Virus record (IMG/VR): IMGVR_UViG_2695420855_000011 | Location: 1 to 8,050 of that record | Direction: 5' to 3' (one strand) | From: a virus | Lineage: Duplodnaviria; Heunggongvirae; Uroviricota; Caudoviricetes | DNA length: 8,050 nucleotides | In this document: positions 1 through 8,050 of the stretch, in pieces | Layout: the number at the start of each line of letters is the position of its first letter | Numbering within the stretch: the first letter of the stretch is position 1 | Notes under the pieces: generated by a model | What the model was told of the DNA's origin: nothing | The model's database searches: none | Seen by the model: the letters and a program-made list of their open reading frames with translations, nothing else | Made by a program: the position numbers and the translations under genes

Positions 1-239
1 TCAGTTTTTAGCCAGAGCGGTGACGGCATTGTCGAGTTTTTGCCATCCGCAATAGGTGATTGCTCTGAATGCTGTTGCGCCATTCTGGAAAAGGCTAACC
101 GCTCCTGATTCGGTTTTTATTACCGCCTCATCAGTTGGAGTTATAACCGTGGCTTCAACGTTAATAATCAGCTTTTGAGCGTCTATCAGCATCATGCGAT
201 CCGCCTGTTCGCTCACAATTACCGGTATTCTCAAAAGCT
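1..239 (-). pseudogene. 3'-terminal fragment (about 79 codons) of an HK97-fold major-capsid-like gene; exact copy of 4450..4688
   Basis: Bases 1-239 are identical to 4450-4688 and diverge at 240 (a) versus 4689 (c). The minus-strand frame gives the same C-terminal 77 aa as the 308-aa ORF at 4450..5376. No 5' part or start codon; an in-frame TAG (plus 238-240) sits immediately upstream at the point of divergence. Confidence 0.6.
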
Positions 240-349
240 AAGAAAAAAGCCACCCGCATAATTTCAGATATTGACGAAAGCGCATCAGCCGCATCATCAG
301 GAACGCCGGAAAATTCTTGTTTCAGGGAATTAAAACGATCATCACGCAT
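161..349 (-). CDS. Small hypothetical protein; only the first about 36 codons (240..349) are unique sequence, the 3' end reads out of frame through the repeat copy
   Basis: ATG at 349 is preceded by a G-rich SD (minus strand GGGGAGGGGGGG then tt then ATG). The ORF crosses the 239/240 repeat boundary, so its C-terminus is probably non-native. It overlaps the end of the upstream ORF. Confidence 0.3.
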   Translation of the reverse strand: MRDDRFNSLKQEFSGVPDDAADALSSISEIMRVAFFLAFENTGNCERTGGSHDADRRSKADY

Positions 350-567
350 AACCCCCCCTCCCCATTTTCACAATCAGCAACAAGAATATTTTTAGCGTCA
401 TTCAGCGACCGCGTGGCGGTGTATCGGATACATTCCAGGGCGAACAATGTGTATTCTTCCCGTTCTTCCTTTTGTGCAAGCCCTGCTGTGCATTCAATAT
501 CAATAAGCGCATGCATCAGCGTAGTGAGCGCGGCGGCTGCTGCGTCCGGTGTGGTTTTATTGCACAT
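322..567 (-). CDS. Hypothetical 81-aa protein, translationally coupled to the Icd-like gene
   Basis: ATG at 567 is preceded by CAGGAGG with a 6-nt spacer. The start overlaps the stop of the Icd-like ORF (minus strand ...CCATGTGCAATAA). No family recognised. Confidence 0.5.
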   Translation of the reverse strand: MCNKTTPDAAAAALTTLMHALIDIECTAGLAQKEEREEYTLFALECIRYTATRSLNDAKNILVADCENGEGGLCVMIVLIP

Positions 568-1117
568 GGCACACCTCCTGACGAATACGGGCGGCGAATA
601 CAGCAACACAACCGGACGGGCAACGGCTACGTGCTTCGCGTTCCGTCCAGGCGGTTACGTGGATGATTTGATGTTCTGACGCGCCAAAGATGATAAAGCG
701 CCAGAGAAAGGCGGTTTGAGAATGTACAAGGGTAGGGATAGTAGCCATGTTGGCAGCCTCCTCAGTGTGGTTAAGATAACCGCCACCGGAAACGCCAATT
801 TCGCTGGTGGCGGACTGTACAGGGTTGGCGTAACCGGACACTGAAGAAACCGGCGCGGATTGCTCCGCCCCCGTACAGCCCACCATTGATAAGGTGTGAC
901 TATGCGGCACAAAAAAACACGCGGGGCGCGTGTTATGCGCTTCAGTTTTGCCCAGGACGCCAATCCCGGCACCCGTTTTATGAGGTGCGCGGGAATCATA
1001 GCTATTTTCGACACTGGCGATCAACTGGTTTTTTTCTCCGATATTCAGGGCCAGAAAACGCCACACAAAGGCCGTTTGTGTGTGTACAAGGTGTGGTATA
1101 TGATTTACGGCAACCAT
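557..1117 (-). CDS. Tandem (two-domain) Icd-like small protein, 186 aa as one frame; the second domain (557..748) has its own ATG and strong SD
   Basis: ATG at 1117 is preceded by AGGAG with a 5-nt spacer. Two paralogous segments share the pattern hydrophobic-H-x-Q-T-A-F-x-W-R-F (MVAVNHIPHLVHTQTAFVWRF... and MATIPTLVHSQTAFLWRF...). This resembles proteins annotated as host cell division inhibitor Icd-like in enterobacterial prophages, recalled from memory and not verified. There is no stop between the two copies. Confidence 0.45.
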   Translation of the reverse strand: MVAVNHIPHLVHTQTAFVWRFLALNIGEKNQLIASVENSYDSRAPHKTGAGIGVLGKTEAHNTRPACFFVPHSHTLSMVGCTGAEQSAPVSSVSGYANPVQSATSEIGVSGGGYLNHTEEAANMATIPTLVHSQTAFLWRFIIFGASEHQIIHVTAWTEREARSRCPSGCVAVFAARIRQEVCHVQ

Positions 1118-1146
1118 AACGGCTCCTAGTTTACGTTGTTGGTTAG

Positions 1147-1180
1147 ACGCCCCGTATGTGTTCCCAGCACTGCGGGGCGT
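1147..1180. promoter_or_regulatory. Hairpin (8-bp GC-rich stem ACGCCCCG / CGGGGCGT, 18-nt loop) in the leader region of the Icd-like operon
   Basis: Inverted repeat at 1147-1154 and 1173-1180, followed on the plus strand by a T-rich tract 1181-1190. It lies about 30 nt upstream of the Icd-like start on the minus strand. Confidence 0.3.
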
Positions 1181-1205
1181 TGATTTTTGTGTAATGGCAA
1201 GTACA

Positions 1206-1247
1206 ATGGTAATTACCATGTAGGTATAGTAATGAAGGGTAATTACC
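1206..1247. promoter_or_regulatory. Two palindromic operator-like sites sharing the core GGTAATTACC, between the divergent arc-like and icd-like genes
   Basis: A perfect 14-bp palindrome ATGGTAATTACCAT at 1206-1219 and a 10-bp palindrome GGTAATTACC at 1238-1247, the latter directly abutting the ATG of the Arc-like gene. A TATAGT -10-like hexamer lies between them at 1225-1230. Confidence 0.45.
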
Positions 1248-1421
1248 ATGTCAACACCATTAGAAAAACGTTCGCCTCCATACCAAATGCGATTACCGGA
1301 AGACTTCAGAGCGCAGCTAGAAGAAGCAGCTAAGGCCGATGGCGACACATCTTTAGCCACTTGGATTAAACGCGTTCTCCGCAAAGAATTACAGCAACGC
1401 GGCATAGAACCCAAAGGATAA
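1248..1421 (+). CDS. Arc/MetJ-type ribbon-helix-helix DNA-binding protein, 57 aa
   Basis: Own translation: MSTPLEKRSPPYQMRLPEDFRAQLEEAAKADGDTSLATWIKRVLRKELQQRGIEPKG. It shows the RHH pattern (beta-strand YQMRLP, helix A, G-D-T-S turn, helix B). It is below the length cutoff of the supplied ORF track and sits right after the palindromic operators. Confidence 0.75.
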   Translation: MSTPLEKRSPPYQMRLPEDFRAQLEEAAKADGDTSLATWIKRVLRKELQQRGIEPKG

Positions 1422-1478
1422 AAACTATCAGCGCCGTGGTGTGAGGTATTACGGCGCATTGCTATGCAGGACAACACA

Positions 1479-1652
1479 ATGACCGATAAAGAATTGACCA
1501 AAACATTATCACCGGCACGGAAAAGACGGCGCAGAAAGATAGAGCATGAATCAGAAAGATTCGCGCCATGTGCTTTTGCCCTTGAGCAATTCCTTAAAGA
1601 GTACAGGGAAAAGCGCTCATTGCAGGTATGGCAACGAACTGAACCAGACTGA
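1479..1652 (+). CDS. Small basic hypothetical protein, 57 aa, downstream of the Arc-like gene
   Basis: ATG at 1479 with AGGA 7 nt upstream. Sequence MTDKELTKTLSPARKRRRRKIEHESERF... It is followed by an intrinsic terminator. No family recognised; the alternative start at 1464 has a poorly spaced SD. Confidence 0.35.
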   Translation: MTDKELTKTLSPARKRRRRKIEHESERFAPCAFALEQFLKEYREKRSLQVWQRTEPD

Positions 1653-1747
1653 TTGCATTGCCCACCAGCCTGATAGCGGCTATCATCCCCGTGCTTATGT
1701 TTGGGATCACATACACATAAGGCGCAGCGGGTTAATTGTTCAGAAAG

Positions 1748-1774
1748 GCGGCTCCATATCGGGGCCGCTTTTTT
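1748..1774 (+). terminator. Rho-independent terminator for the arc-like operon, possibly bidirectional with alpA
   Basis: Stem GCGGCTCC / GGGGCCGC (8 bp with one G-U pair), 5-nt loop, then TTTTTT at 1769-1774. It sits between the convergent ORF ends at 1652 (+) and 1801 (-). Confidence 0.55.
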
Positions 1775-1800
1775 CGTGTTTGTCATATCTGTGATACCCG

Positions 1801-2007
1801 TTAAGCAGCCGTTCCGCGTGCTTCCTCTTCGCGTTCTTTCTGCCAGGACAACACATCATCCTCATACCATCCGCGACGGCGTAAACCAACGCGAAAACCC
1901 TGCGGAAATTCTCCGGCGTTGATCATGCTTTGCAGCGTGCTGTCTGCCTTGATGTGGATAATTTTTTTTACTTCCTGGCGAAAGATAATTTTTCTGATTG
2001 CTTCCAT
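1801..2007 (-). CDS. alpA: AlpA-family phage transcriptional regulator / excisionase-like protein, 68 aa
   Basis: Sequence ...IIFRQEVKKIIHIKADSTLQSMINAGEFPQGFRVGLRRRGWYEDDVLSWQ... fits the AlpA/Vis signature (S-T-L/I ... AGEFP ... G ... GW ... W). Located downstream of the integrase, as in CP4-57-like islands. Confidence 0.8.
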   Translation of the reverse strand: MEAIRKIIFRQEVKKIIHIKADSTLQSMINAGEFPQGFRVGLRRRGWYEDDVLSWQKEREEEARGTAA

Positions 2008-2025
2008 CGTGATTTACCTTGTGAA

Positions 2026-2042
2026 TCCGGTGTATTCCGGTG
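2026..2042. promoter_or_regulatory. Two TCCGGTG repeats phased 10 bp apart in the alpA upstream region
   Basis: TCCGGTG at 2026-2032 and 2036-2042, about 20-35 bp upstream of the alpA start on the minus strand. The same heptamer recurs upstream of int. Confidence 0.35.
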
Positions 2043-2084
2043 ACAAATACGGTAAATCATCGGATATGGGTAAAAACAGTTCCC

Positions 2085-2114
2085 ACCGTTTTTAAACGGT
2101 ATACACCGTTTTTT
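2085..2114. promoter_or_regulatory. Palindrome ACCGTTT-TT-AAACGGT plus an adjacent ACCGTTTTTT copy
   Basis: Inverted repeat arms 2085-2091 and 2094-2100, with another ACCGTTTTTT at 2105-2114, between the minus-strand terminator and the alpA start. Confidence 0.3.
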
Positions 2115-2140
2115 ATATTGATGATTTGAAATGGAATTAT

Positions 2141-2165
2141 AAAAAAAGCGGCATTTCTGCCGCTT
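2141..2165 (-). terminator. Rho-independent terminator after the int / small-ORF transcription unit
   Basis: Stem AGCGGCA / TGCCGCT (7 bp) with a 4-nt loop, preceded on the plus strand by AAAAAAA (a U-tract on the minus strand). It lies 10 bp past the stop of the 83-aa ORF. Confidence 0.6.
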
Positions 2166-2174
2166 CCAGGATTG

Positions 2175-2426
2175 TTACCGCCATTTTTTGGGCCTGCCTC
2201 CGATCTTCATAGATGCCGGACGTACGACCTTATCAATACTTACCGCCAGATTTCTGGAAGCGCCACGGGATACCAGAAAATCTACTACCTGTTTTTTTGA
2301 TGGGGCCGTCGTTCTGTCCTCCGGATCGTAGGTTGACCAAAATTCATGCTGAACCATCAGGGCCAGTTGCAGCCCGTCGCAATTGCATCTGATATTTTTT
2401 TGCATCTTAACGGTTTCATGTTTCAC
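2175..2426 (-). CDS. Hypothetical 83-aa protein between int and alpA; weak start signals
   Basis: ORF on the same strand as int with a GTG at 2426 and the first ATG at 2405, neither with a good SD. Supported mainly by position and the downstream terminator. Confidence 0.3.
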   Translation of the reverse strand: MKHETVKMQKNIRCNCDGLQLALMVQHEFWSTYDPEDRTTAPSKKQVVDFLVSRGASRNLAVSIDKVVRPASMKIGGRPKKWR

Positions 2427-2503
2427 GGCCTTGTCGTTAAATTTGATGCAATTATACGACGGTTTTACATGGTTTTCGTAGTTTTTACTGGTTTTCTGTA
2501 CAG

Positions 2504-3745
2504 CTACACGGCTCGGATACCCCTTTTACCACTGGCGAGGGTTACGCCCGTCGCCGCAGCCTCGACAAATTCGCCCCACCAGCGCATCAGCACGATGCGT
2601 TTTTCTATGTAGTTGCTCCGGTTGTATGCCCGTCTAACTTCGTTGGTGTCGACGTGGGCAAGTGCCGCCTCTATTACGTCCGGCTCGAATCCTTCCTCGT
2701 TCGCTGCTGTGCTGAATATGGCGCGTAATCCATGAGACACCAGCACGCCAGCGAATCCCATACGCCGCAATGCTGCGTTAGCTGTCTGGCTGTTCATCGG
2801 CTGCTGTGGGTCTTTCAGACTTGGGAAAACGTAATTGCGGTGGTGGCTGATTGGTTTCATGGCCTCCAGCACCGCCATAGCCTGACCGGAAAGCGGGATA
2901 ACGTGATCCCTGCGCATCTTCATGCGTCCGGCAGGTATCGTCCATTGCTTCGCGTCCAGGTTGATTTCATCCCACCGCGTTGATGACGCTTCGGCGGGAC
3001 GGGTTACGGTCAGTAACTGCCATTCAATCAGTAATCTGGTCTGCCGTTCTGTTGCCGATACTGATAAAGCCTGCATAAGCTCGGGCAGCTGTTCGGGGCG
3101 GATTGTTGGCATATGTTTTTTTACAGGTGAGGGAAACGCCTTACGCACATTCATAGCCGGATTGGCATCAATCAGCCCACTGTTGGCGGCGTAATCCATT
3201 ACCTCATTAACGCGCTGTAAAACCCGCTTGAGTGTTTCCAGGTTGCCGCGCTCCTTGATGGGGGTAAGCACTTCAACGAACCTTCGGGCGGTGAGGGTAT
3301 CTATTGGCGTGTTGCCGATGAACGGGAATACATATTTATCCAGCGAACGCCAGATGTCTTTAATCGTGTTGGGGGCCAGATTCTGGCTGATTTTCACCTG
3401 GTACCATGCCGCCGCCACATTTTCGAACGTGTTCCCTTGTCTTCGGGCCTCTGTCTCTCTTTTTTGCCTCTCGTGGTCCTGCGGGTCAGTTCCGGCACTG
3501 ATTAACGTCCTGTACTCGCTACGGCGTTTTCTGGCATCAGCCAGGGAAACATCTTCAAGCGATCCAAAACTCAGCAATATTCTTTTTTTGTCCGATGGTC
3601 GGTAGTAGGAAAATCTCCAGAGTTTTGATCCAGACGGTTTGACCAGGAGAAAAAGCCCTCCGCCGTCCTGCAGGGTGTACTCCTTTTGCGCTGGTCTGGC
3701 TGCTTTGATCTGCACTGTGGTTAATGGGTGTGTTTTTCTCGCCAT
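2504..3745 (-). CDS. int: P4-like tyrosine integrase (site-specific recombinase), 413 aa
   Basis: N-terminus MARKTHPLTTVQIKAARPAQKEYTLQDGGGLFLLVKPSGSKLWRFSYY... is typical of P4 / CP4-57 IntA-type arm-binding domains. The C-terminal part has H-x-x-R (SHGLRAIF) and the tyrosine motif (RRAYNRSNY). The ORF track starts at an upstream GTG (3763); the ATG at 3745 matching the family N-terminus is preferred. Confidence 0.9.
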   Translation of the reverse strand: MARKTHPLTTVQIKAARPAQKEYTLQDGGGLFLLVKPSGSKLWRFSYYRPSDKKRILLSFGSLEDVSLADARKRRSEYRTLISAGTDPQDHERQKRETEARRQGNTFENVAAAWYQVKISQNLAPNTIKDIWRSLDKYVFPFIGNTPIDTLTARRFVEVLTPIKERGNLETLKRVLQRVNEVMDYAANSGLIDANPAMNVRKAFPSPVKKHMPTIRPEQLPELMQALSVSATERQTRLLIEWQLLTVTRPAEASSTRWDEINLDAKQWTIPAGRMKMRRDHVIPLSGQAMAVLEAMKPISHHRNYVFPSLKDPQQPMNSQTANAALRRMGFAGVLVSHGLRAIFSTAANEEGFEPDVIEAALAHVDTNEVRRAYNRSNYIEKRIVLMRWWGEFVEAAATGVTLASGKRGIRAV

Positions 3746-3778
3746 ATGTCTATGATTCCACACGAAAAAACAGGGTTT

Positions 3779-3830
3779 TAGTTATACGGCTTTAGTTATA
3801 CGCCAGCCCGTATAACTAAACGTATAACTA
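3779..3830. repeat. Four copies of a 10-bp motif (TAGTTATACG twice direct, CGTATAACTA twice inverted) in the int leader
   Basis: Copies at 3779-3788, 3793-3802, 3809-3818 and 3821-3830, symmetric about position 3805. Located between the candidate int promoter and the int ATG. Confidence 0.45.
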
Positions 3831-3835
3831 AAAAA

Positions 3836-3876
3836 TCCGGCTGATAGCTTATAAATCCGGTGATGTTCGGTGACTA
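3836..3876 (-). promoter_or_regulatory. Candidate int promoter overlapped by phased (T)CCGGTG repeats
   Basis: On the minus strand, a -35-like TAGTCA (plus 3871-3876), a 17-bp spacer and a -10-like TATAAG (plus 3848-3853). TCCGGCT / TCCGGTG / TTCGGTG sit at 3836, 3856 and 3866, spaced 20 and 10 bp. Confidence 0.35.
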
Positions 3877-3884
3877 AAAAACAT

Positions 3885-3917
3885 AAAAAAACCCGCCAAT
3901 CAAGTGATTAGCGGGTT
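3885..3917 (-). terminator. Rho-independent terminator insulating int from upstream minus-strand transcription
   Basis: Stem AACCCGC / GCGGGTT (7 bp) with a 14-nt loop, flanked on the plus strand by AAAAAAA at 3885-3891 (a U-tract on the minus strand). Confidence 0.5.
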
Positions 3918-3929
3918 ATCCCTGTCTTA

Positions 3930-3956
3930 TCCGGTGCTTTCCGGTGATATCCGGTG
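3930..3956. repeat. Three TCCGGTG heptamers at exact 10-bp phasing
   Basis: TCCGGTG at 3930-3936, 3940-3946 and 3950-3956. Confidence 0.5.
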
Positions 3957-4039
3957 GGCGATTTGGTCGGCACGAGAGTATTTTAATTTGGCGTGTAACT
4001 GAGTGATTTTAATAAATATTCTTGATTCAACTTTTAAGC

Positions 4040-4061
4040 CGTATAACCAAACGTATAACTA
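4040..4061. repeat. Two further copies of the CGTATAAC(C/T)A motif
   Basis: CGTATAACCA at 4040-4049 and CGTATAACTA at 4052-4061, in the same orientation as the inverted copies at 3809-3830. Confidence 0.4.
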
Positions 4062-4207
4062 AAAATATTTGCTGTAAAAATGAACAATTCAAACGGTTGT
4101 TGCCCTGGGGGCTTCAATAATTCCACCGGAATTTTTTTCCGGTTAACCTTTAATCATGTTGGTGGGTCATTAAATGCCCCCTTACTCTGGTTTAAATGCC
4201 GTTTTTT

Positions 4208-4252
4208 GTCACGCCGTGTCACTGGTTGTCACTCTCCGTCACGGTATGTCAC
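4208..4252. repeat. Five GTCAC sites at exact 10-bp phasing; candidate integrase arm-type binding array
   Basis: GTCAC at 4208, 4218, 4228, 4238 and 4248 (ttGTCACgcc, gtGTCACtgg, ttGTCACtct, ccGTCACggt, atGTCACtac). The core resembles the GTCACT core of lambda Int arm-type sites. Confidence 0.5.
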
Positions 4253-4407
4253 TACTCGTTAACACCGTAACCGCTCCGGCTTCTTCCAGTGGTATGTAAT
4301 TTTTTCTTTCTCCCTATACAGTTCAACGCGGCGGATTAATCCCAGTATTTCGGCTTCTGTCATTTATCCACCTGGTCAGCTATTAAACTGCGAAAATTTC
4401 GTAATTG

Positions 4408-4435
4408 TCCCGATATGGGGATCACCATATCGGGA
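4408..4435. other. Perfect 11-bp inverted repeat (TCCCGATATGG ... CCATATCGGGA) with a 6-bp spacer, just 3' of the capsid-like gene
   Basis: Arms at 4408-4418 and 4425-4435. There is no adjacent U-tract on the minus strand, so it is not a canonical intrinsic terminator. Confidence 0.35.
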
Positions 4436-4449
4436 TTGATGCCGTTAAA

Positions 4450-5376
4450 TCAGTTTTTAGCCAGAGCGGTGACGGCATTGTCGAGTTTTTGCCATCCGCA
4501 ATAGGTGATTGCTCTGAATGCTGTTGCGCCATTCTGGAAAAGGCTAACCGCTCCTGATTCGGTTTTTATTACCGCCTCATCAGTTGGAGTTATAACCGTG
4601 GCTTCAACGTTAATAATCAGCTTTTGAGCGTCTATCAGCATCATGCGATCCGCCTGTTCGCTCACAATTACCGGTATTCTCAAAAGCTCTATCTGCCAGA
4701 ACTCAGCATTAGTAAGCTGTAAGGCGTTTTCTACGGGCAAGATTAGCGACGACGTGGCAAGCGTGTTACCGTTCGCTATGTGCTTTTTGAAAAGCTCTAT
4801 GAAGTTTTCGGCCTCATCAGCACCATTAAGCACGCCCTCAGGGGATACGCCCGCCAACTCCTGGTCACTGGAAAGAAATTTTTTATCTATTTCTTTCACC
4901 GATTCCGATGTGATCAAGTCTCTGATCGCTGAATTGGTACCAGGGGTGCTAAATTTGATTAGCTCGTTATTCAGCATCACAATAGCGCCGAGTTTGTACA
5001 GTTTTAGCGAGCTTTCGCTTACTTCTCCCCCTTTTACTGGGATTTCTTCGGCCTCTTTAAGCCATTTACTCCCCTTGCCTGATATTGATTGCAATTTTGC
5101 GCCAAAGGGAAGATTAAGCGCACTACTGATTAACTTGCCAGGTACAGACTGCGAAAAAATATACCCGCCCAGCTCTCTTGCTATCGGCTCAGCCACCAGC
5201 GACGGAAGGTTATCCGTGTTCATTCCTGCTACTACGGATTTTTCAAGGAATAACGAGACAGCCGGATCATTTCTTTTCGTCATCTCTATAGCGTCAGCAT
5301 GGCTAAATTTACACGATGCCAGCACGCTGGCGGCGCGAACTGCTGACACGCCTTTCATGTTTTTACAGATCATCAT
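4450..5376 (-). CDS. HK97-fold major capsid protein-like, 308 aa
   Basis: C-terminal half (...GVLNGADEAENF...LILPVENALQL...LRIPVIVSEQADRMMLIDAQKLIINVEATVIT...SLFQNGATAFRAITYCGW) follows the conserved pattern of HK97-type capsid proteins, by recall not by search. Strong SD (AGGAGGAGGAAG) before ATGATG; translationally coupled to the upstream small ORF. Confidence 0.55.
   Translation of the reverse strand: MMICKNMKGVSAVRAASVLASCKFSHADAIEMTKRNDPAVSLFLEKSVVAGMNTDNLPSLVAEPIARELGGYIFSQSVPGKLISSALNLPFGAKLQSISGKGSKWLKEAEEIPVKGGEVSESSLKLYKLGAIVMLNNELIKFSTPGTNSAIRDLITSESVKEIDKKFLSSDQELAGVSPEGVLNGADEAENFIELFKKHIANGNTLATSSLILPVENALQLTNAEFWQIELLRIPVIVSEQADRMMLIDAQKLIINVEATVITPTDEAVIKTESGAVSLFQNGATAFRAITYCGWQKLDNAVTALAKN

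Positions 5377-8050: not shown

What the first reader, a model, noticed from the sequence alone, without database searches (positions are those of the whole stretch)
161..567. Two coupled small ORFs after icd; the second acquires a foreign C-terminus at the repeat junction
The 81-aa ORF (CAGGAGG SD, start overlapping the icd-like stop) and the next ORF (G-rich SD, ATG at 349) are tightly coupled. The second ORF runs across 239/240 into the capsid-gene repeat in a different frame, so its last about 26 residues are likely non-native. That makes the 239/240 boundary a probable rearrangement scar and the ORF a probable casualty.
Basis: seen in the sequence. Interest (0 to 1): 0.4.

Follow-up and report, generated by a model that had tools for sequence, protein, structure and literature searches.

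The report
Scaffold-join artefact truncating a satellite gene
The "foreign tail" on the second small gene is real in this sequence, but it comes from a draft-assembly join (an unknown base N in the public record) and not from a genome rearrangement, and the gene is intact in the same genome.

Summary
On the minus strand an 81-aa ORF (567-322) overlaps the Icd-like stop. A 62-aa ORF (349-161) overlaps the 81-aa ORF by 28 nt and crosses 239/240 into an exact copy of the capsid gene's 3' end. Its first 36 residues are native and its last 26 are not; the native protein has 73 aa.

The "rearrangement scar" is not biological. The window equals NCBI draft contig CYDF01000001.1 (GCA_001285965.1) at every base except 240 and 7627. 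Those are the two novel junctions, and the record has a single N at each. A second contig of that assembly (3,391 bp) carries the missing 1,513 bp, including the intact 73-aa gene. It matches the sequence on both sides at 100%. Joining the pieces gives an 8,899-bp element that is 100% identical to a normally integrated copy in another E. coli genome. That element is a PICI-like phage satellite at tRNA-Pro. An attP-type junction inside the window implies a tandem copy or an excised circle, which probably misled the scaffolder.

Side result: the two ORFs are halves of one conserved module, joined at a poly-G tract. In 129 loci the tract is 7-12 nt long, giving 26% fused (~145 aa) and 74% split forms. 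The module's function is unknown.

The parts
161..349 (-). Chimeric 62-aa ORF. Codons 1-36 (349-242) are the native N-terminus of the 73-aa 'C-half' protein. Codon 37 contains the N of the source record. Codons 38-62 are an out-of-frame reading of the capsid 3' copy.
   Evidence: The record's product reads ...RVAFFXAFENTG...
240..240 (.). Scaffold join. The base is 'N' in CYDF01000001.1 and is written 'A' in the window.
   Evidence: The junction is absent from 5,426 complete E. coli genomes and from exact scans of viral, genome and metagenome contigs.
1..239 (-). Duplicate of the capsid gene's 3' end (last 77 codons plus stop). It is the inner edge of the yejO-side flanking contig.
   Evidence: 100% identical to 4450-4688. 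In L084 the duplication continues as a 720-bp stretch into the attR flank.
322..567 (-). 81-aa 'N-half' ORF. Its start overlaps the Icd-like stop. Its tail ...LCVMIVLIP* is an out-of-frame read-through past the poly-G tract.
   Evidence: phrog_5146; phrog_2512 positions 1-75; this exact protein is on 12 contigs.
352..363 (-). Poly-G tract (GGGGAGGGGGGG on the minus strand). It encodes the Gly linker and also lies where an SD for the downstream ATG would sit. Its length sets whether the two halves are fused or split.
557..748 (-). Icd-like ORF (63 aa), immediately upstream of the pair.
   Evidence: NF033153, 1.4e-15.
3746..4449 (.). attP-type junction. The integrase-upstream arm is joined to the capsid-downstream arm through the core GGCACGAGAG (3969-3978). 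Six arm-type repeats CGTATAACTAAA lie at 3777-3832 and 4040-4063.
   Evidence: No tRNA in the window. tRNA-Pro lies just beyond 8050 in L084.
7627..7627 (.). Second scaffold join ('N' in the record). It creates a 150-aa integrase-N-terminus chimera (8050-7598) and leaves a RepA fragment with no N-terminus (7628-7089).
7627..8050 (-). Duplicate of the integrase 5' end. It is the inner edge of the tRNA-Pro/yejM-side flanking contig.
   Evidence: 100% identical to 3322-3745. In L084 the duplication extends to 664 bp.

Best explanation
The window is a mis-scaffolded draft representation of one intact 8.9-kb PICI-like phage satellite. The satellite is integrated at the 3' end of tRNA-Pro, between yejM and yejO, in E. 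coli.

Its native gene order is: int, hyp, AlpA-like HTH, Ash/Icd-like, N-half, C-half, 76-aa ORF, DUF4222, RepA helicase, iterons, three small ORFs, TerS, small ORF, HK97-type capsid homologue.

The sequenced DNA also contained an attP junction, from either a tandem second copy or excised circles. The assembler therefore produced a circularly permuted internal contig (window 241-7626), a separate 3.4-kb contig holding the middle of the element, and two chromosomal flank contigs that run a few hundred bases into the element. A scaffolder placed the permuted contig between the flanks and left one N at each join (240 and 7627).

The 62-aa ORF with a foreign C-terminus is a product of that join. 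In the real genome the gene is the normal 73-aa ORF.

The two small ORFs are a conserved bipartite module of the satellite's early (regulation/replication) gene block. They are an all-helical N-half and C-half separated by a glycine linker encoded by a slippage-prone poly-G run. Depending on run length the halves are made as one ~145-aa protein or as two overlapping ORFs. In the split states the C-half is probably initiated at its own conserved ATG just after the G run.

Shown: the N's, the bridging contig, the identity to an intact copy, and the tract polymorphism. Inferred: which assembler behaviour caused the join, translation of the C-half from its own ATG, and that the halves interact. 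The biochemical function is unknown.
For: Artefact:
- The window matches L084 (GCA_001285965.1, CYDF01000001.1) over all 8,050 bases with two differences, both N in the record and both exactly at the novel junctions. These are the only N's in the 20 kb of the record fetched.
- Contig CYDF01000084.1 of the same assembly (L090) consists of 907 bp identical to the sequence up to the join, the missing 1,513 bp, and 971 bp identical to the sequence after the other join. It encodes the intact 73-aa ORF, a 76-aa ORF, DUF4222 and a full 466-aa RepA.
- The internal contig plus the missing piece makes 8,899 bp. This is 100.000% identical, without gaps, to a single integrated element in GCA_000713935.1 (L085 6590-15488).
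- The same gene order is found in O26:H11 11368.
- Neither junction occurs in 5,426 complete E. coli genomes. The 239/240 junction is also absent from the viral, genome and metagenome contig scans, and the 7626/7627 junction from the viral scan.
- GapFiller extends both gap edges inward base by base and closes a gap only if the extensions overlap. The authors of the Sanger assembly pipeline state that SSPACE and GapFiller can make false joins (PMC3446322; PMC5320598).

Module:
- A conceptual fusion of the two ORFs matches more than 100 E. coli proteins of 144-152 aa at 97-100% coverage and up to 99% identity.
- phrog_2512 covers the N-half at positions 1-75 and the C-half at positions 78-146.
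- Tract lengths in 129 independent loci: 7 nt (29), 8 (62), 9 (26), 10 (5), 11 (4), 12 (3). The C-half ORF is intact (73 or 77 aa) in 123 of 139 loci whatever the frame.
- Tract length differs within 5 of 10 haplotype groups that have identical flanks of 250 bp on each side.
- Distant relatives occur as separate N-half and C-half proteins that begin at the same Met.
Against: - I could not see the reads, so read support for or against the joins is inferred from the record only.
- The assembler and scaffolder used for CYDF01 are not known to me.
- The window shows 'A' where the record has N, and in both places 'A' is also the native next base. That fits a simple N-to-A encoding, with about a 1/16 coincidence, but I cannot prove how the window was prepared.
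- For the module, no experiment or structure supports an interaction or any function. The AF2 model is poor (pLDDT 58).
- Part of the poly-G length variation could be sequencing error in some drafts.
Confidence: 0.93

Rival explanations
1. Genuine rearrangement. The chromosome carries two complementary deletion derivatives of the satellite in tandem. One keeps int through the N-half; the other keeps the RepA C-terminus through the capsid gene. On this view 239/240 is a real deletion junction that truncated the C-half gene.
For: - The order of segments in the scaffold is internally consistent, and each unit keeps an att site.
- An 8-bp motif ACGGGAAT lies 8 bp from the 7626/7627 join in the native RepA sequence and also at the start of the integrase copy.
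Against: - Both junctions are N in the record.
- The native bridging sequence is in the same assembly at 100% identity.
- The reassembled element equals an intact copy elsewhere.
- The junctions are found nowhere else.
- It needs two independent deletions with complementary end points.
- There is no microhomology at 239/240.
Confidence: 0.03
2. Sub-question: the source of the attP junction. Either (a) the strain carries a head-to-tail tandem dimer of the intact satellite at tRNA-Pro, so that each N stands for about 4.5 kb of unplaced repeat; or (b) it carries one integrated copy, and a substantial fraction of cells held excised, replicating circles when the DNA was prepared.
For: - The attP junction is inside a contig, with an exact core GGCACGAGAG and both arms.
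- For (a): filling each N with the missing segments gives a perfect dimer.
- For (b): E. coli PICIs excise and replicate as circles and concatemers when AlpA is expressed or a helper phage is induced (PMC6092414).
Against: - For (a): no complete E. coli genome among 5,426 shows an attP-type junction for this element family.
- For (b): circles would need enough read depth to survive assembly.
- The two cannot be separated without reads. I put each at about 50% within the artefact explanation. The confidence given for this entry is the probability that either (a) or (b) is the source of the attP junction.
Confidence: 0.9
3. On the ORF pair: it is a single ~145-aa gene that is simply broken by a frameshift in this lineage. 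The 81-aa ORF and the downstream ORF would then be pseudogene fragments, not a functional coupled pair.
For: - Fused 144-152-aa versions are common.
- The break is at a homopolymer.
Against: - Split states are the majority (95 of 129 loci), and the C-half stays intact in them.
- Divergent relatives without a poly-G run are encoded as two separate proteins that end and start at the same place, so the two-gene state looks ancestral.
- In both split frames the upstream ORF stops within 28 nt of the conserved ATG.
Confidence: 0.15
4. On the ORF pair: programmed ribosomal frameshifting on the G run makes the fused protein from the split arrangement.
For: In this window a -1 slip on G GGG GGG would move the ribosome from the N-half frame into the C-half frame (sequence).
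Against: - Related loci occupy both alternative frames. Lengths 8 and 11 would need a +1 shift and lengths 9 and 12 a -1 shift, so no single conserved recoding signal fits.
- I did not look for a downstream stimulatory structure.
Confidence: 0.05

Closest known systems
False or unclosed scaffold joins in short-read draft assemblies (SSPACE/GapFiller-type greedy scaffolding and gap extension)
   Same: - A single N sits exactly at each novel junction.
- The contig edges at the joins duplicate internal sequence (664, 720, 907 and 971 bp).
- A leftover contig holds the true bridging sequence.
- The source of confusion is a repeat longer than the insert size (a tandem or circular element).
   Different: - The software used for CYDF01 was not verified here.
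- That a single N is what remains after extension without overlap is my own recollection of these tools, not a tool result.
Gram-negative phage-inducible chromosomal islands (PICIs) of E. coli, e.g. EcCICFT073 (Fillol-Salom et al. 2018, PMC6092414)
   Same: - About 9 kb, integrated at a specific site by its own tyrosine integrase.
- AlpA-type regulator downstream of int.
- Own replication protein, followed by repeats that could be an origin.
- TerS and capsid-protein homologues but no tail or lysis genes.
   Different: - The replication protein is a RepA/AAA_25 helicase preceded by DUF4222, and I did not compare it with the Pri-Rep alleles of that paper.
- The AlpA match is below Pfam's cut-off.
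- Helper dependence, induction and packaging are untested.
Homopolymeric-tract (simple-sequence-repeat) contingency loci / phase variation (e.g. Orsi et al. 2010, PMC2831843; title and abstract only)
   Same: - A poly-G run of 7-12 nt lies inside coding sequence.
- Its length varies between otherwise identical haplotypes and changes the reading frame.
   Different: - The frame change does not switch a gene off. All three frames keep both halves as intact ORFs, fused or separate.
- Each state is found on many contigs (about 150 to about 1000 per exact product).
- No within-culture switching has been shown.
PHROG families 2512 (fused), 5146 (N-half) and 24341 (C-half), all 'unknown function'
   Same: Direct profile matches with E = 6.8e-11 to 3.2e-43.
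   Different: These are sequence clusters only. No function, structure or name is attached to them.

Membership tests
Assembly/scaffolding artefact | The junction is an undetermined base or gap in the source record | tested here: met
   L084 has N at 10328 and 2941, which are window 240 and 7627. These are the only N's in the 20 kb fetched.
Assembly/scaffolding artefact | The native (unrearranged) path is present in the same assembly | tested here: met
   L090 (CYDF01000084.1) bridges the two sides with 100% identity over 907 bp and 971 bp and carries the missing 1,513 bp.
Assembly/scaffolding artefact | The pieces reassemble into a structure known to exist intact | tested here: met
   The 8,899-bp reconstruction is 100.000% identical to L085 6590-15488.
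Assembly/scaffolding artefact | No reads span the junction | not testable with these tools
Gram-negative PICI (Fillol-Salom 2018) | Own integrase and a specific attachment site | tested here: met
   - Integrase: NF007246, 6.2e-166.
- Att core GGCACGAGAG at the 3' end of tRNA-Pro.
Gram-negative PICI (Fillol-Salom 2018) | AlpA regulator | tested here: inconclusive
   - PF05930: E=0.0028, 17.9 bits, below the cut-off of 21.
- phrog_2790 'excisionase and transcriptional regulator': 2.5e-6.
- RefSeq calls it an HTH regulator.
Gram-negative PICI (Fillol-Salom 2018) | Own replication initiator with the origin just 3' of it | tested here: inconclusive
   - RepA/AAA_25 helicase of 466 aa in the intact element.
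- Five CCCCACTTTT repeats at 6899-7089, directly after its stop; 0 of 200 shuffles reach five.
- Origin function was not tested.
Gram-negative PICI (Fillol-Salom 2018) | Induction, replication and packaging depend on a helper phage | not testable with these tools
   Needs experiments.
SSR-mediated phase-variable (contingency) locus | Homopolymer in coding sequence whose length varies among near-identical sequences | tested here: met
   Lengths of 7-12 nt in 129 loci. Five of 10 identical-flank haplotype groups are polymorphic.
SSR-mediated phase-variable (contingency) locus | Reversible high-frequency ON/OFF switching within a clone, with a phenotype | not testable with these tools
   Needs deep amplicon sequencing and assays. 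The exact product of each frame state is found on many contigs (about 150 to about 1000), which argues against very fast switching.
Programmed ribosomal frameshift site | A conserved slippery site in a fixed frame relation to the downstream ORF | tested here: not met
   All three frame relations occur (66, 34 and 29 loci).

The most novel reading that the evidence does not exclude
The poly-G run between the two halves could be a contingency tract in a phage satellite. It would toggle a conserved early-operon module between a fused two-domain protein and two separate polypeptides. That would be heritable fusion/fission rather than ON/OFF switching, and it would alter how the satellite responds to helper phages. 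No such switch is described for PICIs in the papers I could search.
Probability: 0.2. Interest if true: 0.45.

Novelty: not a real feature. Interest (0 to 1): 0.1.

Why it matters
As a finding about genome rearrangement it does not matter. It is a draft-assembly artefact, and the truncated ORF should not be treated as a variant or pseudogene.

It is useful as a caution. Windows taken from scaffolded drafts with N rewritten as a base can imitate deletion scars and chimeric ORFs. That is most likely at mobile elements that exist in tandem or as excised circles.

Two pieces of real biology remain:
- The DNA of this strain contained an attP junction of an 8.9-kb PICI-like satellite, from a tandem copy or an excised circle.
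- A conserved gene pair of unknown function in these satellites is joined by a length-variable poly-G tract that fuses or splits it. This gives a cheap experimental handle on whether the two halves work together.

Tried and rejected
- Exact look-ups of the two chimeric products (62 aa and 150 aa) found nothing. The record's versions contain X, which explains this.
- Exact scans for the 239/240 junction in viral, genome and metagenome contigs found nothing. A scan for the 7626/7627 junction in viral contigs found nothing.
- I considered microhomology-mediated deletion. There is no microhomology at 239/240. An 8-bp ACGGGAAT lies near 7626/7627 but 8 bp off the join. I dropped the idea once the N's were found.
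- I considered two different satellites in tandem, because the int-side part is 99.3% identical to the O26 element and the capsid-side part 96.9%. I rejected it: the whole reconstructed element matches one intact element at 100%, so it is simply a mosaic relative to O26.
- Function of the module: no match in Pfam, NCBIfam, PADLOC or PDB sequence profiles. The AF2 model had pLDDT 58, so I ran no fold search, because matches to such a model would be meaningless. The family is small, with 40 clusters at 50% identity.
- A literature search for poly-G switching in phage satellites found nothing specific.
- A search for a written statement of the 'single N' convention gave nothing usable.

Full report
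**1. The observation**

On the minus strand the window encodes an Icd-like ORF at 748-557 (NCBIfam phage_ICD_like, E=1.4e-15). Next is an 81-aa ORF from the ATG at 567 to the stop at 322. CAGGAGG lies 6 nt upstream of that ATG, and the start overlaps the Icd-like stop by 11 nt. A 62-aa ORF then runs from the ATG at 349 to 161. It sits just after a G-rich run (363-352) and overlaps the 81-aa ORF by 28 nt.

Bases 1-239 are an exact copy of 4450-4688, the 3' end of the capsid gene, and identity ends at 239/240. The 62-aa ORF crosses that boundary in a different frame from the capsid gene.

**2. Native gene length and neighbourhood**

The best matches among 5,426 complete E. coli genomes are O26:H11 strains. 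In strain 11368 the intact element lies between tRNA-Pro/yejM and yejO. Its gene order is: int, hyp, HTH regulator, Icd-like/Ash remnants, Icd-like, an 80-aa ORF, a 73-aa ORF, a 77-aa ORF, DUF4222, RepA-family helicase, three small ORFs, TerS, a small ORF, capsid protein.

The 73-aa protein shares its first 36 residues with the window's 62-aa ORF and then differs completely.

**3. Architecture of the whole window**

I label the segments as follows:

| Segment | Window coordinates | Content |
|---|---|---|
| A | 1-239 | capsid 3' end |
| B | 240-3321 | C-half start through int 3' part |
| C | 3322-3745 | int 5' part |
| D | 3746-4449 | att junction region |
| E | 4689-7626 | capsid 5' part through RepA 3' part |

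The window reads A-B-C-D-A-E-C. The native order is A-E-X-B-C, where X is about 1.5 kb that is absent from the window (L001 9247-10757). X holds the C-half 3' end, the 77-aa ORF, DUF4222 and the RepA 5' part.

D is an attP-type junction. It consists of the int-side arm, the core GGCACGAGAG (3969-3978), and the capsid-side arm. Six arm-type repeats surround the core, and there is no tRNA in the window.

B-C-D-A-E is therefore a contiguous stretch of a circular or tandem form of the element. Only two junctions are non-native: 239/240 and 7626/7627. Neither occurs in any complete E. coli genome. The 239/240 junction is also absent from exact scans of viral, genome and metagenome contigs, and the 7626/7627 junction from the viral scan.

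**4. The source record settles it**

The exact 81-aa protein is on record on 15 contigs. One of them, NCBI GCA_001285965.1 contig CYDF01000001.1 (L084), has the window's gene order, flanked by yejL/yejM/tRNA-Pro and by yejO.

The window aligns to it over all 8,050 bases with two differences, at window 240 and 7627. At both the record has 'N'. These are the only N's in the 20 kb fetched. The record's chimeric products carry X at those codons, which explains why exact look-ups of the window's chimeras found nothing.

The same assembly contains a 3,391-bp contig, CYDF01000084.1 (L090). It is 100% identical to the 907 bp before one join and to the 971 bp after the other. Between them it carries the missing 1,513 bp, with an intact 73-aa ORF, a 76-aa ORF, DUF4222 and a full 466-aa RepA.

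Adding that piece to the internal contig gives 8,899 bp. This is 100.000% identical, without gaps, to a normally integrated single copy in GCA_000713935.1 (L085 6590-15488).

The two junctions are therefore scaffold joins, not sequenced DNA. GapFiller extends gap edges inward base by base and closes a gap only if the extensions overlap (PMC3446322). The authors of a widely used SSPACE/GapFiller pipeline note that these greedy tools can make false joins (PMC5320598). I could not verify which software made this assembly. That one N is what remains after unsuccessful closure is my own recollection.

**5. What is biologically there**

The element is an 8.9-kb satellite of the PICI kind. It has its own integrase and att site at tRNA-Pro, an AlpA-like regulator (weak Pfam match; PHROG match 2.5e-6), and Icd-like/Ash genes. 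It also has a RepA helicase followed by five CCCCACTTTT repeats, a TerS, and an HK97-type capsid homologue. It has no tail or lysis genes. This matches the feature set described for Gram-negative PICIs (PMC6092414). Helper dependence is untested.

The attP junction lies inside a contig, so the sequenced DNA held either a tandem dimer or excised circles. I cannot separate these without reads.

**6. The ORF pair**

phrog_2512 (154 positions) covers the 81-aa ORF at positions 1-75 and the native 73-aa ORF at positions 78-146. A conceptual fusion of the two matches more than 100 E. coli proteins of 144-152 aa at 97-100% coverage and up to 99% identity. These proteins read ...ADCEN-G(2-4)-VMRDDRF... 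across the joint. The joint is the poly-G run.

In 129 independent loci from IMG/VR, metagenomes and O26, the run between AAT and TTATG has these lengths:

| Run length (nt) | 7 | 8 | 9 | 10 | 11 | 12 |
|---|---|---|---|---|---|---|
| Loci | 29 | 62 | 26 | 5 | 4 | 3 |

The three frame states are:

| State | Run lengths | Loci |
|---|---|---|
| Split, N-half ends ...GYA* | 8, 11 | 66 |
| Fused, ~145 aa | 7, 10 | 34 |
| Split, N-half ends ...LCVMIVLIP* (as in this window) | 9, 12 | 29 |

- The C-half ORF read from its own ATG is intact (73 or 77 aa) in 123 of 139 loci, whatever the frame.
- Run length differs within 5 of 10 groups of loci whose flanks of 250 bp on each side are identical.
- More distant relatives that lack a poly-G run are separate N-half and C-half proteins beginning at the same Met. 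The two-gene state therefore looks ancestral, and the fusions look like secondary products of slippage in the linker.
The 'G-rich SD' is also the fusion/fission point.
- Function is unknown. There are no Pfam, NCBIfam, PADLOC or PDB matches. The AF2 model is all-helical but of low confidence (pLDDT 58), so I ran no fold search.

**7. Verdict**

The inference that the C-terminus is foreign is confirmed. The inference of a genomic rearrangement scar and a casualty gene is rejected in favour of a scaffolding artefact, with confidence about 0.93.

The interest of the finding as stated is low. The length-variable poly-G linker in a conserved satellite gene pair is a modest lead in its own right.

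Noticed in passing
window 7626/7627; ORFs 7598-8050(-) and 7089-7628(-): A second artefactual join ('N' in the record at 7627). It fuses the first 141 integrase codons to out-of-frame RepA sequence, giving a 150-aa chimera, and leaves a RepA fragment with no N-terminus.
   Followed up: yes
window 352-363 (minus strand GGGGAGGGGGGG): A poly-G tract whose length (7-12 nt in 129 related loci) decides whether the two small ORFs are fused (~145 aa) or split. All three frames are common, and the downstream half stays intact in all of them.
   Followed up: partly
window 3746-4449 (core 3969-3978): An attP-type junction with core GGCACGAGAG and six CGTATAACTAAA arm-type repeats (3777-3832 and 4040-4063). 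It implies a tandem copy or excised circles of the satellite in the sequenced DNA.
   Followed up: partly
window 6899-7089: Five exact CCCCACTTTT repeats directly 3' of the RepA stop (0 of 200 shuffles reach five). They are a candidate iteron-type replication origin, in the position where PICI origins are reported.
   Followed up: partly
window 557-1786(-) and 1248-1421(+): A 409-aa minus-strand ORF runs through the Ash/Icd-like region, which RefSeq annotates in O26 as two pseudogene fragments plus one Icd-like gene. Its N-terminal part lies antisense to a 57-aa plus-strand ORF that gene callers also report in related loci. Which of these is real was not examined.
   Followed up: no
window 5792-5829 and 6046-6071: Short GTAACTTT-type direct repeats in and just upstream of the TerS gene. 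Two overlapping copies (5792-5829) lie in the part that encodes the KVTKKVTEKVT stretch, and a third (6046-6071) lies upstream of the annotated TerS start. Their significance is unknown.
   Followed up: no
L083 and L086 (loci next to pntB): A different, larger satellite with a full head module (capsid, protease, portal, HNH, TerS, TerL). Upstream of that it encodes the identical 81-aa ORF, followed by ORFs of 73, 77, 99 (DUF4222) and 466 (AAA_25) aa. This suggests the block is exchanged between satellite types.
   Followed up: no

What the first reader, a model, noticed from the sequence alone, without database searches (positions are those of the whole stretch)
557..1117. Two Icd-like domains fused in one frame with a strong internal ribosome-binding site
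Both paralogous segments share the Q-T-A-F-x-W-R-F motif but no stop codon separates them. The second copy keeps its own ATG (748) with a GAGGAGG SD embedded in the linker coding sequence. This may be a genuine two-domain protein, two products made from one mRNA by internal initiation, or a recent loss of the first copy's stop codon.
Basis: seen in the sequence. Interest (0 to 1): 0.5.

Follow-up and report, generated by a model that had tools for sequence, protein, structure and literature searches.

The report
Antisense-RNA immunity switch inside a nested ORF
The "two fused Icd domains" are a short cell-division-inhibitor-like gene nested in a longer reading frame that runs through two regulatory RNA genes, the arrangement known from satellite phage P4 (eta/kil with CI RNA), so the finding is largely explained.

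Summary
ATG 1117 to TAA 557 is an open 186-codon frame, with an internal GAGGAGG (763-757) and ATG (748), and two related QTAFxWRF segments.

The interpretation needs correcting.
- The "linker" is not linker. It holds a conserved promoter (1024-995), an isrK/seqA-like RNA with its terminator (988-912), and a C4/CI-like antisense RNA (890-803).
- The "strong internal RBS" is the b2 target of that RNA. C4 loops, isrK and the SD region co-vary three ways across about 20 alleles.
- Only the second copy is an Icd-like domain; P4 Kil matches the same model. The first copy is about 28 codons left from an Icd gene. Sister loci are identical except for an exact 360-nt (120-codon) block.
- P4's eta ORF has the same Ash + Icd-like architecture.

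Likely mechanism: upstream transcripts translate the long frame straight through the RNA module, escaping immunity, while isrK-promoter transcripts make the RNAs and C4-gated Icd.

One thing I did not expect: the frame stays stop-free for 409 codons, back to alpA, antisense to the repressor genes. This recurs in 35 of 53 sequence clusters.

The parts
557..1117 (-). 186-codon long ORF (eta-like): Icd N-terminal remnant, then 'Ash' (a translated regulatory region), then the Icd-like domain
   Evidence: Open frame. Pfam Phage_ASH matches aa 40-133 and NCBIfam Icd-like matches aa 137-180. The P4 214-aa ORF has the same architecture.
557..748 (-). 63-aa Icd-like / P4 Kil-like short ORF nested in the long frame
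   Evidence: NCBIfam phage_ICD_like scores 57 bits; P4 Kil scores 76 bits on the same model. Variability by codon position is 0.23/0.24/0.43, a coding signature.
1038..1117 (-). First copy: the 5' remnant (about 28 codons) of an Icd-like gene, with its own SD (1127-1123) and ATG
   Evidence: L050 and L058 are identical up to about 1038, then skip 360 nt and resume at 677. The remnant alone matches no family model.
995..1024 (-). Promoter-like site PisrK (TTGATC, 18-nt spacer, TATGAT), placing the transcription start at about 988, the 5' end of isrK
   Evidence: Consensus scan. Among 50 distinct sequences, the -35 is TTGATC in 35, the -10 is TATGAT in 41, and the spacer is 18 nt in 43.
912..988 (-). 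isrK / P4 seqA-like RNA carrying a1 (966-953) and b1 (947-936), with an intrinsic terminator hairpin (934-916) followed by a T run
   Evidence: Rfam RF01394 scores 66 bits against a gathering score of 50. Terminator scan. Covariation with C4.
803..890 (-). C4 / P4 CI-like antisense RNA, with the b' loop at 849-838 and the a' region at 832-823
   Evidence: Rfam RF01695 scores 77.6 bits against a gathering score of 45. The loops co-vary with their targets.
752..799 (-). C4 target sites a2 (799-788) and b2 (768-757). b2 contains the GAGGAGG Shine-Dalgarno (763-757) of the Icd-like ORF.
   Evidence: Predicted C4:TIR duplex of -39 kcal/mol in the window. Cognate pairs average -30.0 and non-cognate pairs -22.0 kcal/mol over 23 distinct pairs.
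1226..1254 (-). Upstream promoter-like site (TTGACA, 17-nt spacer, TACTAT) whose transcript would include ATG 1117
   Evidence: Matches 10 of 12 consensus positions. It overlaps the palindromic operators.
1206..1249 (.). Two ATGGTAATTACCAT palindromes (1206-1219 and 1236-1249), probable operators of the divergent repressor
   Evidence: Inverted and direct repeats.
1248..1421 (+). Divergent Arc/RHH-like (YlcI/YnfO-like) small repressor gene, lying antisense to the long frame
   Evidence: PHROG 228 Arc-like repressor, E=1.5e-6. Weak NCBIfam YlcI_YnfO_N match. Homologues are annotated in L002 and L003.
1464..1652 (+). Second small plus-strand ORF (phrog_21027), also antisense to the long frame
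   Evidence: PHROG E=1.6e-15.
557..1786 (-). 409-codon stop-free frame running from 14 nt after the alpA stop to the icd stop
   Evidence: 0 stops, against 14 and 29 in the other two frames. None of 20,000 shuffles reaches 409 codons; the maximum was 292.
1801..2007 (-). alpA homologue directly upstream of the long frame, the position ORF88/vis holds upstream of eta in P4
   Evidence: Weak Pfam Phage_AlpA match. Annotated as an HTH regulator in L001. P4 layout.
322..567 (-). Downstream gene whose ATG (567-565, with SD AGGAGG at 579-574) overlaps the end of icd, suggesting translational coupling
   Evidence: Sequence. Matches phrog_5146.

Best explanation
This is the RNA-immunity and early-leader region of a P4-like satellite (PICI), built like P4 eta/kil.

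Three transcript classes are expected.
(a) The conserved internal promoter (about 1024-995) starts at isrK. Most transcripts stop at the isrK terminator, giving the isrK/seqA-like RNA. Read-through is processed to the C4/CI-like RNA. C4 pairs through its a' and b' regions with a2/b2, covering the GAGGAGG SD of the 63-aa Icd/Kil-like ORF. That keeps icd and the coupled downstream genes off. isrK carries decoy copies a1/b1.
(b) and (c) Transcripts from the repressor-controlled promoter at 1254-1226, or from further upstream (alpA), carry ATG 1117 or the longer open frame. Ribosomes then elongate through isrK, C4 and the masked SD. Expression becomes immunity-insensitive and the RNA is protected from premature termination, as shown for P4 eta.

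Shown here: the RNA genes, the target covariation, the homology to P4 Kil and Eta, the promoter conservation and the frame conservation. Inferred: promoter use, translation of the long frame and its antitermination effect.

The first 'Icd copy' is a leftover 5' end of an upstream icd gene, fused in frame.
For: - RNA genes: Rfam finds C4 at 77.6 bits and isrK at 66 bits inside the ORF.
- P4 layout: isrK 8692-8615, C4/CI 8507-8420 and the 65-aa Kil all lie inside a 214-aa ORF that overlaps the end of ORF88.
- Shared domains: P4 Kil and the window ORF hit the same Icd-like model. P4 Eta is Phage_ASH plus Icd-like, the same as here. BLASTP window ORF against P4 ORF gives 32% over 111 aa, E=1e-7.
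- Covariation: b'/b1/b2 and a'/a1/a2 co-vary three ways across about 9 b and 7 a specificities. Cognate duplexes are 8-15 kcal/mol stronger than non-cognate ones.
- Promoter and terminator are conserved, and the terminator shows compensatory changes.
- No codon periodicity in the promoter/isrK/C4 part, clear periodicity in icd.
- Spacing from isrK start to ATG is 240 nt (15 variants) or 243 nt (12 variants) where the frame is open.
- Literature: PMC10111431 (section 20) describes P4 eta, Kil, CI and seqA in exactly these terms and reports C4 and isrK hits in PICI Bro-zone genes. PMC4825925 shows that isrK read-through transcripts and translation of an ORF across the C4-like region control the downstream gene in Gifsy-1.
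Against: - No expression data exist for this element. Promoters and the terminator are consensus-level predictions.
- In the window, two of the three frames are stop-free across isrK-C4. In a P1-like phage the same frame is open through C4 simply because the RNA sequence is conserved. Openness across the RNA part alone is therefore weak evidence for translation.
- Some relatives break the frame: the E. albertii type with 242-nt spacing (L007, L133, L136-138) and L022.
- Transcripts from the upstream promoter that end at the isrK terminator would lack a stop codon.
- I could not read the Forti 1999 paper. Its content is taken from PMC10111431 and from memory.
Confidence: 0.72

Rival explanations
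1. The long ORF is never translated as such. Only the 63-aa Icd-like protein and the RNAs are functional. The open frame, and the Pfam 'Ash' family, would be by-products of conserved RNA and promoter sequence that happens to lack stops, perpetuated by gene callers.
For: The promoter/isrK/C4 part shows no codon periodicity. A second frame is also stop-free across isrK-C4 in the window. The P1-like phage keeps the same frame open through C4 without an upstream start. PGAP annotates the same sequence inconsistently, as an ash pseudogene plus separate icd in some genomes and a fused protein in others.
Against: Openness extends far beyond the conserved RNAs, to 409 codons, reached by none of 20,000 shuffles. 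It recurs in mosaic, non-homologous upstream contexts: 35 of 53 clusters have at least 250 codons, against none on the opposite strand. Indels between isrK and the ATG are multiples of 3 in most variants. The block distinguishing the window from single-icd loci is exactly 120 codons. In P4, translation of eta is reported to be required for antitermination (PMC10111431, citing Forti 1999).
Confidence: 0.2
2. It is a genuine two-domain protein in which both Icd-like segments fold and act together, for example as a tandem division inhibitor.
For: The two segments are significantly similar. Some homologues carry a longer first copy, of the form WRFIALSTAQPRVITIEATSEQEAR.
Against: The first segment is only about 28 codons of the domain and fails the family model. 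The intervening 90 residues are a translated promoter, terminator and RNA genes with no coding signature. Many homologous long ORFs, and P4 Eta, lack the first motif entirely.
Confidence: 0.05
3. It is a recent stop-codon loss or a sequencing or assembly error that merged two adjacent icd genes.
For: Loci with two complete, separate Icd genes flanking a1b1-C4 do exist: L119, L121, L051 and L105. The window itself shows assembly-like rearrangements elsewhere.
Against: The same sequence occurs in many independent complete genomes. The difference from other configurations is a large in-frame block or deletion, not a point change. Fused frames occur across alleles only 60-90% identical.
Confidence: 0.03

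Closest known systems
Satellite phage P4 immunity region: eta/kil nested genes with CI RNA, seqA and seqC (Forti et al. 1999 J Bacteriol 181:5225, as summarised in PMC10111431)
   Same: The order is the same: alpA homologue, long ORF, isrK/seqA-like element, C4/CI RNA, target over the SD, and a nested short Icd-like ORF of 65 versus 63 aa. Both long ORFs are Phage_ASH plus Icd-like. In both, the long frame opens at or near the 3' end of the alpA homologue.
   Different: Here the long frame carries an extra 5' remnant of a second icd gene with its own SD and ATG. A divergent protein-repressor module (RHH gene plus operators) sits between alpA and the RNA module, so the long frame runs antisense through it. 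Protein identity to P4 is only about 32%. Nothing has been tested experimentally in this element.
Phage P1 immI operon: c4 RNA, icd, ant (own knowledge; Rfam C4 RF01695 and c4-a1b1 RF03163)
   Same: A C4 RNA with a'/b' regions, upstream a1/b1 and downstream a2/b2 sites, b2 over the icd ribosome-binding site, and an Icd-like ORF coupled to the next gene.
   Different: In the P1-like phage the icd frame is closed inside isrK/a1b1, 65 codons upstream, so there is no long nested ORF. The downstream gene is an antirepressor, not satellite replication genes.
Gifsy-1 IsrK - orf45 - anrP locus of Salmonella (PMC4825925)
   Same: An isrK promoter and a leaky isrK terminator. The read-through transcript is processed to a C4-like RNA (STnc1160). 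A small ORF translated across that region is coupled to the downstream gene. Its nucleotide sequence is conserved but its peptide is not.
   Different: There the small ORF lies over the C4-like RNA and no Icd-like ORF is described. IsrK acts in trans as an activator. No long upstream frame is described.
Bro zone of Gram-negative PICIs and helper-embedded PICIs (PMC10111431)
   Same: The window is a PICI-type element laid out as int, alpA, regulatory zone, replication genes, terS and capsid. That paper already reports C4 and isrK hits inside Phage_ASH-containing genes of PICIs.
   Different: The passages I read do not mention the icd-remnant duplication, or a frame kept open antisense through the repressor genes.

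Membership tests
P4-type eta/kil nested genes with CI-RNA immunity | A CI/C4-family antisense RNA encoded in the leader, upstream of the short ORF | tested here: met
   Rfam RF01695 scores 77.6 bits at 890-803. P4 CI scores 74.9 bits with the same model.
P4-type eta/kil nested genes with CI-RNA immunity | An upstream seqA/isrK-like element and a downstream seqC/a2b2 site, both complementary to the RNA's loops, with the downstream site over the short ORF's ribosome-binding site | tested here: met
   isrK scores 66 bits. Three-way covariation across about 20 allele combinations. b2 at 768-757 contains the SD at 763-757.
P4-type eta/kil nested genes with CI-RNA immunity | The short ORF is a Kil homologue | tested here: met
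   Both match NCBIfam phage_ICD_like: 57 bits for the window ORF and 76 bits for P4 Kil. BLASTP E=1e-7.
P4-type eta/kil nested genes with CI-RNA immunity | A longer ORF in the same frame that starts upstream of an internal constitutive promoter | tested here: met
   The frame is open from 1117, and from 1786. The internal promoter-like site at 1024-995 is conserved in 35-43 of 50 sequences. Promoter activity was not measured.
P4-type eta/kil nested genes with CI-RNA immunity | Translation of the long ORF prevents premature (Rho-dependent) termination, and CI RNA causes termination of transcripts from the internal promoter | not testable with these tools
   This needs nonsense-mutation, bicyclomycin and reporter experiments.
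Icd-like cell division inhibitor (NCBIfam NF033153) | Score above the curated cutoff on the 48-position domain model | tested here: met
   Second copy: 57-60 bits against a cutoff of 25. First copy alone: no hit.
Icd-like cell division inhibitor (NCBIfam NF033153) | Inhibits cell division or kills the cell when expressed | not testable with these tools
   Known only for P1 Icd and P4 Kil.
Pfam Phage_ASH (PF10554) as a protein domain | Sequence match above the gathering score | tested here: met
   63.3 bits against 26, over aa 40-133.
Pfam Phage_ASH (PF10554) as a protein domain | Evolves as a protein, with excess variation at third codon positions | tested here: not met
   Entropy by codon position is 0.59/0.59/0.63 in isrK and 0.54/0.46/0.48 in C4, against 0.23/0.24/0.43 in icd. 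The matched residues map onto the promoter -10, isrK, the terminator, C4 and a2/b2.

The most novel reading that the evidence does not exclude
The Ash-Icd ORF may be only the tail of a much longer frame that is deliberately kept free of stops: 409 codons here and 250 to more than 430 in most relatives. It starts in or just after alpA and runs antisense through the divergent repressor genes, their operators, a promoter, a terminator and two RNA genes. On this reading, selection acts on translatability rather than on the peptide. The frame would be a 'translated spacer' that keeps ribosomes coupled to RNA polymerase, so that induced read-through transcripts cross an oppositely oriented repressor module and the RNA-immunity module without Rho termination. 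In the window, its codon third positions coincide with those of the plus-strand genes. That phase lets silent changes in one frame be silent in the other.
Probability: 0.35. Interest if true: 0.6.

Novelty: new member of a known kind. Interest (0 to 1): 0.3.

Why it matters
Three practical consequences follow.

- Annotation. "Ash family protein" and the fused "Ash-like/Icd-like protein" calls, common in E. coli genomes, mostly label a translated promoter, terminator and two RNA genes. PGAP splits or fuses them inconsistently, so they should be read as an RNA immunity module plus a small Icd/Kil gene.
- Immunity types. The three-way covariation gives a ready-made catalogue of immunity specificities among PICIs and P4-like satellites: about 9 b types and 7 a types in a small sample.
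- A testable mechanism. If the long stop-free frame is really maintained for translation-coupled antitermination across an antisense repressor module, it extends the P4 eta principle. It would be a clean example of selection on an ORF's openness rather than on its product.

Tried and rejected
The single-protein scan of genome contigs returned only 3 loci. The viral and metagenome scans gave 160 loci, and I used those instead.
- nhmmer with a single query misses diverged C4 and isrK, including P4's. I used Rfam models for key loci.
- Forti 1999 (PMC94026) is not held. A literature search for Phage_ASH and Icd-like found nothing relevant.
- Pfam, NCBIfam and PHROGs find nothing in the 223 residues upstream of ATG 1117. 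I therefore do not read that part as a conventional protein.
- Codon periodicity cannot decide which strand codes at 1248-1652, because the two frames share third positions.
- Synonymous resampling of the two plus-strand genes gives only P of about 0.05-0.09 for no antisense stops. That part of the argument is modest on its own.
- Rejected: sequencing error, point loss of a stop, and a true tandem-domain protein. Reasons are given under the rival explanations.

Full report
**1. Observation**

The finding lies on the minus strand. ATG 1117-1115, preceded by AGGAG at 1127-1123, opens a frame that runs to TAA 559-557 and encodes 186 aa. QTAFVWRF is encoded at 1078-1055 and QTAFLWRF at 718-695. 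An in-frame ATG at 748-746 is preceded by GAGGAGG at 763-757.

The two segments are related: 48% identity over 42 aa, E=1e-10 for the single comparison. The sequence is not an error. Complete E. coli genomes carry it at 99.6-99.7% identity, and 138 records cover at least 80% of the 751-nt query. Near-identical called proteins represent hundreds of member sequences.

**2. What lies between the copies**

Rfam at gathering thresholds finds two RNA genes inside the ORF:
- isrK (RF01394, 66 bits) at 988-912
- C4 antisense RNA (RF01695, 77.6 bits) at 890-803

isrK ends in a GC-rich hairpin followed by a T run at 934-909. A sigma-70-like promoter (TTGATC, 18-nt spacer, TATGAT; 1024-995) places the transcription start at the isrK 5' end.

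Among 50 distinct related sequences, the -35 is TTGATC in 35, the -10 is TATGAT in 41 and the spacer is 18 nt in 43. The terminator stem shows compensatory changes.

Pfam Phage_ASH matches residues 40-133, which is exactly the promoter -10, isrK, terminator, C4 and target stretch. NCBIfam phage_ICD_like matches only residues 137-180. Variability by codon position is flat in isrK (0.59/0.59/0.63) and in C4 (0.54/0.46/0.48). It shows the coding pattern in icd (0.23/0.24/0.43). The "Ash" part is therefore regulatory DNA read as protein.

**3. The internal RBS is an antisense-RNA target**

The C4 apical loop b' (849-838, UUUCUUCAGUGU) is complementary to b2 (768-757, ACACUGAGGAGG), which contains the SD. 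It is also complementary to b1 in isrK (947-936). The C4 region a' (832-823) is complementary to a2 (799-788) and to a1 in the second isrK loop (966-953).

Across the related loci these three sets co-vary together, through about 9 b specificities and about 7 a specificities. Predicted duplex energies are:

| Pairing | Cognate (kcal/mol) | Non-cognate (kcal/mol) |
|---|---|---|
| C4 : icd translation-initiation region | -30.0 | -22.0 |
| C4 : isrK | -37.4 | -22.2 |

These values come from 23 distinct pairs. The read-through RNA 988-735 folds with z = -4.9, with isrK paired to the C4 loops.

**4. Comparison with P4**

In P4 (NC_001609) the same Rfam models hit 8692-8615 (isrK, equivalent to seqA) and 8507-8420 (C4, equivalent to CI). 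Both lie inside a 214-codon ORF (8812-8168) that begins in the 3' end of ORF88, the alpA homologue. Its last 65 codons, MATTLTPSHPEF..., are Kil.
- P4 Kil scores 76 bits on the Icd-like model.
- The P4 long ORF is Phage_ASH (residues 37-161) plus Icd-like (161-208), the same architecture as here.
- BLASTP between the two long ORFs gives 32% over 111 aa, E=1e-7.

PMC10111431 (section 20, citing Forti et al. 1999) states the following. [quoted passage not shown] Kil is a truncated Eta, translated on read-through. Full-length Eta is translated only from the upstream late promoter and is coupled to the alpA homologue. Eta translation prevents termination. The same paper notes C4 and isrK hits in PICI genes.

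PMC4825925 shows the related isrK / read-through / upstream-ORF logic in Gifsy-1. I could not read Forti 1999 itself.

**5. Origin of the first copy**

Loci L050 and L058 are identical to the window from 1300 down to about 1038: operators, SD, ATG 1117 and the first 27-28 codons. They then lack exactly 360 nt (window 1037-678, or 120 codons) and resume in the second copy. The result is one intact Icd-like gene that scores 65 bits.

Other configurations also exist:
- L119, L121, L051 and L105 have a complete Icd gene with its own stop, then c4-a1b1, C4 and a second Icd-like ORF.
- Several window-like loci carry two RNA modules in tandem: isrK-C4-icd-a1b1-C4-icd.
- Some homologues keep a longer first copy, of the form ...WRFIALSTAQPRVITIEATSEQEAR.

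So icd genes and C4 modules are strung in series in this family. The window's first copy is a 5' remnant fused in frame. It is not a point loss of a stop.

**6. Is the frame kept open?**

I took loci chosen only by similarity to the 63-aa part. Of 37 distinct C4-bearing upstream variants, 32 keep the frame open back through isrK. The isrK-to-ATG spacing is 240 nt in 15 variants and 243 nt in 12 variants. The E. albertii-type allele has a 242-nt spacing and a stop.

Two caveats apply. In the window a second frame is also stop-free across isrK-C4. In a P1-like phage the same frame is open through C4 for 65 codons. The RNA part alone therefore does not prove selection on the frame.

**7. The unexpected part**

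The window's frame is open for 409 codons (1786-557). It starts 14 nt after the alpA stop. It runs antisense through an Arc/RHH-like gene (1248-1421), a second small ORF (1464-1652) and the operator and promoter region.

The other two minus-strand frames hold 14 and 29 stops. None of 20,000 shuffles reaches 409 codons; the maximum was 292.

I grouped the 1,300 nt upstream of icd into 53 clusters at 90% identity. The longest stop-free run on the icd strand has a median of 292 codons, and 35 of 53 clusters reach at least 250. The opposite strand has a median of 103 codons and none reaches 250. Shuffled sequence has a median of 83. Where the icd frame closes, another frame on the same strand is usually stop-free instead.

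RefSeq loci L002 and L003 show the open frame crossing annotated opposite-strand genes. Translations of these stretches look non-protein-like and match no family. Synonymous resampling of the two plus-strand genes gives only P of about 0.05-0.09, so the evidence is cumulative rather than decisive.

My reading, which is an inference, is that this extends the P4 eta principle. The frame is kept translatable so that induced transcripts are not terminated.

**8. Verdict**

- The linker is an RNA immunity module.
- The internal RBS is the regulated target of the antisense RNA.
- The first copy is a remnant.

The arrangement is a new member of the known P4 eta/kil and C4-icd kind, and its interest as a finding is modest. 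The long antisense stop-free frame is the only element that may be new.

Noticed in passing
window 1-239 = 4450-4688; 3322-3745 = 7627-8050: The window is rearranged relative to a reference PICI at tRNA-Pro (L001, E. coli RM8385). Window 234-3986 matches L001 5013->1265, 5400-7626 matches L001 8749->6523, and 7627-8050 matches L001 1929->1506. It reads as two adjacent copies with complementary deletions. One copy has the 5' end of int fused to the 3' part of repA. The other runs from int to icd and is fused to the 3' end of the capsid gene. The 100%-identical repeats could mean a real tandem of deletion derivatives or an assembly artefact.
   Followed up: partly
window 557-1786 (-): A 409-codon stop-free frame runs from just after alpA, antisense through the RHH repressor gene and a second small ORF. 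It recurs in most related loci, including ones with non-homologous upstream modules.
   Followed up: partly
window 1206-1219 and 1236-1249: Two perfect ATGGTAATTACCAT palindromes sit 30 bp apart. They overlap face-to-face promoter-like sites at 1254-1226 (-) and 1180-1207 (+), and are probably operators of the divergent Arc-like repressor.
   Followed up: partly
L019, L023, L029, L030, L041, L135 (for example L023 1261-1337, 1359-1446, 1720-1769, 1836-1924): Related satellites carry two C4 immunity modules in tandem (isrK-C4-icd, then c4-a1b1-C4-icd). The second Icd-like ORF is a divergent subtype, of the form ...FVWRFMQCHH...LPHAHL.
   Followed up: partly
window 719-1000 (-) and Pfam PF10554: The Pfam Phage_ASH profile maps onto a promoter -10, isrK, its terminator, C4 and the C4 targets. 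The family appears to be largely a translation of conserved non-coding RNA genes.
   Followed up: yes
window 1062-1082 (-): The DNA encoding the first QTAFVWRF motif forms a terminator-like hairpin, CACACAAACGGCCTTTGTGTG, followed by GCGTTTTCTG. The second copy has no equivalent hairpin. Its significance is unknown.
   Followed up: no
L001 3465-4694 (RefSeq NZ_CP028112.1) compared with L002 1439-1978: PGAP annotates the same open frame as three pieces in one genome (two 'incomplete' pseudogenes plus a 63-aa Icd-like protein) and as a single 179-aa Icd-like protein in another.
   Followed up: yes

What the first reader, a model, noticed from the sequence alone, without database searches (positions are those of the whole stretch)
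1479..1652. Small basic ORF co-transcribed with the Arc-like gene
A 57-aa protein with an arginine/lysine-rich patch (ARKRRRRK) follows the Arc-like gene with a well-spaced SD and shares its terminator. A pair made of an RHH regulator and a small partner of unknown function is the layout of many toxin-antitoxin and small defence modules, but this protein is shorter than typical RelE/ParE toxins and unrecognised.
Basis: inference. Interest (0 to 1): 0.4.

Follow-up and report, generated by a model that had tools for sequence, protein, structure and literature searches.

The report
Translated small satellite gene, not a toxin
The 57-codon ORF is a real, translated small gene (published in 2016 as "X019") that sits behind the repressor gene of an E. 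coli phage-satellite island; nothing supports a toxin role, and its function is still unknown.

Summary
ORF 1479-1652 (+) encodes 57 aa with ARKRRRRK, has an AGGA 7 nt before the ATG, follows a ribbon-helix-helix (RHH) gene (1248-1421), and is followed by a strong terminator (1742-1774).

It is a genuine gene. It is intact in 94/94 related loci. Its amino-acid replacements are conservative in this frame but not in the overlapping antisense frame (p=5e-4, like control genes). It is identical to "X019", found translated by ribosome profiling in EHEC EDL933 (footprint RPKM 242, RCV 3.51).

The toxin-antitoxin reading is not supported:
- No toxin or defence family matches.
- The predicted structure is a disordered basic tail plus one helix.
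- A fixed 57-nt hairpin spacer separates the two genes.
- The identical protein follows at least 16 different RHH proteins.
- Most RHH homologues lack it.

The element is a P4-like/PICI satellite. The RHH gene with co-varying operators looks like a hypervariable immunity cassette; X019 is a constant, E. coli/Shigella-restricted second cistron expressed in the uninduced state.

Both genes lie antisense inside a 409-codon minus-strand ORF (557-1786). That ORF is the homologue of P4 eta/kil and stays open in every X019 locus examined.

Function is unknown. My best guess is a lysogeny-expressed accessory protein.

The parts
1479..1652 (+). The finding: small gene 'X019', 57 aa (basic tail plus one amphipathic helix), second cistron of the RHH operon
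   Evidence: ORF and sequence. Intact in 94/94 loci. pN/pS 0.38-0.44. Replacements are conservative in this frame only, p=5e-4. Ribosome footprints in EDL933. PHROG 21027, E=1.2e-15. AF2 helix 29-53.
1468..1471 (+). Shine-Dalgarno-like AGGA, 7 nt before the ATG at 1479
   Evidence: Read from the sequence. CAGG is invariant in 26 spacer variants.
1431..1457 (+). Conserved hairpin (GCGCCGTGG / TTACGGCGC) inside the fixed 57-nt spacer (1422-1478) that travels with X019; role unknown
   Evidence: The spacer is 57 nt in every locus. 92.7% of cells are paired, but there is only one compensatory change, so structure is not proven.
1248..1421 (+). Ribbon-helix-helix (Arc-like) gene, first cistron; inferred repressor of the divergent promoters
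   Evidence: PHROG 228, E=1.5e-6. Sub-threshold Pfam Arc and NCBIfam YlcI_YnfO_N. Coding-strand test p=0.004. 79% identical homologue in Pasteurella Pmp8.
1206..1219 (.). Operator-like palindrome ATGGTAATTACCAT, abutting the -10 of the + promoter
   Evidence: The same palindrome occurs upstream of the Pmp8 homologue. Other RHH types have other repeats at the same place.
1238..1247 (.). Second operator-like palindrome GGTAATTACC, abutting the RHH start codon
1180..1207 (+). Promoter-like site (TTGATT-16-TACAAT) of the RHH-X019 operon
   Evidence: PlatProm promoter at -269 from the X019 start in EDL933.
1226..1254 (-). Divergent promoter-like site (TTGACA-17-TACTAT, 10/12) between the two operators; would drive the Ash-like/Icd-like operon
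1742..1774 (+). Intrinsic terminator of the RHH-X019 operon, lying inside the first codons of the minus-strand eta-like ORF
   Evidence: Conserved, or replaced by a variant with a different stem sequence, in related loci.
557..1786 (-). 409-codon eta/kil-like ORF. It starts 14 nt after the alpA stop and ends in the Icd-like (Kil-like) protein (557-748). Its first 223 codons are antisense to X019 and the RHH gene and share their wobble positions
   Evidence: Open for 221-805 codons in every X019 locus. P about 1e-4 by chance for the window alone. Only residues 224-409 match families (Phage_ASH, PHROGs). P4 eta has the same layout. Eta logic described in PMC10111431.
912..988 (-). isrK-like RNA, inside the eta-like ORF
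   Evidence: Rfam RF01394, 66 bits against a gathering score of 50. A promoter-like site at 1024-995 lies directly upstream.
803..890 (-). C4/CI-type antisense immunity RNA, inside the eta-like ORF
   Evidence: Rfam RF01695, 77.6 bits against a gathering score of 45. Same order as in P4.
1801..2007 (-). alpA/vis-like regulator-excisionase gene, convergent with X019
   Evidence: PHROG 2790/66, E about 2.5e-6. Pfam Phage_AlpA E=0.0028, below cut-off. PGAP annotates it as 'helix-turn-helix transcriptional regulator'.

Best explanation
The ORF is a genuine, translated small gene, already listed as novel gene X019 of EHEC EDL933. It is the constant second cistron of the ribbon-helix-helix (RHH) repressor operon of P4-like/PICI phage satellites of E. 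coli and Shigella.

Shown:
- It is conserved, under protein-level constraint, and covered by ribosome footprints in uninduced cells.
- It is always preceded by a fixed 57-nt spacer with a hairpin.
- It is combined by recombination with many different RHH alleles.
- It lies antisense inside the satellite's eta/kil-like ORF.

Inferred:
- The RHH protein binds the palindromes at 1206-1219 and 1238-1247. It thereby controls its own promoter and the divergent promoter of the Ash/Icd-like operon.
- X019 is made together with it in the quiescent (lysogenic) state and terminates at 1742-1774.
- When alpA-side transcription is switched on, it runs convergently through the cassette while the eta-like frame is translated. 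That would shut the cassette off.

Most likely role of the protein (inference, weakest step): a dispensable, lysogeny-expressed accessory ('moron'-type) factor. It would act through its conserved amphipathic helix (ERFAPCAFALExFLK) on a protein partner, with the basic tail adding nucleic-acid or membrane affinity. That fits interference with a competitor or helper, or fine-tuning of the switch. It is not a growth-arresting toxin neutralised by the RHH protein.
For: - Real gene: 94/94 loci intact; pN/pS 0.38-0.44.
- Coding strand: the mean BLOSUM62 score of replacements is +0.07 in the + frame and -0.91 in the overlapping minus frame, p=5e-4. The controls RHH, Icd-like and alpA behave the same way.
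- Translation: footprint RPKM 242, coverage 0.77, RCV 3.51, classed 'real'.
- Operon: promoter 1180-1207, matching the PlatProm promoter at -269; conserved terminator.
- Accessory nature: found in E. coli, Shigella and one E. albertii plasmid only. Only 1 of 185,579 species representatives has it, and a profile search of 1.84 billion proteins gave 9 hits.
- Prevalence: present in 1604 of 5426 complete E. coli genomes.
- Dispensable partner: absent behind most RHH homologues, where the slot is empty or holds another small ORF such as a signal-peptide/lipobox-like 47-aa ORF.
- Constant versus variable: the identical protein follows at least 16 RHH variants, while operators co-vary with RHH type.
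- Shape: disordered basic tail plus one helix, pLDDT 94 over residues 31-40.
- Context: eta/kil, C4 and isrK as in P4.
Against: - No functional assay exists. The partner or target of the helix is unknown.
- No mass-spectrometry peptides were found in the EDL933 study.
- Constraint is only moderate (pN/pS about 0.4). The C-terminal third is replaced or frameshifted in many relatives.
- The basic patch is not conserved in divergent members (L003 type; P0040 has it at the C-terminus), so its role is uncertain.
- The synonymous-in-one-frame-only counts do not separate the strands (13 vs 12-15 events). The strand assignment therefore rests on the BLOSUM test and on ribosome profiling.
- That the RHH protein represses the promoters is inferred from layout alone.
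Confidence: 0.55

Rival explanations
1. X019 is a core regulatory partner in the satellite's switch. It would be a small nucleic-acid-binding protein (arginine-rich tail plus dimerising helix). Candidate targets are the hairpin in its own leader, the C4/isrK immunity RNAs, or operator DNA together with the RHH protein. Alternatively it could antagonise AlpA or the Kil/Icd-like protein in the quiescent state.
For: - It is co-transcribed with the inferred repressor and expressed in uninduced cells.
- It has a polybasic tract, RKRRRRK.
- A conserved hairpin always travels with it, and its G-U pairs fit the + strand RNA.
- It is located between alpA and the RNA-immunity region.
Against: - The RHH/eta architecture works without it in most relatives, including a 79% identical RHH.
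- The basic tract is lost or moved in divergent members.
- Hairpin covariation is not significant: one compensatory pair, and 216 of 500 shuffles do as well.
- X019 alleles do not co-vary with RHH or operator type.
Confidence: 0.2
2. Toxin-antitoxin or small defence module. X019 would be a toxin or effector held in check by the RHH protein, which would act as antitoxin and autorepressor.
For: - The gene order is RHH first and small partner second, in one operon with autoregulatory-looking operators.
- It sits in a mobile element, where such modules are common.
Against: - It matches no toxin or defence family.
- The predicted shape is a single helix, not a RelE/ParE-type fold.
- The 57-aa RHH protein has no C-terminal neutralising extension; its Arc-like match spans residues 6-55.
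- A 57-nt spacer separates the genes.
- The identical X019 is paired with at least 16 RHH proteins whose C-termini are of two unrelated kinds.
- The RHH gene usually stands alone.
- X019 is translated at a high ribosome density in growing cells.
Confidence: 0.06
3. The peptide has no function of its own. The ORF would be translated only as a by-product. What matters would be the + strand transcript (antisense RNA and convergent transcription against the alpA-eta transcript) or the need to keep the minus-strand eta frame open.
For: - The ORF is wholly antisense to an ORF that is kept open in every locus.
- In-frame indels are equally explained by the minus frame.
- The variable C-terminus and moderate pN/pS fit weak constraint.
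- Given the protein sequence, the minus frame stays open with probability 0.79, so the two are easily compatible.
Against: - Replacements are conservative in the + frame and slightly worse than random in the minus frame (expected -0.46 and -0.58; observed +0.15 and -0.84).
- The core ERFAPCAFALExFLK is kept in relatives that are only 42-51% identical overall and in the more divergent P0038 and P0040.
- The start codon and SD-like CAGG are invariant.
- Ribosome density is high.
Confidence: 0.12

Closest known systems
X019, novel translated small gene of E. coli O157:H7 EDL933 (Neuhaus et al. 2016, BMC Genomics 17:133, PMC4765031)
   Same: Identical protein: the 62-aa form equals window 1464-1652. 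It has phage origin, a promoter predicted 269 nt upstream, and ribosome footprints.
   Different: That study listed it as a stand-alone un-annotated ORF starting at the non-conserved upstream ATG. It gave no function, no link to the RHH gene or to a satellite, and no mention of the antisense eta-like ORF.
PHROG 21027 (unknown function)
   Same: Residues 1-45 match profile positions 1-46 of 65, E=1.2e-15.
   Different: The family has no annotation, so membership adds no function.
Phage P4 left operon: vis - eta/kil with CI (C4-type) RNA immunity
   Same: - alpA/vis is followed by a long ORF that contains isrK-like and C4-type RNAs in the same order and ends in a Kil/Icd-like peptide.
- Translation of eta from the upstream late promoter prevents termination (PMC10111431).
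   Different: - In P4 the eta start is about 70 nt from the isrK-like element; here it is about 800 nt.
- The extra roughly 700 bp carry the + strand terminator, X019, hairpin spacer, RHH gene and operators.
- P4 has neither the RHH gene nor X019.
Phage P22 immI (mnt | arc-ant) and P1 immI (c4-icd-ant)
   Same: - An RHH repressor gene diverges from an operon that carries antirepressor-network genes (Ash/Bro), as Mnt does in P22 (own knowledge).
- A C4 RNA lies upstream of an icd-like gene, as in P1 (own knowledge).
   Different: - The second cistron here is a 57-aa helix protein, not an antirepressor.
- The whole RHH operon is antisense to a translated leader ORF.
Type II toxin-antitoxin operons with RHH antitoxins (ParD/ParE, RelB/RelE, CcdA/CcdB)
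   Same: Order is RHH gene first, small partner second; one operon; palindromic operators at the promoter.
   Different: - There is no toxin family or fold.
- The RHH protein has no neutralising tail.
- A 57-nt spacer separates the genes.
- The partners do not co-vary.
- The RHH gene is mostly found alone.
Lysogeny-expressed genes downstream of repressor genes (e.g. lambda cI-rexA-rexB; own knowledge)
   Same: It is co-transcribed with the maintenance repressor in the uninduced state. It is dispensable, of narrow distribution, and replaceable by other cargo in the same slot.
   Different: No exclusion or defence activity is known for X019. The resemblance is positional only.

Membership tests
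Type II toxin-antitoxin module (RHH antitoxin plus toxin) | The second gene encodes a member of a known toxin family or fold | tested here: not met
   No hit in Pfam, NCBIfam, PADLOC or PDB sequences. The AF2 model is a disordered tail plus one helix. Foldseek against the PDB gives 0 matches.
Type II toxin-antitoxin module (RHH antitoxin plus toxin) | The antitoxin carries a toxin-neutralising extension besides the DNA-binding RHH fold | tested here: not met
   The RHH protein is 57 aa and its Arc-like match covers residues 6-55. Partner RHH proteins end in two unrelated tails...RGIEPKG or ...RRKAKEQE.
Type II toxin-antitoxin module (RHH antitoxin plus toxin) | Cognate pair inherited and evolving together | tested here: not met
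   The identical X019 follows at least 16 RHH proteins of three types, with the junction at the RHH stop. About 60 of 80 RHH loci, and Pmp8, lack X019.
Type II toxin-antitoxin module (RHH antitoxin plus toxin) | Growth arrest by the toxin alone, rescued by the antitoxin | not testable with these tools
   Needs cloning and induction.
Known anti-phage defence systems (PADLOC-DB 2.0) | Protein matches a model of a known or candidate defence system | tested here: not met
   0 families at E<=1 for X019, the RHH protein, the eta-like ORF and the ORF at 2175-2426.
X019 / PHROG 21027 family of small prophage proteins | Sequence membership | tested here: met
   PHROG 21027, E=1.2e-15. Identical to X019 of EDL933. 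36 protein clusters at 64-98% identity.
Arc/Mnt-type RHH repressor with operators | RHH fold of the first cistron | tested here: inconclusive
   PHROG 228 'Arc-like repressor', E=1.5e-6. Pfam Arc (14.3 bits vs 20.4) and NCBIfam YlcI_YnfO_N (18.7 vs 30) are below their cut-offs. No structure was predicted.
Arc/Mnt-type RHH repressor with operators | Repeated palindromic sites over the promoters, specific to the repressor allele | tested here: met
   ATGGTAATTACCAT and GGTAATTACC flank the divergent promoter-like sites. Other RHH types have other repeats at the same positions. Binding itself was not tested.
P4-type eta/kil leader ORF with RNA immunity | Long ORF that begins next to vis/alpA, contains the immunity RNA and ends in Kil | tested here: met
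   557-1786 (-) starts 14 nt after the alpA stop, contains isrK (988-912) and C4 (890-803), and ends in the Icd-like 63-aa protein. P4 8168-8812 has the same order.
P4-type eta/kil leader ORF with RNA immunity | Translation of the ORF is needed for read-through of a Rho-dependent terminator | not testable with these tools
   Indirect only. The frame is open for 221-805 codons in all X019 loci, with P about 1e-4 by chance. There is no amino-acid-level constraint in the part antisense to X019.
Arginine-rich-motif RNA-binding peptides (lambda N type) | Conserved arginine-rich tract that binds a cognate RNA hairpin | tested here: inconclusive
   The tract is present here and a hairpin lies 21 nt upstream of the ATG. 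But the tract is absent (L003/L009 type) or relocated (P0040) in relatives, and hairpin covariation is not significant.

The most novel reading that the evidence does not exclude
The RHH-X019 cassette is a true two-strand coding region. Two sense genes are expressed in the quiescent state. They sit inside an antisense ORF (eta-like) whose product does not matter there, but whose translation is needed for anti-termination once the satellite is induced. The two strands would then form a convergent, mutually exclusive switch. This protein-based layer (a hypervariable RHH repressor plus the constant X019) would sit on top of the C4/isrK RNA immunity of P4-like satellites. In this reading X019 is an active part of the switch, for example an RNA-binding or anti-AlpA/anti-Kil factor.
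Probability: 0.2. Interest if true: 0.6.

Novelty: already known. Interest (0 to 1): 0.33.

Why it matters
The ORF is carried, often in several copies, by about 30% of complete E. coli genomes, including EHEC O157 and O26. RefSeq often leaves it un-annotated and calls the antisense ORF as a pseudogene instead.

Three things follow from settling that it is a real, translated gene and not a toxin:
- It corrects the annotation.
- It places an orphan 'novel gene' from a ribosome-profiling study in a defined regulatory cassette of phage satellites.
- It points to a testable design: a hypervariable repressor/operator module and a constant small protein written antisense inside a leader ORF that must stay open.

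That last point bears on how satellites keep quiet and switch on, and on how overlapping reading frames are maintained.

Tried and rejected
- Shadow-ORF artefact of the 409-codon minus-strand ORF. Rejected: replacements are conservative only in the + frame, and ribosome footprints are reported.
- Known toxin or defence family. No hit in Pfam, NCBIfam, PADLOC, PDB sequences or Foldseek/PDB.
- Remote homologues elsewhere. A profile search of 1.84 billion representatives gave 9 hits. Eight are family members or frameshifted/fragmentary versions of the family, and the two looked up (P0038, P0040) lie in the same satellite context. The ninth (P0037) is a spurious repeat protein. The species-representative scan gave one Shigella locus. 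There is no match in the phage collection, P4 included.
- Stop-codon read-through fusion of RHH and X019, which share a frame 231 nt apart. Rejected: some spacer variants carry an extra in-frame TAA (...GAG TAA CTA...).
- Counting changes that are synonymous on one strand only. This is too weak to separate the strands: 13 of 30 versus 15 of 47 possible changes.
- Covariation support for the spacer hairpin. Inconclusive: 92.7% paired but only one compensatory pair.
- Literature search for an RHH gene in PICIs. No paper found. 'YlcI/YnfO' appears only as an annotation label.
- The source genome of the window. No complete E. coli genome is collinear with it.

Full report
**1. Observation.**
Window 1479-1652 (+) is an ATG ORF of 57 codons plus stop: MTDKELTKTLSPARKRRRRKIEHESERFAPCAFALEQFLKEYREKRSLQVWQRTEPD.
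- AGGA lies 7 nt before the ATG. CAGG is invariant at that place in 26 distinct variants of the upstream spacer.
- An in-frame ATG at 1464 gives a 62-aa form, but many relatives lack it.
- The gene upstream, 1248-1421 (+), is a 57-aa ribbon-helix-helix (RHH) protein. PHROG 228 'Arc-like repressor' gives E=1.5e-6. Pfam Arc and NCBIfam YlcI_YnfO_N are below their cut-offs.
- Between the two genes there is a hairpin without a U-run.
- A 14-pair hairpin plus T6 follows at 1742-1774. It is kept, or replaced by a variant with a different stem sequence, downstream of the ORF in most relatives.

**2. Where it lies.**
Window 240-3983 matches E. coli O26:H11 11368 at 99.4%. This is a small integrative element next to tRNA-Pro/yejM.
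- The element carries integrase, an AlpA-like regulator, Icd-like and Ash-like genes, a RepA helicase, a small terminase and a capsid gene. That makes it a P4-like/PICI phage satellite.
- All annotated genes are on the minus strand.
- On that strand Rfam finds a C4-type antisense RNA (890-803, 77.6 bits) and an isrK-like RNA (988-912, 66 bits).
- RefSeq does not annotate the RHH gene or the target ORF in this strain. It calls the minus strand 1271-1786 a partial 'Icd-like' pseudogene.
- In other strains RefSeq does annotate the pair, as 'YlcI/YnfO family protein' plus 'hypothetical protein'. The pair always lies between the Icd-like operon and alpA, on the opposite strand.

**3. Which strand codes?**
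The minus strand has a 409-codon ORF (557-1786). It starts 14 nt after the alpA stop and ends with the 63-aa Icd-like protein. It shares wobble positions with both + ORFs.
- In all 14 first loci this frame is open for 221-607 codons, and for about 800 codons in two further loci.
- For the window alone, an open frame over the 223 codons without any family match has P of about 1e-4. The other five frames carry 8-20 stops.
- Only residues 224-409 match protein families: Phage_ASH and several PHROGs.
- Phage P4 has the same arrangement. ORF 8168-8812 (-) overlaps the end of vis, contains isrK-like (8692-8615) and C4 (8507-8420) elements, and ends in Kil.
- As summarised in PMC10111431, P4 eta is translated only from the upstream late promoter. 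Its translation prevents termination, and Kil is its nested C-terminal part.

I therefore read 557-1786 as the eta/kil homologue. Its frame must stay open, but its N-terminal sequence need not matter.

**4. The + ORF is nevertheless a real gene.**
- It is intact with an ATG in 94 of 94 loci, 40 distinct DNAs. Several differ only synonymously.
- Pairwise pN/pS is 0.38-0.44 in its frame and 0.48-0.56 in the shared-wobble minus frame. That gap is too small to decide.
- Changes synonymous on one strand only do not decide either.
- The quality of replacements does decide. For changes that alter both frames, mean BLOSUM62 is +0.07 to +0.15 in the + frame (random expectation -0.46). It is -0.84 to -0.91 in the minus frame (expectation -0.58). 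Paired p = 2e-4 to 5e-4.
- Three controls (the RHH gene, the Icd-like gene, alpA) give the same signature for their known coding strand.
- Independently, the ORF is 'X019' of Neuhaus et al. 2016 (PMC4765031). The listing gives EDL933 1680779-1680967, footprint RPKM 242, coverage 0.77 and ribosome coverage value 3.51. That value is near the top of the study's 0.02-3.6 range. The ORF is classed 'real', has a promoter predicted 269 nt upstream, and has no MS peptides.
- That promoter position coincides with the promoter-like site at 1180-1207 in front of the RHH gene. This supports co-transcription.

**5. What the protein looks like.**
- AlphaFold2, with 24 family sequences, gives a disordered N-terminus and one helix (29-53). 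pLDDT is 94 over residues 31-40 and the mean is 71.
- The family-defining part is ERFAPCAFALExFLK.
- The basic tract is degenerate (L003/L009: SQKTNREHENM) or moved to the C-terminus (P0040) in divergent members. The last third is replaced or frameshifted in many.
- There is no hit in Pfam, NCBIfam, PADLOC, PDB sequences or Foldseek/PDB. Only PHROG 21027, of unknown function, matches.

**6. Distribution and partners.**
- The spacer plus ORF occurs in 1604 of 5426 complete E. coli genomes, with up to 6 copies per genome.
- It also occurs on a few Escherichia plasmids and in Shigella. It is absent from the phage collection, P4 included.
- A profile search of 1.84 billion representatives found 9 proteins. 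The two divergent ones looked up lie in the same satellite context.
- The spacer is 57 nt in every case and carries a conserved hairpin (1431-1457 here). 92.7% of cells pair, but there is only one compensatory change.
- Homology of many loci begins right after the RHH stop codon. The identical 57-aa protein follows at least 16 different RHH proteins of three types.
- Each RHH type has its own repeated sites over a conserved divergent-promoter frame. Here these are ATGGTAATTACCAT and GGTAATTACC.
- Of 80 IMG/VR loci with an RHH homologue, about 20 have X019. The rest have nothing or another small ORF, for example a signal-peptide/lipobox-like 47-aa ORF.
- The 79%-identical RHH gene of Pasteurella satellite Pmp8 has no partner. 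It is still antisense to a 328-codon ORF.

**7. Interpretation.**
The RHH gene with its operators looks like a hypervariable immunity (repressor/operator) cassette. X019 is a constant, dispensable, E. coli-restricted second cistron expressed in the uninduced state.

The toxin-antitoxin reading fails every test that could be run: family, fold, neutralising tail, coupling and co-variation. Only toxicity itself remains untested.

My best-supported account is that X019 is a lysogeny-expressed accessory protein acting through its amphipathic helix. The rivals are a role inside the switch, an RNA-only function, and a toxin.

Relative to P4, about 700 bp have been placed between alpA/vis and the isrK-like element without closing the eta frame. 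They comprise the terminator, X019, the spacer, the RHH gene and the operators. The cassette and the alpA-driven transcript are convergent. This suggests, but does not show, mutually exclusive expression.

**8. Novelty and score.**
The ORF's existence and translation were published in 2016, and it belongs to a catalogued PHROG. As a finding it is therefore already known, and the proposed toxin role is not supported.

I did not find the following described in the papers I could search:
- its placement in the RHH operon of satellites;
- the constant-versus-hypervariable pattern;
- its antisense embedding in an eta-like ORF.

These raise the interest somewhat, and I score it 0.33.

Noticed in passing
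window 557-1786 (-): A 409-codon minus-strand ORF runs from 14 nt after the alpA stop to the end of the Icd-like gene and contains isrK-like and C4 RNAs. It is the homologue of P4 eta/kil. It stays open for 221-805 codons in every X019 locus, even across tandem RHH-X019 duplications. RefSeq annotates pieces of it as Icd-like and ash pseudogenes.
   Followed up: yes
window 1-239 = 4450-4688; 7627-8050 = 3322-3745: The window is not collinear with any complete E. coli genome. A capsid-gene 3' fragment joins the hypothetical/Icd region at 239/240. A RepA C-terminal fragment joins an integrase N-terminal fragment at 7626/7627. It looks like two complementary deletion derivatives of the satellite in tandem, or a chimeric assembly.
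   Followed up: partly
window 3774-4077: Repeats of CGTATAACTAAA and TCCGGTG lie on both sides of the point (3983) where homology to the integrated O26 element ends. No tRNA gene is present. This looks like an attP-type junction with integrase arm sites, as between tandem elements or in an excised circle.
   Followed up: partly
window 1206-1219 and 1238-1247; L005, L009, L010, L014, L097 upstream of their RHH genes: The operator-like repeats differ with the RHH type (GGTAATTACC, TGTCTTACAC, ACTGGATTCCAGTA, TGAAACACAC, TGTGCGCACA, ACTGAATCACA), within a conserved divergent-promoter frame. This is the pattern of immunity-specific repressor/operator pairs.
   Followed up: partly
window 1116 (-), 995-1024 (-), 1146-1183 (-): Inside the eta-like frame there is a strong AGGAG plus ATG at 1116, the start of the Ash-like part. 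A 5' hairpin (ACGCCCCG...CGGGGCGT) precedes it. A second promoter-like site (TTGATC-18-TATGAT) lies directly upstream of the isrK-like RNA. Together these give nested starts like P4 eta/kil with PLE.
   Followed up: no
L152, L164, L169-L172, L175 (about 2654-2800): In other RHH-bearing satellites, the slot after the RHH gene holds a 47-53-aa ORF with a signal peptide and a lipobox-like Cys (for example MKKILLGLIVLLIAVFALKSC...). It starts 4-7 nt after the RHH stop and is a different small cargo in the same position.
   Followed up: no
L003 2202-3446; L009 1209-2333; L097 4001-5125: Tandem duplications of RHH-plus-small-ORF pairs, sometimes with one degenerate RHH copy (L096 upstream of 4001). 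All stay within the open minus frame.
   Followed up: partly
L134 (about 2708-2893): A very divergent relative of X019 (MNNEELREIALSILERQVEKKL...PKRFALEDFLKN...) sits 57 nt after an RHH gene. It lacks both the APC motif and the basic tract, which suggests the family is wider than sequence searches show.
   Followed up: no
plasmid record NZ_CP148328.1 (10,790 bp), 2170-2346: A 10.8-kb E. coli 'plasmid' carries a 68%-identical X019 homologue. It may be an excised circular satellite rather than a plasmid.
   Followed up: no

What the first reader, a model, noticed from the sequence alone, without database searches (positions are those of the whole stretch)
2026..3956. The same TCCGGTG heptamer, 10-bp phased, sits upstream of both int and alpA
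TCCGGTG occurs eight times in three clusters: 2026 and 2036 (alpA upstream), 3836/3856/3866 (overlapping the -35/-10 of a candidate int promoter) and 3930/3940/3950 (just beyond the terminator hairpin). The shared motif and phasing suggest a single regulator, plausibly AlpA or Int itself, coordinating int and alpA expression, as described for Vis/AlpA-type proteins in P4-like elements.
Basis: partly seen in the sequence, partly recalled or inferred. Interest (0 to 1): 0.55.

Follow-up and report, generated by a model that had tools for sequence, protein, structure and literature searches.

The report
Excisionase binding sites in an attachment site
The repeated TCCGGTG motif is real, and it is most likely the docking array for the element's small excisionase/regulator AlpA, placed in the integrase-side arm of the attachment site next to tRNA-Pro and again in front of alpA, the same layout as in satellite phage P4, so it is a well-supported but ordinary member of a known design.

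Summary
The motif is real but slightly over-counted. TCCGGTG is exact at 2026, 2036, 3856, 3930, 3940 and 3950. Position 3866 is TTCGGTG and 3836 is TCCGGCT. All lie on one strand and are 10-bp phased. Phased pairs occur nowhere else in the window or in a 20-kb homologous locus.

Window 3746-4065 is an attachment site of a roughly 8.5-kb P4/PICI-like satellite that integrates at tRNA-Pro (proL). The 3930-3956 triplet ends 7 nt from the tRNA 3' end.

Two repeat classes are present. The 12-mers CGTATAACTAAA sit on both arms, laid out like P4's annotated attP arm repeats. They change sequence in step between the two arms and independently of the heptamers, so they are the Int arm-type sites. The phased heptamers sit only between those sites and the core, bracketing a terminator. 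This layout and register recur in P4, CP4-57 and other P4-type integrase loci.

Best reading: the heptamers form an array for the AlpA/Vis-type recombination directionality factor, with a two-site autoregulatory operator at alpA. Repression of int is plausible but unproven. This is a new member of a known kind. No binding data exist.

The parts
1801..2007 (-). alpA: 68-aa winged-helix protein of the AlpA/Vis excisionase-regulator type
   Evidence: The Pfam AlpA hit is below threshold (17.9 bits against a 21-bit cutoff). RefSeq names it 'AlpA family/HTH regulator'. It is 29% identical to P4 Vis, E 1e-7. The AF2 model has pLDDT 78. Its best full-length PDB match is the GIsul2 excisionase 8c3t (TMq 0.74, TMt 0.87), followed by MerR-type wHTH proteins, Pukovnik Xis and BldC.
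2026..2042 (+). Two exact TCCGGTG heptamers 10 bp apart, 18-35 nt upstream of the alpA ATG and just before its Shine-Dalgarno sequence: candidate AlpA autoregulatory operator
   Evidence: A phased CCGG pair at the same place is conserved in E. coli groups 1 and 2, Pectobacterium, Brenneria and many IMG/VR relatives, although the flanks have diverged. It is absent in group 3 and in CP4-57.
2048..2054 (+). Possible weak third site, TACGGTA, 12 bp from the pair
   Evidence: Sequence only. It is conserved in groups 1 and 2 as TTTACCGTATTT on the sense strand. Its status is uncertain.
2504..3745 (-). int: P4-type tyrosine integrase with an N-terminal arm-DNA-binding domain
   Evidence: Pfam Arm-DNA-bind_3, Phage_int_M and Phage_integrase. 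NCBIfam PRK09692 at 552 bits. It is 34% identical to P4 Int.
3777..3802 (+). Two TTTAGTTATACG 12-mers (3777-3788 and 3791-3802), inverted relative to the next pair: Int arm-type sites on the P arm
   Evidence: The layout parallels the annotated P4 'attP arm sequence repeat' features.
3809..3832 (+). Tandem pair of CGTATAACTAAA 12-mers: Int arm-type sites on the P arm
   Evidence: The same 12-mer pair recurs on the far arm, and the two arms change together in other lineages.
3836..3872 (+). Int-proximal heptamer cluster: TCCGGCT (3836), TCCGGTG (3856), TTCGGTG (3866). The CCG/TCG trinucleotides fall at 0, +20 and +30
   Evidence: The same phasing is kept in group 2, where the sites read TCCGGTT, TACCGAT and TCCGGCG.
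3848..3876 (-). Hypothetical int promoter: -35 TAGTCA (3876-3871), 17-bp spacer, -10 TATAAG (3853-3848). Heptamers 3856 and 3866 fill the spacer
   Evidence: Read directly from the sequence. The consensus scan did not report it. No transcription start data exist.
3890..3917 (-). Intrinsic terminator hairpin followed by a T-run, oriented to stop transcripts leaving tRNA-Pro. It lies between the two heptamer triplets
   Evidence: It is present in all relatives and in CP4-57-type loci, with a compensatory stem change in group 2 (CCCGT...ACGGG). The native proL terminator is displaced to attR in O26.
3930..3956 (+). Core-proximal triplet of exact TCCGGTG at 10-bp spacing, ending 7 nt before the tRNA-Pro 3' end
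   Evidence: CG/GG dinucleotides peak at -12, -22 and -32 from the RNA-gene end in 12 lineages, P4 included.
3960..3978 (-). att core, GATTTGGTCGGCACGAGAG. Positions 3964-3978 are the reverse complement of the last 15 nt of tRNA-Pro (CTCTCGTGCCGACCA)
   Evidence: In E. coli O26 the homologous sequence continues into an annotated tRNA-Pro beside yejM. Homology to attL stops here. Comparing attL with attR in groups 2 and 3 suggests the crossover lies near GATTT.
4040..4063 (+). Tandem pair CGTATAACCAAA + CGTATAACTAAA: Int arm-type sites on the far (P') arm
   Evidence: An equivalent pair sits about 60 bp beyond the core in O26 attR (L001 2564-2587) and, with lineage-specific sequence, in group 2 (L030) and group 3 (L031). 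The P4 far-arm pair lies 53 bp beyond its core.
4124..4144 (.). CACCGGA and TCCGGTT in inverted orientation (a short palindrome) on the far arm; status uncertain
   Evidence: It lies in a segment with no homology to the O26 attR side, it is not phased, and O26 attR has no heptamer.

Best explanation
The heptamers are the recognition core of binding sites for the element's AlpA protein, a small winged-helix recombination directionality factor and regulator homologous to P4 Vis.

Shown by sequence and comparison. Window 3746-4065 is an attachment site of a P4/PICI-like satellite that uses the 3' end of tRNA-Pro as its core. On the integrase side the order is: int start, four 12-bp Int arm-type sites, three phased heptamers, an intrinsic terminator, three phased heptamers, then the core. 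Two more heptamers sit just upstream of the alpA ribosome-binding site.

Inferred. When alpA is switched on (by a helper phage in related PICIs), AlpA monomers bind cooperatively, head to tail, one per helical turn. They bend the integrase-side arm so that Int bound at the 12-mers can also reach the core, which allows excision. The cluster at 3836-3872 overlaps the likely int promoter, so the same binding would damp int transcription, as reported for P4 Vis and KplE1 TorI. The pair at 2026-2042 lets AlpA regulate its own gene. The sign of that regulation is unknown. The geometry favours repression, but the one PICI experiment available reports activation.
For: (1) Direct repeats at exactly 10 bp on one strand occur only at these three places. 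Direct repeats one helical turn apart are the stated hallmark of RDF operators (PMC7498355).

(2) The int-upstream clusters lie inside attL/attP, between the arm-type sites and the core, and the last one ends 7 nt from the tRNA-Pro end.

(3) A different repeat family, the 12-mers, matches P4's annotated attP arm repeats in number, tandem and inverted arrangement, and distance from the core on both arms. The P and P' copies change together between lineages.

(4) The two classes evolve independently. The 12-mers become GTAGCTA (group 2), GGGACTA (Serratia), GTATACC, GGGCCTA, GGTGCCTA, TATGCCTA or ATGCCCCC (P4) while a phased CGG-type motif persists. Conversely, lineages that keep GTATAAC carry different phased motifs: AACGATG in group 3 and TYGGTGAG in L094/L099.

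(5) The register is conserved relative to the RNA-gene end (-12/-22/-32) in 12 lineages that use tRNA-Pro, ssrA, tRNA-Met or tRNA-Leu.

(6) The phased pair before alpA is conserved across genera. Group 3 lacks CCGG both in the arm and upstream of alpA.

(7) AlpA has an excisionase-type winged-helix fold and is homologous to Vis.

(8) Literature. P4 Vis binds attP by EMSA and footprinting (PMC2603039), bends att DNA (PMC7498355) and represses Pint (PMC7286903). AlpA is required for excision of CP4So (PMC5148205). In EcCICFT073, AlpA is needed for induction and transfer, its overexpression induces int-dependent excision and replication, and it acts on its own promoter (PMC6092414).
Against: No binding, footprint, transcription-start or mutational data exist for this element, so the assignment to AlpA is by position, pattern and homology only. 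The motif is degenerate in relatives, so covariation between AlpA residues and site sequence is weak and rests essentially on one contrasting lineage (group 3). Group 3 and CP4-57 have no matching pair upstream of alpA, so autoregulation through these sites is not universal. In EcCICFT073, AlpA did not affect Pint (PMC6092414). The CCGG core is palindromic, so site orientation cannot be fixed. The far arm of the window has two unphased copies (4124, 4138) that the model does not explain.
Confidence: 0.65

Rival explanations
1. The heptamers are purely transcriptional operators. A regulator (AlpA or another protein) co-regulates the int and alpA promoters, with no architectural role in recombination.
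For: The same motif lies upstream of both genes. Heptamers 3856 and 3866 fill the spacer of a plausible -35/-10 pair. AlpA acts on its own promoter in EcCICFT073.
Against: The strongest cluster (3930-3956) lies on the far side of a terminator from int, in the tRNA trailer and 7 nt from the tRNA end, where it cannot be a promoter operator for int. Its register is fixed relative to the core, not to int, in 12 lineages. It survives a change of target gene from tRNA-Pro to ssrA.
Confidence: 0.12
2. The heptamers are arm-type sites bound by the N-terminal domain of Int, so Int autoregulates and also represses alpA.
For: Int has an arm-binding domain. P4 Int represses its own promoter.
Against: The 12-mers occupy the positions of P4's annotated arm repeats on both arms and co-vary between arms. 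In O26 the heptamers are absent from the far arm. The heptamer-type motif persists where the Int N-terminal domain and the 12-mers have changed, as in Serratia L020 and group 2, and it changes where they have not, as in group 3 and L094.
Confidence: 0.08
3. A different protein binds the heptamers: a host nucleoid protein, a helper-phage factor, or the product of the small ORF between int and alpA (2175-2426).
For: No binding data exist. alpA of PICIs is induced by an unidentified helper factor. orf83 has no family assignment.
Against: The motif does not resemble IHF or Fis sites. The Pectobacterium elements L015/L016 leave only about 0.3 kb between int and alpA, which is too little for an orf83-sized gene, yet they keep the array. 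The direct-repeat, one-turn pattern is typical of monomeric winged-helix RDFs, and AlpA is the only such protein in the module.
Confidence: 0.1
4. The repeats are non-functional products of local duplication or slippage.
For: Short tandem units can arise by slippage.
Against: Position, phase and CG core are conserved across genera while the flanks diverge. The array recurs at an unlinked second site (alpA) and in P4 and CP4-57.
Confidence: 0.03

Closest known systems
Satellite phage P4 attP with Vis (excisionase/regulator) and Int
   Same: Both have a P4-type Int (34% identical) and a Vis/AlpA-type small winged-helix protein (29% identical). Both carry 12-bp arm repeats as an inverted copy near the int start, a tandem pair on the int side, and a tandem pair 53-61 bp beyond the core. 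Between the arm repeats and the core, P4 has 10-bp phased CGGA/YGGA motifs at 3973/3983/3993 and at 4046/4056/4066, in the same register relative to the tRNA end. P4 also has CCG-type phased motifs upstream of vis. Vis is reported to bind attP, bend it and repress Pint.
   Different: The target is tRNA-Pro rather than leuX. The arm repeat sequence is GTATAAC rather than ATGCCCCC, and the site core is TCCGGTG rather than CGGA. alpA lies directly downstream of int and in the same direction, which is the PICI layout. The exact Vis footprints could not be read here because Cali 2004 is not held, so the equation of P4's phased motifs with the Vis boxes is my inference.
KplE1 prophage attL with TorI (RDF) and IntS (Panis et al. 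2010)
   Same: attL overlaps the integrase promoter, so both Int and the RDF down-regulate int. The authors propose this as general for tRNA-associated integrases (summarised).
   Different: The proteins and sites are unrelated in sequence, and no autoregulatory RDF operator at the RDF gene is described there. Promoter overlap in the present element is only inferred.
Coliphage 186 Apl and P2 Cox: dual-purpose RDFs
   Same: One small protein binds direct repeats spaced 10-11 bp both at att and at a promoter region. Binding is cooperative and bends DNA, with loose sequence specificity.
   Different: The second set of sites lies at the lytic/lysogenic switch promoters, not in front of the RDF gene. 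The integrase family differs.
AlpA of Gram-negative PICIs (EcCICFT073) and of CP4-57/CP4So
   Same: The int-alpA module is co-directional. AlpA is required for excision of CP4So, and for induction and transfer of EcCICFT073, where its overexpression also drives excision. It acts on its own promoter. The element here has the PICI gene order and carries capsid and small-terminase genes.
   Different: No AlpA binding motif was given in the papers read. AlpA did not affect Pint in EcCICFT073. The AlpA allele here is only distantly related to K-12 AlpA.
Pseudomonas aeruginosa AlpA, a processive antiterminator
   Same: The name only. A terminator is present near the sites.
   Different: PaAlpA is a larger, Q-like eight-helix protein that reads a single GGGACG element between -35 and -10. 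The protein here is a 68-aa MerR-type winged helix. It is not a member of that family.

Membership tests
RDF (excisionase) binding array in an att arm (lambda Xis / P4 Vis / 186 Apl type) | Several direct repeats spaced about one helical turn apart on one strand | tested here: met
   Spacing is exactly 10 bp in each cluster and all copies are on the + strand.
RDF (excisionase) binding array in an att arm (lambda Xis / P4 Vis / 186 Apl type) | The array lies within the attachment site, on one arm, between the Int arm-type sites and the core | tested here: met
   The core is the tRNA-Pro 3' end at 3964-3978. The clusters lie between the 12-mers (3777-3832) and the core. The O26 far arm has none.
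RDF (excisionase) binding array in an att arm (lambda Xis / P4 Vis / 186 Apl type) | The element encodes a small winged-helix RDF | tested here: met
   AlpA is 68 aa, its model best matches the GIsul2 excisionase 8c3t and MerR-type wHTH proteins, and it is 29% identical to Vis. The Pfam AlpA score is below its cutoff.
RDF (excisionase) binding array in an att arm (lambda Xis / P4 Vis / 186 Apl type) | The RDF physically binds and bends these sites and is needed for excision | not testable with these tools
   This needs EMSA or footprinting and excision assays. Only precedents in relatives exist.
Int arm-type binding sites | Copies are present on both arms of attP | tested here: not met
   The O26 attR side has no heptamer. 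The window's far arm has only two unphased, inverted copies in a non-homologous segment. The 12-mers do meet this feature.
Int arm-type binding sites | The sequence follows changes in the Int N-terminal domain and in the other arm | tested here: not met
   The heptamer-type motif persists when the 12-mers and the Int N-terminus change (group 2, Serratia L020). It changes when they do not (group 3, L094).
Promoter operators of the P4 Pint / KplE1 PintS type (attL overlapping the int promoter) | The sites overlap the -35/-10 or the start of the int promoter | tested here: inconclusive
   A candidate promoter, TAGTCA-17-TATAAG at 3876-3848, holds two heptamers in its spacer. It was not called by the scan and no transcription start is known.
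Promoter operators of the P4 Pint / KplE1 PintS type (attL overlapping the int promoter) | Occupancy changes int or alpA transcription | not testable with these tools
   This needs reporter fusions with and without AlpA.
Gram-negative PICI / P4-like satellite | int, alpA and a replication gene are co-directional, packaging genes are present, and the element uses a specific att site | tested here: met
   The O26 element reads int-orf-alpA-icd/ash-RepA helicase-TerS-capsid between tRNA-Pro and yejO. Helper dependence was not tested.
P. aeruginosa AlpA antiterminator system | A Q-like protein loading at a single ABE inside a promoter upstream of a terminator | tested here: not met
   The protein here is a 68-aa winged helix, not the eight-helix Q-like fold.

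The most novel reading that the evidence does not exclude
The two AlpA triplets bracket the terminator that ends tRNA-Pro transcription, and one triplet lies in the transcribed tRNA trailer. AlpA bound there, on DNA or on the nascent RNA (P4 Vis is reported to bind RNA), could decide whether transcription from the strong host tRNA promoter stops or reads through into int. The recombination array would then double as a termination switch that drives int from the host promoter on induction. The fixed -12/-22/-32 register and the terminator placed between the triplets, seen from P4 to CP4-57, would be the signature of that switch.
Probability: 0.07. Interest if true: 0.6.

Novelty: new member of a known kind. 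Interest (0 to 1): 0.3.

Why it matters
AlpA is the master switch for excision and induction of Gram-negative phage-inducible islands, but none of the papers read here gives its DNA target. If AlpA binds these heptamers, the sequence gives a testable recognition motif for one AlpA allele. It would also show that this allele's only phased targets in the element are the attachment site and its own gene. Finally, it provides a simple positional rule for locating RDF sites in the many P4-type integrase islands next to tRNA and tmRNA genes: three sites at -12/-22/-32 from the RNA-gene end, then a terminator, then three more sites, then the arm-type 12-mers. It does not reveal a new kind of mechanism.

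Tried and rejected
- **Antitermination by analogy with P. aeruginosa AlpA.** Rejected as a family assignment, because that protein is a Q-like eight-helix factor with a single GGGACG element and the protein here is a 68-aa winged helix.
- **tRNA in the window.** ARAGORN finds none. Only the last 15 nt of tRNA-Pro are present.
- **Phage database.** There was no nucleotide match for 1700-4450.
- **P4 Vis papers.** Direct reading of the footprint papers failed because they are not held. I rely on secondary descriptions.
- **AlpA family assignment by sequence.** Word-based protein search returned only close AlpA relatives. NCBIfam gave nothing for AlpA or orf83. The PDB sequence search gave only a weak hit to 8c3t, so the fold was checked by model and Foldseek instead.
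- **Covariation between AlpA recognition-helix residues and site sequence.** This was too weak to use, because the sites are degenerate and only group 3 is clearly different.
- **IHF site in the hairpin loop.** AATCAAGTGATTA fits the consensus in group 1, but it is not conserved in other lineages, so it is not claimed.
- **Shared TTACCGTC between arm and alpA upstream in group 3.** Judged compatible with chance.
- **IMG/VR loci for the int-upstream region.** Most begin exactly at the int start codon, so they informed only the alpA-upstream comparison.
Full report
**Observation.** TCCGGTG is exact on the + strand at 2026, 2036, 3856, 3930, 3940 and 3950. Position 3866 reads TTCGGTG and 3836 reads TCCGGCT, so there are six exact copies and two degenerate ones rather than eight. 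The window holds 10 exact copies against 0.86 expected, and none of 200 shuffles reached 10. The four copies outside the clusters (545, 784, 4124, 5789) are unphased. Same-strand pairs with at most one mismatch, 9-11 bp apart, occur only at the three reported clusters. That holds both in the window and in a 20-kb homologous chromosomal locus: 4 pairs observed, against a random mean of 0.07 and a maximum of 2. On the gene-sense strand the unit reads CACCGGAWWW, so the heptamer is the core of a roughly 10-bp unit.

**Context.**
- The - strand carries a P4-type integrase at 3745-2504, with Arm-DNA-bind_3, Phage_int_M and Phage_integrase domains. NCBIfam PRK09692 scores 552 bits.
- Downstream come a small ORF and then alpA (2007-1801).
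- Window 240-3986 is 99.3% identical to part of an ~8.5-kb element in E. coli O26:H11 11368, which lies between tRNA-Pro/yejM and yejO. Its gene order is int, hypothetical, alpA, icd-like/ash, RepA helicase, TerS, capsid.
- This is the Gram-negative PICI/P4-like satellite layout. It includes a C4-type antisense RNA and isrK downstream of alpA.
- The reverse complement of window 3964-3978 is the last 15 nt of tRNA-Pro, and in O26 the sequence continues into the annotated tRNA.
- To the right of 3978 the window does not continue into the tRNA. It continues into the far-end arm of a related element, so 3746-4065 has the form of an attP or tandem junction.
- That junction is not present in any of the 5,426 complete E. 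coli genomes searched.

**Two repeat classes in the attachment site.** Reading from int, the site contains:
- two TTTAGTTATACG 12-mers (3777-3802);
- two CGTATAACTAAA 12-mers in the opposite orientation (3809-3832);
- heptamers at 3836, 3856 and 3866;
- a hairpin with a T-run that terminates transcription coming from the tRNA (3917-3890, - strand);
- heptamers at 3930, 3940 and 3950;
- the core (3960-3978);
- a further tandem 12-mer pair (4040-4063), 61 bp beyond the core.

The GenBank record of phage P4 annotates 'attP arm sequence repeat' 12-mers in the same arrangement. There is one inverted copy at the int start, a tandem pair on the int side, and a tandem pair 53 bp beyond the 20-bp core. 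The far-arm pair is also present in O26 attR. In two other E. coli lineages it carries the same lineage-specific changes as the int-side pair: group 2 has GTATAGCT/GTGTAGCT on both arms. I therefore assign the 12-mers as the Int arm-type sites.

**The two classes evolve independently.** I compared about 20 related loci. They came from E. coli (three groups at tRNA-Pro), E. albertii, Phytobacter, Brenneria, Pectobacterium, Serratia and IMG/VR contigs, plus P4, CP4-57 and other P4-type integrase loci at ssrA or tRNA-Pro.
- The 12-mers change to GTAGCTA, GGGACTA, GTATACC, GGGCCTA, GGTGCCTA, TATGCCTA or ATGCCCCC, while a 10-bp phased CGG-type motif stays in place.
- Conversely, lineages that keep GTATAAC 12-mers carry different phased motifs: AACGATG in E. 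coli group 3 and TYGGTGAG in the tRNA-Met elements L094/L099.
- Relatives that have switched target from tRNA-Pro to ssrA keep the whole arm, including the triplet next to the new core.
- Anchored on the RNA-gene 3' end, CG/GG dinucleotides peak at -12/-11, -22/-21 and -32/-31 in 12 lineages using four different target genes, P4 included.
- The terminator between the two triplets is equally conserved, with a compensatory stem change in group 2. Its simplest role is to replace the native proL terminator, which integration moves to attR.

**The alpA-upstream pair.** The two heptamers lie 18-35 nt before the ATG, directly upstream of the Shine-Dalgarno sequence. A phased pair of CCGG sites at the same place is found in E. 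coli groups 1 and 2, in Pectobacterium and Brenneria, and in many IMG/VR relatives. Examples are CGCCGGAATC/CTCCGGTATT and GCCGGAATAC/GCCGGAGCAG, and the flanks around them have diverged. Group 3, whose arm sites lack CCGG, has no CCGG pair upstream of alpA, and neither does CP4-57. P4 has CCG-type motifs 10 bp apart upstream of vis.

**The protein.** AlpA here is 68 aa.
- Its Pfam AlpA score is below the cutoff.
- It is 29% identical to P4 Vis, E 1e-7.
- Its AlphaFold model (pLDDT 78) superposes best over its full length on the GIsul2 excisionase 8c3t (TMq 0.74, TMt 0.87). It also matches MerR-type winged helices, Pukovnik Xis and BldC, a protein that binds direct repeats one turn apart as head-to-tail multimers (PMC11963761).

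**What the literature says.**
- RDF operators are direct repeats about one helical turn apart. Binding is cooperative, bends DNA and has loose sequence specificity. Apl of phage 186 uses such sites both at att and at promoters (PMC7498355).
- P4 Vis binds attP by EMSA and footprinting (PMC2603039) and represses Pint, as does Int (PMC7286903).
- Overlap of attL with the int promoter, giving repression by both Int and the RDF, is proposed to be general for tRNA-associated integrases (PMC2951348).
- AlpA is required for excision of CP4So (PMC5148205).
- In EcCICFT073, AlpA is needed for induction and transfer, and its overexpression induces int-dependent excision and replication. It activates its own promoter and has no effect on Pint (PMC6092414).

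**Mechanism proposed.** The anatomy and its conservation are shown. The following is inferred.
- AlpA binds the phased sites cooperatively and bends the int-side arm, so that Int bridges the 12-mers and the core for excision.
- The 3836-3872 cluster overlaps a plausible but unverified int promoter: TAGTCA, 17 bp, TATAAG at 3876-3848. The scan did not call it. Binding there could damp int transcription.
- The 2026-2042 pair gives AlpA feedback on its own gene. The sign of that feedback is unknown.

I put this at about 0.65.

**Rivals.**
- Transcription-only operators (0.12). This fails to explain a triplet that lies beyond a terminator from int and is locked to the core.
- Int arm-type sites (0.08). 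The 12-mers and the independent evolution of the two classes argue against it.
- Another binding protein (0.10).
- Non-functional repeats (0.03).

**Novelty.** This is the P4 Vis/attP design in a tRNA-Pro satellite, so it is a new member of a known kind. Two things may be useful and, as far as I could read, are not stated in the papers held here. One is a concrete candidate AlpA motif for a PICI. The other is the family-wide positional rule (-12/-22/-32, terminator, second triplet, arm 12-mers).

**Limits.**
- Everything about binding is inference.
- The original Vis footprint papers could not be read, so equating P4's phased CGGA motifs with the Vis boxes is my inference.
- Site orientation is ambiguous because CCGG is palindromic.

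Noticed in passing
window 1-239 / 4450-4688; 3322-3745 / 7627-8050; junctions at 239/240, 3978/3979 and 7626/7627: The window is a mosaic. Two stretches are duplicated exactly. A capsid C-terminal fragment is fused to the icd-like region at 239/240. A RepA C-terminal fragment is fused to the int N-terminal part at 7626/7627, with at most about 8 nt of offset microhomology (ACGGGAAT). Segments 240-3986 and 7627-8050 are 99-100% identical to O26, while 1-239 and 4382-7626 are 95-97% identical. The 7627 junction and the attP-like junction are absent from 5,426 complete E. coli genomes; the 239/240 junction was not searched. The window could be a tandem pair of deleted elements, a concatemer or an assembly chimera.
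   Followed up: partly
window 803-890 (-) and 912-988 (-): Rfam finds a C4 antisense RNA (77.6 bits) and isrK (66 bits) downstream of alpA. This is the P4/P1-type RNA immunity region of the satellite. An unphased TCCGGTG (784-790, - strand) lies 13 nt past the C4 RNA 3' end.
   Followed up: no
window 2074-2113: Two 20-bp direct repeats lie upstream of the alpA heptamer pair. On the alpA-sense strand each reads AAAAACGGTG and carries a near-dyad (AAACGGT..ACCGTTT). They are conserved in E. coli groups 1 and 2. This is a candidate site for whatever switches alpA on. ACGGTG resembles the heptamer in inverted orientation.
   Followed up: partly
window 1205-1251: Two copies of the palindrome GGTAATTACC, 30 bp apart, lie just upstream of a + strand ORF (1248-1421). 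That ORF is annotated as YlcI/YnfO family in related loci. This looks like an operator of a divergent small regulator.
   Followed up: no
window 5788-5869 and 6045-6071: Clusters of GTAAC(T)TTT repeats, direct and inverted, lie inside and just upstream of the small-terminase gene (D3, I1-I3, I8). They are a possible packaging (pac) or TerS recognition region.
   Followed up: no
window 6878-7090: TTTTACTCCCCACTTTTT-type repeats occur three times at 83-85-bp spacing, with shorter CCCCACT copies, between the RepA fragment and the next ORF (D4, D5). They look like iterons and may mark a replication origin.
   Followed up: no
window 3898-3910: The loop of the terminator hairpin reads AATCAAGTGATTA, which fits the IHF consensus WATCAANNNNTTR as I recall it. 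It is kept approximately in group 2 but not in other lineages.
   Followed up: partly
L016, L090, L091 (ssrA); L094, L099 (tRNA-Met): Close relatives of this integrase (52-73% identity), with the same GTATAAC arm 12-mers, are integrated at ssrA or tRNA-Met instead of tRNA-Pro. Only the core is replaced and the arm architecture is kept.
   Followed up: partly
L001 2480-2503; L030 4495-4513; L031 10069-10087: The attR copies of the core are imperfect: TTTTTGGCACGAGAG in O26 and TTTTTGGTCCACGAGAG in groups 2 and 3, against GATTTGGTCGGCACGAGAG at attL. This suggests a crossover near GATTT, just past the tRNA end, and an imperfect tRNA copy in attP.
   Followed up: partly
window 4066-4090; L001 2589-2615; L030 4602-4628; L031 10174-10200: A conserved block, TTTGCTG-N-AAAAA-(G/A)T-(G/A)TACA, lies immediately after the far-arm 12-mer pair in all four lineages. 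Its function is unknown.
   Followed up: no

What the first reader, a model, noticed from the sequence alone, without database searches (positions are those of the whole stretch)
3779..4061. Palindromically arranged 10-bp motif CGTATAACTA in the int leader, with two more copies 210 bp away
Two direct and two inverted copies (3779-3830) form a symmetric cluster between the predicted int promoter and the int ATG, and two further copies lie at 4040-4061. This is a third, distinct repeat family in the 704-bp non-coding region, which suggests multiple DNA-binding factors or site classes (core-type versus arm-type) and possibly looping between the two clusters.
Basis: seen in the sequence. Interest (0 to 1): 0.4.

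Follow-up and report, generated by a model that had tools for sequence, protein, structure and literature searches.

The report
Integrase arm-binding sites of a satellite
The repeated 12-base motif is almost certainly the set of "arm" docking sites that a P4-type integrase uses, on both sides of a tRNA-Pro-derived crossover site, to insert and remove a small phage-satellite island; it is a clear but ordinary example of a well-known design.

Summary
Six copies of CGTATAACTA (full unit CGTATAACTAAA) lie at the stated coordinates, against 0.32 expected by chance, and nowhere else in the window.

The 704-bp gap is a complete attP-type junction between two tandem satellite islands. A 17-nt block identical to the 3' end of tRNA-Pro(GGG) (3962-3978) lies between the clusters. 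Four copies sit on the int side, overlapping the probable int promoter and leader. Two tandem copies sit 61 nt beyond the core.

Phage P4's annotated attP has the same layout. The Int here has the P4/HPI-type arm-binding N-domain (PF13356; PDB 3JU0, 3JTZ).

In about 25 relatives the layout is kept, but all copies in both arms change together. The motif class follows the Int N-terminal domain. It does not follow the rest of Int, AlpA, the replication genes, the host genus or the core. The distal spacer is exactly 61 nt in eight elements (seven at attR, plus the window) of four motif classes, although the spacer sequences are unrelated.

Verdict: arm-type Int-binding sites that probably also autoregulate int. 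This is a new member of a known kind, of low to moderate interest. Binding itself was not tested.

The parts
3821..3832 (+). Proximal arm-type site 1, CGTATAACTAAA on the + strand (TTTAGTTATACG in the int sense). It is the first copy met when reading from the core toward int. Its int-sense 3' end together with the start of site 2 forms the putative -10 of Pint.
   Evidence: The position is conserved in relatives.
3809..3820 (+). Proximal arm-type site 2. It is tandem with site 1 at a 12-bp period.
   Evidence: The 12-bp period of this pair is the same in every locus tabulated with a direct pair (21 loci including P4; one further locus has only one direct and one inverted copy).
3791..3802 (-). 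Proximal arm-type site 3, CGTATAACTAAA on the - strand. It is inverted relative to sites 1 and 2.
   Evidence: (I9-I11).
3777..3788 (-). Proximal arm-type site 4, inverted, 31 nt upstream of the int ATG.
   Evidence: (I5-I7).
4040..4051 (+). Distal arm-type site, CGTATAACCAAA (1 mismatch). It is the copy nearer the core, exactly 61 nt from it.
   Evidence: (D1).
4052..4063 (+). Distal arm-type site, CGTATAACTAAA. It is tandem with the previous copy at a 12-bp period.
3962..3978 (-). Core identity block, CTCTCGTGCCGACCAAA on the - strand. It is identical to the 3' end of tRNA-Pro(GGG) plus 2 nt of the empty E. coli attB. The crossover must lie within it.
3979..4039 (.). 61-nt A+T-rich spacer between the core and the distal pair. 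Its length does not vary across relatives, while its sequence is free to vary.
   Evidence: One weak IHF-like match at 3996-4008, not significant.
3890..3917 (-). Intrinsic terminator hairpin followed by a T-run. It lies downstream of the tRNA-derived core and upstream of the int control region. It replaces the tRNA's own terminator after integration and insulates int from read-through (inference).
   Evidence: Conserved in all tRNA-Pro relatives.
3819..3847 (-). Putative int promoter (inferred). The -35 is CTATCA at 3847-3842 (TTTACA in relatives), followed by a 17-nt spacer and a -10 of TACGTT at 3824-3819, which straddles sites 1 and 2.
   Evidence: Read from the alignment. It was not detected by the consensus scan.
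2504..3745 (-). int, a P4-family tyrosine integrase of 413 aa.
   Evidence: PF13356 Arm-DNA-bind_3 (4.6e-23), PF22022, PF00589.
3461..3724 (-). Coding region of the Int N-terminal arm-binding domain (aa 8-95), the presumed reader of the motif.
   Evidence: PDB 3JU0 (E 2.8e-19) and 3JTZ (7.4e-12). Co-variation with the motif class.
7598..8050 (-). Truncated second int copy (150 aa, 141/142 identical to int), fused to a RepA-helicase C-terminal fragment. It marks the upstream, internally deleted island, whose far end supplies the distal arm.

Best explanation
The six CGTATAACTAAA units are most likely the arm-type binding sites of the P4-family tyrosine integrase encoded next to them (2504-3745, - strand).

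The 704-bp gap is a complete attP-type site (arm, core, arm). It arose because two related phage-satellite islands sit in tandem at tRNA-Pro(GGG).

The Int C-terminal domains would act on the 17-nt tRNA-derived core (3962-3978). The Int N-terminal domain (PF13356) would bind two tandem sites 61 nt to one side of the core and four sites (two direct, two inverted) 129 nt to the other side. DNA bending then folds both arms onto the core to build the recombination complex.

The four-site cluster lies between a tRNA-side terminator and the int ATG, and it overlaps the probable int promoter and leader. Occupancy by Int should therefore also repress int, as shown experimentally for P4 Int and KplE1 IntS.

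Shown here: the anatomy, the homology of layout with P4, the co-variation and the fixed geometry. Inferred: binding by Int, the promoter position and autoregulation.
For: (1) The motif is real and confined to the att region. It has six copies against 0.32 expected.

(2) The core lies between the clusters. E. coli O26:H11 carries one such island at tRNA-Pro. Cluster 1 is at its attL next to int, and cluster 2 is at its attR about 8.5 kb away. The empty attB and the window share CTCTCGTGCCGACCAAA.

(3) Phage P4's GenBank record annotates 12-nt 'attP arm sequence repeats' in the same layout. A tandem pair with a 12-bp period plus an inverted copy lies at the int start. The core is 112 nt from that pair, and a second tandem pair lies 53 nt beyond the core.

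(4) Int carries Arm-DNA-bind_3. Its N-terminal domain matches the solved arm-binding domains 3JU0 and 3JTZ.

(5) In about 25 relatives the layout is kept, but all copies change in concert. The unit is TTAGTTATAC, TTAGCTAYAC, TTAGGACTAG, TTAGGCATA, TTGGGACTA, TTAGTGGTAC or TTAGGTATAC.

(6) The motif class follows the Int N-domain. In Erwinia L006 the rest of Int is 91-92% identical to class-A integrases. Its N-domain is only 52-56% identical to them, against 62-63% to class B, and it has class-B sites.

(7) The class does not follow AlpA. The AlpA proteins of L077 (class A) and L085 (class D) are 96% identical. It does not follow the core either: class A occurs at tRNA-Pro, at tmRNA and at a third site. 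It does not follow the host genus: Pectobacterium has classes C and D with near-identical flanks. It does not follow the replication genes.

(8) The distal arm co-varies with the proximal arm in four classes.

(9) The geometry is fixed. The spacer from the distal pair to the core is exactly 61 nt in eight elements of four motif classes (seven at attR, plus the window); the spacer sequence is unrelated between classes. The distance from the core to the proximal pair is 118/119 or 129/130 nt, which differ by about one helical turn.

(10) KplE1 IntS arm sites share TAAA, overlap the intS -10 and mediate repression by IntS. P4 Int behaves similarly (PMC2951348).
Against: No binding data exist for this element.

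The proximal cluster is physically contiguous with the 5' end of int. In the circular form both arms lie within about 600 bp of it. Co-variation of sites with the N-domain could therefore partly reflect linkage (one recombination event swapping a cassette) rather than co-adaptation. Linkage does not, however, explain why all 4-6 copies within one element are alike.

The sigma-70 consensus scan found no promoter in the region, and the window's -35 (CTATCA) is poor, so the autoregulation step is weakly grounded.

IHF-consensus matches are not enriched.

In two more distant phages (phi467, Kp4865-2) the tandem pair beyond the core has a different sequence from the int-proximal repeats. The 'same motif on both arms' rule is therefore not universal in the family.
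Confidence: 0.85

Rival explanations
1. The motif is the operator or binding site of the island's AlpA-type excisionase/activator, or of another small island-encoded regulator. It would control int and excision directionality rather than docking Int.
For: AlpA-like genes lie downstream of int in the window (1801-2007) and in all relatives. Directionality factors bind repeated sites in att arms, as TorI does in KplE1 (PMC2951348).
Against: AlpA similarity does not track the motif class. AlpA is 96% identical between a class-A and a class-D island. The class-B L006 AlpA is 88-89% identical to those two but only 64% identical to the other class-B AlpAs. ORF83 (2175-2426) has no homologue in relatives that keep the motif. 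No copy of the motif lies near alpA. A different repeat, CACCGGA, occurs both in the arm and directly upstream of alpA, and it is the better candidate for AlpA.
Confidence: 0.05
2. The palindromic four-copy cluster acts mainly as nucleic-acid structure: a long hairpin in the int 5' leader RNA, or a DNA cruciform. It would control int expression by attenuation, mRNA stability or translation, and the sequence identity of the arms would be incidental.
For: If transcribed, the cluster folds at -31.7 kcal/mol against -15.8 for shuffles (z = -5.5). The inverted arrangement is kept in nearly all relatives. For P4, a post-transcriptional effect on int mRNA has been suggested (cited in PMC2951348).
Against: The distal pair is direct only and cannot form a hairpin, yet it carries the same motif and co-varies with the cluster. 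P4 and L089 have just one inverted copy, at a variable distance. The inferred transcription start lies inside the cluster, so the full hairpin would not be transcribed. Complementarity follows automatically from inverted copies of any binding site, so its conservation does not discriminate between the readings. This role could coexist with Int binding.
Confidence: 0.05
3. The repeats are iterons of the island's replication origin, or binding sites for a host nucleoid protein such as IHF or Fis.
For: Short phased direct repeats in a non-coding region next to replication and packaging genes resemble iterons. The region is A+T-rich.
Against: The motif class differs between islands with the same type of primase (L227 against L228). 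It is the same between islands with different replication proteins: the RepA-type helicase in the window against the DUF927 primase in class-A relatives. The class also differs within one host genus while the flanks stay near-identical, which rules out a host factor. The position is tied to the core and to the int start, not to the rep gene.
Confidence: 0.02

Closest known systems
Arm repeats of satellite phage P4 attP. The features are annotated in NC_001609. I recall from memory that they were originally described by Pierson and Kahn (1987); that paper was not read here.
   Same: The integrase family and orientation are the same. The unit length is 12 nt. A tandem pair with a 12-bp period, plus inverted copy or copies, lies just upstream of or over the int start. 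The core is a tRNA 3' end. A second tandem pair in the same orientation lies beyond the core.
   Different: The motif sequence differs: ATTGGGGGCATA in P4 against TTTAGTTATACG here. The target tRNA is leuX in P4 against tRNA-Pro GGG here. The spacers are 53 and 112 nt in P4 against 61 and 129 nt here. P4 has one inverted copy that overlaps the ATG, whereas this element has two that lie 31 nt upstream. Int identity is low. The host element is not P4-like in its replication or packaging genes.
KplE1 (CPS-53) prophage IntS/TorI module at argW (PMC2951348)
   Same: It is a P4-type integrase whose arm-type P' sites share TAAA. The sites lie in attL between the tRNA 3' end and int, overlap the int promoter (-10), and mediate negative autoregulation. 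Separate sites bind the excisionase.
   Different: The motif and the number of sites differ. IntS binding and regulation were shown experimentally, whereas here they are only inferred.
Arm-binding domains of the HPI and HAI7 island integrases (PDB 3JTZ, 3JU0). The associated paper (Szwagierczak et al. 2009) is listed as a reference in PMC8138268 but could not be read.
   Same: The N-terminal domain of the window's Int aligns with both over residues 8-93, with E-values of 2.8e-19 and 7.4e-12.
   Different: Those islands use other tRNA targets and other arm motifs. No structure with DNA was examined here.
Phage lambda attP (P1, P2 and P'1-3 arm sites, IHF, Xis, Fis)
   Same: The logic is the same. 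A heterobivalent Int bridges arm sites on both sides of a core, and accessory sites lie between the arms and the core.
   Different: The lambda Int N-domain belongs to a different Pfam family. The site arrangement, spacing and regulation of int all differ.

Membership tests
Arm-type sites of a P4-family (Arm-DNA-bind_3) tyrosine-integrase att site | The adjacent integrase has the N-terminal arm-binding domain together with the core-binding and catalytic domains. | tested here: met
   (PF13356 4.6e-23, PF22022, PF00589). (3JU0, 3JTZ).
Arm-type sites of a P4-family (Arm-DNA-bind_3) tyrosine-integrase att site | The same short motif is repeated on both sides of a core that is identical to the chromosomal target (a tRNA 3' end), and the motif differs from the core sequence. 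| tested here: met
   The core at 3962-3978 equals the 3' end of tRNA-Pro(GGG). Four copies lie on the int side and two on the far side.
Arm-type sites of a P4-family (Arm-DNA-bind_3) tyrosine-integrase att site | On integration the two clusters separate, one to attL and one to attR of the element. | tested here: met
   Seen in E. coli O26:H11 11368, Citrobacter L226, E. coli L232 and Pectobacterium L233.
Arm-type sites of a P4-family (Arm-DNA-bind_3) tyrosine-integrase att site | The layout is homologous to the experimentally defined P4 attP. | tested here: met
   The 12-nt unit, the 12-bp tandem period, the orientation and the order of elements all match.
Arm-type sites of a P4-family (Arm-DNA-bind_3) tyrosine-integrase att site | The sites co-vary with the integrase N-domain and with nothing else. 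| tested here: met
   Caveat: the sites are physically linked to the 5' end of int.
Arm-type sites of a P4-family (Arm-DNA-bind_3) tyrosine-integrase att site | The Int N-domain binds the motif specifically, and recombination requires the sites. | not testable with these tools
   This needs gel-shift or footprinting assays and integration assays with mutated arms.
Int-autoregulated int promoter (P4 / KplE1 type) | The int promoter overlaps the arm sites, and Int represses it. | tested here: inconclusive
   A conserved TTTACA, 17-nt spacer and TAnnnT arrangement overlaps site 1 in relatives. The window's -35 is degenerate and the consensus scan found nothing. No expression data are available.

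The most novel reading that the evidence does not exclude
Among satellites that share one chromosomal target (tRNA-Pro GGG) and one rigid att geometry (61 nt on one side, 118 or 129 nt on the other), the arm-recognition module has diversified, or been swapped as a cassette, into at least six specificity classes. The module is the Int N-domain plus all 4-8 arm sites on both arms. This may make co-resident or tandem islands recombinationally orthogonal, so that one island's Int cannot excise or scramble its neighbour. It would also provide a natural read-out of the DNA-recognition code of the Arm-DNA-bind_3 domain, for example WRFSYY with TTATAC, VKTWQLRYY with GGACTAG, and LWRFRYY with GGCATA.
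Probability: 0.35. Interest if true: 0.5.

Novelty: new member of a known kind. Interest (0 to 1): 0.25.

Why it matters
It assigns a function to a conspicuous repeat and shows that the 704-bp 'non-coding' gap is a full attP-type recombination site between two tandem satellite islands. This matters for annotating island boundaries at the tRNA-Pro hotspot.

The comparative set also gives a compact natural experiment on arm-site specificity in P4-type integrases. The core and the geometry stay the same while the arm motifs change, and each motif is tied to the N-domain. That could guide the design of orthogonal integrase/att pairs.

The mechanism itself is textbook.

Tried and rejected
1. A blastn 'distant' search of the gap against phage genomes found no match.

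2. The sigma-70 consensus scan found no promoter. Only the terminator at 3917-3890 is relevant.

3. A scan of viral contigs with GGGACTAN5GGGACTA, meant to find class-D distal arms, returned 120 unrelated loci and was uninformative.

4. Most IMG/VR contigs start at int or stop before attR. Distal arms of L082, L083, L085 and L087 could not be found.

5. Class-D arms were sought in E. coli genomes and are absent there.

6. The IHF consensus is not enriched (4 matches against 8.6 expected).

7. Rfam has no family in the gap.

8. The literature was searched for the motif string and no relevant paper was found.

9. The paper on the HPI and HAI7 arm-domain structures (PMC2797237) is not held.

10. 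Phages phi467 and Kp4865-2 were examined as extra attP examples. Their far-side tandem pairs differ in sequence from the int-side repeats, so they do not add support.

11. The AlpA, replication-iteron, host-factor and RNA-hairpin readings were considered and ranked low, for the reasons given under the rival explanations.

Full report
OBSERVATION

The motif is present as described. CGTATAACTA with up to 1 mismatch matches six times. The sites are 3779 and 3793 on the - strand, and 3809, 3821, 4040 (CGTATAACCA) and 4052 on the + strand. Chance expectation is 0.32, and 0 of 200 shuffles reach six. There are no further copies in the window. The repeat finder extends the unit to 12 nt, CGTATAACTAAA. 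The pairs at 3809-3832 and 4040-4063 are head-to-tail with a 12-bp period.

CONTEXT

All genes in the window read on the - strand. In reading order they are:
- a truncated integrase N-terminus (8050-7598), fused to the C-terminal part of a RepA-type helicase;
- a small terminase subunit (6162-5536);
- a capsid-like protein (5376-4450);
- the 704-bp gap;
- a full integrase (3745-2504) with Arm-DNA-bind_3, Phage_int_M and Phage_integrase domains;
- a small ORF;
- an AlpA-like gene (2007-1801);
- an Ash-domain region.

The truncated int is 141/142 identical to the full one.

E. coli O26:H11 11368 carries a single island of this type between tRNA-Pro and yejO. There, cluster 1 lies at attL, between the tRNA-Pro 3' end and int. 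Cluster 2 lies at attR beyond the capsid gene, about 8.5 kb away. The window is therefore a tandem of two related islands. The first island is internally deleted, and the gap is a contiguous arm-core-arm (attP-type) junction. No complete E. coli genome in the collection contains this contiguous junction. About 4,800 of 5,426 genomes have the empty site.

CORE

The empty attB reads ...TCAAATC-CTCTCGTGCCGACCAAA-AATCCC. The window reads, in the int sense...AAAATA-CTCTCGTGCCGACCAAA-TCGCCC. The shared 17-nt block is at window 3962-3978. It consists of the 3' acceptor strand, the discriminator base and the CCA of tRNA-Pro(GGG), plus two more bases.

Reading from the core toward int, the features are:
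- three CACCGGA boxes;
- an intrinsic terminator (3917-3890);
- more CACCGGA-like boxes;
- the four-copy cluster, two direct and two inverted copies;
- 31 nt of spacer;
- the int ATG.

On the other side of the core there is a 61-nt A+T-rich spacer and then the tandem pair.

COMPARISON WITH P4

The P4 GenBank record annotates 12-nt 'attP arm sequence repeats'. Two tandem copies lie at 3942-3965. An inverted copy at 3915-3926 overlaps the int ATG. The core is at 4078-4097. Two more tandem copies lie at 4151-4174. Read in the int sense, the order, orientation, unit length and 12-bp period are the same as here. Only the motif (ATTGGGGGCATA) and the spacers (53 and 112 nt) differ.

The Int N-terminal residues 8-93 align with the solved arm-binding domains of the HAI7 and HPI island integrases, 3JU0 (E 2.8e-19) and 3JTZ (7.4e-12).

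RELATIVES

Loci encoding integrases 26-100% identical to this Int were collected from three sources; those used for the motif comparison are 46-100% identical: species-representative genomes, IMG/VR, and contigs carrying homologues found by protein search. Most of the relatives sit at tRNA-Pro(GGG).

In every locus with upstream sequence the same plan recurs: the tRNA 3' end, a terminator, a conserved TTTACAGCCGGA-like box, a direct pair with a 12-bp period, one to four inverted copies, and the int ATG.

The unit sequence differs between lineages, and all copies within one island change together:

| Unit | Where found |
|---|---|
| TTAGTTATAC | window, Phytobacter, Pantoea, Edwardsiella, Brenneria populi and others |
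| TTAGCTAYAC | an E. coli group |
| TTAGGACTAG | Erwinia psidii, Rosenbergiella, Citrobacter |
| TTAGGCATA | Brenneria, Pectobacterium odoriferum and P. polaris |
| TTGGGACTA | Pectobacterium araliae |
| TTAGTGGTAC | L089 |
| TTAGGTATAC | Salmonella |

The near-constant part is TTTAG/CTAAA. This recalls the TAAA shared by KplE1 IntS arm sites (PMC2951348).

WHAT THE CLASS FOLLOWS

The class follows the Int N-domain. Erwinia L006 is a natural chimera. Residues from about 97 onward are 91-92% identical to class-A integrases. Residues 1-96 are only 52-56% identical to class A, against 62-63% to class B, and the sites are class B.

The class does not follow several other features:
- AlpA. It is 96% identical between a class-A island (L077) and a class-D island (L085). 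It is 88-89% identical between L006 (class B) and those two, but only 64% between L006 and the other class-B islands.
- The core. Class-A arms occur with tRNA-Pro, with a tmRNA 3' end (L078, L080) and with a third target (L005, L074).
- The host. Pectobacterium carries classes C and D with near-identical flanks.
- The replication genes.

ORF83 of the window is absent from relatives that keep the motif.

DISTAL ARM AND GEOMETRY

attR could be read for seven islands in four classes: O26, L025, L038, L226, L232 and L233 show the pair, the spacer and the core, and L023 shows the pair only because its contig ends inside the spacer. Each has a tandem pair of its own class:

| Class | Island(s) | Distal pair |
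|---|---|---|
| A | O26, L023, L025, L038 | TTTAGTTATACG with TTTAGTTATACG (O26) or TTTGGTTATACG (L023, L025, L038) |
| A' | L232 | TTTAGCTACACG TTAAGCTATACG |
| B | L226 | TTTGGGACTAGA TTTGGGACTAAA |
| C | L233 | TTTAGGCATAGC TATAGGCATAGC |

Copy-specific micro-variants are mirrored between the arms (L232, L233). The spacer from the pair to the core is exactly 61 nt in every case in which the core is present, including the window. The spacer sequences are unrelated between classes. The distance from the core to the first proximal copy is 118/119 or 129/130 nt, about one helical turn apart. Fixed length with free sequence is what a protein-DNA architecture requires. A sequence-specific element in the spacer would not need it.

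MECHANISM

The best reading is a heterobivalent integrase. Its catalytic and core-binding domains act at 3962-3978. Its N-domains dock on the six 12-mers. Bending of the A+T-rich spacers brings the arms to the core. No IHF site could be established.

In relatives, a TTTACA hexamer lies 17 nt upstream of a TAnnnT hexamer. That second hexamer is formed by the end of direct copy 1 and the start of copy 2. In the window the equivalent hexamers are CTATCA (3847-3842) and TACGTT (3824-3819). If this is Pint, Int bound to the cluster occludes the promoter and the short leader. That would give the negative autoregulation demonstrated for KplE1 IntS and reported for P4 Int (PMC2951348). This step is inference, and the consensus scan found no promoter.

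RIVALS

- AlpA or another regulator: disfavoured and by the separate CACCGGA repeat family.
- RNA hairpin or cruciform: the fold is strong, but this follows necessarily from inverted sites, and it cannot explain the direct-only distal pair.
- Iterons or host-factor sites: disfavoured.
- A caveat applies to the main reading. Both arms and the N-domain coding sequence lie within about 600 bp in the circular form, so linkage contributes to the co-variation.

NOVELTY

The design is the known one for P4-family integrases, so this is a new member of a known kind. I found no paper that mentions this motif. The broader pattern may be worth a short follow-up: one core, one geometry and several arm-specificity classes, each tied to the N-domain.

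Noticed in passing
window 3856-3862, 3930-3936, 3940-3946, 3950-3956 (- strand), 2026-2032 and 2036-2042 (- strand), 4124-4130 (+ strand); also 545, 784, 5789: CACCGGA occurs 10 times in the window against 0.87 expected (0 of 200 shuffles reach this). Four copies lie between the core and arm cluster 1. Two lie directly upstream of the alpA-like gene. This placement suits binding sites for the AlpA-type excisionase/activator. It is a different site class from the arm motif.
   Followed up: partly
window 4208-4252 (+ strand): Five GTCAC units lie at an exact 10-bp period (4 overlapping pattern matches against 0.25 expected). They sit in a roughly 300-bp module between the distal arm and the capsid gene. 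The single island of E. coli O26:H11 has different sequence at this position. The module is therefore a variable cargo or regulatory segment and not part of the att site. Its function is unknown.
   Followed up: partly
window 7598-8050 and 7089-7628 (- strand): A second int copy stops at 150 aa (141/142 identical to the full int) and overlaps the C-terminal fragment of a RepA-family helicase. The upstream island of the tandem has lost everything between int codon ~142 and the end of repA, including alpA.
   Followed up: partly
attR of related islands: L001 ~11700-11720, L226 ~18281, L038 ~10720, L025 ~11140, L232 ~20667; intact in L233 ~19136: In five of six resident islands the attR copy of the 17-nt core block carries a small deletion on its chromosomal side. 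GACCA is missing in O26 and in Citrobacter. Seven nt are missing in L038, about 11 nt in L025 and 1 nt in L232. The flanks are intact, and the window's internal junction has the full block. This may be decay or selection that immobilises the islands, but it remains unexplained.
   Followed up: partly
window 803-890 and 912-988 (- strand), inside ORF 557-1786: Rfam finds a C4 antisense RNA (77.6 bits) and an isrK Hfq-binding RNA (66 bits) inside the 409-aa 'Ash' ORF. The translation of that ORF is low in complexity. The long ORF is probably not a real gene as a whole. The region looks like a P4/P1-type RNA immunity locus followed by a shorter Ash-domain gene.
   Followed up: no
L003, L011, L077, L078, L080, first codons of int (positions +5/+6 relative to the ATG): In relatives whose Int begins MARIT(T), codons 3-6 (CGT ATA ACT AC) form a further copy of the arm motif inside the coding sequence. 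P4's inverted arm repeat overlaps its int ATG in a similar way. The window's Int begins MARKTH and lacks this extra copy.
   Followed up: no
L024 and L026 ~9720-9790; L077, L084, L085 upstream of int: In several IMG/VR loci the island's int-side arm is preceded by only the 3' half of tRNA-Pro, from the anticodon loop onward. That half is joined to DNA of a different element with palindromic operator-like repeats. The tRNA-Pro site therefore hosts mixed tandem arrays of elements that use cores of different lengths.
   Followed up: no
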